Source: Candidatus Latescibacterota bacterium
Lineage (GTDB): Bacteria > Latescibacterota > UBA2968
NCBI GenBank assembly: GCA_965198115.1
Contig: OZ240241.1
Coordinates: 7,680,001-7,744,000, forward strand
Direction of reading: 5' to 3'
Length of the DNA stretch: 64,000 nucleotides
The translations under genes and the position numbers were made by a program. The notes beneath the pieces are model-generated. The model was not told the DNA's origin. It saw nothing but the letters and a program-made list of their open reading frames with translations, and made no database searches. This document shows positions 1 to 64,000 of this stretch, piece after piece. Numbering within the stretch: position 1 is the first letter of the stretch; the number at the start of each line of letters is the position of its first letter.

Positions 1-190
1 AGAGTGAAACTGTAAGGGGCTTCCTGAATCCAGGTTGTGGGGGTCCCATCCTGGTTCGAGGCCAAAGTGGTGGTCTGGTGGTGGGCTCGGTTGGGCAGCC
101 GCCAATGTATAAGACGTGGAAAGAAGTAGGAGGAACATCGTCACGTTCATTGCATAGAGGAGTCGTCGTGGTTTGAACCACAGCTGTGCG

Positions 191-949
191 CTAGAATCGG
201 AACGAAAGAGCGAGGGTAGGTTGGTTTCGACCGCGGCCGGGTGAGAAGCCAAGATTGAAATCACGCGGAAAGACGTCCTCCCACCTCTCACAGATGAATG
301 CGCCTACGATCGCACCAATCATCCCACCCACAATAGCTCCGCTGGAGAATCCAGCGCCCAGGACTATAGCGTGGGTAGACGTCGGAATGTCTTGGGGATC
401 GTCACTCAACCTTCTGAGCGACACACTGAGGATGACCGCGCCGACCGCTCCTGCAAGGCCGCCTGGCAACCACCCACGCCGCGCCCCACGCCACATTCTG
501 GACGATATCCCTCGACGGACCTCGAGCCCTGTTACGGTCGACGTCGGAATCGCGTACTCACGCCGGTCTGAGATGAATTTTTGAAATCCGTCCTGTCGCT
601 CGGCCTTCAGCACGATGTGACCAGGCCTTACGCTCACCACCTTCCCAACGATCGCTCGATACCGGACTTCGGATGTGACGAGTCTTACCGTAACACCAGG
701 TGAAACCGGCAGGGGCTCGGCGAAGGGACATTGCGGGAATGAGAGCAGGACCGGAACGATGATGGCCGCCGTCCACGGCCTGCGAGCGCTCTGCAAACAG
801 AATCGTCCAATCATCTTGCGAACCTTTCGGCTATGAACTGATGACGATAGAGCGCAAGAGCCGTGTCGGTGGTGACGGATCCAAATCGGCCAGTTTGGAG
901 GCGTACTTAAGACGGAAATCGAAAATGCACTGTAGTTCAGTCGATACAC
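191..949 (-). CDS. Hypothetical exported/membrane protein with glycine-zipper-like segments (true start probably downstream, near 814)
   Basis: Signal-peptide-like stretch, GGLAGAVGAV and GAIVGGMIGAIVGA hydrophobic Gly repeats, ends in FRF. Confidence 0.55.
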   Translation of the reverse strand: MYRLNYSAFSISVLSTPPNWPIWIRHHRHGSCALSSSVHSRKVRKMIGRFCLQSARRPWTAAIIVPVLLSFPQCPFAEPLPVSPGVTVRLVTSEVRYRAIVGKVVSVRPGHIVLKAERQDGFQKFISDRREYAIPTSTVTGLEVRRGISSRMWRGARRGWLPGGLAGAVGAVILSVSLRRLSDDPQDIPTSTHAIVLGAGFSSGAIVGGMIGAIVGAFICERWEDVFPRDFNLGFSPGRGRNQPTLALSFRF

Positions 950-1743
950 TGTGGATCACAGACACAGCCGGCAGACTGATACGTTGACAGTTTGCGTTTT
1001 AGCGACTAGATGCCAAGAAGACGCCCCTCTATCGGTCTGAGAGAGGGGCGAAATCGTGTAGTCCGTGTTTTGGGGACGGAAAACGCTGGGATGCTCGATC
1101 GATCGTCGAGGCATGGTGATAAGATTGGATCGACATCGGGAGTGTCAGTTACTCATCGATTAATTCGGCTACAGTCTGACACCCTCACAAGCGCTTGCTT
1201 CAGAACCTCCTTCATCGGGTAAACGTACTCCTCGGTCGACCAACCGCCCTTCTTCCACGACGCCTCGGGGATCTGAGATCGGGTGTTCGCAGACGGTGAC
1301 CTTGATACCGGGCGAGTTTTACTTCCGTTCGGAACCGCCCGTTTCCGGAACCGGTCGGGCTTCGACGACGACGAGGCCGTGGGTCTGGATCGCTTGCGTG
1401 GTGGGGGCGCGGTGGGTCTCTATGGGTAAGGTGGTCGACAAGCCATCCTCAGACTGGCCTGTCGTATTGATAGTCAGGCGTTTTCATTAGAAGAGAGAAT
1501 CACAATACTCGGACGATCGTGCACCGCCATCCGAAGGGATCCGCTATCAAGCATTTCATTTCGCGATCTCCAGCAAGCTTCCGGGTTCCCATAGGATGCC
1601 GATCAGAAATTGCTTCAGGTCATCTACGAAGTAGGCGTTGTATGTGTCCTGACCGAAATGAACACGCGAGAACAGCCCGAACCCCCCCGCCGCCTCACCG
1701 TGTGTGAGACTTCGATCTAAAGGTAGCCTTCCGGCACTCCACG

Positions 1744-2372
1744 GTGAGAATTGGGGGCGATCTCTCCGCCGATCCGCAATCGGGTACGGCCGGCAAGCGC
1801 GAAGCCTCTCAACAGGTCCGTCGTCTCCAGCTCTCCCTGAAGCATATACCTGCGTTTGCCATACAGCTCGAGATCGCGGTCCGATATGCCTCCCGGGCCC
1901 TTTTTTTTAGCGATAAGGGCACCTTCTTCGATGTCTGGCTTGGTCCTGTTGGACCCGGTGGCCGGCGCATCGATACTGGACACATTTTGCGGGGGCAGAA
2001 GACATTATCAAAGCACGCGGCGCACGGCTATTGGGGCCCGGACCAAATTTCCCTCCGGGATGCCCAGGGCAATGAGAGGCACGAATCCCAAACGGATTTT
2101 GGCTGGAAGCTCTATCTCAACAATCCGCTTGCAGATTGTGAACCCCCGGTTTATATGAAAAATTCAATGCGCCTCGCTTTGTCACAAGGCACGGCAGAAG
2201 GCAGACCCTTGCAGATTGTCACTGCCCGCTGGCAGCTTTTTGAAGAAAATGGTATAAGTTATGTCCACGCACGACTGAACGATGCGAATGACGAAACCTA
2301 TTCCCATTCTGCAAACTATGGGGAATATGATCCAGAAACCGGCGAAGCGAGTGTTGAACTTGAGATACCGGA
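1744..2372 (+). pseudogene. Internal fragment of a large hypothetical protein, cut by the IS3 element
   Basis: Protein-like frame (GYWGPDQISLRDAQGNERHE...FGWKLYLNNP) runs into the IS3 left end at ~2373. Confidence 0.45.
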
Positions 2373-2438
2373 TCCAGCGCCCCGGGGTTTTCTTGGACAC
2401 TCCGTTGACCTACAGTAGGTCGAAAAGGAGGGTCCACC

Positions 2439-2822
2439 ATGAACAAGGCTACCAGGGGATCGGTTGGGGCGGAGCGAGCGAGAGCGAGCGGAGGCCCAGC
2501 CGATCCAAGCGCGACTTCGCAGGGTCGTTTCTCCGTGAAGAAGAAGGCCGAAGCCGTATTACGTGTGATGCGTGGCGAGAGCCTCGACAGCGTCTCTCGC
2601 GATCTGGGAGTAACGGCAGCTAAATTGAGCGAGTGGCGCGATCAGTTCCACTCTGGCGCCCAGGCCGCACTACGCTCTCGTCCGAGCGACGAGCGTGACG
2701 AGAGGGTCAAGGACCTCCAGGCGAAGATTGGCGAGCTCACGATGGACAACGAGCTGCTGCAACAAAGAATCGATCGTCTGGAAGCCCGCCGCCCTTTGGC
2801 GCATCGGAGGTCGCGGAAATGA
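2439..2822 (+). CDS. IS3 OrfA (HTH plus leucine zipper)
   Basis: KKAEAVLRVMRGESLDSVSRDLGV HTH; LQAKIGELTMDNELL zipper; SD aaggagg upstream. Confidence 0.9.
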   Translation: MNKATRGSVGAERARASGGPADPSATSQGRFSVKKKAEAVLRVMRGESLDSVSRDLGVTAAKLSEWRDQFHSGAQAALRSRPSDERDERVKDLQAKIGELTMDNELLQQRIDRLEARRPLAHRRSRK

Positions 2823-3712
2823 GTGAGGTCCTTTCGCCCTCCACGGGGAGACGCTACAGCATTAAACGCGTGTGCAAAGTGTTGCAGATACCCCGTTCCA
2901 CGGTGCACAGCCAGCTTCGTCGTTCATCCGTAACCGATCTTCGGCAACCCCGGAAGCGAGGCCCGGTCGGAGCGGGTACCGATGAGGAATTGGTCTCCCT
3001 CATTCAGCAGGAGATCGACGCGTCACCCTTCCACGGCGAAGGATACCGCAAGATCTGGGCCAGGCTTCGCTTTCACGGTATGCGGACGTCAAAGGATCGG
3101 GTCCGCCGGTTGATGCGTGAAAACGGGCTCCAGGCGCGTCCAGGACGGCGTCGCGAACGACGAGCCCACGATGGCACGATTACGACCGAGAAGCCCGATC
3201 AGATGTGGGGCACCGACCTGACTGTGACGCCCACGGTCGACGAGGGCAGAGCCTCCGTGTTTATCGCGATCGACCACTGCACGTGCGAGTGTGTGGGCAT
3301 TCACGCCTCCAAGACGGCCAACCGCTTTGAGGCTCTCGAGCCGATCCGACAGGGCATCCGTGAACACTTCGGGGGCTTCGAAGAAAACATCGCCGAAGGA
3401 CTGGAGCTCCGACACGATCACGGGTCACAATACGTCTCTGACGACTTCCAGAACGAGATCGCATTCCTCGGCGTCCAAACATCGCCGAGTTTCGTGCGTG
3501 AGCCAGAAGGCAACGGATGCGCCGAGCGGTTCATCCGTACCCTCAAAGAAAACCTCCTGTGGGTTAGACACTTCAGTACCATCGAAGACCTGCGCCTCGC
3601 ACTCCTTGAGTTTCGGGACAGATACAACCACAGGTGGATCATCGAACGTCACGGCTACAAGACGCCCGAACAGGCTAGAAACGCACTCACGGCAACTCGA
3701 AAGGCCGCCTGA
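2819..3712 (+). CDS. IS3 OrfB DDE transposase (rve integrase core)
   Basis: GYRKIWARL, WGTDLT, HDHGSQY, NGCAERFIRTLKE; ATGA overlap with orfA. Confidence 0.92.
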   Translation: MSEVLSPSTGRRYSIKRVCKVLQIPRSTVHSQLRRSSVTDLRQPRKRGPVGAGTDEELVSLIQQEIDASPFHGEGYRKIWARLRFHGMRTSKDRVRRLMRENGLQARPGRRRERRAHDGTITTEKPDQMWGTDLTVTPTVDEGRASVFIAIDHCTCECVGIHASKTANRFEALEPIRQGIREHFGGFEENIAEGLELRHDHGSQYVSDDFQNEIAFLGVQTSPSFVREPEGNGCAERFIRTLKENLLWVRHFSTIEDLRLALLEFRDRYNHRWIIERHGYKTPEQARNALTATRKAA

Positions 3713-3867
3713 ATACACTCACCCGAGTGTCCAGACAACCGCGGGCTTTACAGTGGTCCTTCAAATAAGACCGAAAGGTGTGCAGAAATAAGTTGGCGCA
3801 TTTGCAGGCCCTTATGCATCAGGTTTTCCATGTGTATTCGACGTGAATCCAGCGTTTGACAAAGTGA

Positions 3868-4140
3868 TGTCAGGGATCGCCCTAATCAGGCCACCCCTGA
3901 TCGGCCTAATCAGGCCACTTGGAAGTGGCGTTTTGGGTCTCGGACACGGTTTTGTATTTAGCTCTTTTTCACCCCCTTTCCAACTGGGTTTTTGGATTTC
4001 TGGCATGGGTCTTGGTGCTCGGTAACTTTCGCCGTCGAGGACGACTCGATAAGCAGGGTGTCGAAGTCGGTCGAGGGTGGCCGCTCCCAGGCGTCTGTTC
4101 GGGAAGGCGTGGCCCCCTTCTTCGAAGTCGAGGTTGCTTG
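3868..4140 (-). mobile_element. IS21-family right end with IstB C-terminal remnant
   Basis: Terminal TGTCA, repeated ctaatcaggccac motifs; VTSNLDF...ATLDRLRH...LDGESYR. Confidence 0.8.
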
Positions 4141-4519
4141 TGACGACGCGTTGACCGATGCGCTGTCCCATTCCGAATGGTGGATGCGAGCGGCTGCCGC
4201 TGACATTCTCGGCGACATCGGGGCTCCGGCAACGCCTTCGATCTCCGCGCTGACCGAAGCGATGCGTGATGACAGCGAGTGGGTACGTCGTAATGCGACC
4301 GAAGCGCTGGGCACGTTGAGAGCTAAATCAGCGGTTCCCGCGCTCGCCAGGGCGTTGTCAGATGAAAGTGACCGAGTCCGACATAACGCCGCTTTAACCC
4401 TCATCAAGATCGGCGCCCCGGCTGTCGTCGCCCGCACCGGGCTCACCCAAGCGCTCGACGATGAGAATCGTTATGTCCGAGCCCTTTCCTGCCTTGCTCT
4501 GGACATGACCCCTGGTTAG
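4141..4519 (+). pseudogene. HEAT/PBS-lyase repeat protein, C-terminal fragment
   Basis: Repeats of VRRNATEALG, VRHNAALTL, VRALSCLAL; 5' part replaced by IS21 remnant. Confidence 0.75.
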
Positions 4520-4868
4520 CCCAGATCTCGATTGTTCTTCACGCTTGTGTGGATCGATCAGAAACCGAGGCGCTCCTTAAGACCGTTGAATCAGCCCGTC
4601 TCGCCACGGATTAGCGGACCAGGTAAAGGCGGCCACGAGCAACGCGGCTGTTTCACATATAGACCGCGGGTCATCACCCCGGTCGTCACCGACCCGGATC
4701 GTACTGGAGCCTGTCCCGAGCGCAATCGAGGGAGCGTGGGCCACAAGCCCCCGCGGCGCGTGAGCGGGACTTTTTTGCTTCTCTTTTGGTCACAAAAGAG
4801 AAGAACGGATAGTAACGCAGAAAGGGTTTGAGTATCGATATCCACTCTTCTGGTTGGAGACTCATTTC

Positions 4869-5743
4869 TCAAATGACCTGGTCCAGCGCCTTCATATACC
4901 CGATTGTCCAGCTTAACCCCGCCGCACGGTCTCCTGCGATCGTTGGGTAGTGTTCGGGATAGATCTGTCCTTTGTAGTCAATCTCCTTCAACGCTCTGAA
5001 CGTCTCCACCATATCCACTTCACCCGTCCCAAACGCGACCTCCAGGTAGCCTAACCCTTCCAGCCGTTCACGCACTTCCTGATCGACCGGACCACCCACC
5101 TGCGTCACGATGTCTCTGATGTGAACCATGAACGTCCGGTCGCCGAATGCCCGCACGGCGGTGCCCAGATCGTCCCCCGCCAACTCCGACTTGCCCTGGC
5201 AGAAAATCACCCCATTCGCCGGGCTGTCGACCTCCTTGAACAGACGCTCCATCGTCTCCAGGTTCCACAGGATTCGGTCAGGCCTGTGAAAGTGATGGGT
5301 TGAAACCTTGACGCCTTGTTCCTCCGCCACATCCGTCAGCTCTCGATAGTACTCCACGAGCCCTGCCCACAGACACTCCCGCTCCGCCTGGCCTTCGGGC
5401 ACGATTTCATTGCTCGAGTACAGATGGAGAAAGGGATGCCCGCTTTTCCCATCGCCTTCACGATACCCGTCATCACCGCCATCTCCTCGCCCCGTACTTC
5501 CGGATCCTTCAGTGCGGCGAGACTCGTACGCGGCGGCCTCAGCGAGGATAGCATCACGCCGCCTGCCCGATAGGTCTCCGCCACGCCAGCCAGGTCATCC
5601 GCATCCGGCACCTCACCGCCGTCCTTCGCCAGCTCCGAGGCCGAGTGAATGATGAAGTGGACATCGGAATCTGTGCAGAACGCGATGTTCTTCTCGTGGG
5701 CTGTCCCGAATGGTGCGAAAATGCCAATGTCGAGCATGGCCAT
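4869..5743 (-). CDS. Mannonate dehydratase / sugar isomerase-like TIM barrel, frameshifted near 5400
   Basis: ORFs 5336..5743 and 4869..5402 join; VHIRDI, GEVDM, YPEH metal motifs. Confidence 0.65.
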
Positions 5744-5889
5744 CCTCCTTGGGCTACTTCTGCTTCGATTGGGTCAATATATCTTCGCGGCTTCGCGCCT
5801 TGGTGTCTTCGTGATACTCCTCCCTGGTGTTCAAGACATCTATGTTGCCATGAACACGCCCCTTTGCCGATGCGACCACCACAACCGGG

Positions 5890-6801
5890 TCACCCCGCTA
5901 GCCTGGCGACCGCCTCGACATGCGCCGGCGAAAGACCACAACACCCCCCGATTCCGTTGATCTCTTCAGCAATCCACTGCTTACCGTAGTCAGCGAGCCT
6001 ATCGGGCGTGAGCGAGTCGTCAAAACGCCAGTTGGGCATCTCGAACGTACCCGAATCCGGGTACGCATAGACCGGTCCCTCGAAGTTCTCACGAATAGCC
6101 TTGATCGCATCCGAAACAAGCGGGCTGCCGGTGTGCATCACGCCGATCGCGGCGATCCCCGGCCGGTTAGCTGCATCCGTCAACTCGGAAAAGGGAATGT
6201 CCTGGCTCTGCGAAAAAGAGAGTAGCGATCCGTCGCCTGCGCTGCGGGCAGAAAGACCCACCCACACAGGGAGTCCCGTTTCCACGGCCGCCGTCAAGGC
6301 CAGTTCGATCCTGTGTGGCAGATACATCATCTCCAACAGGATCAGATCGACACCCTCCTGCGCCATGATCGAGACCATCTCACCGAACGTATCGGTTAGC
6401 TCCTGGATCGACGCCGACGGCGTTCCGCCGTAGCCCTCCGTCCAGTGGGACAGTGAACCCGCCACGGCCACACCCTCGACACCCGCTCGGTCGCGGGCTC
6501 GCTGAACCGTCTCGATAGCGGCACGATTCACATCGTAAACGCGGTCCCAGTATCCCGCCGCCTCCAGCATCGGCCGTGACGACGAAAACGTATTCGCCGT
6601 GACGATGCGAGCACCTGCCTCGATGTAATCGACGTGAATCTGTTCGAGCACATCCGACTGTTCGAGATTCGCCGTCGCGCTCCAGGACTGCTTGTCCATC
6701 GTCACGCCACGCCGTTCCAGCTCGGTACCGATGCCGGCGTCAATCACGATCAACTCGTTCGATGCGATGCGTTTTTCTATGGCTTCGTAGGACATAGTCA
6801 A
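5890..6801 (-). CDS. Homocysteine S-methyltransferase family protein
   Basis: DAGIGTEL, HVDYIEAGA, ANTF, GGCCG zinc motif. Confidence 0.9.
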   Translation of the reverse strand: MTMSYEAIEKRIASNELIVIDAGIGTELERRGVTMDKQSWSATANLEQSDVLEQIHVDYIEAGARIVTANTFSSSRPMLEAAGYWDRVYDVNRAAIETVQRARDRAGVEGVAVAGSLSHWTEGYGGTPSASIQELTDTFGEMVSIMAQEGVDLILLEMMYLPHRIELALTAAVETGLPVWVGLSARSAGDGSLLSFSQSQDIPFSELTDAANRPGIAAIGVMHTGSPLVSDAIKAIRENFEGPVYAYPDSGTFEMPNWRFDDSLTPDRLADYGKQWIAEEINGIGGCCGLSPAHVEAVARLAG

Positions 6802-6880
6802 ACCCAGTGTTCAGGAGTTCAGGAGTTCAGTGTTCAGGATAAATCACTCACAGTTCTGGTCATTACATCAAGCGATACGA

Positions 6881-6992
6881 TTGTCATCCCGGCATTCTGT
6901 TGAGCCGGGATCCATTTTCGCACCGTCACAGTCTGGCTATAGTGGTGCAGAGTCAAAATGGGCCCCGGCTAAAAAGCGTACCGGGGTGACAA
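6881..6992. repeat. REPIN/MITE-like double-hairpin intergenic repeat
   Basis: ttgtcatcccggc..gccgggatccatttt paired with aaaatgggccccggct..accggggtgacaa. Confidence 0.7.
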
Positions 6993-7028
6993 TGTTCCTT
7001 TCCTATGCTCTATCTTCAATATTCAATG

Positions 7029-8513
7029 TCAAATTTCTTCAAAAGGAAACATCGGCTTACGTCGATAGACATAGTCGAACGTCCGCATATCCGCGGCAGT
7101 CGCACCCGTCGTGTTGACACGCGTATCAGTTTCGTGCAAACGGGCTCGTAGGCCGCCACGGGTGCGTGAACGCCCTTCGCCACGAGGATCTGAAAATCGG
7201 CGGGATCCAACCCGATGCTCGTCAACAACACCGAGACTCACCGGCACGGTCCGTCTCGACGTCAGACTAATCGTCAAGCCGGTATCCGTCACGACCACAG
7301 CCGTAGGCCCCATATCGAAATGTGTGTAACCTCCGTGACGGACCTCCGTCTCTTCGAACTTGCCGTCGTGCAGACTCTTGACGGTCACCGACGCCTCCAA
7401 AGGCTCGCCGTGGCGGTCATCCGTCTTCCCGCCCATCGTAAGCGTGACCTTCGCACCTACACCGGCCTCTCGCGCCCGATCCTGCGACTCCCGATCGAAC
7501 AGACAGACGTGGAGCCGTCGTGTCCCCTCGTCGATGGATCTCGTGGGCAATCAGCGTACTGTCCGCGGCTGACCCACCTCCAACGTTGTCGCCCATATCG
7601 AGCAGACAGACCGGCCCATCCTGCGTCACCGCCTGCTCGACGGCCTCAACCACCGTCGTGTACTCGCCCACGAAAGCTTCTCGATTCGCAAGCATATGCG
7701 CCGCCAGCTCATCCGCCAGTCGCTGAGCCAGATCGGATCGTCATCCGTCACCACGATTGCGGATGATCCCATCTCCTCAACATCCGCATACGGAAACCCG
7801 AGCACGATGCTGTTGGACAGAACGCCTGACTCGCTTAGCTGTTCATCCGCGAATTCATAGAGCGGTAAACACGGCCACTCCGATGTCAGTTGCCGCTTGA
7901 TGTTGATCCCAAAGGCAAGGAAAGACGCTCCTTGAACCGGTTTGATCTCCCCACGCAGGGTCCGGACGATCAGATCGACCCCTTCGTAACCTCGCTCCTT
8001 TTGGTCAAGATGCGGATTCGACCGATAGGCAATCGTGGCATCGCACGCGTCGACCATTCGCGCCGACAGATTGGCGTGGGGATCGATCACACAGACGATC
8101 GGGACATCAGCTCCGACCTCATCTCGCAACTTCGCAAGCCAGAATCCGTCCAGGTCTTGGTACGCCTCGCCTTCGCCCGCATTCGCCCCGTGCGGAGAAA
8201 CCAGGAAACCGTCGAGGGGTCCCGCCTGCGCCAACGCGACGAACATCATCTCGATCAACGTCTCACACGTCTCTTTCGTAATCGTGCCGGATGGCGGAGT
8301 CGCCGCGTAAAAAATCGGCACGGCTTCGGCGTCAGCTTTTTCCAACCCATCCAGGAACGCGGACATCTGGTGATGCCCACCCTCGAACGCTCCACGCACC
8401 GTTTCCCCGACGAGTAGACTGTCACGTCGAAACGAGTCGATCGTCGTCGGCGTCACCGCGAAGGTGTTCGATTCGTGCATCAGTGATAGGATTCCGATTC
8501 TCATATCACTCAC
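7029..8513 (-). CDS. MlrC / M81 family metallopeptidase, split by frameshifts
   Basis: HESNTF, HGA, DPHAN, NPHLD, DMGDNVGGG, GGKTD motifs across three or four frames. Confidence 0.85.
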
Positions 8514-8689
8514 CGGAAGTCTGATTCTTGTTCAGCTGCAGGACCATCATCGACCTGGCCAATCGCGACTTACCAAAACGTCCCTGCGCACAGCACAGGG
8601 ACGAGGATTCCGTGTTTTCAATAAGAAAGCGACCGTGGGTCGGAAGGATCTAAGGTTTCTGTACTGCCTCAATACTCGATTCTCGATAC

Positions 8690-10018
8690 TCAATCCTCGA
8701 TTTTGGCTTCCTCCACCGCCTTCCCAATCGCCTCCACCAAGCCATCGATGTGTTTTTCTTCTGTCGGCAGGCAGATCGCATTCATCGCCATGCCCTGCGA
8801 TAAATAGTACCCTTGCGTGATCAAAGACAGGAACACCGCCTTCGCCGTGTCCTTGTCAGATCGGGCCATATCGCGATACGTGCGCACCCGCTCCACCCCG
8901 AAGTGTATGCTGAACACGGACCCGGTCACGACGACGTGCGCGGTCATGCCGATCTTTTCGAACAGCGCATCCAGGCCTTTCTTGAGCCTGATGCCAAGAC
9001 CGTTCATATGCACGTGTGCCTCGTCCGTCAATTGCTCCATCGTCGCGAGGCCAGCTGCCATCGCCACCGCGTGCGAGCTGTGCGTACCGCTCTGGAAAAC
9101 CGTAGCGCCACCCTTCGTATTGTCCAACTGATCCATCACGTCTGCCCGCCCGCCAAAGGCCCCGACCGGAAACCCCCCACCGACGATCTTCCCGTAACAC
9201 GACAGATCCGGCTCAATCTCCATATAGCTCTGCAACCCGCCTCGGGCCTGCCGGAATCCGACGATCTCGTCGAAGATCATCAGCATCCCCAGTTCCCTCG
9301 TTATCTCCCACACGCGCCGGACGAATTCGTGTCGTTGCGGAATGATCCCCGCTTTTGGATCCATGATGACGCACGCCAGCTCGTCCCGGTAGCGCGACAG
9401 CAGCCGCTCGACGTTCTCATCGTCGTCGTAGGGCAGAACGACAACGTCTTCGTGTGCGCGCGGGGCCATTCCGCCGGCCGTCGGCACGGCGTTCGGCTCA
9501 TCGGCTTCGCCCACGTCGTCGAGCGACGGCGAAGTGCTGACCTCCACTGCGTCGTGGCTCCCGTGATAGCCACCCTCGAACTTGGCAATTTTCGGTTTCC
9601 CCGTGAACTGACGCGCCAGCCTGATCGCGTGCAGCGTCGCCTCCGTCCCCGAGTTGACGAATCGCACCCGGTCGAGAGATTTGACACGATCGCACATATG
9701 CTGCGCCATCTTCGTCTCGACCCCAGTGGGTCCGCCCAACGCGATCCCCTCGCTCAACTGCCCCCGCACTGCGACCACAACTGCAGGATGGTTGTGTCCG
9801 AGAACCTGTGCTGTATGGTGATTGCAGAAATCGATGTAGGTCCGACCATCCACGTCGTCCAGCTCACAACCGGACCCACGTCGCCACGTGATCGGATAGG
9901 GCGGATAGAAATACGCACCCTTCGACGCGCCCGCGTTGACCTCACGTCCCTCCTCGAACAGCTTCAGCGACTTTGGTGTCAGTTCCCTATATCGTGCTTC
10001 GATTGCCTTGATCCCCAT
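8690..10018 (-). CDS. Class III PLP aminotransferase (glutamate-1-semialdehyde aminomutase-like)
   Basis: VNSGTEAT, FEGGYHG, FDEIVGFR, GKIVGGGFPVGAFGG. Confidence 0.9.
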   Translation of the reverse strand: MGIKAIEARYRELTPKSLKLFEEGREVNAGASKGAYFYPPYPITWRRGSGCELDDVDGRTYIDFCNHHTAQVLGHNHPAVVVAVRGQLSEGIALGGPTGVETKMAQHMCDRVKSLDRVRFVNSGTEATLHAIRLARQFTGKPKIAKFEGGYHGSHDAVEVSTSPSLDDVGEADEPNAVPTAGGMAPRAHEDVVVLPYDDDENVERLLSRYRDELACVIMDPKAGIIPQRHEFVRRVWEITRELGMLMIFDEIVGFRQARGGLQSYMEIEPDLSCYGKIVGGGFPVGAFGGRADVMDQLDNTKGGATVFQSGTHSSHAVAMAAGLATMEQLTDEAHVHMNGLGIRLKKGLDALFEKIGMTAHVVVTGSVFSIHFGVERVRTYRDMARSDKDTAKAVFLSLITQGYYLSQGMAMNAICLPTEEKHIDGLVEAIGKAVEEAKIED

Positions 10019-10080
10019 ATCCTCACCTCGGCCAGTGCAGGGACCTACTTTGGTCACTTGTACGGGTCAATGGTCACCGG

Positions 10081-10833
10081 TCAATTCAGTTTTAGTATCC
10101 GCTTCGCATTCTGCCCCAGCACCATCCGTTTCGCATCATCGTCGATATCCGCCGTAATGATCTTACCCAGCTGGGACCGCGGATCCATCAATGGGATATC
10201 CGACCCGAACAGCACGCGATCCGCGCCCGCCTCCTCCACGAGGCGCTCGATCACCCCCGGCTCCCTGAACGTCGAACACGTCTCCAGATACACATTAGGA
10301 TTCGCTTGGGCCGCTTCGATCGACTGCGTGCGATACGGCTCCGAATTCCCCGAATGACCGATCACGAATTGCACGTTCGGGAATCGCCCGGCGATCACGC
10401 CCACCTGCACCGGCTGACACGTCGCTTCCTGACCTGTATGCGTGATCAATGCCAGGCCTCGTTCATCCGCGAACCCGTAGATCGGGTCCCAGACAGAATC
10501 CGTCAACGGCCATCGCGAATACGGTGGATAGATCTTGATGGCCGGGAACCCCAGTTTATCGATCGATCGTTCGAGCTCAGGAACCATCCGTTCCGGCATC
10601 AGCGGCGAGACATACGCGAAACCGATGAACCGGTCCGGGTTCTTGGCCACGAAGGCCGCTGTCTCGTCGTTGCCCGTCGTCCCGTCAGGATGGAAGATGT
10701 TGAACAGACAACTCCGATCGATCCCCACCGCATCCATCGCGTGAAGGAACTGCGCAGAGTCGTCGTCCATCTCGTAGATGTCCCAACGTCCGGTGTGCCC
10801 GTGAAAATCGATGATTTCTTGGCCGTCAATCAT
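10081..10833 (-). CDS. Amidohydrolase_2 family metal-dependent hydrolase
   Basis: DFHGH, KIYP, HTG, GHSG, LFGSDIP. Confidence 0.9.
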   Translation of the reverse strand: MIDGQEIIDFHGHTGRWDIYEMDDDSAQFLHAMDAVGIDRSCLFNIFHPDGTTGNDETAAFVAKNPDRFIGFAYVSPLMPERMVPELERSIDKLGFPAIKIYPPYSRWPLTDSVWDPIYGFADERGLALITHTGQEATCQPVQVGVIAGRFPNVQFVIGHSGNSEPYRTQSIEAAQANPNVYLETCSTFREPGVIERLVEEAGADRVLFGSDIPLMDPRSQLGKIITADIDDDAKRMVLGQNAKRILKLN

Positions 10834-10959
10834 TCTTTTTCGCCGTCAGAGGCGGCGCCTACCCCGCATCCTTCATCTCAGTGGCTGCCTGGTTTTAGCA
10901 TCTTCTCCAGACGACGTCCATTCATTGCCCTAGTATCTTTTCCAAGTTCCCCGCACAAA

Positions 10960-11706
10960 TCGCCGCCAAATCCTTCTCGTCAATGGACAAGTGATTCAGC
11001 ATATACAGCATCGGGCCCATCGCATACCGCGGGAAGTAGGATCCGTAGATCAGACGTTCGGCTCCGATCTCTTCGACGAGCCGTCCATCCCCCTCAGGTT
11101 CTCGTAACGGCTCAATTCGAGGACAGCGTGCGGCGGCGCTCGCAGCATCGGGCGGAGCACCAGACTGTGCGTGTAATGTGCGCCGACGAGGACGAGTCGA
11201 AGATTCGGATAATGTCGGAGAGTTTCGACGATCTCGGTCGATGGAGTGTCCGCCAGAGACATCCAGAGTGGAATCCTTTCGTCAACCAGCCAGGACAGGG
11301 CGTCCCCGTAAACCCACTGGACGAACGACAACCGTGACACCTCGGTGCTATGGAATCGAACGCTGGAAACGAGACCGTCAGCGTGCAGACCCGCAATGTG
11401 GCTGAGCGAATCGGCATCGGGCCCGATCACCTGCTGGGGGACGAGCCCGTTGTTCCCTTCCGTCCACCGCGCCAGCGATTCGTTTCCCCGAATCGCACTG
11501 ACGAGCTCCCCTTCGCAGGCATACACGACCGCTCGGTCGACCCCGTGTCGGTTCATCTCCGCCAGAAGCTGCTCGGGCCCTTCGTACGGGTAGGCCCGGT
11601 CCTTCCGGTGGCCGACCCCGATATTCGCGTCGAAAACGGCACGCGGGATTTGAAGCTCAGACCTGACATAGGCCACAAGATCGCCTTCAAACAGGCGAAC
11701 GTCCAA
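10960..11706 (-). CDS. Second, degenerate amidohydrolase-family protein (frameshift near 11070)
   Basis: FDANIGVG, LLAEMNRHGVDRAVV, GAHY; C-terminus appears to continue in another frame; lower boundary approximate. Confidence 0.65.
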
Positions 11707-11823
11707 TAAAAGCTGCGCCAGGCTTCCAAATAACTGAGGCGCTTCTCAAAGAGAAACGCCCCAGCAGATCATCCTATCCTTCGTGTCTTCGCGCAGGAGC
11801 CTGCACTGAGCGGAGTGTGTGAG

Positions 11824-12475
11824 CTATCCTCCTCCAAACACAGTCGCAAATTGGAGAAAGTCCGCAAAATCGACCCGACCGCTCTCGTCCAGATCGAACA
11901 GCGCCTCCGTAGATCCGAATGCAGGCGCGAACAGCAGAAAATCCGCGAAATCGACACCACCGTTCGCGTCGAAATCACCAATCAGCGGGACATCAATAGC
12001 GGCGAGCAGCGACGCGATCGTCTCGCTCGCGCGTTCGATCTGGGGCTGACTCCTGGGGCTCTGGAACTGAAGAATCCCCTCGGGGTCCACGACCCAGAGC
12101 CATCCACCGCACCCTTTGCAAGCACACCCAGCGCCTCAGACGCTCTCATCAACAGCGGAAAACTGACCTGCGTCACCTCCTGGTAGAGCCTCAGCTGCGT
12201 CGCACTCCCGTTCCACACGTCCAGACCCAGCACCTGAACTTTTTGGGGGTTGTTGGCGTTCCAGATCTGTGTCTCTACGGACGGACCCGTCCCGAAGCAG
12301 AGGTGTCAGTCGTAGCCCATCAGGTAGAGAACAAGAACCTTGCCCCGGAACTCCGAAGGCGTATAGATCTCTCCATCCAGAGCCCGGAGGGCAAACTCAG
12401 GCACCGGCTCTCCGACATCAGCCATTAGCGGGTTCGCCGACAGGAAAACGAGGAACCAACCGTTTAAGAAACGCC
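11824..12475 (-). CDS. Probable selenoprotein: AhpC/TlpA-like redoxin (U-H-L-C) fused to dockerin-like repeat; start removed by IS256
   Basis: ORFs 12306..12542 and 11982..12233 are in frame across TGA 12306-12308 (MGYD*HLC); VGEPVPEFAL/GKVLVL redoxin signature; GDFDANGGVDFADF repeat after frameshift near 12110. Confidence 0.7.
12273..12308 (-). promoter_or_regulatory. Bacterial SECIS-like hairpin
   Basis: UGA-CAC-CUCUGC-UUCG-GGACG-[GGUC]-CGUCC-GUAGAG: two stems, G-first apical loop 18 nt after UGA. Confidence 0.65.
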
Positions 12476-13862
12476 GGTCAAGTCCCATAGTCAGTTGAAA
12501 CTCATCGGGCCCCGTAGTTTGGTCAGGCTCTCTTTTGAGCATTCTGTTCGTTGTCGAGATTCAGATCTTTGTTCAGTGCTTGCCTGAGTAGGGGAAGATG
12601 TTTGTATCCGCTCACGCGTCGCAGGCGAGGTTCGATGTCGAGGAGTGCGGCAGCCACCCATCTGTGTCTCTGGGGAGAGTTGTTCCAGCGTCTGACCTTC
12701 CGAGTGAGCTCGCCGGTCCTGCTGTTGAGGGCTTCGATGCAGTTGGTGGTTCGGAAGCTTCGTTTCAGGAATGGGAGCATACCCAGCCGGTGGAGGGTCA
12801 GGGTTTCCTCCAGGCCTTCCTCGAGGCTCGTTACGGCAGACTGATTCATCAGCTTCAGTTCGGGTTTAAGTGATTCGAGTGCGGCCTTTGCCTCCTCGTA
12901 GGTGTCGCAGTCATAGGCTTTCTGGAGCTTCCGTCGAACTCTTGGACGTTCCCTCTCCGGGAGATAGCTGACGACATTCTCGCGCTTGTGCCACTGACAG
13001 CGATGAACGCGCACATACCCTTTGAGGGCTTTGGTGACAGCACTGCGGAGCCCCTTTGAGCCGTCAAGCACAACGAGAAGGCCCTGGTCGTAGCACAGGC
13101 CTCTCCGGATGAGGTCTTGGATCAGCTGGCGGCAGATCCGTTCGTTCTCCGTCGCCGATTCGACGAAGCCCAGGGGGATCTTCTGGCCGTCCATCGTGAC
13201 CCCCAGAGCGATCACGATCTCTTCGTCGGCAAAGCTCTTTCCGTCAATGAACAGGGTCACGAAGCCGTAGTCGTCGAGGGGACGCTCCTGGAACTGCTTC
13301 AGCTTCTTCGCGGTGGCTTTGATGAACCGCCGCGAGACGGAGGACGCTGAGATACCAAACGCTTCTGGAACCGATTCGGCACAGGCCTTGTAGTTGCGGC
13401 ACGAGATCCCCTTGAGAACACGAAGCAACAGCCCCTCGTCCGTCTTCTTGGGCGTCTGTAGAGCCCGGTATGCAGCCAGGGAAACCTCTGCGTCGGCCTC
13501 GACGTCGCGCACCCGGGGAACGTCTAACGGGAGCTTCTGGTCCATCAGATACACGGATCCCTTCTGGCTTCCCCACCGACGATGCGCCTGCTCCGAACCT
13601 TTGCGCGCATACCGAACGCCTGCGAGCTGCTCGACCTCCTGCTGGAGGAGGTCTGCCACTGCCTCCAGACCCAACGGGATCAACGCCTGGATCACCGACA
13701 AACGCGTCTCCAAATCGATGACATCGCCCTCAACCTTGACTTCACCATCGCCTACAAATAGCTTCTCCATCTGGGCTCCTTTCTTACGGGTATACGCTCC
13801 TACACGTCTACCCAACGTAAGTTTGGAGCCCTCTAAGTTTCAACTACGATAGGCACAACACC
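12476..13862 (-). mobile_element. IS256-family element type A (full length; transposase in 12523..13815)
   Basis: Ends ggtcaagtcccatagtcagttgaaa / tttcaactacgataggcacaacacc; FIDGK, LDGSKGL, RCQWHK, RTTNCIE; no TSD. Confidence 0.92.
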
Positions 13863-14435
13863 GCATTAGGCTTGGTTTGCGAGACTCCGACTATAGAAAC
13901 GAAAATGAGATCCTTGTGCAGAGAAGGCAGATACTCTATGAGTGCTTCGATCTCGCTAGAAATTACTTGATTGTGAGCGAGAGCTACATTTTGGGCGTTA
14001 CTGACTTATGTCCCCGAGCAACAAGAACGCAGGGAATGGGCGCAGACATGTTCAATCTCATGAATCTAAAGTCAATTCCTGGCACAGACCTTCGGCCGGT
14101 TATAGATCAGCTGTCCTAGCAGCGTCGCGTCGGCGGTGCCGGCCACTTGGTTGCGGAGCAGCTGTCACAGGCATGCTGCTCCTCCTCCCCGGAGTCTGCC
14201 CCTCACACTCCAGACGAGCACAAAGGGAAAGACGCCCCCTCATCGGTTTGACAGCCTTCCCACAGGCCGTCTCGTATACAGGGCGAGACCAAACCTGGAC
14301 GTCCGAATAGGAAGGGCTAGCGTGGCATCGAAGGTCCGGCGTATACTCGTCGCTCTGTGGTTCTGGAAGAAATCCATCCGCTCAACTTTAGCGTAGCGCG
14401 CGATGACCAGTACAATCGAGGAGGGCCTGTGACGA

Positions 14436-14911
14436 TGCGCGTATGCCTCGTAGTGTCCCTCCTCGCTATCTCGATTGGTTGTGCTGATGACACGGCTCCG
14501 GCCGAGCCGGTGGGGGCACAAAGCGAGGTGTCAAACCTTGGGGGTGCCCGCATCCGCCTAGGTATGACCCGCGATGAGGTGCTCGAAGCCCTAGGGGAGT
14601 TTGAGTTTACTCTAGACGAGTCGGGCACGGTACGGGGATACAGCCCCCTAACACCCGACACCGATGACGTGGGATCCATATATTTCAGTAACGACGGGCT
14701 TGTCAATCGGATCAACAGGAATTGGCGGCGATCCGAGACCCAGGAAAGCATAGTGCTAGCCGAGGCCCTGCTAGGTGCCTTGACGCCCATGCTGCACGCG
14801 GGAGGTGCCTGCCATAGCTGCAGAATTCACATTACTGAAGAAGCCGGCCCCCCGTTGCGGCTAGCGAATGGCGCCGGTGCCGGTACTCGTACTCGGGTAG
14901 CAAGGGGATAG
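14436..14911 (+). CDS. Hypothetical lipoprotein
   Basis: MRVCLVVSLLAISIG-C lipobox; IRLGMTRDEVLEALG (BamE/SmpA-like motif); SD gaggagg upstream. Confidence 0.55.
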
Positions 14912-15043
14912 GAAGGCCTTTGTGGGAAGCGAGCACGGCCCGGAGGGCATCAAGGAGCTGACCGCGTGGCTGGAAACGGACGACGCCAAGGGCCGCGCGT
15001 CCCGGTGCAAGGCCCGTATTTACCGTCCGATATGGTATCGAAC

Positions 15044-15652
15044 GGGTGTGTCCAGAGATTTGTGTAACTGGTGACACGATTACTTTAACGGGACACGATC
15101 TTCGAACATGATGGCGAACCGGTTGATGGCCCCATTCCAATCGTTCAGTGGCCGGGTCCATCGTTTGGAGATGTTTCGGATCGCCAGATACAGGAGTTTG
15201 ATGGCGGCCTGATCATTCGGGAACGCGCCTCTGTTCTTCGTGACTTTCCGGAGCGATGCGTTCATTGACTCGATGGCGTTCGTCGTGTAGATCACCTTCC
15301 GGATCTCTGGTGGGTAGGCGAAGAACGGGGTGATGTGCTCCCAGTGTTCACGCCAGGACCGACCGATCATCGAGTAGGTGTTGTCCCACTTCACAGAGAA
15401 CTTCTCCAGTTGGTTCTCGGCCTTACGAAGTGTGGCGGACTGGTAGATCGCTTTGAGGTCTCGGGCGACTTCTTTGCGGTTCTTCCAGGAGACGTAGTTC
15501 AAGCTGTTCCGCACCATATGGACGATGCACAGTTGAACATCTGTCCTCGGGAAGACGGCTTCAATCGCTTCAGGGAAGCCGTTGAGCCCATCGACACAGG
15601 CCAGGAAGATATCGTTGACGCCACGGTTCTGGAGCTCGGTCAGGACCGACAT
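15044..15652 (-). mobile_element. IS256-family type C, 3' half with terminal repeat
   Basis: CVDGLNGF, QLCIVHMVRNS, YTTNAIESMN; end gggtgtgtccagagatttgtgtaactggtga. Confidence 0.88.
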
Positions 15653-15755
15653 CCCGGTGTTCCCTCCTACGATTTCAGGTTCGACGATAGTCTCAAGTGT
15701 AAAGCTGGTTAGTATGGATTCCCAAGAACATCCACTTCCGAAGTAGGTTTCGGGC

Positions 15756-18349
15756 GGTCAAGTCCCATAGTCAGTTGAAACTCATCGGGCTCCGTGGTAT
15801 TCATGCTCTCTGCCGAGCATCTTGATTGTCGCCGAGATTCAGGTTGTTTTTCAGTGCTTGCCTGAGCAGCGGGAGGTGTTTGTATCCGCTCACGCGTCGC
15901 AGGCGTGGTTCGATGTCGAGGAGTGCGGCCGCGACCCATCTGTGTCGCTGAGGAGAGTTGTTCCAGCGGTTGACCTTCCGTATCAGGTTGCCGGTCATGC
16001 TGTTGAGCGCCTCGATGCAATTGGTGGTTCGGAAGCTTCGCTTCAAGAACGGGAGCATCCCCAGCCGGTGGAGGGTCAGGGTTTCCTCCAGTCCTTCCTC
16101 GAGGCTTGCCACGGCAGACTGATTCATCAGCTTGAGTTCGGGTTTGAGTGATTCGAGTGCGGCCTTTGCCTCCTCGTAGGTGTCGCAGTCATAGGCTTTC
16201 TGAAGTTTCCGTCGAACTCTTGGACGTTCTGCCTCCGGGAGGTAGCTGACGACGTTCTCGCGCTTGTGCCACTGACAGCGATGCACGCACACATCCCCTT
16301 TGAGGGCTTTGGTGACGGCACTGCGGAGTCCCTTTGAGCCGTCCAGCACAACGAGAAGGCCCTGGTTGTAGCACAGGCCTCTCCGGATGAGATCCTGGAT
16401 CAGCTGACGGCAGATCCGTTCGTTCTCCGTCGCCGATTCGACGAAGCCCAGGGGGATCTTCTGGCCGTCCGTCGTGACGCCCAGAGCGATCACGATCTCT
16501 TCGTCGGCAAAGCTCTTTCCGTCGATGAACAGGGCGACCAAGTCGTAGTCGTCGAGCGGTCGTTCCTGGAACTGCTTCAGCTTCTTTGCGGTGGCTTTGA
16601 TGAACCGTCGCGCACACGGGGAACGGCCACCGGCAGCTTCTGGTCCATCAGATACACGGACCCTTTCTGGCTTCCCCATCGACGATGCGACTGCTCTGAA
16701 CCCTTACGCGCATACCGAACGCCTGCGAGCTGCTCCACCTCTGCTGGAGCACGTCGGCAACGGCCTCCAGACCCAGCGGAATCAGCGCCCGGATCACCGA
16801 TAAACGCGTCTCCAAATCCATAACGTCTGACCCAACCTTGACTTCGCCATCCCCTGCAAATAGCTTCTCCATCGTGGGCTCCTTTCTTACGGGTACACGC
16901 TCTCACACGTCTACCCACAACGTAAGTTTGGAGAGCTCAGGTCAATAGGTGTGTAAAAGAAATCAGGCGGCCATCTTCCCGGTTTCGACCTGCGGTCCGG
17001 TTGAGTGTTTCTGATCGTAGACTTGTTGTAGCAAGTGTGGCGCGGTGAGTTTCCTGAATCGGCTCTCTGCGACCTTGAGCGTACGCCAGATGAGAGCCGT
17101 GGCGTTCCTGACTTTCTTGAATCGCCTGGCGGCGTTTGTGCGAAGCCGAACGGAAGCAAAGGGGCTCTCGACGACGTTCGTGGTTCTCAGGTGTTTCCAG
17201 TGTTCCTTCGGGAAGTCGTAGAACGTGACCATCCGATCCCAGTCTCTTTCGAGCGTCTCCACGGCGGCAGGGAACTGTGAGCGATACCGTGCGGCAAAGC
17301 GTTTCCGGAGCTTCTCGGCCTCCTTTTTCGTGCCGGCATAGGGGATCTGGACGAGCAGTGCGCGGGCTTCAGCCTGTGCACGCTTGGCGACCTTGTCGAG
17401 CACGTTGAGGATCTTGTGGTTCCAGCACCGTTGTTGCCGGCTCTCTGGCCAGACCTGATCAACGGCCGCCCAGATGCCCATATTCCCGTCCGCGGCGATC
17501 AGGACAGGATGTTCGAGCCCGCGATCCCGGAGATCCCGGAGCACCGTGAGCCAGGATTCTGTAGACTCTCGATAACCGGGTTCTATCGCCAGGATCTCCT
17601 TGCTGCCGTCGCTCATCGCGCCGATCACGACCAGCAGACACGCCTTCTCGCGCTCGAGCCCGGCTTTGACGTAGATGCCATCAGCCCAGGCGTAGACCAG
17701 TTCGCGATTATCCAGACGCCTTTCTTTCCAGTCCTGGAAGTCGACCTCCCACTTCCCTCGAAGACGAGCGATCGAGGTCGGCGAAAGCGGCGCGCCATCA
17801 CCGAGCAGCGCACGCAAAGACAACTCGAAGTCGCCCTGGGAGAGACCGTGGAGATAAAGGTCGGGAAGCAGATCTCCAATGGCCCTGGTTCTCCGGGCGA
17901 ACAGGGGGAGGATGCGGCTTTCAAACCGCTCTTCCAGACCACGAACCCGGGGACGCCGGACCTTGATCGTTCCGCAGCTCGTCGAGAGACGCCGGGGCTT
18001 GCCGTAGCCGTTCCTGTAGCCCCTGGAGCTATCGACCTCGGCTCGGCGCTCATACCACGACCGGCCCAAGAACGCGGTCGCCTCCTCCTCCAGAATGGAC
18101 TGGAACCGGCCCTGGATCTCTTCACGGATCCAATCGTCAACCGTCTCCCACGTCGGCATGGACTTCAATGGGGCTCTATGCGTATGTTCCTTCACGGCGA
18201 TCCTCCTTCCCAACCGGGCCTCTCACCCGGTTTTGTGTGAATCAACTATCTCACGGGAAGGGTAGGGTCGCCCTTTCTCTTTTTCCACACCTTTTGATTA
18301 TAGCTCAGTTTGGAGCCCTTTAAGTTTCAACTAGGATAGGGACCTCACC
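15756..18349 (-). mobile_element. Divergent IS256 type A copy with internal deletion and a nested type B element
   Basis: Same ends as 12476..13862; deletion near 16610; interrupted at 16933. Confidence 0.88.
16933..18306 (-). mobile_element. IS256-family type B (416-aa transposase 16963..18213)
   Basis: 8-bp TSD AGTTTGGA (16925-32, 18307-14); WADGIY, ADGNMG, RCWNHK, RTTNVVE. Confidence 0.95.
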
Positions 18350-18394
18350 CAAACACTTGTACAAGGGGACTACCTTTTTTATGCATAATTCAGG
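18350..18394 (+). mobile_element. Probable IS1380-type terminal remnant
   Basis: ttatgcataattcagg resembles the end at 38096-38112 (ttcatgcatgattcagg). Confidence 0.5.
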
Positions 18395-18398
18395 CTAG

Positions 18399-19952
18399 GA
18401 GCCTGTCGGGTTACACCCGGAAGCTCGTTGAGATTAAGTCCAGCTGAGTCTGTCAGCGACCGGTTACCTTCGTTTTTTCCTTGAGCCGAGTTCCTCTTCG
18501 GGATCAGGTAGCCAATGAGAGTCGATAGAGTTTCAGAAGGTTGTGTGTGAGACAGATCAGGTTCCATTCTCTGATGACTTTGTGGATTCGGCGGAATGAG
18601 AATCGGGTGAAGTTCCGAACGGATTTGATCTGTCCAAACACGGGTTCGATGATCTGTTTTCTTTTCCAGTAGGTGCAGCGACCTTTCTGTGTGAGAAGCT
18701 TTCTCGCCATTTTGTCTTTCGTCGTTGCGCCCTTGGGGATCCGTCCCCTGGGGCAGGTCGCGATGGGCGTTCCATGTTTCTGTTTTGTCGTCGCCACATA
18801 GAGGTCGACGCCATCTGATTGAACCTGATCGACCTGACTTTGGTTGAAGTATCCGGTGTCGGCAGTGAGGTGCTTGGGTGTCGTGCCGCCCATATTCGCT
18901 CTGATCTGGTTGACCATAGGTGTCATCTGGTTCTTGTCATCAGCTTCTTGGGTGACGTCGGCAGCAACGACAATCTGGGCCTTGTCATCCACAGCAGCTT
19001 GGCAGTTGTAGGCTTGAAGGAATTGGCCCCCTGAGACCATGATCCGTGAGTCGGGATCGGTGAAGTTCAGTTGTTCCTTTCAGTCGGGCTCTTTCGATGG
19101 AGGCTTGGGCTTACGTCCACGACCGCCGCGGCGCTCCCGGGCCTTTACCTTCTCTTCATACGCTGCCTGCTTCTCAGGAAACTCAGCCTCCGCTTCGGCT
19201 TCGATCTCGGCTATTGCGTCGCGGATTACTTTGAGTCGAGTCTCCCGGTGCTGCAACTCCTCGGGCAACTCGTCGCCGCGGTTGTCCTTTCCGTAGAGTT
19301 CGTCTTCGGCCGCGTCAGTGGCTTCGGCCTCGGTCAAGAGTCTGCGCACTTCGGCCTCGATCTCGGCTTCTTTCTTCTTCATCCGGCCGTAGCTCATCGC
19401 TTTGTGTTTTGAGGCATTTGCTTTGACTTTCGTGCCATCCAACGCCACGTGTCCCAGCTTCACCAGACCTGCCTTCACGCAGGGACACAGCACTTGCCTG
19501 AACAGACCTGAGAGGGCATCCAGATGCCGTTGACGAAAGGTCGATATCGTGTCGTGATCAGGATGCTGATCCAGGCTGAGCACACGGAAAGCAACGGAGT
19601 CATAGGTCGCACGCTCAATCTTGCGGGAACTCCTGATGCCTTCGCAGTAACCATACAGCAGTAGGCTCACCATCATCCGGGGATCATACGGTGGCTGGCC
19701 ACCTTGAGACCCATCGTAGGTCTCGTAGATCGCGGACAAATCAAGTTGTCCGACGATATCCAGAATGAAGTAGGTCGGATGACCCTTGGGAAGCCAACTC
19801 CGGAGATCCGGAGGCAGCAACATCAACTGAGCCGGATTGTAGACACGAAACCGAGTAGAAGTGCTCAACGGAAACCTCCAATTCAGAGTCGGAACCTTGG
19901 TCGCACTTCTACAATACGAAATCTTCCTCCGGCTGGGTACTCCGACAGGCTC
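18399..19952 (-). mobile_element. IS1182-family element; transposase 18504..19868 frameshifted near 19080
   Basis: TIR gagcctgtcgg, flanking CTAG at both sides; GQPPYDPRMM, SSRKIE, LDGTKVKANAS, ADTGY, IEPVFGQIK. Confidence 0.9.
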
Positions 19953-19962
19953 CTAGGAACTA

Positions 19963-20610
19963 ATGAAGAAGCTTTCGCTCAAATACGTTGGTGCTAAGAC
20001 GGTCCGCGCTCTATTGGAGCGCTACGCTTGTCCGATTCCGTTTCATATTGTTCGCATGCGGTTCCTCGGCAATATTGCGACGCCCAAGTTCGACGCATCG
20101 CCTATCGAAACCATTAAGAGCTTTTGGGGCGGTGAGCTGCCCGAGTTCGATAATAGGGCAGCCGTCAATGAATTGTTCGAGGCCCTGATGAGCCTGTGGA
20201 ACGAATTGGCAAGACACCAATCGGTCACCAAACCAGTCCAATTGGTGAGGATGGCCATCAAGCCGGACCCGGGCAATCTTATCCGCTTGTGCCAAACGCG
20301 CACTGAAGAATTGGAAGGCTTCATCGACGGCCTGTTCGGCGACGAAGAAGTCATCAACCTACCCAAACGGGCCAACGAAGCTCTGAGTCATCTCGCCGAT
20401 ATCAACGCAATGCTGCACGGCACTCTCGACCTCATGGCAAGAGAACTGGCACCATCGGCGTCGCAAGAGGACATGATGAGTACCTTCAAGAATGTGGTGG
20501 AACTCTCACGCATCGTGGAGAAAGAACTTCACGCGGTGGTACTTTCCGGCAAGCGAGCACGCCAACAGGCCATCTCGACCATCGCAGTGGACAAGCCGAC
20601 AATCCATTGA
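19963..20610 (+). CDS. Hypothetical helical protein (possibly UPF0149/YecA-like)
   Basis: Clean 215-aa ORF (LLERYACPIPFH..RFLGNIATP, LEGFIDGLFG). Confidence 0.6.
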   Translation: MKKLSLKYVGAKTVRALLERYACPIPFHIVRMRFLGNIATPKFDASPIETIKSFWGGELPEFDNRAAVNELFEALMSLWNELARHQSVTKPVQLVRMAIKPDPGNLIRLCQTRTEELEGFIDGLFGDEEVINLPKRANEALSHLADINAMLHGTLDLMARELAPSASQEDMMSTFKNVVELSRIVEKELHAVVLSGKRARQQAISTIAVDKPTIH

Positions 20611-20840
20611 TCTGATCCGTACCGTTCTGCCTTCGCTATGGCTGCCAATTACAGTTCTCGTTCTCTCATAGAGGCTTCTTGATTTGGAAAGAGAGGGGTC
20701 ACCTCACGAAACGGGGAAAATCGTACGCCAAGGAGAATCGCCGCCTCTGGAGGTGTGGGGTTGAAGTATACCTCAACTGGACATAAGCAAGATAATGCGC
20801 GCGGGGAAAGGGCCGTTGTTAGCCACGAGCGGACATCCTG

Positions 20841-21165
20841 ATGGCTTCCATCCTATCGGAGGAATTCCTGGCCGAAGTGCGGGGGATGCCCCAGCGCAAC
20901 CTAGCCGTCGAACTGTTGCAGAAGCTTCTGAAGGGCGAGATTGCCGTCCGCCGCCGGAAGAATGTCGTTCAGGCAAGGTCCTTCGCCGAGATGCTGGAGC
21001 AGACCCTCCGCCGCATCAGAACCGTGCCGTCGAGGCTGCGCAGGTGATCGAGGAGTTGATCCAACTGGCCCGGGAACTGCGGGAAGCTACCGCTCGCGGT
21101 GAGAAGCTCGGGCTATCGGAAAACGAGTTGGGCCTTCTACGACGCCCTGGAGACCAACGACAGCG
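20841..21165 (+). pseudogene. hsdR: Type I restriction subunit R C-terminal (DUF3387-like) fragment
   Basis: [29 protein letters not shown] / [25 protein letters not shown]. Confidence 0.8.
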
Positions 21166-21181
21166 CTGACTGCGGTAACCA

Positions 21182-21469
21182 ATGATTCTGCCAAAAGTCT
21201 GTCTCGGGGTGGTGGACCTCATCCTCGTCCTGGTGGTTCTTGACGCCACCCGCGATCCAACCCGTCAGATTTCCTCCCAGCTCTACACAGCCGCCGTTCG
21301 CTACGGCTACCAACCCCTCTCGTCTCGCCTTCTCAGAGGCAACGTGCAGTGTCGTTATGTTCCCTCCTGCTCCCACTACTCGATCGAAGCTGTGAGGCCG
21401 GGGCTGTCGTACCGCCTTGATAGCGCATACTTCCGGTTGGCTTGGCCTGAACCCCTCCCCAAGCCATAG
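21182..21469 (+). CDS. YidD-like (membrane insertion efficiency factor) small protein, possibly truncated
   Basis: YQPLSS...CRYVPSCSHYSIEAV motif. Confidence 0.6.
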   Translation: MILPKVCLGVVDLILVLVVLDATRDPTRQISSQLYTAAVRYGYQPLSSRLLRGNVQCRYVPSCSHYSIEAVRPGLSYRLDSAYFRLAWPEPLPKP

Positions 21470-21492
21470 CCAAGGTAATGGAGGCCCGAAGA

Positions 21493-24340
21493 ATGACCGC
21501 GAAGCTCGAACTTCGAATACCGCCATCATCATCGCGCCACCTGCTCAAGGCCCTACGTCTTGCGCGGACCTTCGAAGATTTCAGAGAACCCAGGGGACGG
21601 TCCGACTCCTACACGATCCGCGTGGGGCAGGACGAACTACGCATCCGGTACAAAGCCGTCGAGCGACTCTACCGCATGACCCGCGGCTGGAGGGGCACAG
21701 AGCTACGGGTAGCAGGTAAACCGGCAGACCTGAAGGCGATGAACGCTATCGTGAGCGTCTTCCGGTGTGCGGAACATCGGGACCTCACGGCTATTCCAGA
21801 TGCCTACTGCCAGCCAGGCGAAGAAGGCTGGGGATGCAAGCACCTGGACCAGATTCGCGCTGACCTGCCTGTGGTCGTGTGGCAGCTGGACCAGACAAAC
21901 TACGCCTTCTGGTTCCAGTTTGGAGAGTTCACTCAGGACGGCAAGACGTGGAAAGTTGACAAGCCCGCCCTTCGCAAGGCGTTGATGCGGGAGGCATCTG
22001 CCAAGCATCTCACGATGTGTCCGTTCTTCAGCCGGGACCGGATCAAGCAGCGGGTGGCCGCTCTGCCTGCAAATCTGGAACTGGGGGAAGGATCAGCCTG
22101 GGCCCCCCGATGCAAGACCGACATGACCGGAGCGGGGCAACGGCAGCCGTTCGGTATTCAGCCTCGGGAGCTGGACCGGGACGATCCTCTGTCCTTATCT
22201 GTATCCGTTGATCCAGAGCCCGACGGAACACCGAAACAGGAGCGGCAGATCCCCGTTGTCTCCTTCCAGGACATTGGTGGGATGGACGAGGTCGTGACTA
22301 AGGTCCGAGAAGTCGTCGAGCTGCCCATTCGGCATCCTGAGCTGATGAAGCACCTGGGGATCACACCGCACAAGGGTGTCATCCTCTACGGGCCGCCTGG
22401 TTGCGGAAAGACGTTGTTGGCCAAGGCCATCGCCAACGAGGTGAACGCCCATTTTGCCTCGGTGAAGGGACCCGAACTCTACAGCAAGTGGGTGGGAGAG
22501 TCCGAAGAACGGCTTCGCGCGCTCTTTGACCACGCGCGTGAGTTCGCTCCCTCCATCGTCTTCTTCGACGAAATCGACGCCATTGCCTCCCGGCGCTCGG
22601 GGAACGATGCTAATCGGCATAGCGCCGCCTTCCTCAACCAGCTCCTGACCCTGATGGATGGTGTGGAGACCTATACGAACGTGTTCATCCTCGGAGCTAC
22701 AAATCGGCTGGAGCTATTGGATGAAGCCATCCTGCGTCCCGGGCGGTTCGACTACGCGCTGGAGGTGAAGAGACCCTCCCCGGAGGGCTGCCGTAAAATT
22801 CTGGGGATCCACACGCACCGTATGCCACTCGGCGCTGGCGTGGACTTAGGGTTTGCCACGAAATAAGTGCTGCACTTTTCAAGGTAATGATCTTACGCTC
22901 GGAGTGTGGACGTCGAAACTCTCCGAACGAAGTATGAAGCCTTGGCTCCGGTGCTGACGGAACGCACGCGTCGTCTGTGGGCCGCCACGGAAGCCGAAGC
23001 GTTGGGTCACGGTGGGATCGCGATTGTGGCTCTGGCGACAGGAATGTCCAGAGAGCGGATCTTTCGTGGCATTCAGGAGTTGAGGTCGGACGAACCTTTG
23101 GACCCGGCTCGCATCCGGCGTCCAGGCGGCGGTCGTAAGCGGAAGGCCGACACGGACCCGACGCTGTGGCAGGACCTGAATGATCTGGTCGAGCCAACGA
23201 CTGCGGGGTCGCCTGACGACAATCCTCTGAGATGGACATCGAAGAGCACTCGCAAACTGGCCGCCGAGTTGCAAGCGATGGGGCATTCGGTGAGCCCCAG
23301 GATCGTTGCCAATCTCCTGCACGAACACGATTACACGCTGCAGGCGAATCGGAAGACAAGGGAGGGATCTGCACACCCGGATCGGGACGCTCAGTTCGTT
23401 TACCTCGATGATCGGATTAGCCAGCAGCAGCAGCAGGGCCTTCCCGTTATCTCGGTGGACACCAAGAAGAAAGAGTTGATCGGCGACTTCAAGAATCCTG
23501 GCCGAGAATGGCGACCCAAGGGAGACCCGGAGCGTGTGAAGGTACACGATTTCATAGTGCCTGCTCAGGGCAAGGCGATCCCTTATGGAGTGTATGATCT
23601 GAGCCGTGATGAAGGCTGGGTAAGTGTCGGTATCGATCACGACACGGCCAGCTTCGCCGTGAATGCGATCCGAAGTTGGTGGAAGAACATGGGACGGCCC
23701 GCCTACGGCACTTCGACGCATCTGCTAATCACGGCGGACGCAGGCGGCAGCAACGGCGCCAAGACGCGGCTGTGGAAGTGGGAGCTGCAGCGCTTTGCGA
23801 ATCGCACTGGCCTGACGATCACCGTATGCCACTACCCTCCTGGCACTAGTAAGTGGAACAAGATCGAACATCGCCTGTTCTCCTTCATCGCTATGAACTG
23901 GGCGAGGCAAGCCCCTGGTCAGCCTGGCTGCAACCGTGAATCTCATTGCCGGAACGACCACTCAAGCCGGTCTCCGAGTACGCTCCGAGATCGACAAGCG
24001 ACCCTACCCTAACGGGGTCAAGGTGACCGATGAACAGATGACCCAAATCGATCTCACTCCGCACGATTTCCACGGCGACTGGAACTACACGATCCGGCCA
24101 ATGGCTCAACATTGAGATCGACCGTTTATTTATTCGCGAACCCTTAGATGCGATCGCAGCGGAGTTGGAAGGCCGCACTGGAGCTGAAATCGCCTATGTC
24201 GCACGGGAGGCCGCCTACAATTGCCTGCGGCGGCGTGTCCAAATCGAAGACCTGGTAGGGGAAGGAGGTCCAGAGGTCGACTTCTCGGACTTCGAGGTCT
24301 CTGAACAGGATTTCATGACGGCGGTTCAAGGCGCTTCCAC
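21493..24340 (+). pseudogene. CDC48/VCP-type AAA+ ATPase with unusual Cys-containing N-domain, interrupted by ISAzo13
   Basis: [27 protein letters not shown]; removing the IS restores GVDL-DAIAAELEGRTGAEI. Confidence 0.85.
22849..24143 (+). mobile_element. ISAzo13-family element (transposase with +1 frameshift near 23903)
   Basis: Ends gggtttgccacgaaataa / ttattcgcgaaccc, TSD TTA; WTSKS, SVDTKKKE, ADAGGSN, SKWNKIEHRLF. Confidence 0.93.
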
Positions 24341-24399
24341 TGGACGGTCGGGAACTCGGGCATCGGAGCAGAACGGAAAGCCGGGCGTTCCGATAAGCA

Positions 24400-24554
24400 C
24401 CGATCCAAAACCACTACCCAAAACACCCAAAAAGACGCTTGGAAAGGAGGATTGAAAACCCTAAATACACACCCGTCCGAGACCCTGAAATCGCCGCACC
24501 TAAGTGGCTCCATTAGGCCGATCATGACTGGCCTCATTAGGGCGATCATTGACA
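24400..24554 (+). mobile_element. IS21-family right end (homologous to 3868 end)
   Basis: agtggctccattaggccgatcatgactggcctcattagggcgatcattgaca matches the reverse complement of 3868-3920. Confidence 0.7.
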
Positions 24555-24726
24555 TTCGGCGGATTCACCCACATTGTTCTGAGAGCGATGATGGACTACA
24601 GCCGTCCGGCCTACTTCTGCGCTACCCGATTTCCTGATAGGGTCGCTCAACTCAGAATTCTGTCGTGGCTCCCCCGCCACATCTGGTTGGGCCCTCACGT
24701 CACGAGCCACGAGGTGCTGGAAGAGC

Positions 24727-25005
24727 TTGGACTACGTGCCCAAGTTCTTCCGCGAACTCTCCGTGGCGCAGACCGATGGCAGTCTCACCCGCCTGCTCAG
24801 AAAACTGGCACGAGCCGATCTCCTCGTCATCGACGACTGGGGCCTCTCACCCCTCCCGATCAGTATCGACTGTTCCTCGAGATCCTTGATGACCGCTAGG
24901 GCACCGGTGCCACCCTCATCACCAGTCAATACCCGGTCAACACCTGGCACGAACTTGCCGGCGATCCCACCGTGGGCGACGCCATCCTCGACCGACTATA
25001 AGTGA
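24727..25005 (+). pseudogene. istB: IstB ATPase fragment
   Basis: DGSLTRLLRKLARADLLVIDDWGL; ITSQYP and DAILDRL in shifted frame. Confidence 0.8.
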
Positions 25006-25065
25006 GGTGAAGGGGCGACACCCGACCGCGAAAAAGTCTAGGCCAACTGGGTCAAGGAGAAAAGG

Positions 25066-25959
25066 ATGCCTCGTGAGCGTAGGCTGGCCGTAGCACTGTT
25101 CGTTTTGATGACTGCATCCTCGGCATCGGCCTGGTGGGGGGGCGGCCACGACATTCTATCGCAGGCGGCCGTCACAGCCCTACCGGACGAAATGCCCGCC
25201 TTCTTTCGGGCGGGCGCCAGGGGCGTCGCCCACGCGTCCTACGATCCGGACATTTCGAAGAACCGCGACGCCCCGATCGTATCGGCAGCCGAACACGGTG
25301 AGCATTTCCTCGATCTGGAACTGCTGGACGGAAGAGCACTTCCCACCGATCGCTTCACTTTCATCGCGCTCTGCCACGAGTTGGGCCAGAAGCCTGAGGA
25401 GGTAGGATTTCTACCCTATGCCCTGGCCGAATGGACCGAGCGTCTTGCGGTTGCCTTCGCCGAGCATCGGAAGTGGCCGGAGAATCCCTACATCCAGAGC
25501 AAGTGCCTGCTCTACGCGGGCTTCGTCGCACACTATGCGCAGGATCTTTGTCAGCCGCTGCATCTGACGATTCACTTCAACGGTCGTATCGGACCTGATG
25601 GCGAGAAGGTGCACCGAGGCATTCACGAGAAAGTGGACGCCCTTCCGGAGTTTTTCGAGATGTCGCCGGCCGATCTGGCGAAGGGAATCGAGGTCACAGC
25701 TGCCGATTCGCTGATGCCGTCGATCCTGGCTCAGTTCAAGACCGGGTTTGGGCTCGTCGAAGATACCTACGTGCTCGGAGAGCTACTCCCTCGCTACAGC
25801 CAGAAGGGCTGGGAGCCGAACGAAGCCGTTTCCAAGTTCGCGAAGGAGCGTGCGACGGAGTCTGTGCGATTTACGGCATCCTTGTTTTTGACTGCGTGGC
25901 GCCGGTCGGCTGACATCGGGCTTCACGGATGGCTCGACCGCTCGGTGGACACGAAGTAG
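25066..25959 (+). CDS. Secreted S1/P1 nuclease / zinc phospholipase C family protein
   Basis: Signal peptide then W-W-G-G-G-H; HFLDLE, HYAQDLCQPLH, HEKVD zinc ligands. Confidence 0.82.
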   Translation: MPRERRLAVALFVLMTASSASAWWGGGHDILSQAAVTALPDEMPAFFRAGARGVAHASYDPDISKNRDAPIVSAAEHGEHFLDLELLDGRALPTDRFTFIALCHELGQKPEEVGFLPYALAEWTERLAVAFAEHRKWPENPYIQSKCLLYAGFVAHYAQDLCQPLHLTIHFNGRIGPDGEKVHRGIHEKVDALPEFFEMSPADLAKGIEVTAADSLMPSILAQFKTGFGLVEDTYVLGELLPRYSQKGWEPNEAVSKFAKERATESVRFTASLFLTAWRRSADIGLHGWLDRSVDTK

Positions 25960-26931
25960 ATGTACGCGCGTGAAACGGATGTTGCACTGGCATCAGTGAG
26001 GGAGGCAGCCGGTCTTTGCGAGCGCGTTCGAGAGGAGCTCACGGCCGGCTTTGCGATCGAAAAGCCCGACAACAGCCCCGTGACGGTGGCCGACTTCGGG
26101 TCGCAGGCTCTGATCTGCCGACGGCTGGCAGAGGCGTTCCCCGAGGATTCGATCGTCGCAGAGGAAAGTGCTGCGGATCTGGAGAAGCCGGAATACGGTG
26201 GGTTGATGTCGGCCGTGCGATCGCACGTGATGGCGTGTGGGTATGGTGCGAGCGATGAAGTCGTTCGCGGATGGATCGATCGAGGAACCGGCGACGTGGC
26301 GGACCGATACTGGACGATCGATCCGATCGACGGAACCAAAGGGTTTCTACAACGCGACCAGTATGCGGTTGCGCTGGCGTTGGTCGTCGGTAGTCAGGTC
26401 GTGGTCGCGGCTCTTGCGTGCCCCGCACTCAAGACGAGGAATCGAACGGGTGCGATGTTTCTCGCAGTCAGGAATGAAGGCGCCTGGCCGATTTCTCCAG
26501 ATGACAGACGCCAACGCATCGAGGTCACGGTCGAGCCGTCGCCGGCGTCTTGGCGATTCGTCGAGAGCGTCGAGTCCTCGCACGGGAACCCCGATCTTCA
26601 GTCGGCGGTCGCCAGGGCAGCGGCGATCGAGGCGCCGTCGCTTCGGATGGATAGTCAGGCTAAATACGCGGCCGTCGCGCGAGGTGACGCGGTTCTGTAT
26701 CTGCGACTGCCCCCGAGCGACGGACCCTACACCGAGAAGATCTGGGATCACGCGGCCGGATCGCTGATCGTGGAGGAGGCGGGGGGACGTGTTACGGATA
26801 TGTATGGCGATCCCCTCGATTTTCGGGCCGGTTCACGGATGCGGCAGAATCAGGGTGTGATCGTGAGCAACGGGCAAATTCACGACCGGGTGATCGAGGC
26901 CCTGGCGAAGCTGGCCGGAACGGCGATCTGA
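25960..26931 (+). CDS. 3'(2'),5'-bisphosphate nucleotidase, HAL2/SAL1-like (inositol monophosphatase family)
   Basis: SPVTVADFGSQA, AEES, DPIDGTKGF, DSQAKY, EKIWDHAAG. Confidence 0.9.
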   Translation: MYARETDVALASVREAAGLCERVREELTAGFAIEKPDNSPVTVADFGSQALICRRLAEAFPEDSIVAEESAADLEKPEYGGLMSAVRSHVMACGYGASDEVVRGWIDRGTGDVADRYWTIDPIDGTKGFLQRDQYAVALALVVGSQVVVAALACPALKTRNRTGAMFLAVRNEGAWPISPDDRRQRIEVTVEPSPASWRFVESVESSHGNPDLQSAVARAAAIEAPSLRMDSQAKYAAVARGDAVLYLRLPPSDGPYTEKIWDHAAGSLIVEEAGGRVTDMYGDPLDFRAGSRMRQNQGVIVSNGQIHDRVIEALAKLAGTAI

Positions 26932-26941
26932 GGCCGCGGTC

Positions 26942-27691
26942 GTGATTCGGGACTTCTCGTCGGTCGTGGATCGGATTCGGGCGCTGGATGGACTTCAATC
27001 GCGTGTGCTGGACGAAGTGGCAGGGTATCCGGTCATCGCTGTCGAGACTTTGTCAGATGAAGGCCAGCCGGCAGTTTTTATCAACGGGGGCACACACGGT
27101 GATGAGCCGGCCGGTGTCGAGGCTGCGCTGACGTTTCTGGAAGACGCGATTGTTCGATGGGGTCGGCACTTTCGTTTGACCGTCGTTCCGTGTCTCTGTC
27201 CCTTCGCCTGGGTCGCCGATCAGCGTCTGAACGCCCAGGATGTGGACATTAACTGGGCGTTTCTGCGCGACGACGTGCCAGAAATCGCCTGCGTCAAGAA
27301 GGTGGTTTCCAATCAGCGTTTCCGATGCGTCCTGGATCTTCACGAGGATTGGGAAAGCCCGGGCTATTACCTTTATGAGCAGTACAGGTTGAAGTCGATC
27401 GGTCGCTCGATCACCGATCGTGTTCGAACGGTCTGCCCGGTCGATTCCCGGACTTGCATCGAAGGAGAGGATGCTGTCGCGGGCGTGATTCATCCCAATA
27501 TGGACGTTCCCAAGCGACGCGATGGAAGTGGTATCCCGATCTCCCTGTTCAGGAACGAACACACCGAGACCATGATCACCTCGGAGTCACCCAGTCGTCT
27601 GGCGCTCGACATCCGTGTGCGTGCTCATCTGATGGCCCTGGAAGCCGCTTTGGAGCAGCACCTCGATGAGGCGCATCGGATCGATGCGTAG
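26942..27691 (+). CDS. M14 / succinylglutamate desuccinylase-aspartoacylase family hydrolase
   Basis: GGTHGDEPAG, DIN, DLHED, terminal SESP. Confidence 0.85.
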   Translation: MIRDFSSVVDRIRALDGLQSRVLDEVAGYPVIAVETLSDEGQPAVFINGGTHGDEPAGVEAALTFLEDAIVRWGRHFRLTVVPCLCPFAWVADQRLNAQDVDINWAFLRDDVPEIACVKKVVSNQRFRCVLDLHEDWESPGYYLYEQYRLKSIGRSITDRVRTVCPVDSRTCIEGEDAVAGVIHPNMDVPKRRDGSGIPISLFRNEHTETMITSESPSRLALDIRVRAHLMALEAALEQHLDEAHRIDA

Positions 27692-27980
27692 GGATTTCGA
27701 ACGTGCTCGGGAACGCCCGGCGTACACGATCAAGGCGGATGCTGCGGTCGAACCGGAGCTGACACGCGAGGATTGGCAGGATCTTCGGCGTGGGGCCGAG
27801 CTTTTCAACGGTGCGCCGATCGATGGACTCATCAAAGAAAACCAAACAGATCTCGACCTGACCCCCTTTGAGGTTACGGCGCAGGATTTCCAAAAGGCCC
27901 TTGAGACCATGGGCGGTTCCGGCTCCAGGACCCTCTCCCAGATGCGACCCTAAAATGGACAGGGCAGCACAGATAAATAG

Positions 27981-28302
27981 GGCTCTATCCGGGTTTCTCA
28001 ACGGTGAAACTATAGAATGACAAGGTCATAGATCGTTCCCTACGCTTGGTTGTGTGTGTAGGACAATCAAAGCGAAGGGGGTGCGACCTATGACCGGGAG
28101 CAGATTACTATCGAAACTGCTGAGATTCAAGGGGTTCCGTGTTGTCAGCTGGTGGTTTGAGGGGAGAAGCTGTTTCGTCATCGCCGTAAAGCCCCATAAG
28201 AATGGTTGTTGTTGTCCGGAGTGCGGCCGTCGAGGTAAAATCGTCCGCACAATGCCCCATCCGCGTCGGTGGCGTGACATTCCGGTGTGCGGGTGGAGGG
28301 TC
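27981..28302 (+). mobile_element. ISL3 5' fragment
   Basis: Near identical to 30289-30612; ends abruptly. Confidence 0.9.
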
Positions 28303-28589
28303 AGATACACGGATCCCTTCTGGCTTCCCCACCGACGATGCGCCTGCTCCGAACCTTTGCGCGCATACCGAACGCCTGCGAGCTGCTCGACCTCCTGCTG
28401 GAGGAGGTCTGCCACTGCCTCCAGACCCAACGGGATCAACGCCTGGATCACCGACAAACGCGTCTCCAAATCGATGACATCGCCCTCAACCTTGACTTCA
28501 CCATCGCCTGCAAATAGCTTCTCCATCTGGGCTCCTTTCTTACGGGTATACGCTCCTACACGTCTACCCAACGTAAGTTTGGAGCCCTC
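28303..28589 (-). mobile_element. IS256 type A 5' fragment
   Basis: Near identical to ~13545-13833. Confidence 0.9.
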
Positions 28590-29857
28590 TAAGTGCATGG
28601 TTTCATAAACATTATTACGTATGTTCTGAACATTATTTGTAGCTTATGTTCTCCTTCAAAAGGAGGAGAACAATGCCAAGACGTTCGCCTTATGTGGTGC
28701 TACTGTCTGAGAAGGAACGGGTCGACCTCGAGCGAATGGCTGGACAATATACGTTACCGTATTATCAAGTGATCCGATCGAAAATCGTGCTTCTCGCCGC
28801 CGAGGGATTATCCAACAAGATTATCGCCCAACGGTTGGATGTCCCGCGTCCGATCGTAAGCAAATGGCGTAAGCGCTTTTTCGAAGAGCGTCTTTCGGGA
28901 CTCGAAGATAGATCTCGTCCCGGGCGCCCGCCCGGTTTTCCCCCCTCAGGTGGTCGTTCAGATCAAGGCGCTGGCGTGTGAACTACCGAGCGAGAGCGGG
29001 ATACCGCTCTCGCGGTTCAGCTGTTCCGAGATTGCCGCCGAGGCAGTGCAAAGGGGCTTCGTTGCCAAGATCAGCGGCGCCACTGTCTGGCGCTGGTTGA
29101 ACGAGGACGCGATTCGTCCTTGGTATCATCGCTCCTGGATTTTCCCACGGGACCCGGACTTCCAAACCAAAGCAGGTAGAGTCCTTGATCTGTATCACCG
29201 CCAATGGCAAGGAAAGCCTTTAGGGCCGAGGGAATATGTACTTTCTGCCGACGAAAAGACCAGTATTCAAGCACGAGCTCGCAAGCACGTTACCCTACCG
29301 CCAGCCTCGAACAGAGCGGCACGCGTTGAAACACGAATACGAGCGGAAAGGAGCCCTGGCCTATCTGGCTGCTCTCGACGTGCACAATGGTCGAATCTTC
29401 GGTCTCTGTGAGTCTTCTTCGGGTATCGAGCCCTTCAACCGGCTCCTGAGCCTGATCATGAGCCGGAAACCCTATTGCTCGGCAAAGAAAGTCTACCTCA
29501 TCGTGGATAATGGCTCCTCGCACCGAGGGCAAACATGCATCGACCGTATCCAGGGGAAGTGGCCAAACATCCACCCCGTTCACCTTCCGATCCACGCAAG
29601 CTGGCTCAATCAGATCGAGATCTACTTCTCGATCCTCAAACGCAAGGCTCTGACACCTATCGAATTTGCATCGCTCGAAGAGCTTGAGGCAAGAATCCTC
29701 GGTTTTCAGGAACGCTACGGACGTATCGCCACACCCTTCAAATGGAAGTTCACACGAACAGATCTCGCGGAGATGATCGACAAACTCAGGTTCTACGATA
29801 CGCCCTTGGCAAAGTCTGCTTAGAATACGTCACCGTATTTGAGAACAGGAGTACTTA
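28590..29857 (+). mobile_element. IS630-family element (HTH + DDE; slippery TTTTCCCCCC near 28936, extra frameshift near 29325)
   Basis: TA-flanked ends ctaagtgcatgg / gagtacttag; SADEKTSIQ, VDNGSSH, HASWLNQIE. Confidence 0.88.
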
Positions 29858-32714
29858 GTCGCGTGTCGAGTTGGTCCATGACGCGGTGAAGCTCGCCCAT
29901 GACATCGCGGTTGAAATCCTCGGGCAGGCTCCGACCTTCGACGAGTTGATCGATTAGGTCAGACTTGGTTTCCAGCACGGTACGGACGAATTCCTCGACC
30001 GTACCGGTTCCTACCATATAGGTGACATTGACCGCTTGTGTCTGGCCGATACGATAAGCTCGATCCTCGGCCTGCCAATGATTGGAAGGTTGCCAGTCGA
30101 GGTCGTTGAACACGACCTGGCGTGCAGCGGTGAGGTTCAGGCCGATGCCGCCCGCGACGATATTGGCGGCGAGGACGCGAACGTTGTCGTCATCCTGAAA
30201 GCGGTCGGCGATGCCCTGCCTTTGAGCGGTCGGTGTGTTGCCCGAGATGGAAACGGCCAGATCGCCGAATTTCTTCTGGATGATTTTTGGCTCTATCCGG
30301 GTTTCTCAACGGTGAAACTATAGAATGACAAGGTCATAGATCGTTCCCTACGCTTGGTTGTGTGTGTAGGACAATCAAAGCGAAGGGGGTGCGACCTATG
30401 ACCGGGAGCAGATTACTATCGAAACTGCTGAGATTCAAGGGGTTCCGTGTTGTCAGCTGGTGGTTTGAGGGGAGAAGCTGTTTCGTCATCGCCGTAAAGC
30501 CACATAAGAATGGTTGTGTTGTTGTCCGGAGTGCGGCCGTCGAGGTAAAATCGTCCGCACAATGCCCCATCCGCGTCGGTGGCGTGACATTCCGGTGTGC
30601 GGGTGGAGGGTCTGGCTTCTCTACCATCCTCGGGAGATTCGGTGTCCTACCCACGGTCGTGTGGTCGAGGAGATTCCGTGGGCGGAGCGGTTCTCTCGGG
30701 TGACGTATCGCTTCGAGTATGCCATGCTGCGCTACTGCCAGACCATGACGCAGAAGGCGGCGTCCGAGTTGCTGCGCATCTCTGCCTCGACGCTGTCGGA
30801 TCTCCTTCACCGATCCATCACGCGGCTTCGTGAAGGTCATCGTATCCGAGGGCTCAAAACCATCGGGATCGACGAGATCTCCTACGCCAAGCGTCACAGG
30901 TACGCCACGCTCGTTTACGATCTGGACCGCTCCTGCGTGGTGTGGGTTGGCCGCGGCAGGGCGCGTAAAACGATCGATCGGTTCTTCACAGAGGCTCTCA
31001 GTCCCTACCAGAGATCCAAGATCGAGTGGGCCTGCTGCGACATGAGCGAAGCTTGAAGCTTACATCGGAGCCATCCAGGAACACTGTCCGAATGCCAAGC
31101 TGGTCCTCGATCGCTTTCACATCGTCAAGGCTCTCAATGCCGCCGTTGACGAGGTCCGTAAGGACCAGTGGCGTAAAGCTGCCCCGGATGAGCGCAAAGC
31201 CATGAAGGGCCTCCGATGGCTCCTCTACCGGCACTCAGCGACACGCTCCAGAGGGGATACTCGGACACTCAAAGCACTGGAGAAGGCGAACTACCGAATC
31301 TATAGAGCCTGGAGACTCAAGGACGAGTTCGAGCAGTTCTGGGAATACAAAGCGCCCTGGGCTGCCGAACGCTTCCTGAAATGCTGGACGACGTCCGCAC
31401 TCAGAAGTCGACTTGAACCCCTGCGAAAGTTCGTCAGGACCCTGCGACAGCACTTCTTCGGCGTCCTCGCATTCGTGAACACGCGTCTTACCAACGCCAT
31501 CGCCGAAGGCCTCAACCGAATCGTCCAAATCGTCAAGAACCGAGCCAGCGGATTCCGCACACTCGACGCATTCAACGATATGATCTTCCTTACCGTCGGA
31601 GACATAAACATCCCTGAGCAGATTCCGAAGAGGTTCCGCACACTCTAACCGCGCCCCCATGCCAGGAACCACGGCACCTTCACCCACTTCATCTCGTTGA
31701 GAGATCCGGATATAGCCTGATTTTTACGGGCTGCACGAAGCAGGAGAAGACGAGGACTTTTTCGCCCTGCTCGACGACGTCTTCGATGAAGGGAATCGTG
31801 CTGCGAACTTTGCTCGTCGCTAGTGCCCTTCGGGCCGAACTAAGCCTGCCGAGGATCCGGCCCTGACGCGACCGGCGTTCCTCGGTTTCCTCTTCTTCGC
31901 GATCTGCGCCGTCACCCCGTCTTGCGCCAAGCGCTTCCATCACGGCCTCGCTCATCCGCTTTGCGACGTTGCTTTTGACTTCGACATCGATCCAGCTACG
32001 AATCTTCGGAGGCAAGTCCAGAACCTTGTTCTTCGTCCGTCGCAGCATGATGCCGTGGAGTTGAACGGTCAGTTCTTCGATGTTGCTGGCACCGGTTGCC
32101 TGCCAGCCGTACTCCGTTCGGACACCCTCGCAATACCGACGTGCAAAGCTGACAAAGCTGCGCCCGAGTGAATGGTTTGCGAGTTGGAGCAGCGGAAAGA
32201 GATCGCGAGGGCGATTCGTGAGCGGGGTTCCCGTGAGCATATGCACGGGCAGATCATCCGAAACGTGTTCCATCAGCTGACGGGCATACCGGTGCCGCTG
32301 ACTGCGATGGTTCTTCAGGTAGTGCGCTTCATCGAAGACGACACCCCGCCAGGAGTGGGCCATCAGAACGGCGAGATGTTTTTTGAGGATGTCGTAGTTG
32401 ATGATGACCCAACCACGATAGCCGATTGGGGGAGGGGGTGGGGGACCGACGATGACCGTCTCTGCTTCCCGCCGAACAATGAAGATTTCGCGTTCCCAGT
32501 TGCGTTTGACCGTTGCAGGGCAGACGACGAGGTAGGGGCCCGTCTCCGACGCGTGATGCATCGCCAGGATCGATTGGCGTGTCTTGCCCAACCCCATGTC
32601 GTCGGCGAGGATCGCCCGGTGTCGTGCGAGGAGAAACGCGATCCCCTCGATCTGGTGGGGATACAAACCAGCGGATAGGTCTTCAGCTTCGCGGATGTGG
32701 GGAGAATCTGACAT
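29858..32714 (-). pseudogene. SNF2/SMARCAL1-like helicase interrupted by ISL3 and truncated by IS630
   Basis: LADDMGLGKT, DEAH, LTGTP; downstream part QAEDRAYRIGQ; TSD shows the two parts were contiguous. Confidence 0.88.
30289..31717 (+). mobile_element. ISL3-family element, transposase frameshifted
   Basis: Ends ggctctatccgg / ccggatatagcc, 8-bp TSD TGATTTTT; CPECG zinc finger, GIDEIS, CDMS, DRFH, TNAIAEGLN. Confidence 0.93.
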
Positions 32715-33061
32715 TGGGAGACTGCTGATCGACCAGTGCACTTTCTGACCCCGAAGGGGCACACATCTTAGACCTGGGCCCGAAATCGCTCGATGACACC
32801 ATCTGATCTGTCGTCGGACGTCGAGAGCAGAAACCGGGCCCCTCGGATCTCCGTTGCAACACATTGAAAGGTCGTCGGCGCTGAGGGCGCCGCAATTCTT
32901 AGCCCAGGTCGCAGCCCTGGGCTTGCGATACAGGATGATGTCGTCTGATCCGCCGTCAGAACGCCACGGGCAGAAACCCAGCCCACGGATCTAGGTTGCA
33001 AATTAGGCACACGGCTCCGGAGTTTATCCCGAGCGAAGCCGAGGAGTGTAGTCCGTGGTTC

Positions 33062-33463
33062 CTATGTTTTCAGCCTTTCCATTGCCTCCCCATACGTCTT
33101 GATCTCGAGCTCGTTTCCGTCTGGGTCATTGAAATAGGTCGCGAGTCCATCTCCCTGGGCGCCTCGATTGACGGTCGGGCCACGAAGAATGAGATCGTCG
33201 TCCCGCAGACGATTCAGGACCTGCTCGTAATGATCACCTTCGAGATAAAAGGCCGTATGATCGGTGCCGAACGCCGTACCCTCTGGCACCGATTCGTTCT
33301 TCTCGCGACAGAAGAGAACGAGCAACGCCTCTCCGACTCGAAACACTGCCTGCGTCCCCTTCTCCGCCCGACTGACAAGCTCGAGCCCTATCGTGTCCGT
33401 GTAGAACACAGTAGCCCGATCGAGATTGGTTACCCGCAACGCAACGTGATCGAATGAAGCCAT
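33062..33463 (-). CDS. VOC/glyoxalase family protein
   Basis: DHVALRV, FYTDTIG, DHTAF, YFNDPDGNELE. Confidence 0.9.
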   Translation of the reverse strand: MASFDHVALRVTNLDRATVFYTDTIGLELVSRAEKGTQAVFRVGEALLVLFCREKNESVPEGTAFGTDHTAFYLEGDHYEQVLNRLRDDDLILRGPTVNRGAQGDGLATYFNDPDGNELEIKTYGEAMERLKT

Positions 33464-33519
33464 ACCCAGCTCCCCTTTGTGGCTGACTCAGACTCAATCG
33501 ATAGAGACTCACGGGACCT

Positions 33520-34230
33520 TCAATCCCATTTCCACTGCTGCCCGAGCGGCGTCAGCACGAGCTCGTCGATGCAGACGCCCGATGGTTGGTCGAGGATGTA
33601 CCGCACGGCGTCGGCGACTTCCTTTCGACTGAGGCGGTCGCGTCGATTCTCGACCCAGAGCTTGTCTCTGGATGGCTGTGGGATTTCCGCGTTGGCGGTG
33701 AGTCCGAGTGTCAGGAGGGTGACGTGTGACGCGGCCTCCCATCGGAGGCTTTCGCACATGCCGCGGGTGGCCGATTCGACGGCGGTATAAATCACAGGCG
33801 GACGCTGACGAATGTAAGCCTGGAGGCCGTTGATATGGATGACCCGACTTTGATTGCGTGACTCGAGATGCGGCACGATGGCGCGTGTCATCTGGAGTGC
33901 GCCCTGGACGTCGGTTCGGATGAAGCGCTCGAGTTCGTTGGGTGGGATTTCACTGAGAAGACCGTCGACCCAGTAGCCGGCCGCATGGACCAGGGCGTCG
34001 AGGTGACCGAAAGCGGATACGCCGGCCTCGACGGCGGACACACAGTCTTCCCATATGCCGACGTCACCGGCGGATACGATGGCAGGACCGTCACATCGTT
34101 CCGCGAGTGCCTCGAGACGGTCCTTGCGCCGGGCCTGCAGAACGACGTGATGGCCGGTCGACGCGAGGGATTCAGCGATGTGTTCGCCGATGCCAGAGCT
34201 CGCACCGGTGACGAGAACGTTCATACGCAC
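33520..34230 (-). CDS. Short-chain dehydrogenase/reductase (atypical catalytic residues)
   Basis: TGASSGIG, GDV, HAAG; YTAVE in place of YxxxK. Confidence 0.85.
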   Translation of the reverse strand: MRMNVLVTGASSGIGEHIAESLASTGHHVVLQARRKDRLEALAERCDGPAIVSAGDVGIWEDCVSAVEAGVSAFGHLDALVHAAGYWVDGLLSEIPPNELERFIRTDVQGALQMTRAIVPHLESRNQSRVIHINGLQAYIRQRPPVIYTAVESATRGMCESLRWEAASHVTLLTLGLTANAEIPQPSRDKLWVENRRDRLSRKEVADAVRYILDQPSGVCIDELVLTPLGQQWKWD

Positions 34231-34241
34231 GAGTCCGTCTG

Positions 34242-34877
34242 TTACACACCGCGTGCATTGCGGATGGCCAGGTCCCGCTCGTTAAGATGCGGGACGACGT
34301 CGGCCAGGAATTGGGATAGCAGCTGGTCGGGTGTGAGATCGGAGGTGTCGATCTGGAGCTTGCGCTTGAACCAGCACTGACCGAATTCGCGCTGGAATTC
34401 AGCCTGGCATTCCTCGATGTCCGATTCCGGGACGACCGGATACTCGTGCGGGTCGTCCTTCATGCGCTGTTTGATGATCTCCGGGCTGGCCGTGAGAAGG
34501 CACATAATGCTGTCTTTGGGCATGCCCTCTTCCCACGCTCTGGGTGTTTCCGCAACTCGCCCGATTTCGGGGTAGTAGTAGCGAGGACCGTAGATGACTT
34601 CCTCGATGTGGAACCCGCCCAGGAGGATGTTTTCATACTTGTTGATGAGGCGAACGTGATAAGCCACCTGGAAGCGTTGAAACCGCTCTTTGAGGACACC
34701 GGGCAACCCGACCATGATTTTTTGATGCTCTTCCGATTTCAACATCTGTCGATCGGGAATCGAAAAGTGATCGTCCAGATGGTGGCGAACCCCCAACTTC
34801 TCACCCGCCCACACTTGAATCGCATCGATGAGAGTGGTTTTGCCGGTGTATTCCGTTCCGATCACGATGAGTCTCAT
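34242..34877 (-). CDS. P-loop nucleotide-kinase-like protein
   Basis: MRLIVIGTEYTGKTT Walker A; LLTASPEIIKQR; IDTS. Confidence 0.7.
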   Translation of the reverse strand: MRLIVIGTEYTGKTTLIDAIQVWAGEKLGVRHHLDDHFSIPDRQMLKSEEHQKIMVGLPGVLKERFQRFQVAYHVRLINKYENILLGGFHIEEVIYGPRYYYPEIGRVAETPRAWEEGMPKDSIMCLLTASPEIIKQRMKDDPHEYPVVPESDIEECQAEFQREFGQCWFKRKLQIDTSDLTPDQLLSQFLADVVPHLNERDLAIRNARGV

Positions 34878-35138
34878 GGTTCCTCCCTCTGTAACTGCTC
34901 GCGTGGGTAGATGCCCGCTCATCCTGAGTAGCGACATCATGAACGTGTTTCGTTCAATGCTGTAGTGTAGGAAACAGTCTCGCGTATCGAAGGACGAGCG
35001 GTCTGTGGGCAATGTCCACCGTTCGCCCTTCGATATGGGGATTACAGCGGTTCGTTAGCGTTAGCACCAATGAGATTCCTCGATACCCCTACTCAGGATG
35101 AACGGTGCCCAGCGAAGTAAGCCAAAACACTCATCCCT

Positions 35139-35821
35139 TTACTGATAAAACACCTCCGCATTATGGATCGGGGCGTAGCCAATCTCTTCTCGCGGAATCT
35201 CGATGTCGAAGATATTGTAGTTGTTGTCAGAGACGACGAAGTAGTGGGCGCCGCTTCGGAGCGTTCCGTTGACGTGTGACGTGTAGCAGGCGTGGACGAA
35301 CCTCGCCGCGTCCTCCTGGTGCAGCCAGAGCGCGAAGTAGCCGTGTTCCTCGCGCATTTCGTTATCCTTGTTGACGCCGCCCCAGCGGGCGGCAACAGCC
35401 CCGTGGCCTCGATCGGCCAGTTTCTGACACCAGTCTTCGACGTGGGCTTTTTCACGGCCGTAATCGCTTGTAGGACAGGCGGGTATGGTTGCAAGGACGC
35501 GATCCGGAGGTTCATCATAGGCGGAGAAATTGCGATTCGCCCACTCCGCCCAGGTGCCTTCGTGCACGCTGTATGCGCCATCGCACGAGTGAACCGAACT
35601 GGCCGCCACGACCATGGGCACTGGGTCCCGTGCGAGTACGGTTTCAAACACGAGATCGGTCATCGCGTTCATCGCATCGTGCGGGTTCTTTCTCGCGAGG
35701 TAGACAACGAGATCGGCACCAACCATCTGCTCGGCGAACCGGCCGGGTTCTTCCGTGATGTCGAGATCGACGAAATTCCTCTGCGCGTCAGGCTGGGTCG
35801 CCCTGTCCTCCGCCTCCGGAA
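35139..35821 (-). pseudogene. NAD-dependent epimerase/uronate dehydrogenase-like, 5' truncated
   Basis: AASSVH, YGREKA, WLHQEDA, EIGYAP; N-terminus replaced by IS256 fragment. Confidence 0.75.
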
Positions 35822-36216
35822 GGTCAAAACCTGTCGAACCGTCTCTGGCGCTTTCTGACGATCTGGGGCTCGAACTCACCATTGCGGTCCCGAGGCACTT
35901 CGATCGGGATCGCACCACGGTCGGTCTTCAGTGTCTTCGGAGTCTTGCCGTTGCGGGAGTTACCACTGTTCTTACCGTCAGAATCGTGCTTCTCGTAGCC
36001 CAGGTGGTCGGTTATCTCGCTTTCGAGCATCCGCTCCACCAGCCCGGCAGTCAGTTGCTTCAGCAGACCTTTCTCGCCCAGTAGGTCATCGGGACCGTCA
36101 CAGTTCTTGATCAGCTCATCGAGGAGACGATCGACTTCAGCATTCCTGGCCATAGAACCTCCTGTTTCTTCACTATAGGATTCTATCACCAGTTACACGG
36201 TTAATCTTACACACTC
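35822..36216 (-). mobile_element. IS256 type C, 5' part with terminal repeat
   Basis: GLLKQLT..HLGYEKH..NSRNG..VPRDRNGEFEP; end tcaccagttacacggttaatcttacacactc complements 15044 end. Confidence 0.85.
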
Positions 36217-36225
36217 GGACGCACG

Positions 36226-37599
36226 GAGCTATAATCAAAAGGTGTGGAAAAAGAGAAAGGGCGACCCTACCCTTCCCGTGAGATAGTTGATTCACACAAA
36301 ACCGGGTGAGAGGCCCGGTTGGGAAGGAGGATCGCCGTGAAGGAACATACGCATAGAGCCCCATTGAAGTCCATGCCGACGTGGGAGACGGTTGACGATT
36401 GGATCCGTGAAGAGATCCAGGGCCGGTTCCAGTCCATTCTGGAGGAGGAGGCGACCGCGTTCTTGGGCCGGTCGTGGTATGAGCGCCGAGCCGAGGTCGA
36501 TAGCTCCAGGGGCTACAGGAACGGCTACGGCAAGCCCCGGCGTCTCTCGACGAGCTGCGGAACGATCAAGGTCCGGCGTCCCCGGGTTCGTGGTCTGGAA
36601 GAGCGGTTTGAAAGCCGCATCCTCCCCCTGTTCGCCCGGAGAACCAGGGCCATTGGAGATCTGCTTCCCGACCTTTATCTCCACGGTCTCTCCCAGGGCG
36701 ACTTCGAGTTGTCTTTGCGTGCGCTGCTCGGTGATGGCGCGCCGCTTTCGCCGACCTCGATCGCTCGTCTTCGAGGGAAGTGGGAGGTCGACTTCCAGGA
36801 CTGGAAAGAAAGGCGTCTGGATAATCGCGAACTGGTCTACGCCTGGGCTGATGGCATCTACGTCAAAGCCGGGCTCGAGCGCGAGAAGGCGTGTCTGCTG
36901 GTCGTGATCGGCGCGATGAGCGACGGCAGCAAGGAGATCCTGGCGATAGAACCCGGTTATCGAGAGTCTACAGAATCCTGGCTCACGGTGCTCCGGGATC
37001 TCCGGGATCGCGGGCTCGAACATCCTGTCCTGATCGCCGCGGACGGGAATATGGGCATCTGGGCGGCCGTTGATCAGGTCTGGCCAGAGAGCCGGCAACA
37101 ACGGTGCTGGAACCACAAGATCCTCAACGTGCTCGACAAGGTCGCCAAGCGTGCACAGGCTGAAGCCCGCGCACTGCTCGTCCAGATCCCCTATGCCGGC
37201 ACGAAAAAGGAGGCCGAGAAGCTCCGGAAACGCTTTGCCGCACGGTATCGCTCACAGTTCCCTGCCGCCGTGGAGACGCTCGAAAGAGACTGGGATCGGA
37301 TGGTCACGTTCTACGACTTCCCGAAGGAACACTGGAAACACCTGAGAACCACGAACGTCGTCGAGAGCCCCTTTGCTTCCGTTCGGCTTCGCACAAACGC
37401 CGCCAGGCGATTCAAGAAAGTCAGGAACGCCACGACTCTCATCTGGCGTACGCTCAAGGTCGCAGAGAGCCGATTCAGGAAACTCACCGCGCCACACTTG
37501 CTACAACAAGTCTACGATCAGAAACACTCAACCGGACCGCAGGTCGAAGCCGGGAAGATGGCCGCCTGATTTCTTTTACACACCTATTGACCTGAACTC
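36226..37599 (+). mobile_element. IS256 type B, intact copy (CDS 36319..37569)
   Basis: 8-bp TSD GACGCACG; near identical to 16933..18306. Confidence 0.95.
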
Positions 37600-37607
37600 G
37601 ACGCACG

Positions 37608-38112
37608 GAAGGCTTCATCAAGGACCACAAAACATTCCTTCACTCCGATCGAACATCGTGCCACAAGTTTGAAGCCAACCAGTTCCGACTCTTTCTACAC
37701 AGTGCTGCATACGCCTTGCTTCACGCACTCCGATCACAGGGACTCAAGGGCACCGCGTGGACCAAACCTCAGGTCAACACGATACAGAACCGTTTCCTCA
37801 AAATCGGCGCGAGAGTCATTGAAAGCGCACGAAGAATCCGATTCCATTTTCCAACATCGTATCCACTCAAAAACGTCTTGGTGTCAATCATCACCAGGCT
37901 CGAAACGAACACGCAGTAACAACGCCGATCTATACCGGGGACAGCTATGTACACGTCGCAAAACAACACCTGTTCCGGACGAAAATCGTGACTCTTGCGA
38001 CTCGTAGAGACCGCTTACGGGACCTTGGACATCCGAAGAAGCCGAGAACAAATCCTGTGCGTGATCACATCACTCCAAAACAACCTAAACTCAAATTCAT
38101 GCATGATTCAGG
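37608..38112 (+). mobile_element. IS1380-family 3' remnant
   Basis: NTIQNRFLKIGARVIESARRIRFHFPTSYP; end ttcatgcatgattcagg. Confidence 0.75.
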
Positions 38113-38480
38113 CTAACGTTTAAGTCCTATCACTGCACTGGGGGTGTCCCGCAACGGTACGGGCATGACGATCGTTCGCACCCACTAGGTAGATTGCCGA
38201 AGGGGAGTTTGTTGTTAAACCCGGAGGTTATCAGCCTCGGGTGCTTTCTTTTTCCAGCGACTCGTAGAAATCACGAAGCCTTTTAACCGATCAGATGTGT
38301 GCACAGGAAAAGTTTTCCCCTCATTTCACCACCATTCCTGAACGGAAGTGCCAGGTCGTTTGCCTTGCCGAGCGTATGGACCCTGGGTGATCGCCCTCGA
38401 GATCCGCCCTGGTATCGCGCGCGAAGCACGACAAGTAAATATGGGGGAAACCTGAGGCGACCATCCCCTTCCCAGGCCGT

Positions 38481-39722
38481 CTAGGACCCCTGCCGGTTGA
38501 ACTCGTCACGCACAGTTTGCGCCAGTCTAGCGAGCACAGGGGCCGGCATCTGGTGAGAAAACGGCAGAAAGACCACCTCCTCGTGAAGGACTCGCGCGCC
38601 CACCGGCTCCAGTGCGTCCACGCTCTCGTCGTTCTCGACGACCTCGAACGCGCGGCCGCGCGTCGCATTGAATCCGCCCCTCCCGAGGCAGTCTACCAGT
38701 GCGCTCGGATCAGGCACCCGAACCGGGATCAGCCAATACGCGTGCGGGCGCGCGGAGGCCGTGGGCACGGGCACGTCACCCAGGTCGCTGACGAGTTTCG
38801 CCGCCGGACCCACGCGGCTGCGCAACGGCGAATCCCCCTGGCGCAGCCGTCTCTCCAGTAGCCGAAGCAGGGGTCCGGAGGGCCGCCGCCGGATCTGAGC
38901 GATGAGCTCCGGGCCCGAGAAGCCACGCGTCCATCGGTGGAGTAGAGCGTCGTGCCCAGGCCCTACCGCGGCAAGAGTCGCCACTAGGGGTCCAAAAACC
39001 GATGGGATTCCGGCGATGCTCAGCAAGCCATACTTGATGACCCTCCGCAGGTACTCACTCCGGGGTTGGACCGGGTAGCATGCAGCCACCTCTCTCATGC
39101 GCGTAAGGAGGCCGGGATCCCTGACCCGTGCCAGACCGCCACCGAATGCGGTGGCGGTCTTGATCGGACCGAAGGAGAACAACGTTAGATCGGAGGTCGC
39201 GTGTCCCGTCCACCCCGGCCCGGCGTACGCCTCGGCGCAATCTTCCACTAACTGCACGCCACGATCTCTCGCCATCGCCATGGCACCGGACACGTCCACC
39301 CTGGCTCCATACAGGTGGGTGAAAACGAGCACGCGCGTGCGCGGAGTCATGACCGCGGCCAGCGCATCGAGATCGGGTTCGGTGGAAAGCGGGTCGAGAT
39401 CGACCGACGCGACCTCGAGGCCGTGCTCCCGCGCGATGCGCGGCATGTCCGCCACCGTCAAAGCGGTGAACAGGATGCGGTCCCCAGGCGCCCATCGGTT
39501 CACGGTGAGATACAGGTCGAAGAGGCTGCGCACGGACAGACCGACCATGCCCTGGCCCTGTGGCGACCACAGGGCCTCGACTCGTTCCGTCGCCCCTTCC
39601 CCAGTCGGTGAGGCACACGCCCCTATAGCGAACAACCAATCATCGAAGGAGAAGTCGAGACGCTTCGATGCCCACGCCTTCACGGTGCCCTTGTGATTAA
39701 CGCAGTTCATTTTGTCCCGCAA
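38481..39722 (-). CDS. DegT/DnrJ/EryC1/StrS family PLP-dependent aminotransferase
   Basis: THLYG, VEDCAEA, FSFGPIKTATAFGGG. Confidence 0.88.
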   Translation of the reverse strand: MRDKMNCVNHKGTVKAWASKRLDFSFDDWLFAIGACASPTGEGATERVEALWSPQGQGMVGLSVRSLFDLYLTVNRWAPGDRILFTALTVADMPRIAREHGLEVASVDLDPLSTEPDLDALAAVMTPRTRVLVFTHLYGARVDVSGAMAMARDRGVQLVEDCAEAYAGPGWTGHATSDLTLFSFGPIKTATAFGGGLARVRDPGLLTRMREVAACYPVQPRSEYLRRVIKYGLLSIAGIPSVFGPLVATLAAVGPGHDALLHRWTRGFSGPELIAQIRRRPSGPLLRLLERRLRQGDSPLRSRVGPAAKLVSDLGDVPVPTASARPHAYWLIPVRVPDPSALVDCLGRGGFNATRGRAFEVVENDESVDALEPVGARVLHEEVVFLPFSHQMPAPVLARLAQTVRDEFNRQGS

Positions 39723-39741
39723 TCGCGGCCTCGACTATTTG

Positions 39742-41358
39742 TCATCGCTGTTGGCGAGGATCGCCGACTAAGTGTATGTGCAGAGTGTCAACTTGGTTTT
39801 CGGGAGCTATAATCAAAAGGTGTGGAAAAAGAGAAAGGGCGACCCTACCCTTCCCGTGAGATAGTTGATTCACACAAAACCGGGTGAGAGGCCTGGTTGG
39901 GAAGGAGGATCGCCGTGAAGGAACATACGCATAGAGCCCCATTGAAGTCCATGCCGACGTGGGAGACGGTTGACGATTGGATCCGTGAAGAGATCCAGGG
40001 CCGGTTCCAGTCCATTCTGGAGGAGGAGGCGACCGCGTTCTTGGGCCGGTCGTGGTATGAGCGCCGAGCCGAGGTCGATAGCTCCACGGGCTACAGGAAC
40101 GGCTACGGCAAGCCCCGGCGTCTCTCGACGAGCTGCGGAACGATCAAGGTCCGGCGTCCCCGGGTTCGTGGTCTGGAAGAGCGGTTTGAAAGCCGCATCC
40201 TCCCCCTGTTCGCCCGGAGAACCAGGGCCATTGGAGATCTGCTTCCCGACCTTTATCTCCACGGTCTCTCCCAGGGCGACTTCGAGTTGTCTTTGCGTGC
40301 GCTGCTCGGTGATGGCGCGCCGCTTTCGCCGACCTCGATCGCTCGTCTTCGAGGGAAGTGGGAGGTCGACTTCCAGGACTGGAAAGAAAGGCGTCTGGAT
40401 AATCGCGAACTGGTCTACGCCTGGGCTGATGGCATCTACGTCAAAGCCGGGCTCGAGCGCGAGAAGGCGTGTCTGCTGGTCGTGATCGGCGCGATGAGCG
40501 ACGGCAGCAAGGAGATCCTGGCGATAGAACCCGGTTATCGAGAGTCTACAGAATCCTGGCTCACGGTGCTCCGGGATCTCCGGGATCGCGGGCTCGAACA
40601 TCCTGTCCTGATCGCCGCGGACGGGAATATGGGCATCTGGGCGGCCGTTGATCAGGTCTGGCCAGAGAGCCGGCAACAACGGTGCTGGAACCACAAGATC
40701 CTCAACGTGCTCGACAAGGTCGCCAAGCGTGCACAGGCTGAAGCCCGCGCACTGCTCGTCCAGATCCCCTATGCCGGCACGAAAAAGGAGGCCGAGAAGC
40801 TCCGGAAACGCTTTGCCGCACGGTATCGCTCACAGTTCCCTGCCGCCGTGGAGACGCTCGAAAGAGACTGGGATCGGATGGTCACGTTCTACGACTTCCC
40901 GAAGGAACACTGGAAACACCTGAGAACCACGAACGTCGTCGAGAGCCCCTTTGCTTCCGTTCGGCTTCGCACAAACGCCGCCAGGCGATTCAAGAAAGTC
41001 AGGAACGCCACGACTCTCATCTGGCGTACGCTCAAGGTCGCAGAGAGCCGATTCAGGAAACTCACCGCGCCACACTTGCTACAACAAGTCTACGATCAGA
41101 AACACTCAACCGGACCGCAGGTCGAAGCCGGGAAGATGGCCGCCTGATTTCTTTTACACACCTATTGACCTGAACTCGTTTTCGGCCCACAAGATGCAGC
41201 ATCACGCCTGTGTCTCTGAATTGCATCAGTTCGCAGGTTTCGGCTGCCACCTTCAACACGTTCTCGTAGGCTTCAGGATAGGTTTTCTCCAGATCCTGAA
41301 TCGCCGGTTTTAGTCCTGAGGCGAAAATTTGCTGATCCTCTACCCACTCAGATGCCAT
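39742..41358 (-). pseudogene. Small possibly HIT-like gene split by IS256 type B
   Basis: N-part 41178..41358 and C-part ENQVDTLHIHLVG 39742..39803; frames do not join cleanly. Confidence 0.35.
39804..41177 (+). mobile_element. IS256 type B, intact copy (CDS 39897..41147)
   Basis: 8-bp TSD GTTTTCGG. Confidence 0.95.
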
Positions 41359-41943
41359 AGGCCCCTAATTCGGAACGATTTCATCAAATCCGCCCCAGAG
41401 CACCGGCAGAAAAAGATCGTCCAAATTTAATCGAGTTTCTCATCCCCAAGGAAGGGAGAGCTACTCGGAGGGGTCAATCAAGAGGGTTTCAGTGATCAGA
41501 ACATCAAAGCCACCGTCCCCCGCTTCTCGGGCAGCAGCAACAAGGTCGGCGCGTTGAACCGTACCGAACTCCGGGCCGATAAAGATCGCGGCGCGCTTTT
41601 CCATCTCGCTTTCCATGTAGCGGCCTTCGGCGCAAACCAGATCACCGGGCCACGGCTTGAGTGTGGTAAAGGCGATTCGTCCCTCCTTGTGAGATTGTTG
41701 AACGCCGGCGACCTCAAGGTTCTTGAGGATCATCTGTGGGAATGACTGATTGGCTTCGTAGTCTCCGGCACTTTTTTGGAGATCGCCGATCAACCCATCG
41801 TCCTCGTCGACTGCAAGCATGCGGTGAGGGCTCAGGTTTTCCACGGTGAACGGGCCAGCAACGCGAACAATCTTCTCGACATTATATACTTGACGGACCC
41901 ATAGGATTGTAGTACTTTTCCCAGTGAACAAGCCATTACACCC

Positions 41944-42093
41944 TCACTTCTGCTTCTTCTCGCCCTTCTCTGGTGGCTCGTCCTTTCGATGGGCTGGCCC
42001 CGCATCCAGCGCCTTTTTCAGTGCCTCTTTCACCGTCAGCGGGTGTAGGGTGATGGGCTTATCGTAACCGTTCTTTCTATCACGCTTCTCCAT
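41944..42093 (-). CDS. 49-aa peptide MEKRDRKNGYDKPITLHPLTVKEALKKALDAGPAHRKDEPPEKGEKKQK (below ORF-track cutoff)
   Basis: ATG 42093 to TGA 41944; motif shared with 55380..55529. Confidence 0.6.
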   Translation of the reverse strand: MEKRDRKNGYDKPITLHPLTVKEALKKALDAGPAHRKDEPPEKGEKKQK

Positions 42094-42118
42094 AATAACC
42101 ATGCCCGTATGAATATCC

Positions 42119-42147
42119 TTGACACTATGCCCCTAAGCGGCTATTCT
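42119..42147 (+). promoter_or_regulatory. Sigma70 promoter for IS1595 cargo
   Basis: TTGACA (42119-24), 17-bp spacer, TATTCT (42142-47). Confidence 0.75.
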
Positions 42148-42198
42148 CTTAATGATGCGGTAAGACCAATTTTCCCACAAATCGAAGGAGATGGACAC

Positions 42199-42615
42199 GT
42201 GACAAGTAACCTTGAATTGTATATGCAAATCCGTAAAAACCTTCTTTATGAATTGGCTCAGGTTGATCGCAAGATCTCTGAACTTTCGGGCAAGAGTATC
42301 CCGGCACTTACTCGAACACGCCGCGTCAAGAAAAGCAGACGCAAAAACCCCAACTCCGTAAGCGCCCAAGTCAAGAAAGCGCTTTCCGACATAATAGAGC
42401 CCGAGGACGGTAGACATAAACCCCCGAAGGTTATCCAGTCGGAGTTGAAGGAGATTGGAATCATCGTTGACATGAGGTACCTCCGAAGTTTGCTGTCCAT
42501 CGAGAAACGGCATCATGATCGGCTCGCGAATGATCACGAAGGATGGTTCAAGCCAGCTGAAAACGATACGGCCCCGGAGGGCGCGGAAACGCCGACCGAG
42601 GCCGTAAATTCCTGA
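42199..42615 (+). CDS. Passenger protein: coiled coil, basic linker, probable winged helix
   Basis: GTG 42199 with SD GAAGGAG 8 nt upstream; VKKALSDII..PKVIQSELKEIG..YLRSLLS..EGWF. Confidence 0.65.
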   Translation: MTSNLELYMQIRKNLLYELAQVDRKISELSGKSIPALTRTRRVKKSRRKNPNSVSAQVKKALSDIIEPEDGRHKPPKVIQSELKEIGIIVDMRYLRSLLSIEKRHHDRLANDHEGWFKPAENDTAPEGAETPTEAVNS

Positions 42616-42620
42616 TGGCT

Positions 42621-42691
42621 GGGGGTGGCAGGTTGCGGGCGGAAGGCTGTGGACCCGGCGCCCGGGGATTCAAGTTCCTCCACCTCCACCA
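42621..42691 (+). ncRNA. tRNA-like RNA (71 nt) with alanine identity elements and no canonical D-arm
   Basis: Acceptor GGGGGTG/CACCTCC with G3-U70, A73, encoded CCA; T-arm GGGGA-TTCAAGT-TCCTC. Confidence 0.65.
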
Positions 42692-42811
42692 AAATACCCC
42701 CCACATGCGTAGCGTAAGCAAAGGAGGCTAACTAAAAGATACCGACAAAAGTCCCACAAATCCAGTGTTTATCAGCGGTTATGGATAACTACATGAAAAA
42801 TCAATAGTTAC

Positions 42812-42983
42812 AGGGGGTGAGGTCCGCCCGATCCCGCGATTCCACCAACACTTTTCCCGGGCAACTGGCCCAAAGGGGAGGTGAGATAGGCAATGACGAC
42901 TACAACTCGTTGCCGTGGACCACCAGTGATGTAATCGTTTCTTCGGACCCTAATCCGTGCGGGATCGGCGGTGCCTCACCCCT
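42812..42983. ncRNA. Long fold-back structured region abutting transposase stop
   Basis: 42812-42837 complementary to 42959-42983; internal hairpins; SD plus 13-codon ORF 42893..42934 on + strand. Confidence 0.5.
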
Positions 42984-43943
42984 CTACGCCGTAAGTGGCT
43001 TGTACGACAAGCGCTTTCCGCCCGACGCCTTGATCGCGTTCAGGGTTCGTGTAACATCCGTGACCGCACGATTATTCCACCTGAACGTGGCCTCATCACA
43101 ATAACGCTGAAGGTGCTCTTTGCTGACGTGGTGCCACGATCCATAGACCGCACGTTTCAGCAGCGAGAAGAGGCTTTCGGCGGTGTTGATGTGAATGTTG
43201 CCGCGTGCATATTCGCGGGCGCTATGCTTCACAAAACCGTGGCTCTCAAACTCCCGATCCAGCCCACGATAGGACTGTAGCTCGTCCGTCATGATCGACG
43301 CTGACGGATCTACGTGTTCGCGGATGTTCTCTTTCAGGGTCACTGCCGTCACGTCAGGGACCACGCGCATACGGGCGTTACCGTCTCGCTCGACCAGAGC
43401 GGCAACGGGCGTCTTTTTCGTCTTAGGCTGGCGCTGACCCTTCTCACGCAACTCCGCTCTACGTTCGTGTGACACGCGCTCACGCGGCTTACCGCCCACG
43501 TACGCCTCATCCGCCTCGATGATGCCTTGCAGCTTGATGGTTCCATCCTCGGCCATTGCGTGCCTGATACGGTGACACATAAACCACGCGCTCTTGTAGG
43601 TGATCCCCAACTCTCTGTGAATCTGATGACTGGAAATGCCCTTCTTGGACGAGCACATCCGAGCGAAGGCGTATACCCAATCTTTAAGCGCTATGGGGCT
43701 GTTCTCAAAGATGGTGCCGACGCGGATCGTGAACTTCCGACGGCAGTCGCGGCACTTGCAACGCCCCTCAGCGCCGGCCTTGCCACCCATCTTGTAACCC
43801 TTTACAGACCCGCAATGCGGACAGATCGGACCGTCAGGCCAGCGTATGGATTCGATAAGGTGTCTGGCCTCATCTTCTGATAGGCGTGCGAGTTGTGCGG
43901 GATTCTCAATATTCATGGCGTCTCTCCGTTTGTATTGACACAC
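42984..43943 (-). CDS. IS1595 transposase (Zn ribbon, HTH, DDE)
   Basis: RWPDGPICPHCG, CRDCRRKF, YKSAWFM, EADEAYVGG, MTDE, HINTAES, YCDEATFRWN. Confidence 0.95.
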   Translation of the reverse strand: MCQYKRRDAMNIENPAQLARLSEDEARHLIESIRWPDGPICPHCGSVKGYKMGGKAGAEGRCKCRDCRRKFTIRVGTIFENSPIALKDWVYAFARMCSSKKGISSHQIHRELGITYKSAWFMCHRIRHAMAEDGTIKLQGIIEADEAYVGGKPRERVSHERRAELREKGQRQPKTKKTPVAALVERDGNARMRVVPDVTAVTLKENIREHVDPSASIMTDELQSYRGLDREFESHGFVKHSAREYARGNIHINTAESLFSLLKRAVYGSWHHVSKEHLQRYCDEATFRWNNRAVTDVTRTLNAIKASGGKRLSYKPLTA

Positions 43944-44574
43944 CCTGAATATACCACATCAATGTGGGTCCGTCAAGTATATAATGTCGAATCTTCTTAT
44001 GCTCGTAAGGTTTGTCATAGAGGTATTTAAACTCAGCCTTCACGGCGATCGAGGCGTCGATCTCCTTTTGTCGGGCGATCCGGGCCTCCCACCAATCGGC
44101 ATGTAGCTTCTTTGCTCCGTCCGACCAATTGCTGTCGGTATCCCTGGGTATTTCCCACTCCATCTGAAGTTTGGAGCCAATTGAAGTTCGGATCAGGCCC
44201 CGCGCCGCGTAAAAAGCTGGCGAAACTTATGGTGTCCTCGTCTGCGGGAGTACCAGAGGATATAATCGAGCCTTGCTGGGAGCCGATCGGTTGAGCCAAG
44301 CCCAGTCGCACCCTTGGTAAACGCAATCAGTGATACAAAGTTGTCTTCGGCGTCTGAGATCCGTCGACTCTGTCCGAGACCGTTTATAGGACGTGAACAT
44401 TCATCAATTTGTTTTACTCATCGCCATTTTTGAGTGAAGGCAGACGCCTCAGAAAACCCAGTGAGCACGACGCAGCCCTCGATGGTGAGTTCGACCGTCT
44501 TCAGGCTCTCGCTCAGCCTGGACTTCCTTCACGAGGGACGAAATTTTCGGCGAAGGCAACAGCGGCGGAAGGGG

Positions 44575-44731
44575 GAAGGCGGAATTCGAACCTTCCTGAA
44601 AGAATGGCTCACGCAAGAGTGCGTAAGCCATAGAAGGTGGGCGATACCGGCCTTGCCGAAGCTTCAGCGAAGGCGGGGATTCGAACCAAAAGAAATGGCC
44701 TGCGAATGAACGCAAGCCATTGATCATAATA
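44575..44731 (-). repeat. Tandem degenerate tRNA 3'-end plus terminator units
   Basis: Hairpin/U-tract terminators at 44688-44721 and 44598-44631; tRNA-end copy 44636-44687 with 28-nt insert; T-loop remnant near 44583. Confidence 0.6.
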
Positions 44732-44777
44732 TGGTGGACGATACCGGATTCGAACCAGCGACTTCCTGCTTGTAAGG
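44732..44777 (-). tRNA. 3' half of tRNA-Val(TAC), att-site-like fragment (not a full gene)
   Basis: ccttacaagcaggaagtcgctggttcgaatccggtatcgtccacca; 5' half replaced by AT-rich DNA. Confidence 0.8.
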
Positions 44778-44859
44778 TAGGAATTTATAATAGTATTTAC
44801 AATGAGTTATATAAACGTAACGTCGTATGTAACCCCATTCGGAGCCAGATCTAACCGGA

Positions 44860-45633
44860 TCACAGCGCTCCACCACGACTTTGCTGGCTGGTCTCAGCCT
44901 CAGACTGATCTTGGTCTACCCGCCCTCGAGTGTGTAAGATTAACCGTGTAACTGGTGATAGAATCCTATAGTGAAGAAACCCCAACGCGCGCAGGAAAGG
45001 AAGGACGTAATGCGCGACCAACTCGTCCTCCATGGGCCGCTCCCCGAAGGCATCCGTGTCCCAATAGAGTGCCGACAGGTCATGGACCTGAGCGACGAGC
45101 TCCTGTAACTCGGGTGGCGGCGCTTTGAGTGTCGTTTCCTCCACCGGCAAGCTCGGCAAGGCACGCGCTTGCCAATCTGTGGGTGGTGATTGAACAAACC
45201 GATTCGCGTATCCGACGACATCCTCCGACTGAACACGCGAGAGTTGAGGAGGATTGGCGCCGAACACCCGTCCGCCGAAGTCATACGGTTCGGGGAGCGA
45301 GCACCAACGCACGCGCCTGCCGTGCTGTAAGGCCCACCCATTCACGTCGTCGAACTGCGGCAGGTATTGATACTCGGATGCAACCAGGCCGACCGCACGA
45401 ATGGTCCACAGGCCCGTGCGAAGCAGCAGTACGTCACCGACGCGCAGCTCGGCGGCGAACCTCCGAACAAACCCGCCTTCGGATTCCTCGTCGGACCACT
45501 CGGAACACCACGGCCCGGTATCGCCGGGACCGATCAGCGCGACGCCGTGGTTCAAGAACTGATCGGCGTAGGAACGGTCGGACGGGCCCGCAGAAACCTG
45601 CCAGATTGCGTGCTCGTTCCTCTCCATGGTCAT
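44860..45633 (-). CDS. PUA/McrB-N-like domain fused to start of HsdR_N-like nuclease, 3' truncated
   Basis: IWQVSAG..GVALIG..RFAAELRVGDVLLL..AVGLVASEYQY..RRVRW; EDELVAHYVLPFLRALG. Confidence 0.55.
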   Translation of the reverse strand: MTMERNEHAIWQVSAGPSDRSYADQFLNHGVALIGPGDTGPWCSEWSDEESEGGFVRRFAAELRVGDVLLLRTGLWTIRAVGLVASEYQYLPQFDDVNGWALQHGRRVRWCSLPEPYDFGGRVFGANPPQLSRVQSEDVVGYANRFVQSPPTDWQARALPSLPVEETTLKAPPPELQELVAQVHDLSALYWDTDAFGERPMEDELVAHYVLPFLRALGFLHYRILSPVTRLILHTRGRVDQDQSEAETSQQSRGGAL

Positions 45634-45637
45634 GCGG

Positions 45638-48600
45638 TCACCGTGGTACCACCAACAACATGGCGTCGAGGAGACGCTTTTCCTGGCTACCGCGCGGATA
45701 CAGGGCGGACAGCGCATTGGCAAGCCGCAGAAACTCCGGACCGCGATCCTGTTCGGCGCCGATCAGCGCCCGTAGCGCGTTGGCGTGGCCGCTGGCCTGC
45801 AGAAGCATGGCTGCATGCACCCGGTCCAGCGCCGTAGCGTCAATGGCCTGAAGTTCGGCATCGCCGTCGAGGATGGTCTTCGTGCCGCGGCGACGGCTCC
45901 GTATCTTGGGCGCGGCTTCAAATTCGGGGAAGAGCGTCGCCTGCACGCTCGCGCCCGGGTCGCTCTCGATCCAATCCGCGGCGGCACCGGCACCATCTTC
46001 ACCGAACAGATCGCTGGCGCGCTCCGCTACCGGCAGCAAGCGCACTGCGCCCTTTTCCTGTCCGATAATGCGGCCGGTCCAGACATCGAGGTCGATGCCC
46101 ATGGGTTGCGCGAAGCGGCGCACGACGTCGAAGGGCAGGCTGAATCCCTTGGCGGCTATCTTGGCGACCTCTTCCTCGTCCTCCTCTTCCTTCTTGCCGT
46201 TCTCCAAGGAGGTTTCCGTGCTCTGGAGGGTCCAGAGGAACAGCGCAGTCAGGCGGGCGTCCTCCTCTAGCGCACCGGCCATGCCGTTGTGGGTCTGGGC
46301 TTCGGCGGTACCGAGGACGGTTTCGAGCGCCGCGCGGCCGACCACTTCCCAGACCTTCTCCAGATACTCGGGCAGCCCGACCTCGCGGCCCTCGGCCGTC
46401 TCGACCACGCGGTAGCGGCTGAAAATTTCGAGCGCCGGCCCGATGCAGGCGAAGACCAAGTTCCGCGCCTCGGATGCCTTCGCCCTGGAGCCGTTCCATC
46501 CAGTGACTAACGCGCCTGGGGAGTTCACGCAGGACATCCGCCCAGTCGCCGACAGGGGCGTCCTCGGCTCGCGGGCGACAGATCAGGTGAACGCTGGTGG
46601 CGAGCGCGGCAGAATCCTGCGAACGTGGACGCCCTGGTCTTTCCGTGGCAATGGGCCACGATCCGGTGATGGTCCAGCCACCCCGGACAATCCCAGAGAG
46701 CAGCGCTTCCCATCCTTCGGTGGTCTTGTGCGCGAAGACGACCGAACCAATTCCATCTTCGTGCAGCACCCGCCGACCTTCTGCGAATGCGCGAGCCATC
46801 ATCTCCTCAAACCACTTGCGATCCTTGGGCCGACCTTCGACCTGCTTGGTCTCGTCCTGCACCGCCTCGGCCGTCTTGGGCGAGAGCGGATTTCCTGGAT
46901 CGAACGGGTCACGCAACAACGGGTGGTCGGGCAGCGCGCGCTTGAGCCAGACCAGAAAGAAATCGGAAAGATCGGAGTAGGGAATGGCGTCGTAGTAAGG
47001 CGGATCCGTGAACCAGGCACCGGCGGTTTGGTCGGGAAGTGGGTGGGCAGTCGCGTCGGAATGCTGCAGTGAACCAGTACTTCCTCGTAAGTGTCCCCAA
47101 GTTTCGAGGACACTGCCTACCCAGCCAATCGAGCTTTCGAAACACCACGATGCCTTGTCAAAAGGGTTAGGGTTCGCGAATAAATAAACGGTCGATCTCA
47201 ATGTTGAGCCATTGGCCGGATCGTGTAGTTCCAGTCGCCGTGGAAATCGTGCGGAGTGAGATCGATTTGGGTCATCTGTTCATCGGTCACCTTGACCCCG
47301 TTAGGGTAGGGTCGCTTGTCGATCTCGGAGCGTACTCGGAGACCGGCTTGAGTGGTCGTTCCGGCAATGAGATTCACGGTTGCAGCCAGGCTGACCAGGG
47401 GCTTGCCTCGCCAGTTCATAGCGATGAAGGAGAACAGGCGATGTTCGATCTTGTTCCACTTACTAGTGCCAGGAGGGTAGTGGCATACGGTGATCGTCAG
47501 GCCAGTGCGATTCGCAAAGCGCTGCAGCTCCCACTTCCACAGCCGCGTCTTGGCGCCGTTGCTGCCGCCTGCGTCCGCCGTGATTAGCAGATGCGTCGAA
47601 GTGCCGTAGGCGGGCCGTCCCATGTTCTTCCACCAACTTCGGATCGCATTCACGGCGAAGCTGGCCGTGTCGTGATCGATACCGACACTTACCCAGCCTT
47701 CATCACGGCTCAGATCATACACTCCATAAGGGATCGCCTTGCCCTGAGCAGGCACTATGAAATCGTGTACCTTCACACGCTCCGGGTCTCCCTTGGGTCG
47801 CCATTCTCGGCCAGGATTCTTGAAGTCGCCGATCAACTCTTTCTTCTTGGTGTCCACCGAGATAACGGGAAGGCCCTGCTGCTGCTGCTGGCTAATCCGA
47901 TCATCGAGGTAAACGAACTGAGCGTCCCGATCCGGGTGTGCAGATCCCTCCCTTGTCTTCCGATTCGCCTGCAGCGTGTAATCGTGTTCGTGCAGGAGAT
48001 TGGCAACGATCCTGGGGCTCACCGAATGCCCCATCGCTTGCAACTCGGCGGCCAGTTTGCGAGTGCTCTTCGATGTCCATCTCAGAGGATTGTCGTCAGG
48101 CGACCCCGCAGTCGTTGGCTCGACCAGATCATTCAGGTCCTGCCACAGCGTCGGGTCCGTGTCGGCCTTCCGCTTACGACCGCCGCCTGGACGCCGGATG
48201 CGAGCCGGGTCCAAAGGTTCGTCCGACCTCAACTCCTGAATGCCACGAAAGATCCGCTCTCTGGACATTCCTGTCGCCAGAGCCACAATCGCGATCCCAC
48301 CGTGACCCAACGCTTCGGCTTCCGTGGCGGCCCTCAGACGACGCGTGCGTTCCGTCAGCACCGGAGCCAAGGCTTCATACTTCGTTCGGAGAGTTTCGAC
48401 GTCCACACTCCGAGCGTAAGATCATTACCTTGAAAAGTGCAGCACTTATTTCGTGGCAAACCCTTAGTTTCGCAGAAATCCCATTTGATGGGCAACGCCT
48501 GAAGCGTGAACGTCGCAGCGGGTGTCTCTCGATCCATCCAACGTACCAGTGACGAAAAGTCATCTGCAAATCTCGAAAGGGACAAGGCCAGGAAGGGTTG

Positions 48601-49886
48601 CAACGCTTCCGTAGAAGACTCTTCGACGAACCGCCCCAACTCCACCAACGCCACCTTCTGCCGCGCCGTGAACAGGTTACCCCACTGCAGCATGCCGTAA
48701 CGCTGCACGCGAAAGCCCAGTGTCCCAATTGGCGGCAACGGCTCATCCGGCACTGGGCAAAGCCCCTGCTTCCCGCCACGCTCCCACTCGCCGAGGATTT
48801 CGACGAGGCGCGACTGCGCTTTGCGCACCGCCTCATGGTCCGCTTCGGTGGGCAACCGATAGTGCCGCCCGATCTGTCCTGGCCGAAGCGTCACGACCGC
48901 CGTCATCCGAGCGCCGCCTGTCCGGTGGTCCTCCTCATCGAAGACAACGTCCGCCCCGCCTCTTTGCGCCGCGAGGTGCGCCCGCACTCGTTCCGGTGGC
49001 AGCACCGCGCCACAGCAAAGGCATGTCGCCTTGGCGCGGGTCACGGTTCCACCATGTACTTCCTTGTCCACCTTGGGTTCGAACACCTCGAACTCGACAT
49101 GCGGAGGCGATCCATCGGGCCGCTCGACCCGGTGCCGCAACGCCCACTTCCGTTTCGTCTTCTTGCACAGCCAGAACGAACGCATCAGTGGAATCTCGGC
49201 GCCGCAGTTGGGTGCCTCGCAGCGCACCGTGCGCGCCCAAAGATAGGCGATTGGCGTTGCACTGTCGGGGCCCTTCGGGTAGAGATCGGCCAACTCCCGT
49301 TCGGCGTGCCGCTTGATCTTGCCGCCGACCTTGCGCAGTTCTTCGGCCAGCTCTGGTCCGTGGCGCGGGATGTCCTCCAGCATCACCTTGAGGATTAGGC
49401 AGGCCACTGGGTTGAGATCGCTGGCGAACGCCTCGCAACCGAGCCGCAGTGCCTCCAGCGGGATTGAGCCCCCGCCCGCGAAAGGGTCCACGACCAGGGG
49501 CGGCTCCTCGCCGTGCGCAGCCTTGACCAGGGCGCGGCCCACGTCGAGATAGGTGGGGTTCGCAGCATTGTCCCAGTTGGCGAAGTCGGCGATGAACTTG
49601 AGTATTTTCGCCCTTAGATCCTCGTCCGTCCGACCGACCCAACGACAGGCGGCAAAAGGTCGCGCGCCTTGCCCTTGAACGCCTCAGGGCAGTGCTCGTC
49701 GCACGGGTCCGGCAACAGCAGCGCCATCAGCACCGCCCGCGACGAGGCCAAGGGCCGCCGCGCCCACCACACGTGGAGGGTCGAGGGATGCCCGTGCCGG
49801 ATCGACTTCTCCCGCACCGCGTGCTTCGAGACTTCGGCAATGGGAAAGTCCACCTCGGCGAGGCGCTTGCATTCTTTAGGGATCAT
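45638..49886 (-). pseudogene. DUF1156 adenine DNA methyltransferase interrupted by ISAzo13 (plus frameshifts near 49615 and 46460)
   Basis: [22 protein letters not shown] (motif I), TDPPYYD (motif IV), Zn ribbons; WDFCET|NPF restored across TSD. Confidence 0.9.
47170..48463 (-). mobile_element. ISAzo13-family element, intact (CDS 47198..48406)
   Basis: TSD TTA; near identical to 22849..24143. Confidence 0.95.
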
Positions 49887-50512
49887 AGCTGGCCAGTCTT
49901 CCTGCCTGCTGTCTTGACGAGCCACTGCAGACAATTGATCGCGCGTTGAAGACTTTCGGCGCGCCTAGCGGCCACTACGGGCTGCCAGTGTTCCTGGACG
50001 TACTCGATGAGTCTCGACGGGTATGCCGGGCCTACGCGCCGCCCGCTCTTCGCCCGCGGCACCATGTCCTTGCGGATACCCTTGAGTCGCGAGTCACGCG
50101 CCAAGTCGACCATCTTATCCTTGGGGTGCGCCAATTTTTCGGGTTCTGCGGGTATTTTGTCTCGTCTCACCCTCAGATAGCGTGCGAGCGTTTGAGCATC
50201 CGCCATCAACCAGGCCTCGACTTCGCGCACGGCGATTCGGAAGCAAAGATGAGACGCGGGCGCCGGCAACCATGCATCGCGTATCGGTGGGGCGCAATCG
50301 GCATCGTTATCGAGATCGATGAGCACCACCCACGGTGCATAGCGAGCCGCATTGTTATAGCCGTCGATCTTCTTACGCAACGCGGGCTTGCCGTTTTTTC
50401 CGTACACGTCACCGGTTTGTCCGCCCGCGTGGGCGATGAGCCTTCGTACAACCGCTTCGTCGATGTCACCTTCGACCGCTGCGGAGATGATGGTAGACAG
50501 AGGCACGTTCAC
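49883..50512 (-). CDS. TOPRIM-like protein (DUF4276-like)
   Basis: [30 protein letters not shown]. Confidence 0.7.
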
Positions 50513-51687
50513 GAATCTCCGAACAAGGAGATTTGTGCCGCGTGCACAGGCCGGGTTTTCGGGATGACGGCATCGGCAAGCGAGAGACCGCCCTCCAGCA
50601 ATTTGCGGATGTCCGTGTGCAATACAGCCGGAGTTACGGCGACGCCTTCCGTTTTGGGAACGATGAGCAGCGTCTCGTCGAGCCCGATTCCCTCATCTCG
50701 CAGCAGGTCCGGTGAGTGGGTGCTCAGAAAGATCTGCCGACCGGTTCTCCGCTGAACCCTGGCCAGCAACTGGGGCAACGCGCGCACGATCTCCGGGTGG
50801 AGCGAGAGTTCCGGCTCTTCGAGTAGCAACGGCCCCTCTTTTTCCATGATCGCCCAGAGAAGCCCCATGAGCCGCAATGTCCCGTCCGAGAATTGCTCCT
50901 CCATCTGCCAAGCCCCCTGCGGGCGCCAGTGTTGGTACTTGCCCCGCAGGTGCGGCGTGCCGCGGGCGTCGCGCCATAGCTCAATCTCTTCGAGTTGGGG
51001 AACCGCGACCCGAAGAGCTTTCTGTATGCGCTTGAGCCGCGCATTGCGGGTCCGATCCTGGGTCTTTGTTACCTGCTCCAGAAAATCGCCACCGAAGGGA
51101 TCGTTCGTTCGACCGACCGAACGATCAGGCTCACGCACGAGCTGCGGCACGATGTGCAGATACCGGATAGATGTAAAGGACTCGACAAGGTCGCGAAACG
51201 GCTTGTTGACGCTTACTTGTTCAAGATAGGTCTGTGTCAAGCGCGCAGGATCGTTCCTGTCATCGTCGTTGGGCCGATCGACAAGCAGACTCTGATCGAG
51301 TATGACACGTTCTTTGCGGAGTAGTGGCCGACGCTGGTTGTCCTGGTAGAAGGCGATTTCATACTTCCATCGAGACCCTCCTCCTCCCTCCTGCAATTCG
51401 ATATGAATCTCGATATCCGGCTTACTGCGTGCAGCCAGGCACCGGATGGCGCTCACCCCACCGCGTCGCCGGACCGCCTCCTGAAAACCGCCGCCGGAAG
51501 AAGCCAAGTCATGCAAGAACCGAAAAACATCAAGGAAGTTGGATTTTCCCGATGCGTTGGGCCCTACGAGAAAGATACGATCCTCTATGGCGACGTCGAC
51601 ATCGACGAAGTTCTTCCAATTGCGTAGGCGTAGCCTCCGAATCTTCAGGTCGCTGCTCATGGGTTCACCTTTGTGATCATTCTTCAC
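50509..51687 (-). CDS. ABC-type ATPase (AAA_21 / RecF-SMC-OLD class)
   Basis: GPNASGKSN, FSDGTLR, LLLEEPELSLHP, STHS. Confidence 0.9.
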   Translation of the reverse strand: MKNDHKGEPMSSDLKIRRLRLRNWKNFVDVDVAIEDRIFLVGPNASGKSNFLDVFRFLHDLASSGGGFQEAVRRRGGVSAIRCLAARSKPDIEIHIELQEGGGGSRWKYEIAFYQDNQRRPLLRKERVILDQSLLVDRPNDDDRNDPARLTQTYLEQVSVNKPFRDLVESFTSIRYLHIVPQLVREPDRSVGRTNDPFGGDFLEQVTKTQDRTRNARLKRIQKALRVAVPQLEEIELWRDARGTPHLRGKYQHWRPQGAWQMEEQFSDGTLRLMGLLWAIMEKEGPLLLEEPELSLHPEIVRALPQLLARVQRRTGRQIFLSTHSPDLLRDEGIGLDETLLIVPKTEGVAVTPAVLHTDIRKLLEGGLSLADAVIPKTRPVHAAQISLFGDS

Positions 51688-51798
51688 ATTCGTATCTTGG
51701 CGGAGCCTTCCTCACTTGCATCGGCTCGGTCTTCTGCTGACCGCCGAAGGCGGATTCGTACCGGGCATCAAGCCAGCCGGTTTTGACTCTCGGCTTCC

Positions 51799-54700
51799 TC
51801 ATGGCCTGCCCTTGCCGCCGTAGGGCTCTTCGTCTTCCCGAACCTTCATCGGCTGCTTCAGGGCATCAACGCTCAGATAGTAGTGGGCGACCTTGGTGAC
51901 CTCGCGCCAAGGGAACCGGGCGGGATCTCTGATCGGCTCCTGGAGTTCCGGGGCGCTCGCGCAGTGGGTCACCACGTAGAGCCAGTAGCAGTCGGGACGA
52001 TCCTCGGCGACGCGGCGCTCGTTCGGCGTGAGCAGGATGCTTCCGGTAGCCGCGGCGAGCCCCTTCACCTCGATCAAGCGTAACTCACCGGATTGGAGAT
52101 CGAGACTGGTCACATCGTAGCCGAGATTCTTTTCATGGACGTCACAGACTTGGCGCCGCTGGGCGGTCTCGTATTCCATGACCACCCGCATGGCCGTCAT
52201 TTCGGTTTCGGGGTGCGGGCGCAGGCGCCGGACATCCAGAGTGCTGCGTTCGGGGTGGGGCAAGACGAACACGCTTGCCAGCCGCTCGACTCCCTGCAGG
52301 GTCACCGCCTGTTGCCGCTTGAGTTCCTCGCGCCGGCGCTCCCGCCTTGCCAGCACTTCTGCATGGCGGGTTTCGGCCTGTGCGAGGCGTCCCTCTGCGC
52401 CAGTAACCTCATTGGCTACTTCATCGGCGGCGCGGCCGATCTCCTCGTCGATTCGTTGGAGAACCTCAGTTAAGGAGAGCTCAACGTGCTCGCCGATGCG
52501 CTCCACCTCGGCCAGGCGTTCCGCACGGACTTCGTCGATGAAGGGCACCAGGGCGTTCTCGTTGAGGGCGGTCGCCTCCGGAAGGGTGGCTACGGGCGGC
52601 AGATCATCAGACACGGCGGCGGGACTCATATCGCCGAGGACATCCGGCTCGCGGAGGCGCGGGGAACCATCGTTGGTCAGCTCCACGGTGAACAACCGTT
52701 CGTGGATGACTTGGCCGAGACCATCCACGACTCGCGCCCGGTAGAAGTCGAGCCGCGCCGGAGCTTCGTGCGCCAGCGAATGGAAGCAGGCGCCCCGTGC
52801 GAAGGCATCCTGACCGAGATCGAAGCTGTGCCGGCGCAGGGCCTCGAACAGCGGATGCCCGGGCGTCACCCATTCGAGGTTGTTCTCCTCGGCCGTATCA
52901 CGGTCCGTCGACAGGCGCGGATAGCGGATCGCCAGTTCCGCGAGTTTCCAGTTCGGCTCTCGCTCGTACTTCTTCAGGCTGGACGGAGTCCGGCCCGGTT
53001 GAAACGTGTGAGCCGGAGTGCTCACCGGCTTCAGGGCGAAAGCGGCATCTTGGGCGGACTCCTTGATGAATCGCGCAATGGTCTCGGGAACAACGCGTCG
53101 CTCCTGCGCCCGAGCACGGCGCTCGATGAGCATGTCGAGGTTGAGCTTCTTGGCGGCCAACCCTTCCAGCGCCGTCTGACAGATGGCTCGGAAGTGCCCC
53201 TCATCCACGTCCTTCAGCAGCCGCTCCTCAAGATCAGCGTCACCCAGCTTGCCCGCGTAGTAGTCCCGCAGCACGCGCTCCACATGCGCGGAGGGCAAGA
53301 CTTCACCCACGACGTTGAACACCGCGTCGTCATTGAGGGCATCGCGGATTTCCTGGAGCTTGTCCAAGAGGCGCTGGAGCACCCGGCCCTCGATGGTGTT
53401 GGTGGCAACAAAGTTGAAGATCAGGCAATCGTGCCGCTGTCCGTAGCGGTGGATGCGGCCCATGCGCTGTTCGAGCCGGTTCGGGTTCCAGGGAATGTCG
53501 TAGTTGAAAAGGATGTGACAACACTGCAGATTGATACCTTCGCCCGCGGCTTCAGTGGCTACCAGAACCTGAATGGCGCCTTCGCGGAACTGCTGTTCGG
53601 TGTAAAGCCGACTCCCTGGTTCGTCGCGTGAGCCGGGTTTCATACCGCCGTGGATGCACCCGACGCTGAAGCCCCAGGCTTTCAACTGATCCATCAAGTG
53701 ATCGAGGGTGTCTTTGAACTCTGTGAAGAGCAGCAGACGCTGGTCGGGACGGTCGAAGAATCCCTCGTCCTGCATGATCTCCCGAAGATGTCCGAGTTTC
53801 GCCTCGCTGCCCGAACCCTCGACGGTCTTCGCCTCTTCGGCCAGCTCCAGGAGCTCGGCCACCTCTTCACGCACCTGCTCGGCGTTGCCGGCCAGCGTGA
53901 TTGCCTCCAGTATTCGCTCCAGGCGCTCGCGCTCGGCGTCCTCAAACTCCTCAAGCTCTTCCAGGTCGGGAAGATCCGGCGGCGCCATCCGTACCAACTC
54001 CTGCGCGCGCTTGAGACCCTCCTCCAGTCGCCTTGCTCGATTCTCAAGCGACCGCCGCATGGCGTAGGTGCTCGAGGCTAAGCGCCTCTGGTACAGCGAC
54101 ATCAAGAAGCCGACCGCCCGAGCCCGCGGATCGTCGCCCTCCGCCGCGGCACGCGCGCTCTGACGCTTCACGAAGCGCGTGATCTTCTGGTAGAGATCAA
54201 ACTCGGGACCATCGATGGCAAAGTCGGCGGTGCGCGTGATGCGGTTGGTGAAGACCGGCTTCGCTCTCCACGCTCCGTCCGGTTCACGTTCCGGGAAATA
54301 GACCATCGCTTCCTTGGTGCGACGTAGGTAGAAGGGTGCTCGCCTTCGGTTCATGGCCTCATGGATCGATCTCACATCGGCGTAGGCGTCCCGGTCGAGC
54401 AGTTGCAGGAAGAGTGTGAAGTTCTGCGGGTCGCCCTTGTGTGGCGTGGCGGTTAACAGCAGCACGTGATCGGCGCTGTCGCGCAGCAATTCCCCGAGCC
54501 TGTAGCGCTGGCTCTTGTGGGTTTCATCACGTGCGGACATACGGTGCGCCTCGTCGACGATCACCATGTCCCAGTGCACCTGCCGTAGTCCGGGCAAGAT
54601 CTCGGTACGCTTGGCGAGATCAAGCGAGGTAATGATCTGCTTCTGCTCCATCCACTGGTTGACGCCGAATTGATCGCGGATGTCGCTGCCCTTAAGCACC

Positions 54701-55260
54701 AGGAATTTCTCGTCGAACTTCTCCTTCAGTTCCCGCTGCCACTGAAACGACAGGTTGGCGGGACAGACGACGAGAACCCGCTCAATAAGACCCCGCAGCT
54801 TGAGCTCGCGGACCAAGAGGCCAGCCATGATGGTCTTGCCGGCACCCGCATCGTCAGCGAGCAGGAAGCGCACGCTGGGAAGCTTGAGGAGGTGCTCGTA
54901 GACCGCTTCGAGTTGGTGCGGTAGCGGGTCCACGCGCGAGATGGAAAGCCCGAAATAGGGATCGAACTCGTAGGCGATGCCGAGCGAATAGGCTTGGAGG
55001 GCGATCCGCAAAAGCCGCCCATCGCCGTCGTAGGAGAGAGCAGAGTCGGCAATGGTCAGGTTCGAGATGTCATCTGAGGTAAGCGTGACCCGGCGGAACC
55101 GCTCTGAGCGCTGACCAACGAGGCCTGCCACCCAGACGTCGGGACCGTTGGCGCGAACGGTTTCCACCTGCATGGGCTCGCTGAACAGCGGTCCGGTGAG
55201 GATCTGTCCTTCGCGGATGGGCACTTCAGCACTCAACGGCGACTCCCTGCTCTCAGCCAT
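51799..55260 (-). CDS. SNF2-family helicase with C-terminal DUF3883-like nuclease domain
   Basis: LADDAGAGKT, DEAH, TATPH, QRMGRIHRYG; GYDVTS..IEVKG..LTPNE. Confidence 0.92.
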   Translation of the reverse strand: MAESRESPLSAEVPIREGQILTGPLFSEPMQVETVRANGPDVWVAGLVGQRSERFRRVTLTSDDISNLTIADSALSYDGDGRLLRIALQAYSLGIAYEFDPYFGLSISRVDPLPHQLEAVYEHLLKLPSVRFLLADDAGAGKTIMAGLLVRELKLRGLIERVLVVCPANLSFQWQRELKEKFDEKFLVLKGSDIRDQFGVNQWMEQKQIITSLDLAKRTEILPGLRQVHWDMVIVDEAHRMSARDETHKSQRYRLGELLRDSADHVLLLTATPHKGDPQNFTLFLQLLDRDAYADVRSIHEAMNRRRAPFYLRRTKEAMVYFPEREPDGAWRAKPVFTNRITRTADFAIDGPEFDLYQKITRFVKRQSARAAAEGDDPRARAVGFLMSLYQRRLASSTYAMRRSLENRARRLEEGLKRAQELVRMAPPDLPDLEELEEFEDAERERLERILEAITLAGNAEQVREEVAELLELAEEAKTVEGSGSEAKLGHLREIMQDEGFFDRPDQRLLLFTEFKDTLDHLMDQLKAWGFSVGCIHGGMKPGSRDEPGSRLYTEQQFREGAIQVLVATEAAGEGINLQCCHILFNYDIPWNPNRLEQRMGRIHRYGQRHDCLIFNFVATNTIEGRVLQRLLDKLQEIRDALNDDAVFNVVGEVLPSAHVERVLRDYYAGKLGDADLEERLLKDVDEGHFRAICQTALEGLAAKKLNLDMLIERRARAQERRVVPETIARFIKESAQDAAFALKPVSTPAHTFQPGRTPSSLKKYEREPNWKLAELAIRYPRLSTDRDTAEENNLEWVTPGHPLFEALRRHSFDLGQDAFARGACFHSLAHEAPARLDFYRARVVDGLGQVIHERLFTVELTNDGSPRLREPDVLGDMSPAAVSDDLPPVATLPEATALNENALVPFIDEVRAERLAEVERIGEHVELSLTEVLQRIDEEIGRAADEVANEVTGAEGRLAQAETRHAEVLARRERRREELKRQQAVTLQGVERLASVFVLPHPERSTLDVRRLRPHPETEMTAMRVVMEYETAQRRQVCDVHEKNLGYDVTSLDLQSGELRLIEVKGLAAATGSILLTPNERRVAEDRPDCYWLYVVTHCASAPELQEPIRDPARFPWREVTKVAHYYLSVDALKQPMKVREDEEPYGGKGRP

Positions 55261-55379
55261 GTCTTTGGGTCCCTCGCTTTGTCTTCATGAGTTACCCCAA
55301 ACCTTGGGCTTACTATACCAGCCCTCGGGCCACACTACAATACATGACTCCGCAGATGCCATGAAGGGCCGGTTGTGGA

Positions 55380-55529
55380 TCATTTCTTCGATTTCTTCTT
55401 GGCCTTCTCGTCGTCTGGCGGTGGCGTATTGAGGGCCGCTTTCAGGGCTTCCTCGGGGTCCACGCCGTAGAGAGATAGCCGCTTACTGGTCTTTTCTTTT
55501 TCACGGTTTCTGTCCGGGAGGCAAGTCAA
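55380..55529 (-). CDS. ~49-aa peptide (..KRLSLYGVDPEEALKAALNTPPPDDEKAKKKSKK), homologue of 41944..42093
   Basis: Open frame TTG 55529 to TGA 55380; start uncertain. Confidence 0.5.
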   Translation of the reverse strand: MTCLPDRNREKEKTSKRLSLYGVDPEEALKAALNTPPPDDEKAKKKSKK

Positions 55530-55668
55530 GGCCAAGCTGAGACTGACTGGTGGGTTTTGTGACCTTCAGATTTCCAGCTACGAGGCTTCCGCTTAACGGT
55601 ATGAGGTCATCCTCATCGAAGGTGTGAAATTCAGTAGCTTGGTAGAGGATTGCGGTAGCAAGATGCAT
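55501..55668 (-). pseudogene. PIN-domain (VapC-like) C-terminal fragment
   Basis: HLATAILYQATEFHTFDEDDL matches PIN DxxHLATA..xxxTFD pattern. Confidence 0.6.
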
Positions 55669-55761
55669 ACTTGATCAGTTATTGGCCATCGTCGTGAGGA
55701 GCTGGACAGGATTCTGAGTTGGCTCGATAGAATATCTTGTTTTGTGGTAACTAACAAGTTA

Positions 55762-55873
55762 GGTCAAGTCCCATAGTCAGTTGAAACTCATCGGGCCCCG
55801 TAGTTTGGTCAGGCTCTCTTTTGAGCATTCTGTTCGTTGTCGAGATTCAGATCTTTGTTCAGTGCTTGCCTGA
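55762..55873 (-). mobile_element. IS256 type A terminal fragment
   Basis: Identical to ~12476-12587. Confidence 0.9.
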
Positions 55874-56750
55874 GTTCTGCTGCGGCAGTCGGCGGAGAAC
55901 GGCAAGTTCTTCAGACAGGCGTGTCTTCCGTCCTGCGTTCAGCTGCTCCAGCACCCGGCGGAGAAAGGTCGCGTAGGCTTCTCGATTCTCGAAGTCGCGG
56001 TGCCCACGGAGCATCAGGGTCTGATCGACGGCGCCGCGGAAACGAAAGTGCCGCTGCTCCACGTCGCCGTTCTCGTGAGGACTTGCTGGTGTCTTCCGGC
56101 CCTCGAGACCGTAGTGACGGAGGAGTGCCCCGTATCGCTGCGTGAAGTCCTCAGGATGGACGATCTTCTGGATCGCCGCGGAAAGACAGTCGGTCTGGTG
56201 TGCACGGGGCACGCCACCGAGCTCCCACAACGCGTTCTGAAGACCTTCCGAGAGCGCCTCGAAGCTCTCCGAAAAGCAGATCGTCGCGCTCTCCCAGTTC
56301 GAGTACGTCAGCACGAAATGGTAGACGAGATGCTCGAAGGGCTGGCCGCAGATCGTCACACCCAACGGGGAGAAGTCGGTGAAGTCGGACTGACTGAGAT
56401 CGCCGGGCTTGTGCACCTGCGGGAAGAACACTTCGCGAGAGGGTCCCTCCAGTCCACGCCAGGTCTTGACCCTGCGCTGCAGTGTCCGGAGCTGGCCGTC
56501 CTGGAACCGGCCCGGATAGGTCCGCTGGAGATGGATGAACAGCGTCTTAGCTTCCAGCCCGGGGTTCACTTCCAGATGTGCGCGAACCTCCGGCCAAACC
56601 TCGGTGAACGGGTCCGGACGGGTCCGCCAGGTGTGCTCGGCCTTCATGTTGCTGGGAAGACGACCCGACCTGCGATACTTGCGCGCTGTCTTCTCGTCCA
56701 TCCCGGTCTTGGCGACGGCGACAGCGAGTGTCTTTTCCTTCGGGTGGGAG
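55874..56750 (-). pseudogene. istA: IS21 IstA transposase fragment
   Basis: WRTRPDPF, LRTLQRRVK, QSDFT, HQTDCLS, ENGDVEQ. Confidence 0.88.
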
Positions 56751-56959
56751 TTCTAATTGTCGCTAATCAGTTCTTGCTGAAATTGGAGTCTAAAGCGTAT
56801 CGTACGGGATTCGTCTACGTATTTTTGACTATGAGAGATGAGCAATGCGGAGCAAGCTAGTTGCAAAAGATAATAGACCTTGATCTGAACCCACCGATCC
56901 GCACTTGGACTTATCACGCTTTCAGACTGTCGATATTGTCCAAGACGCTTCACTTTGAG

Positions 56960-57456
56960 CGAAGTCATCGATGATGAGCAAGGGCGCTTTGGCGAAGGTT
57001 TGGAAGCGGCGCTCGAAGGTGGCCGTAGCTCTTGCCGCGTGAAGCTGTCCCAGGAGTTTGGTTTGGGTGGTGAAGAGGACGTCGTAGCCGTTTCGGACGG
57101 CGATGTGTCCGAGTGCCTGTGCGATATGGCTCTTTCCGGTGCCACAGGGTCCGGCGATGAGGATGGCGACCTTTTCTTCCATAAAGCGGCAGGTGGCGAG
57201 GTCTTGGATCTGGTCCTGATTAATCCCGAGGTTGAAGTCGAAGCCTTCGATCGTCTTTTCGCCACGGAAGCCGGCCCGTCGCAGCCACCTGGTGAACTTC
57301 TTGTTCTCGCGTCGTGCGACCTCATCCTGGATGAGGAGCGCCAGGAACTCTGAGTAGGCGAGTTTTTTCTTGATCGCCTCCTGGTTTCTGTTGGGGAGGC
57401 TTTCGAGGATGCCGGAGAGGCGGAGGCGCTTGAGCATGGGTGCAAGTTCTGGCATG
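56960..57456 (-). pseudogene. istB: IS21 IstB ATPase, 3' truncated
   Basis: LKRLRLSG, FDF, GPCGTGKSH, LLIIDDF. Confidence 0.88.
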
Positions 57457-57459
57457 GGG

Positions 57460-57567
57460 GAGCTCAGGTCAATTGGTGTGTAAAAGAAATCAGGCGGCCA
57501 TCTTCCCGGCTTCGACCTGCGGTCCGGTTGAGTGTTTCTGATCGTAGACTTGTTGTAGCAAGTGTGG
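57460..57567 (-). mobile_element. IS256 type B terminal fragment
   Basis: Matches 16933-17040. Confidence 0.9.
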
Positions 57568-57901
57568 AAGCCCGCCGTCCGGCCCGGCCGCGCCCAGCGG
57601 TCCGCGGGCGTCGCATCCGAGCGGATGCGCGCCAGCCGAACCACCAAGCCGGTTGAGGAAGCTCAGCGCCATCTCGCGCTCCATGCCGCGCCGTAGCTCC
57701 CGGCCCTCGACGCCCGGCTCGCGCGCCGCCGCGATCCGTTCCTCGACGTGCTCGACCACGTGCACCGCCGCCGTCCGCCCGAACCGGGATCGACCGCCCG
57801 AACCCGGACACTGTTGTCCCATTTTCGAACAGTACGCAAAAAGGCCCACCGCTATCTATGGGTGGGCCTATCCTCTAATCGGGCTGCGGCGTCCTCTGAG
57901 C

Positions 57902-58545
57902 TCAGCCCGTTGCTTCGTCTCGGTCTACCCAGCCGTCGAGAAGGTGTATGATCCGTCTTCCATAGCCCGCGTTCTTCTCCGAGTGCGTACACTGAATAAT
58001 CGTGACGCCTTCCTTGTTGAGTTCGGTGAACCGCTCCATGATATCCGTACCTTGCTCGGAGTTGAGGTTGTCCGTCGGCTCGTCGGCCAGGATCAACTTC
58101 GGCTTGATGATCAGCGCCCGTGGCGACCCCGACGAGCTGCTGCTGCCCACCCGAAAGCTGATTCGGAAAGAGATCCTTTTTTGCACCGAATCGATCGAGC
58201 ATCTCCGCCACACGCCCTCTCCGTTCGGCCCCCTTGACTTTCTGGTAGAGAAGGGGGGTCTCGAGATTCTCCGCGATCGTCTATTCGTCGATCAAGTGAT
58301 AGCTCTGGAACACGAATCCAATATGATCGCGATGCAGCTCTGTCCGTTTCCGTTCGTTCATTTTCTGAACGGGTTGATCGTAAAAGGTGTACGTCCCGTT
58401 GGAGGGCGTGTCGAGCATCCCCAGGATATGAAGCAACGTCGATTTGCCAGCCCCCGAGGGTCCCATAACGGACACGAACTCGCCTTCATCGATCTCCAGA
58501 TCGATCTCACGAAGCACGAACGTCTTGATGAACTTGTTCGAGTAG
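57902..58545 (-). pseudogene. ABC transporter ATP-binding protein (LolD/MacB type), frameshifted
   Basis: GPSGAGKST, FVFQSYHLI, LSGGQQQ, LADEPT across several frames. Confidence 0.85.
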
Positions 58546-58559
58546 TACTTTGCGGGAAG

Positions 58560-60063
58560 CCTCGACTACGAGTCCACCGCCACCGGACCTGGAGTCCGGC
58601 CCGATGGGCTCGACTGCCACGGACACGCGCCACAATCTCGACCGTATCGCCCGCGGCCGCCTCATGGCCCGGCGCCGGGGAAACGAAGTACCCCTTCAGG
58701 GTTTCGACCGCCCGGTCGAACCGCTTCCGCGCGGCATCGTCCGCCGTCGGGTCGTTCGGGTCCCACCAATTGCCCACCAAGTTCAGGACCTCGCGCCAGC
58801 CGACGAAGACCACCGGGCCGGGTCCGGTCTTGCCGCTGTCCGGACGAAGGTCCGGGGCAATGCCTGGCTTGCCGTCCCACCGTGCGCCAAGACGGTATTC
58901 GAGACCGGTCACGATTCGGCCAGCCAACGACTGCTTGCCCGCAAGGAACCGCCGGGCTGACGCCGCCGAACCTTCGCCGGTCAAAGTCCACCGTTCCTTC
59001 GCCGCCAGTTGCCGCGCCCACAACGGGGGGCCGATCACGTATAGGCCGGACGCCGTGCTTTGCGCGTCCAGCAGCTCGACGGCGCGTCCGCCCGGGGTTG
59101 GGTCGTGCGGGTCGTAGACAATCAGGGCCCAGCGTCCAGCCACCCAGGCCCTCCGGAACCGCTCCTGGTCGCTTTCCTGTGGCCGCCGGAATTCGCCCGT
59201 GCGGGTCCGCGCCAGCAGCGCCGCGCCTTCGGTTTCGGTCAGGCAGATGGGCCGGTTCAGCGCGTAGGCCATCGTCACGATCATCGACAGGTCGCCCGCC
59301 AGGATCGGGGGCATTCCCTCCAGCGCGGTAAGGCGCATGTCGGGTCGAATCCGCGGCTTCAAGCCGCGAGGCCATTCGATGCCCATCTGTTCGCCGGGCT
59401 TCGGCTTCAGCATCCTCATCCGGGGCCGGTGGACGGCCGCCGCGTCCGGTATCCGTGCGGCCAGGGCCTCGCCATCGACCGTCGCCGCCTCGACGGTTCC
59501 GGCATCGTCCCAGGCCGTGCGGGCCAGGTCGGAAATCAGCGCCGGCCGCTTTACCATCGGGGAATCGCCCACGGTCGCGGTAACGATCGCGGCCGCGAGA
59601 CTGTCCGGCCGCTCCTGCCACGCCCGAACAATCGGGCTCAAAGGATGATGCCGGGGCCGTTCCGCTTCTTCTTGGGACGCGAGCCATGCGGCATGTACCG
59701 CTACGGTCTCATGGCCTTCGGCGATCCGGCCGGGGAGCCGCTCCAGTGACTCATCGGTGATGGGCTCCGGGTCGTTGATCCCATCCGCCGACGGCGCGCT
59801 TCGATGGACCGCCGTAGCCACGCGGATCAGACTCGAGAGCGACATGCTTTCGAACAGGTCGCGGGTCAGTGAAGCCGTCTCGCGCTTCGCCTCGTCCGGG
59901 CAGTTCGGCAGCCAGGCCGCCAGGGCCGTCTCGGTCGGGATTCGGTCCGGGGGGCAGGCCGCGCCATCGTGCGCGTTCGCGTGCTCGATCCGCGCCACCG
60001 CCCGGATGATTTCTTCTCCCGTCCGGGCCGTCTTCCGCGCTTGAATCAGCTTCTCGCGGGTCA
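58560..60063 (-). CDS. Large orphan protein, 3' end fused to ABC fragment
   Basis: Long GC3-biased frame from MTREKLIQ; SD aggagg nearby; no family recognised. Confidence 0.5.
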
Positions 60064-60430
60064 TGGAATCGGTTCCCATTCCTCCTGTTCGTATTCCGTG
60101 GCCGCATCGGTCGGGCTCATGCCGAGCCACTGGGGATAACCGCCGAGCCACAGCGCCGCTCCGGCCAGTCCGTGGGACGCCTTCTCATTCCGCAGCCGGA
60201 CGGCCGATCGCGTGGACTCCCAGGGGATCGGGACCGCCCGCAGCTCCCACAGCGCCCGAACGGAATTGCGCCAGTCGGTCGCCTTCGATGGGTGCGAGAT
60301 CAGCAGGACCGCGCAACGGGCCGAACCGCCCAGGCGTCCAGCGCCGACACGAACGCCCGAATCCGCCGGTAGAACCTCCGGCACACGGCGGGCTGAAAGT
60401 GGGCGATGGCGATGGGGCTTCGGCCGGACT
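60061..60430 (-). pseudogene. RepA/AAA_25-like helicase C-terminal fragment
   Basis: CAVLLISHPSKA..DWRNSVRALWEL..EKASHG. Confidence 0.5.
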
Positions 60431-60734
60431 ACGTCACGATTCACACTGTCGTAGGGGAAGGTCAATTCGCCTGGCCGAAGGACCGCGCGAGGTACATTGT
60501 AGGTTCGAGTGGAAGCTTGAGGCCGTCGGGAACAAGCGCGGCGAGCAGTAGGACTGCGGGGTTAATCGATAGATAGACAGGGAGGGTCCGTGCCCGAAAA
60601 TCGGCCGACAGCAAGCCGTAGTCCAGCACATGCACCCCCTCGCCAGGCTCCAATGTATCTTACCCAGGTCTCGAAGCAGCGTGGAGAGTCTGCTGAGCCA
60701 GCTAGGCCGCAAAGACCAATGAACTACCAGTTCT

Positions 60735-61268
60735 TCAAGGGTCCTCTTCATGTTGATCAATCCAGATCCAGTCGAAGTCAAACGGCTTAAGGGAGTTGAT
60801 CGTGTACTGGACTCTCTTCGTGGTCGTGACGGTTTCTTGTTCCAGCGCGTCAGAGTACTCGACCACGTACTCTACGAAACCGGTGCGTGGCAGAGCGGAC
60901 ATATCGACATTTGGGATCGTTCCATACCAAAAGAGCGTTTCTTCTTCAGGATAGATTGACCCGCCGCGAGTAGCAAACTGTGGGTTGTCGATCGTTTGCC
61001 CTCCAAAGGTCAACCGTAGCGATTTCACTTCGTACCGAATCAGAACTTTTCCGGGGTTGCGAAAAATGAGTCCGATCTTGAGGCGTGTTTTCTCTAGCCC
61101 ATCGTTCTTGTCAGACGGCTCCACGAATACTTTGAAATGGAAGTTCTTGAAAGCAAAATGCGGTTGGGTTTCTAGCTCGAATGCTTTCTTGTTGAGTTGC
61201 CAAGTCGCGCCGGCAAGCACAACAGTGGCAACGGCCAGGAGACTTGTAGTCCATTTTGCGAAGTTCAT
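60735..61268 (-). CDS. Hypothetical protein with N-terminal membrane anchor
   Basis: LLAVATVVLAGATW then beta-rich domain; lower GC. Confidence 0.6.
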   Translation of the reverse strand: MNFAKWTTSLLAVATVVLAGATWQLNKKAFELETQPHFAFKNFHFKVFVEPSDKNDGLEKTRLKIGLIFRNPGKVLIRYEVKSLRLTFGGQTIDNPQFATRGGSIYPEEETLFWYGTIPNVDMSALPRTGFVEYVVEYSDALEQETVTTTKRVQYTINSLKPFDFDWIWIDQHEEDP

Positions 61269-61344
61269 TTCCTTGTCCCATTTTTCTGAGGAGCTGCCCT
61301 GGGTGAGTGAAGCACCGCGATTGAGCCGGCTATGGAGCCGAAGT

Positions 61345-61960
61345 CATGACCTCCGGCAAAGCCGGAGGCTTGAAAACTTGTGAACCGCTCAAAGCGGTTG
61401 AAACCAAGCGCCACCTAAAGGTGGCGATTACCTGAAAATGTTGAGCTGGTCGAGACCGGTCTTCCCGCTCCTGGTTCTGGATATACTCCCGAACCGTCTG
61501 TTCATCCTTGCCAACGGTGGAGACCCAGTAGCCTCTTGCCCAGAAATGCTGCCCGGTGAAGTTCGACCTGCGTCCCAGATAGTTCCGAGCAATGTGAATC
61601 GCACTCTTTCCTTTGATGAACCCTACCGTCTGAGCTACTGAGTGCTTCGGCGGGATCGAAATCAACATGTGCACATGGTCGGATCGCAGGTGACCCTCTT
61701 CCACACGGCATTCCTTCTGTGCGGCCAGATCACCTCGCCCAGATAGCGACGAATTTCACCATACAACACTCTTCTACGATACTTCGGAACCCAAACAACG
61801 TGATACTTGCACTCCCAAAACCGTGTGACGTAGACTCCTTACGTTGTTCATTAGAGAGCCTTCCGTGTGCTTTGAGCGGTCCACGGCAAGGGAGGCTCTT
61901 ACATATTTCTGGAACTGTCAAACTCTGGGAGTCTCCCCGGGCAGAGCCGGGGGCTTACCA
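61345..61960 (-). mobile_element. tnpA: IS200/IS605-family element, TnpA (Y1 HUH) frameshifted; no TnpB
   Basis: ECKYHVVWVPKYRR, DHVHMLISIPPK, FWARGY; subterminal hairpins cctccggcaaagccggagg and ccccgggcagagccgggg. Confidence 0.9.
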
Positions 61961-62095
61961 AGGTTTAGTTATTTTTCTTCGTAGCTTCTGGCGTTTGGGT
62001 GCCGGTGATCCGGTCGTCCCCCGCGCGATCGGAGAGACGGGGTCTGCCGCGAAGAACCTTGCGCGCATCGCGCATGCCTCCGTAAGGGCAACGGA

Positions 62096-63082
62096 ATGGT
62101 GAGAACGAGTGCCAAGCCAAAGAAAAGAAGACGCACATCGGGTCTGCCGATTGCCGTCCCAAAGGACGTGGCCTCGATCCGGCTGTTGATCGATACCGTT
62201 GCCCGGACGAACGAGTTGCCCCTTCCCAGTGTCGACTCTGTGCGCGTCAGGAAAGCCTTCTTCGAGCGAGAGGGCACCTGGCCACGAGAAAGGCGGGTGG
62301 AGGGCCTGGACCCGATCGACTGGGCCAGACGGTTGGTCGCCGCTGAGCTGTACGCGCGGGAAGAGGACGTGGTCGGCATCGCGAGGGGGTTGGGGGTTGA
62401 TGGGCCCGTCGTAAGGGACGACCTGGAGGTGATCTCGGTCTACCAGGTGCTCGCAGAGGGTGTTGGGCAAGCGCAGGCAGCACTCTCCCAGATAAGGAGG
62501 CGGTTTGAACGTCTCCAGGTGGCGGCTTTCGCCGACCTGCGTGAGGCCGGGAGCTTCCAGCTTCGGCGAAGAATCAGGACCGAAATCGGCCGTCGGGAGA
62601 TGAGGCTCTGTAAGATGCTCCAGAAGGTCGGTTTCTATGGCCGGGTCACCGCCGGCTTACGCGTGGGCGAGCCCGTTGCTGACGAACGCGCGATGGATGC
62701 CGTGAGGCATCTGCCAGATGAGGGGGGGCCCTATGTGGACCGAGGCCACATCGCCGCGATCCACCAGTTGGTGAATGCGGTCGTCCACCCGAATCAACTG
62801 TCTCTGTTCGGCGCGGGCTCTGTGCAGGCCCTGAAGATCCTGCGTGAGGGGAGGGGCACGTGGTCCGCTGGGAGGAAGGAGGAAGGGTCGGGTGAGCACG
62901 CGGCCGTGTGGGCCAGGCGGCTGCTGATCGGCACGCTCCTGGCCAAAGGAGGACGATCTTGCTCCAAGGTCGGCGGCCCGCCTATGGTTGAGGGTGTTCA
63001 GAGAACCAGGGGTGGCACAGCCTGCCCCACGAAGCTCGCGGTCCACGTCAGCGCTGTGCCCTCGGACTGTCCAACAAGGTAG
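62096..63082 (+). CDS. Orphan hypothetical protein
   Basis: 328-aa ORF, helical; contains QLSLF; 3' part may be out of frame. Confidence 0.4.
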   Translation: MVRTSAKPKKRRRTSGLPIAVPKDVASIRLLIDTVARTNELPLPSVDSVRVRKAFFEREGTWPRERRVEGLDPIDWARRLVAAELYAREEDVVGIARGLGVDGPVVRDDLEVISVYQVLAEGVGQAQAALSQIRRRFERLQVAAFADLREAGSFQLRRRIRTEIGRREMRLCKMLQKVGFYGRVTAGLRVGEPVADERAMDAVRHLPDEGGPYVDRGHIAAIHQLVNAVVHPNQLSLFGAGSVQALKILREGRGTWSAGRKEEGSGEHAAVWARRLLIGTLLAKGGRSCSKVGGPPMVEGVQRTRGGTACPTKLAVHVSAVPSDCPTR

Positions 63083-63107
63083 GACCACCCCACTCGGACT
63101 CCTCTAC

Positions 63108-64000
63108 GTGAAACCACTCTACGTTGCCTGCGTCGCGGCCATCGTCTTGGCCTCATGTGCCGATGAGACTGCCCCGACTTCCGTTTTGGAACCCGGCGAT
63201 GCCGCCGTGAAAGTTGGATTCCTGGTTTCGGGCGACCGGATCACCTATCCGAACGGAGCCAGGATTGCGGTGGACGAAGTCAACGAGCGCGGAGGGCTGC
63301 TGGGTCGCTCCGTCGAACTGGTCATCCAGATGGACCTGCAGGAGGCGGAGGCTGCGGTTCAGGCCGCAGAGACCATGATTCTCACCGATGAGGTCGTTGC
63401 CCTCATTGGCCCCAACCGCTCGTCGCACGCCATCGAGGTAGGGGCCGTGGCCCAGAGCCATGGCGTGCCGATGGTTACGACGGCGGCCACCAACCCAGCC
63501 GTGACTGAAGCTGGCGACCTTGTCTTCATGGCCGCGTTCACCGACCAGTTTCAAGGGCGAGTCATGGCGCAATTCGCCTCGGAGACCCTCGAGGTGACCG
63601 CAGCCGCTGTCCTGACGCAGCAGGGGGAAGTCTATAGCGAGGGGATCGGCGAGTTCTTCATCGACCATTTCGGCGGCCTTGGAGGGACGATCGTCGCCGA
63701 CGAGTCCTACGAGGGCGGTGCGACGGAGTTTACCGCTCAATTGGCGCGCATCGCGGCGGCTACTCCTGGGGCCATGTTTCTCCCGGGTCTGCCGGCAGAA
63801 GTCGCGCTCGTGACCACGCAGTCGCGTGCCCTGCCGCTGCAAGACGGTGCCGGGGAACCGACGCTCTTTCTCGGGGCGGATGCGTGGGACAATCCGACGC
63901 TGCTGGACAGTGACGAAGCCGCCATCGATGGCAGTTTCTTCAGCAGCCATTTTTCGCCGGACACGAACGAGCCAAGCGGACGCGCGTTTGTCGACACGTA
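63108..64000 (+). CDS. Branched-chain amino acid ABC substrate-binding lipoprotein (LivJ/K family), runs off window
   Basis: GTG start MKPLYVACVAAIVLAS-C; AVDEVNERGGLLGRSVELV, IGPNRS, ATNPAVT, FTDQFQG. Confidence 0.88.
   Translation, partial: MKPLYVACVAAIVLASCADETAPTSVLEPGDAAVKVGFLVSGDRITYPNGARIAVDEVNERGGLLGRSVELVIQMDLQEAEAAVQAAETMILTDEVVALIGPNRSSHAIEVGAVAQSHGVPMVTTAATNPAVTEAGDLVFMAAFTDQFQGRVMAQFASETLEVTAAAVLTQQGEVYSEGIGEFFIDHFGGLGGTIVADESYEGGATEFTAQLARIAAATPGAMFLPGLPAEVALVTTQSRALPLQDGAGEPTLFLGADAWDNPTLLDSDEAAIDGSFFSSHFSPDTNEPSGRAFVDT

Follow-up and report, generated by a model that had tools for sequence, protein, structure and literature searches.

An IS1595 transposon in the window, by which we mean the whole 64,000-nucleotide stretch of DNA analyzed, carries a 71-nt tRNA-like RNA belonging to a widespread family of compact RNAs with a covarying four-helix fold, retained G3·U70 and A73, enrichment of U at position −1, mostly non-alanine anticodons and carriage by IS1595 and IS1 elements. 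This agrees with a first-pass annotation of the same DNA, which had proposed an alanine-identity tRNA mimic as genuine cargo of the element. Mistranslation appears from the sequence to be the role that fits the anatomy of the RNA best, and we regard it as an evenly balanced proposition that the window RNA is an alanylated mistranslating or suppressor tRNA, a reading that presumes transcription, processing, charging, delivery by EF-Tu and decoding. Somewhat more tentative is the broader proposal that IS1 and IS1595 transposons spread a minimal tRNA, a perfect four-helix junction free of connectors and of a variable loop, that would be charged by AlaRS and accepted by the ribosome and whose anticodon could be exchanged, amber and ochre versions included.

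The IS1595 element and its cargo

The element occupies positions 41877-43989 (2,113 bp) and is present as one copy in the 8.4-Mb genome. As first annotated, it is precisely bounded by perfect 25-bp TIRs and an 8-bp TSD, AATCTTCT, on both flanks, in keeping with the TIRs and 8-bp target duplication of the IS1595 family. The transposase showed the Zn-ribbon and DDE_Tnp_IS1595 domains (PF12762, E 7e-43, plus PF12760) and matched NF033547 at 211 bits against a cut-off of 75. The subgroup, labeled from the TIR motif only, is presumably ISNwi1-like. A Zn-ribbon plus DDE transposase, TIRs of about 25 bp, an 8-bp TSD and a passenger ORF are shared with other IS1595 elements that carry passenger genes; the window element differs in that no tRNA-type passenger was found described in the portions of the literature searched. 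Contigs of two sequencing runs span the element without differences, these runs possibly representing the source sample and thus not independent support. The features of the element are as follows.

41869..41876, no strand: left copy of the 8-bp TSD, AATCTTCT, from sequence comparison
41877..41901, no strand: 25-bp TIR
42119..42147, plus strand: putative sigma70-like promoter motif TTGACA-17-TATTCT, 10 of 12 consensus matches
42199..42615, plus strand: ORF of the 138-aa passenger gene, GTG start, AGGAG upstream
42621..42691, plus strand: compact alanine-identity tRNA-like RNA, 71 nt, from Rfam score and family alignment
42628..42636, plus strand: mini D hairpin GC[AGGUU]GC, beginning at position 8 with no connector to the acceptor stem
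42637..42663, plus strand: long anticodon arm with 5-bp stem, 3×3 internal loop, GG/CC stem and 7-nt loop CUGUGGA
42664..42680, plus strand: T arm, 5 bp, loop UUCAAGU
42813..42983, no strand: second strong structure abutting the transposase stop, z −5.75
42984..43916, minus strand: IS1595-family DDE transposase, 310 aa, from Pfam and NCBIfam
43948..43976, minus strand: putative promoter-like motif for the transposase, overlapping the TIR in part
43965..43989, no strand: 25-bp TIR
43990..43997, no strand: right copy of the 8-bp TSD

The sigma70 promoter motif reported by the first-pass annotation is present at 42119-42147; a loose promoter scan of the element returned 2 sites against 1.4 in shuffles and is not significant alone; with an exact TTGACA, 0.024 sites are expected per element length. 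The 138-aa passenger protein is likely a DNA-binding regulator, and its structural model has a long N-terminal helix and a three-helix domain (pLDDT 68; a single-sequence model was poor, pLDDT 48). Searches of Pfam, NCBIfam and known folds gave no significant match for this protein; the fold search returned nothing with E below 2.8, Fur-type winged helices ranking top, and the best PDB profile match was StbA (E 0.006). Three remote homologues were found, a word-index search returned the protein itself only, and at locus L256 a homologue lies upstream of the same compact RNA type. No viral loci were found for the protein, and a weak homologue was present in 2 of 167 other genomes of the phylum, in both cases with neither the compact RNA nor a transposase within 1.5 kb.

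The 71-nt RNA begins 5 nt past the stop of this ORF and has, as previously described, a 7-bp acceptor stem (42621-42627 paired with 42681-42687) with G3·U70, A73 at 42688, an encoded CCA at 42689-42691 and a T arm. The earlier statement that it lacks a proper D arm was not upheld, since a small conserved D hairpin follows directly at position 8. The GGGCG/CGCCC stem and the CUGUGGA loop were both recognized correctly, but the loop does not cap that stem directly, the 3×3 internal loop and GG/CC stem lying between. The anticodon is GUG (42649-42651), followed by G37, and the T arm has A53-U61 where the family usually has G-C. Identity elements of tRNA-His are G-1 with C73, whereas this RNA has U at −1 and A73. 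Its best Rfam match was to tmRNA, at 33.8 bits (E 2.5e-11) and thus short of the 47-bit cut-off, and ARAGORN, one of the checks suggested beforehand, called no tRNA in it. Such genes are therefore likely to be unannotated. By folding energy the window RNA does not stand out from chance (z −0.40), and its structural support comes from its homologues.

The second structure, at 42813-42983, was absent from the first-pass annotation, as was a mistranslation role. The nhmmer search found no homologue of it in 337 loci or the rest of the genome, and one 18-nt pattern found none in viral contigs; other convergent elements have unrelated hairpins at the corresponding place, 3 of 11 with z below −6. 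The second GGGGGUG, at 42813, was considered as one half of a permuted two-piece tmRNA; this reading was rejected, as the Rfam E value was 0.12, the GGGGGUG strand pairs inside its own hairpin and the tag look-alike GNDDYNSL has no homologue.

A family of compact RNAs

The family comprises 120 distinct members, 97 from pattern scans and 23 from covariance-model searches. Members are 68-75 nt long, with 7/5 acceptor/T arms, a D hairpin of 2-4 bp that follows the acceptor stem without a gap, an extended anticodon arm with a break in it and no variable loop. They share with canonical tRNAs (RF00005) the 7-bp acceptor stem, 5-bp T stem, UUCRA loop, D-loop GG and U33, and depart from the cloverleaf with its U8/N9 connector, 3-4-bp D stem, 5-bp anticodon stem and variable loop. 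Position 8 is U in 1 of 23 model-found members.

The first-pass annotation had named covarying stems in relatives as a point on which its proposal should stand or fall, and they were found both in the pattern set and in the 23 model-found members. In the pattern set, 90.9% of cells were paired compared to 75.1% in shuffles, none of 500 of which reached this value, and 49-61% with slid partners. The loop motif of this set was partly imposed by the search; the D-stem, anticodon-arm and two T-stem pairs were not fixed by the pattern and show many two-sided changes. Among the 23 model-found members, 92% of cells were paired against 66% in shuffles, pairs 4, 5, 6 and 7 vary with compensation, and G3·U70 is present in 22, A73 in all and G51-C63 in 22; the 7-nt Y-U-NNN-N-A loop parses in 15 of 17. 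That every one of the four helices covaries is a sign that the fold of the RNA is selected. The length of the D stem is anticorrelated with that of the 3′ arm (rho −0.57, n 89 of 97, and −0.75, n 11 of 17), as would be expected if the distance from acceptor to anticodon were under selection. U at −1 occurs in 65 of 96 and 13 of 17 members, compared to a background of about 25%, which fits RNase P cleavage.

The anticodons comprise 25 triplets among 94 members, 88 of which are non-alanine and 19 stop-reading; GUG is found in the window copy alone. Within close pairs, the anticodon changes less often than the remaining unpaired positions (8 of 66 versus 21 of 85 differences). Of 94 pattern-found members, 61 have a pyrimidine at position 37, unlike normal decoding tRNAs, and CCA is encoded in only 12 of 97 pattern-found and 8 of 23 model-found members.

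An IS1595 or IS1 transposase accompanies 38 of 78 long loci, in all four orientations, the fetched flanks of the other 40 holding neither. Of the 80 closest transposases, only one has the compact RNA beside it (locus L011). Some members are in tandem or form arrays with other odd tRNAs, some loci adjoin HicB, MNT-HepT or restriction-modification genes, and some lie near phage integrases or a recombinase. Neither a single toxin or nuclease family nor a synthetase gene recurs beside the RNA in the loci surveyed, and a search for a shared promoter upstream of the RNAs showed no strand excess (20 versus 14 of 87).

Possible roles of the RNA

As a mistranslating tRNA, the 71-nt RNA would likely be co-transcribed with the 138-aa gene, excised by RNase P, charged with alanine by the host synthetase and, once charged, used to insert alanine at the codons its anticodon reads, which for the window copy would be histidine codons. 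The long broken anticodon arm would likely compensate in length for the shortened D stem and missing connectors, giving an L shape of normal reach. The element might gain read-through or stall relief at scarce-tRNA codons and stops or, alternatively, a mild toxic or addiction effect restrained by the upstream regulator. Precedents include G3:U70 allo-tRNAs, which insert alanine whatever the anticodon, and the tRNA-Pyl of Methanomethylophilus alvus, which translates although it lacks a connector, has a D loop of just 4 nt and carries a break in its anticodon stem (PMC7609411). The absence of both a variable loop and U8 is more extreme than in the translating tRNAs of the literature compared. 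Pyrimidine 37, the rarely encoded CCA and, in the window copy, the atypical A53-U61 and lone GUG anticodon count against decoding, and so does the coding of the transposases, which showed no avoidance of the codons concerned (7 lower and 14 higher versus elements with other anticodons), and none of 6 amber-type transposases tested had an internal TAG. With the codon usage of this one genome as proxy, a rare-codon test gave p 0.001 on the raw count, driven by related amber members, and was not significant by distinct anticodon with base 34 controlled (p 0.35-0.43).

We consider it unlikely, though deserving of attention, that the RNA is instead a charged or chargeable decoy that does not decode, serving as bait or sink for anticodon nucleases or CCA-end toxins of defense and toxin-antitoxin systems, or for AlaRS/EF-Tu, with the varied anticodon loops matching different nuclease specificities; an anti-nuclease decoy had also been among the roles proposed by the first-pass annotation. 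The evidence on structure, identity and processing fits a decoy equally; the frequent pyrimidine 37, the often unencoded CCA, the lack of codon avoidance in transposases and the proximity of some loci to HicB, MNT-HepT and restriction-modification genes favor it, and Mukai et al. report that some irregular tRNAs of mobile elements are charged yet unused in translation (PMC5389517). However, a nuclease bait has no obvious need for G3·U70 and A73 or for length compensation between D stem and anticodon arm, the 19 of 94 stop-reading anticodons mimic no host tRNA, and the RNA has no constant companion among toxin or nuclease families.

A tag-less, TLD-only tmRNA that would bind SmpB and inhibit trans-translation, like the mycobacteriophage DS6A RNA, is improbable. 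Such forms exist and inhibit tmRNA, according to PMC4131195 and PMC11915505, and tmRNA was the best Rfam match of the family, with 13 matches in 20 loci, all below the cut-off; the acceptor end also resembles that of the host tmRNA. However, ordinary tRNA-Ala genes score 29-36 bits on the tmRNA model, making the match unspecific, and the TLD does without an anticodon stem-loop as SmpB fills the space (PMC4131195), whereas the compact family conserves such a stem-loop. Of 97 members, 2 have GAC ahead of the T stem and 1 has UCGA in its D region, compared to 32 and 31, respectively, of 95 distinct viral TLD-like sequences. Both motifs have a role in SmpB binding, and both are carried, together with an open D loop, by the host tmRNA. 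The earlier suggestion of a tmRNA-domain mimic is thereby weakened. The RNA is also not a full-length tmRNA (RF00023), which has a tag reading frame between two TLD halves, given its 71 nt and its score, and the host's own full tmRNA is encoded elsewhere in the genome.

Equally improbable is a cis-acting, mascRNA-like RNase P signal that trims the passenger mRNA or frees an antisense RNA against the transposase. The enriched U-1, a long ORF ending 1-9 nt upstream of G1 at 18 of 113 loci and the convergent layout in the window fit this idea, and RNase P processing, which had been suggested at the outset, gains support as a maturation step. It does not as the purpose of the RNA: RNase P needs neither G3·U70 nor an anticodon loop, tandem copies and arrays with odd tRNAs occur, and orientation relative to the transposase is mixed among 42 linked members (14 convergent, 12 divergent and 16 co-directional), which weakens the antisense proposal. 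Least probable of all is a role at the DNA level or none, as an integrase landing pad (also suggested earlier) or as what is left, by drift, of a tRNA-Ala or tmRNA once captured, since the loci near integrases or a recombinase and the 40 of 78 without an IS1/IS1595 transposase stand against four-helix covariation, a 3′ 14-mer in the window RNA that is unique in its genome and the lack of an att-like duplicated 3′ end in 113 loci, the second 3′ 14-mer at one of them belonging to a full tandem RNA.

Relation to known systems

No description of the family was found in the literature searched, most subscription papers lying outside the search. The closest described system is that of the allo-tRNAs and irregular-tRNA polycistrons (PMC5389517, PMC7609411), which likewise are non-canonical bacterial tRNAs whose identity (Ser or G3:U70 Ala) does not depend on the anticodon, whose anticodons are diverse and either non-cognate or stop-reading, and which lie close to transposon genes and toxin-antitoxin systems, in some cases as arrays; by sequence, the family shows the same apparent independence of identity from anticodon, with 88 of 94 non-alanine. 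Unlike allo-tRNAs, which have 8/4 or 9/3 arms (PMC5389517), the family is 7/5 throughout and sits inside TIR-bounded IS1595/IS1 elements. The supplementary rows of PMC5389517 compared show connectors of the U8 type and, for allo-type tRNAs, a long variable arm, features absent from the family; none of these rows begins with either of two family 5′ motifs searched.

TLD-only tmRNAs of DS6A, organelles and plastids (PMC4131195, PMC11915505) share with the family a length of about 65-80 nt, the GGGGGYG/CRCCUCC acceptor, G3·U70, A73, the T arm and carriage by a mobile element; the family differs in its closed D hairpin and 7-nt anticodon-type loop and in lacking the UCGA and GAC of the viral TLD-like class. 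The tRNA-Pyl of M. alvus and relatives has no acceptor/D nucleotide, a small D loop and a lengthened broken anticodon stem, as does the family, and proves that a compact tRNA can translate, but its discriminator is G73, its variable arm has 3 nt and it is served by a dedicated synthetase; Methanosarcina and Desulfitobacterium tRNA-Pyl lack the G18G19 and TΨC counterparts that the family has as D-loop GG and UUCRA (PMC7609411). The tRNA-ProX/ProRSx of Streptomyces also combines one identity with several foreign anticodons and mistranslates in E. coli, but has a canonical cloverleaf, Pro identity and a co-encoded synthetase and is limited to Actinomycetes (PMC11415595).

If the compact RNAs translate, they would represent a smaller connector-free tRNA fold than in the published reviews compared, a naturally occurring set of ~70-nt missense, amber and ochre suppressors inserting alanine, with which the minimal rules for an L shape could be tested, and a case of simple insertion sequences carrying translation-altering RNAs between phyla. 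The family offers a tractable case for what irregular tRNAs of mobile elements do, whether mistranslation, rescue or decoy. Were the spread of a minimal tRNA true, insertion sequences would reprogram host decoding, a trait that would be either selfish or protective, and the same cargo slot would also be filled by mismatched tRNAs of other kinds, Leu-body ones among them. The genome of the window also holds an IS1-type element with a cloverleaf tRNA that has G3·U70, A73 and a UAU anticodon.

The IS1595 element and its RNA

The insertion in the window bears out the first-pass annotation, which had described a precise element with 25-bp TIRs and an 8-bp duplication and, opposite its transposase, a promoter-like motif, a 138-aa gene and an RNA 5 nt further on. 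The following features were found:

41877-43989: IS1595 insertion of 2,113 bp with perfect 25-bp TIRs and an 8-bp target duplication
Strand opposite the transposase: TTGACA-17-TATTCT motif, 138-aa ORF and, beginning 5 nt past it, RNA 42621-42691

The transposase is of IS1595 type (310 aa), and the element is a single copy in the 8.4-Mb host genome. It breaks a minus-strand reading frame, both pieces of which (window 41461-41876 and 43990-44163) gave no match in an NCBIfam search; the frame resumes on the far side of the element, which fits a recent event. Several further transposase-like ORFs lie nearby. A 171-nt multibranch structure (42813-42983, z -5.75) adjoins the transposase stop; both strands fold about equally (-87 vs -85 kcal/mol), a search for homologues found none, and it may be an insulator, a terminator or an inserted palindromic element. 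On the minus strand, 44541-44830 carries a tRNA-Val(UAC)-like 3' half followed by degenerate T-arm repeats, and its first 85-100 nt occur at two more genome sites; this stretch looks like island attachment remnants. The same genome holds a tRNA array of 20 genes (G000:C1:2870558-2872531).

Taken alone, the window RNA provided weak evidence. ARAGORN, which the first-pass annotation had proposed as a check, missed it, its folding z-score was -0.40, and Rfam returned only a sub-threshold tmRNA match, at a score that ordinary tRNA-Ala genes also reach. The host already has three tRNA-Ala genes and a full-length tmRNA of its own, so the window RNA is additional to these. It lacks the G-1 and C73 that tRNA-His carries. 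Because of this weak evidence, relatives were sought; the nearest, L301, also adjoins an IS1595 transposase and has anticodon UUG instead of GUG.

A family of compact RNAs

A loose pattern matched at least 120 stretches in viral contigs, at least 95 of them distinct, and most of the matches listed were tag-less and tmRNA-like, with a shorter minority resembling the window RNA. Tighter patterns yielded 9 viral and 103 metagenomic stretches, which after duplicate removal gave 97 distinct RNAs of 69-75 nt, including the window RNA. These share a 7-bp acceptor, a D hairpin of 2-4 bp whose first base is position 8 and whose loop contains GG, a long arm (outer stem, internal loop, GG/YC stem, 7-nt loop) and a T arm that follows directly, without a variable loop. 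Columns that the patterns themselves dictated are circular as evidence; they comprise the acceptor sequence, UUCRA, some of the loop and two bases of the T stem. A covariance model built from the family was run over samples of genomes, with matches in 8/151, 2/5, 9/151, 1/151, 11/151, 7/151, 1/151, 1/5 and 1/151 genomes. Leaving out the window, two repeats of known members, one unpublished-genome locus, 15 canonical tRNAs and one cloverleaf oddity (L213), 23 new RNAs remained. Neither the window RNA nor the members in 20 further loci reached the cut-off of any Rfam family. Some members occur in tandem or share small arrays with irregular tRNAs of other kinds (L274, L363/L368; L276, L319, L331, L332, L338), which recalls the polycistrons of Mukai et al.

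The covariation check proposed at first pass was carried out on both sets. Among the 97 RNAs, D, anticodon-arm and outer T-stem pairs, which the patterns did not fix, showed many two-sided changes, and 90.9% of cells paired versus 75.1% in shuffles (0 of 500 reached this value) and 49-61% with slid partners, counts that kinship among the sequences inflates. In the model-fitted alignment of the 23, itself biased towards the model, 452 of 491 cells paired (shuffles 66%, maximum 72%). A U at position -1, which RNase P prefers and which was never imposed, occurred in 65 of 96 pattern-found and 13 of 17 model-found RNAs tested (background ~25%). The suggested alanine determinants held up, with G3·U70 kept in 22 and A73 in all 23 model-found RNAs. 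Departures from G-C, mostly compensated, occurred at pair 4 in 3 of the 23, at pair 5 in 10 and at pair 7 in 11. In the training set all these acceptor pairs hardly varied, which makes it informative that G3·U70 was selectively retained, although the model still favours that pair. Excerpts of PMC7609411 and PMC11415595 give G3:U70 as the AlaRS identity element. As judged from the alignments, the family's four-helix fold is shown to be under selection, and its members combine alanine identity elements and a processing signature with an anticodon-type loop that varies.

The anticodon loop and possible decoding

An anticodon loop could be parsed in 94 of the 97 RNAs, with 25 triplets (Ala 6, CUA 16, UUA 3, UCC 22, UAU 9). 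Across 22 disjoint close pairs the triplet differed at 8/66 positions versus 21/85 in the internal loop, and only 3 of 24 more distant pairs had the same triplet; on these comparisons, the anticodon is largely retained inside lineages and exchanged between them. D-stem and 3' arm lengths are anticorrelated, a pattern in line with selection on overall reach, given the principle that tRNA arms compensate for one another in length.

We give even chances to the compact RNA decoding with alanine. The RNA would be co-transcribed, freed by RNase P, CCA-repaired where needed and alanylated, and the window copy would cause misreading of histidine codons. Several observations speak against efficient decoding. 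A pyrimidine occupies position 37 in 61 of 94 pattern-found RNAs (of the model-found ones that parsed, 9 of 11 have a purine there), CCA is mostly not encoded, and the transposases show no avoidance of the cognate codon (7 lower, 14 higher). The rare-codon test gave a raw p of 0.001, a value driven by related amber members, versus 0.35-0.43 by distinct anticodon with base 34 kept. A decoy that does not decode is the foremost alternative, though an unlikely one. With TLD-only tmRNAs the family has the acceptor end in common, but it has an anticodon loop and lacks the TLD motifs described in excerpts of PMC4131195 and PMC11915505; titration of SmpB is very improbable, and equally so is a role as an antisense signal or a processing signal; slightly less probable still is that the RNA is a relic or a landing pad.

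If the RNA decodes, allo-tRNAs are closest in way of working, although the family falls outside the 8/4 or 9/3 definition in the excerpted PMC5389517. M. alvus tRNA-Pyl shows that a tRNA can translate with no connector and with a break in its anticodon stem (PMC7609411, excerpt), and tRNA-ProX would be a functional analogue (PMC11415595, excerpt). The window feature is real, and by its predicted fold the family is a new structural variant among known mobile-element irregular tRNAs; we found no description in the open literature, and subscription papers or figure-only supplements could hold one.

Carriers and other tRNA-like cargo

An IS1595 or IS1-type transposase was present in the fetched flank at 42 of 113 loci; counting only loci of 2.5 kb or more, the figure was 38 of 78 (20 IS1595, 18 IS1). 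TIR pairs enclosed RNA and transposase together in 15 of the 42, nine with an exact target duplication. Such a transposase lay within 1.5 kb of 13 of 23 model-found RNAs versus 0 of 15 canonical tRNA matches (1/16 with L213). Of the 42 transposase-linked RNAs, 14 were convergent with the transposase, 12 divergent from it and 16 co-directional, and at 18 of the 113 loci a long ORF stopped 1-9 nt upstream of G1. At L256 the arrangement of the window element recurs, down to a homologue of the 138-aa protein (E 1e-4). In a Pfam analysis of the flanking ORFs of 200 aa or more (233 in all), about 16 further loci showed genes for phage integrases, other transposases, phage proteins, toxin-antitoxin systems or restriction; several flanks had housekeeping genes alone. 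Judged by these flanks, the carriers are shown to be IS1/IS1595 elements and other mobile DNA. From the transposase side the link is loose: one of the 80 closest transposase loci had a compact RNA, and several had other odd tRNAs at the same position. Tentatively, and with somewhat more doubt than confidence, we propose that IS1/IS1595 transposons spread a connector-free minimal tRNA fold that would be AlaRS-charged and ribosome-accepted, with a swappable anticodon.

A P63C-domain gene ends 1-9 nt upstream of the RNA at IS1-type loci L228, L248, L249, L255, L258, L279, L292 and L302 and at L286 (IS1595), mostly in the CUA (amber) group. Eight members without a flank transposase lie among housekeeping genes (L240, L242, L253, L261, L270, L287, L289, L291), mostly with UAU, UGU or UGC anticodons, and are possibly domesticated copies.

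Four of 43 bounded elements held tRNA-like cargo inside their TIRs. In the close IS1595 relatives L007, L010, L012, L017, L038, L053 and L069 the cargo is a tRNA of 85-101 nt with a long variable arm, lying convergent to the transposase; most of these tRNAs we take by eye to be Leu-like with Pro-type anticodons. In the window's genome, L081 (G000:C1:2425266-2425341) is an odd tRNA (UUG anticodon, C37, G73) inside the TIRs of another IS1595 element, and L213 (G000:C1:5955046-5955121) is a full cloverleaf with G3·U70, A73 and a UAU (Ile) anticodon adjoining an IS1-type element. Most of the distinct viral matches listed (L090-L209) are tag-less mini-tmRNA look-alikes of ~77-83 nt with tmRNA-like D-loop and linker motifs. 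DS6A is the only phage example of a TLD-only tmRNA named in the excerpts of PMC4131195 and PMC11915505; given the number of viral matches, such RNAs are common in phages.
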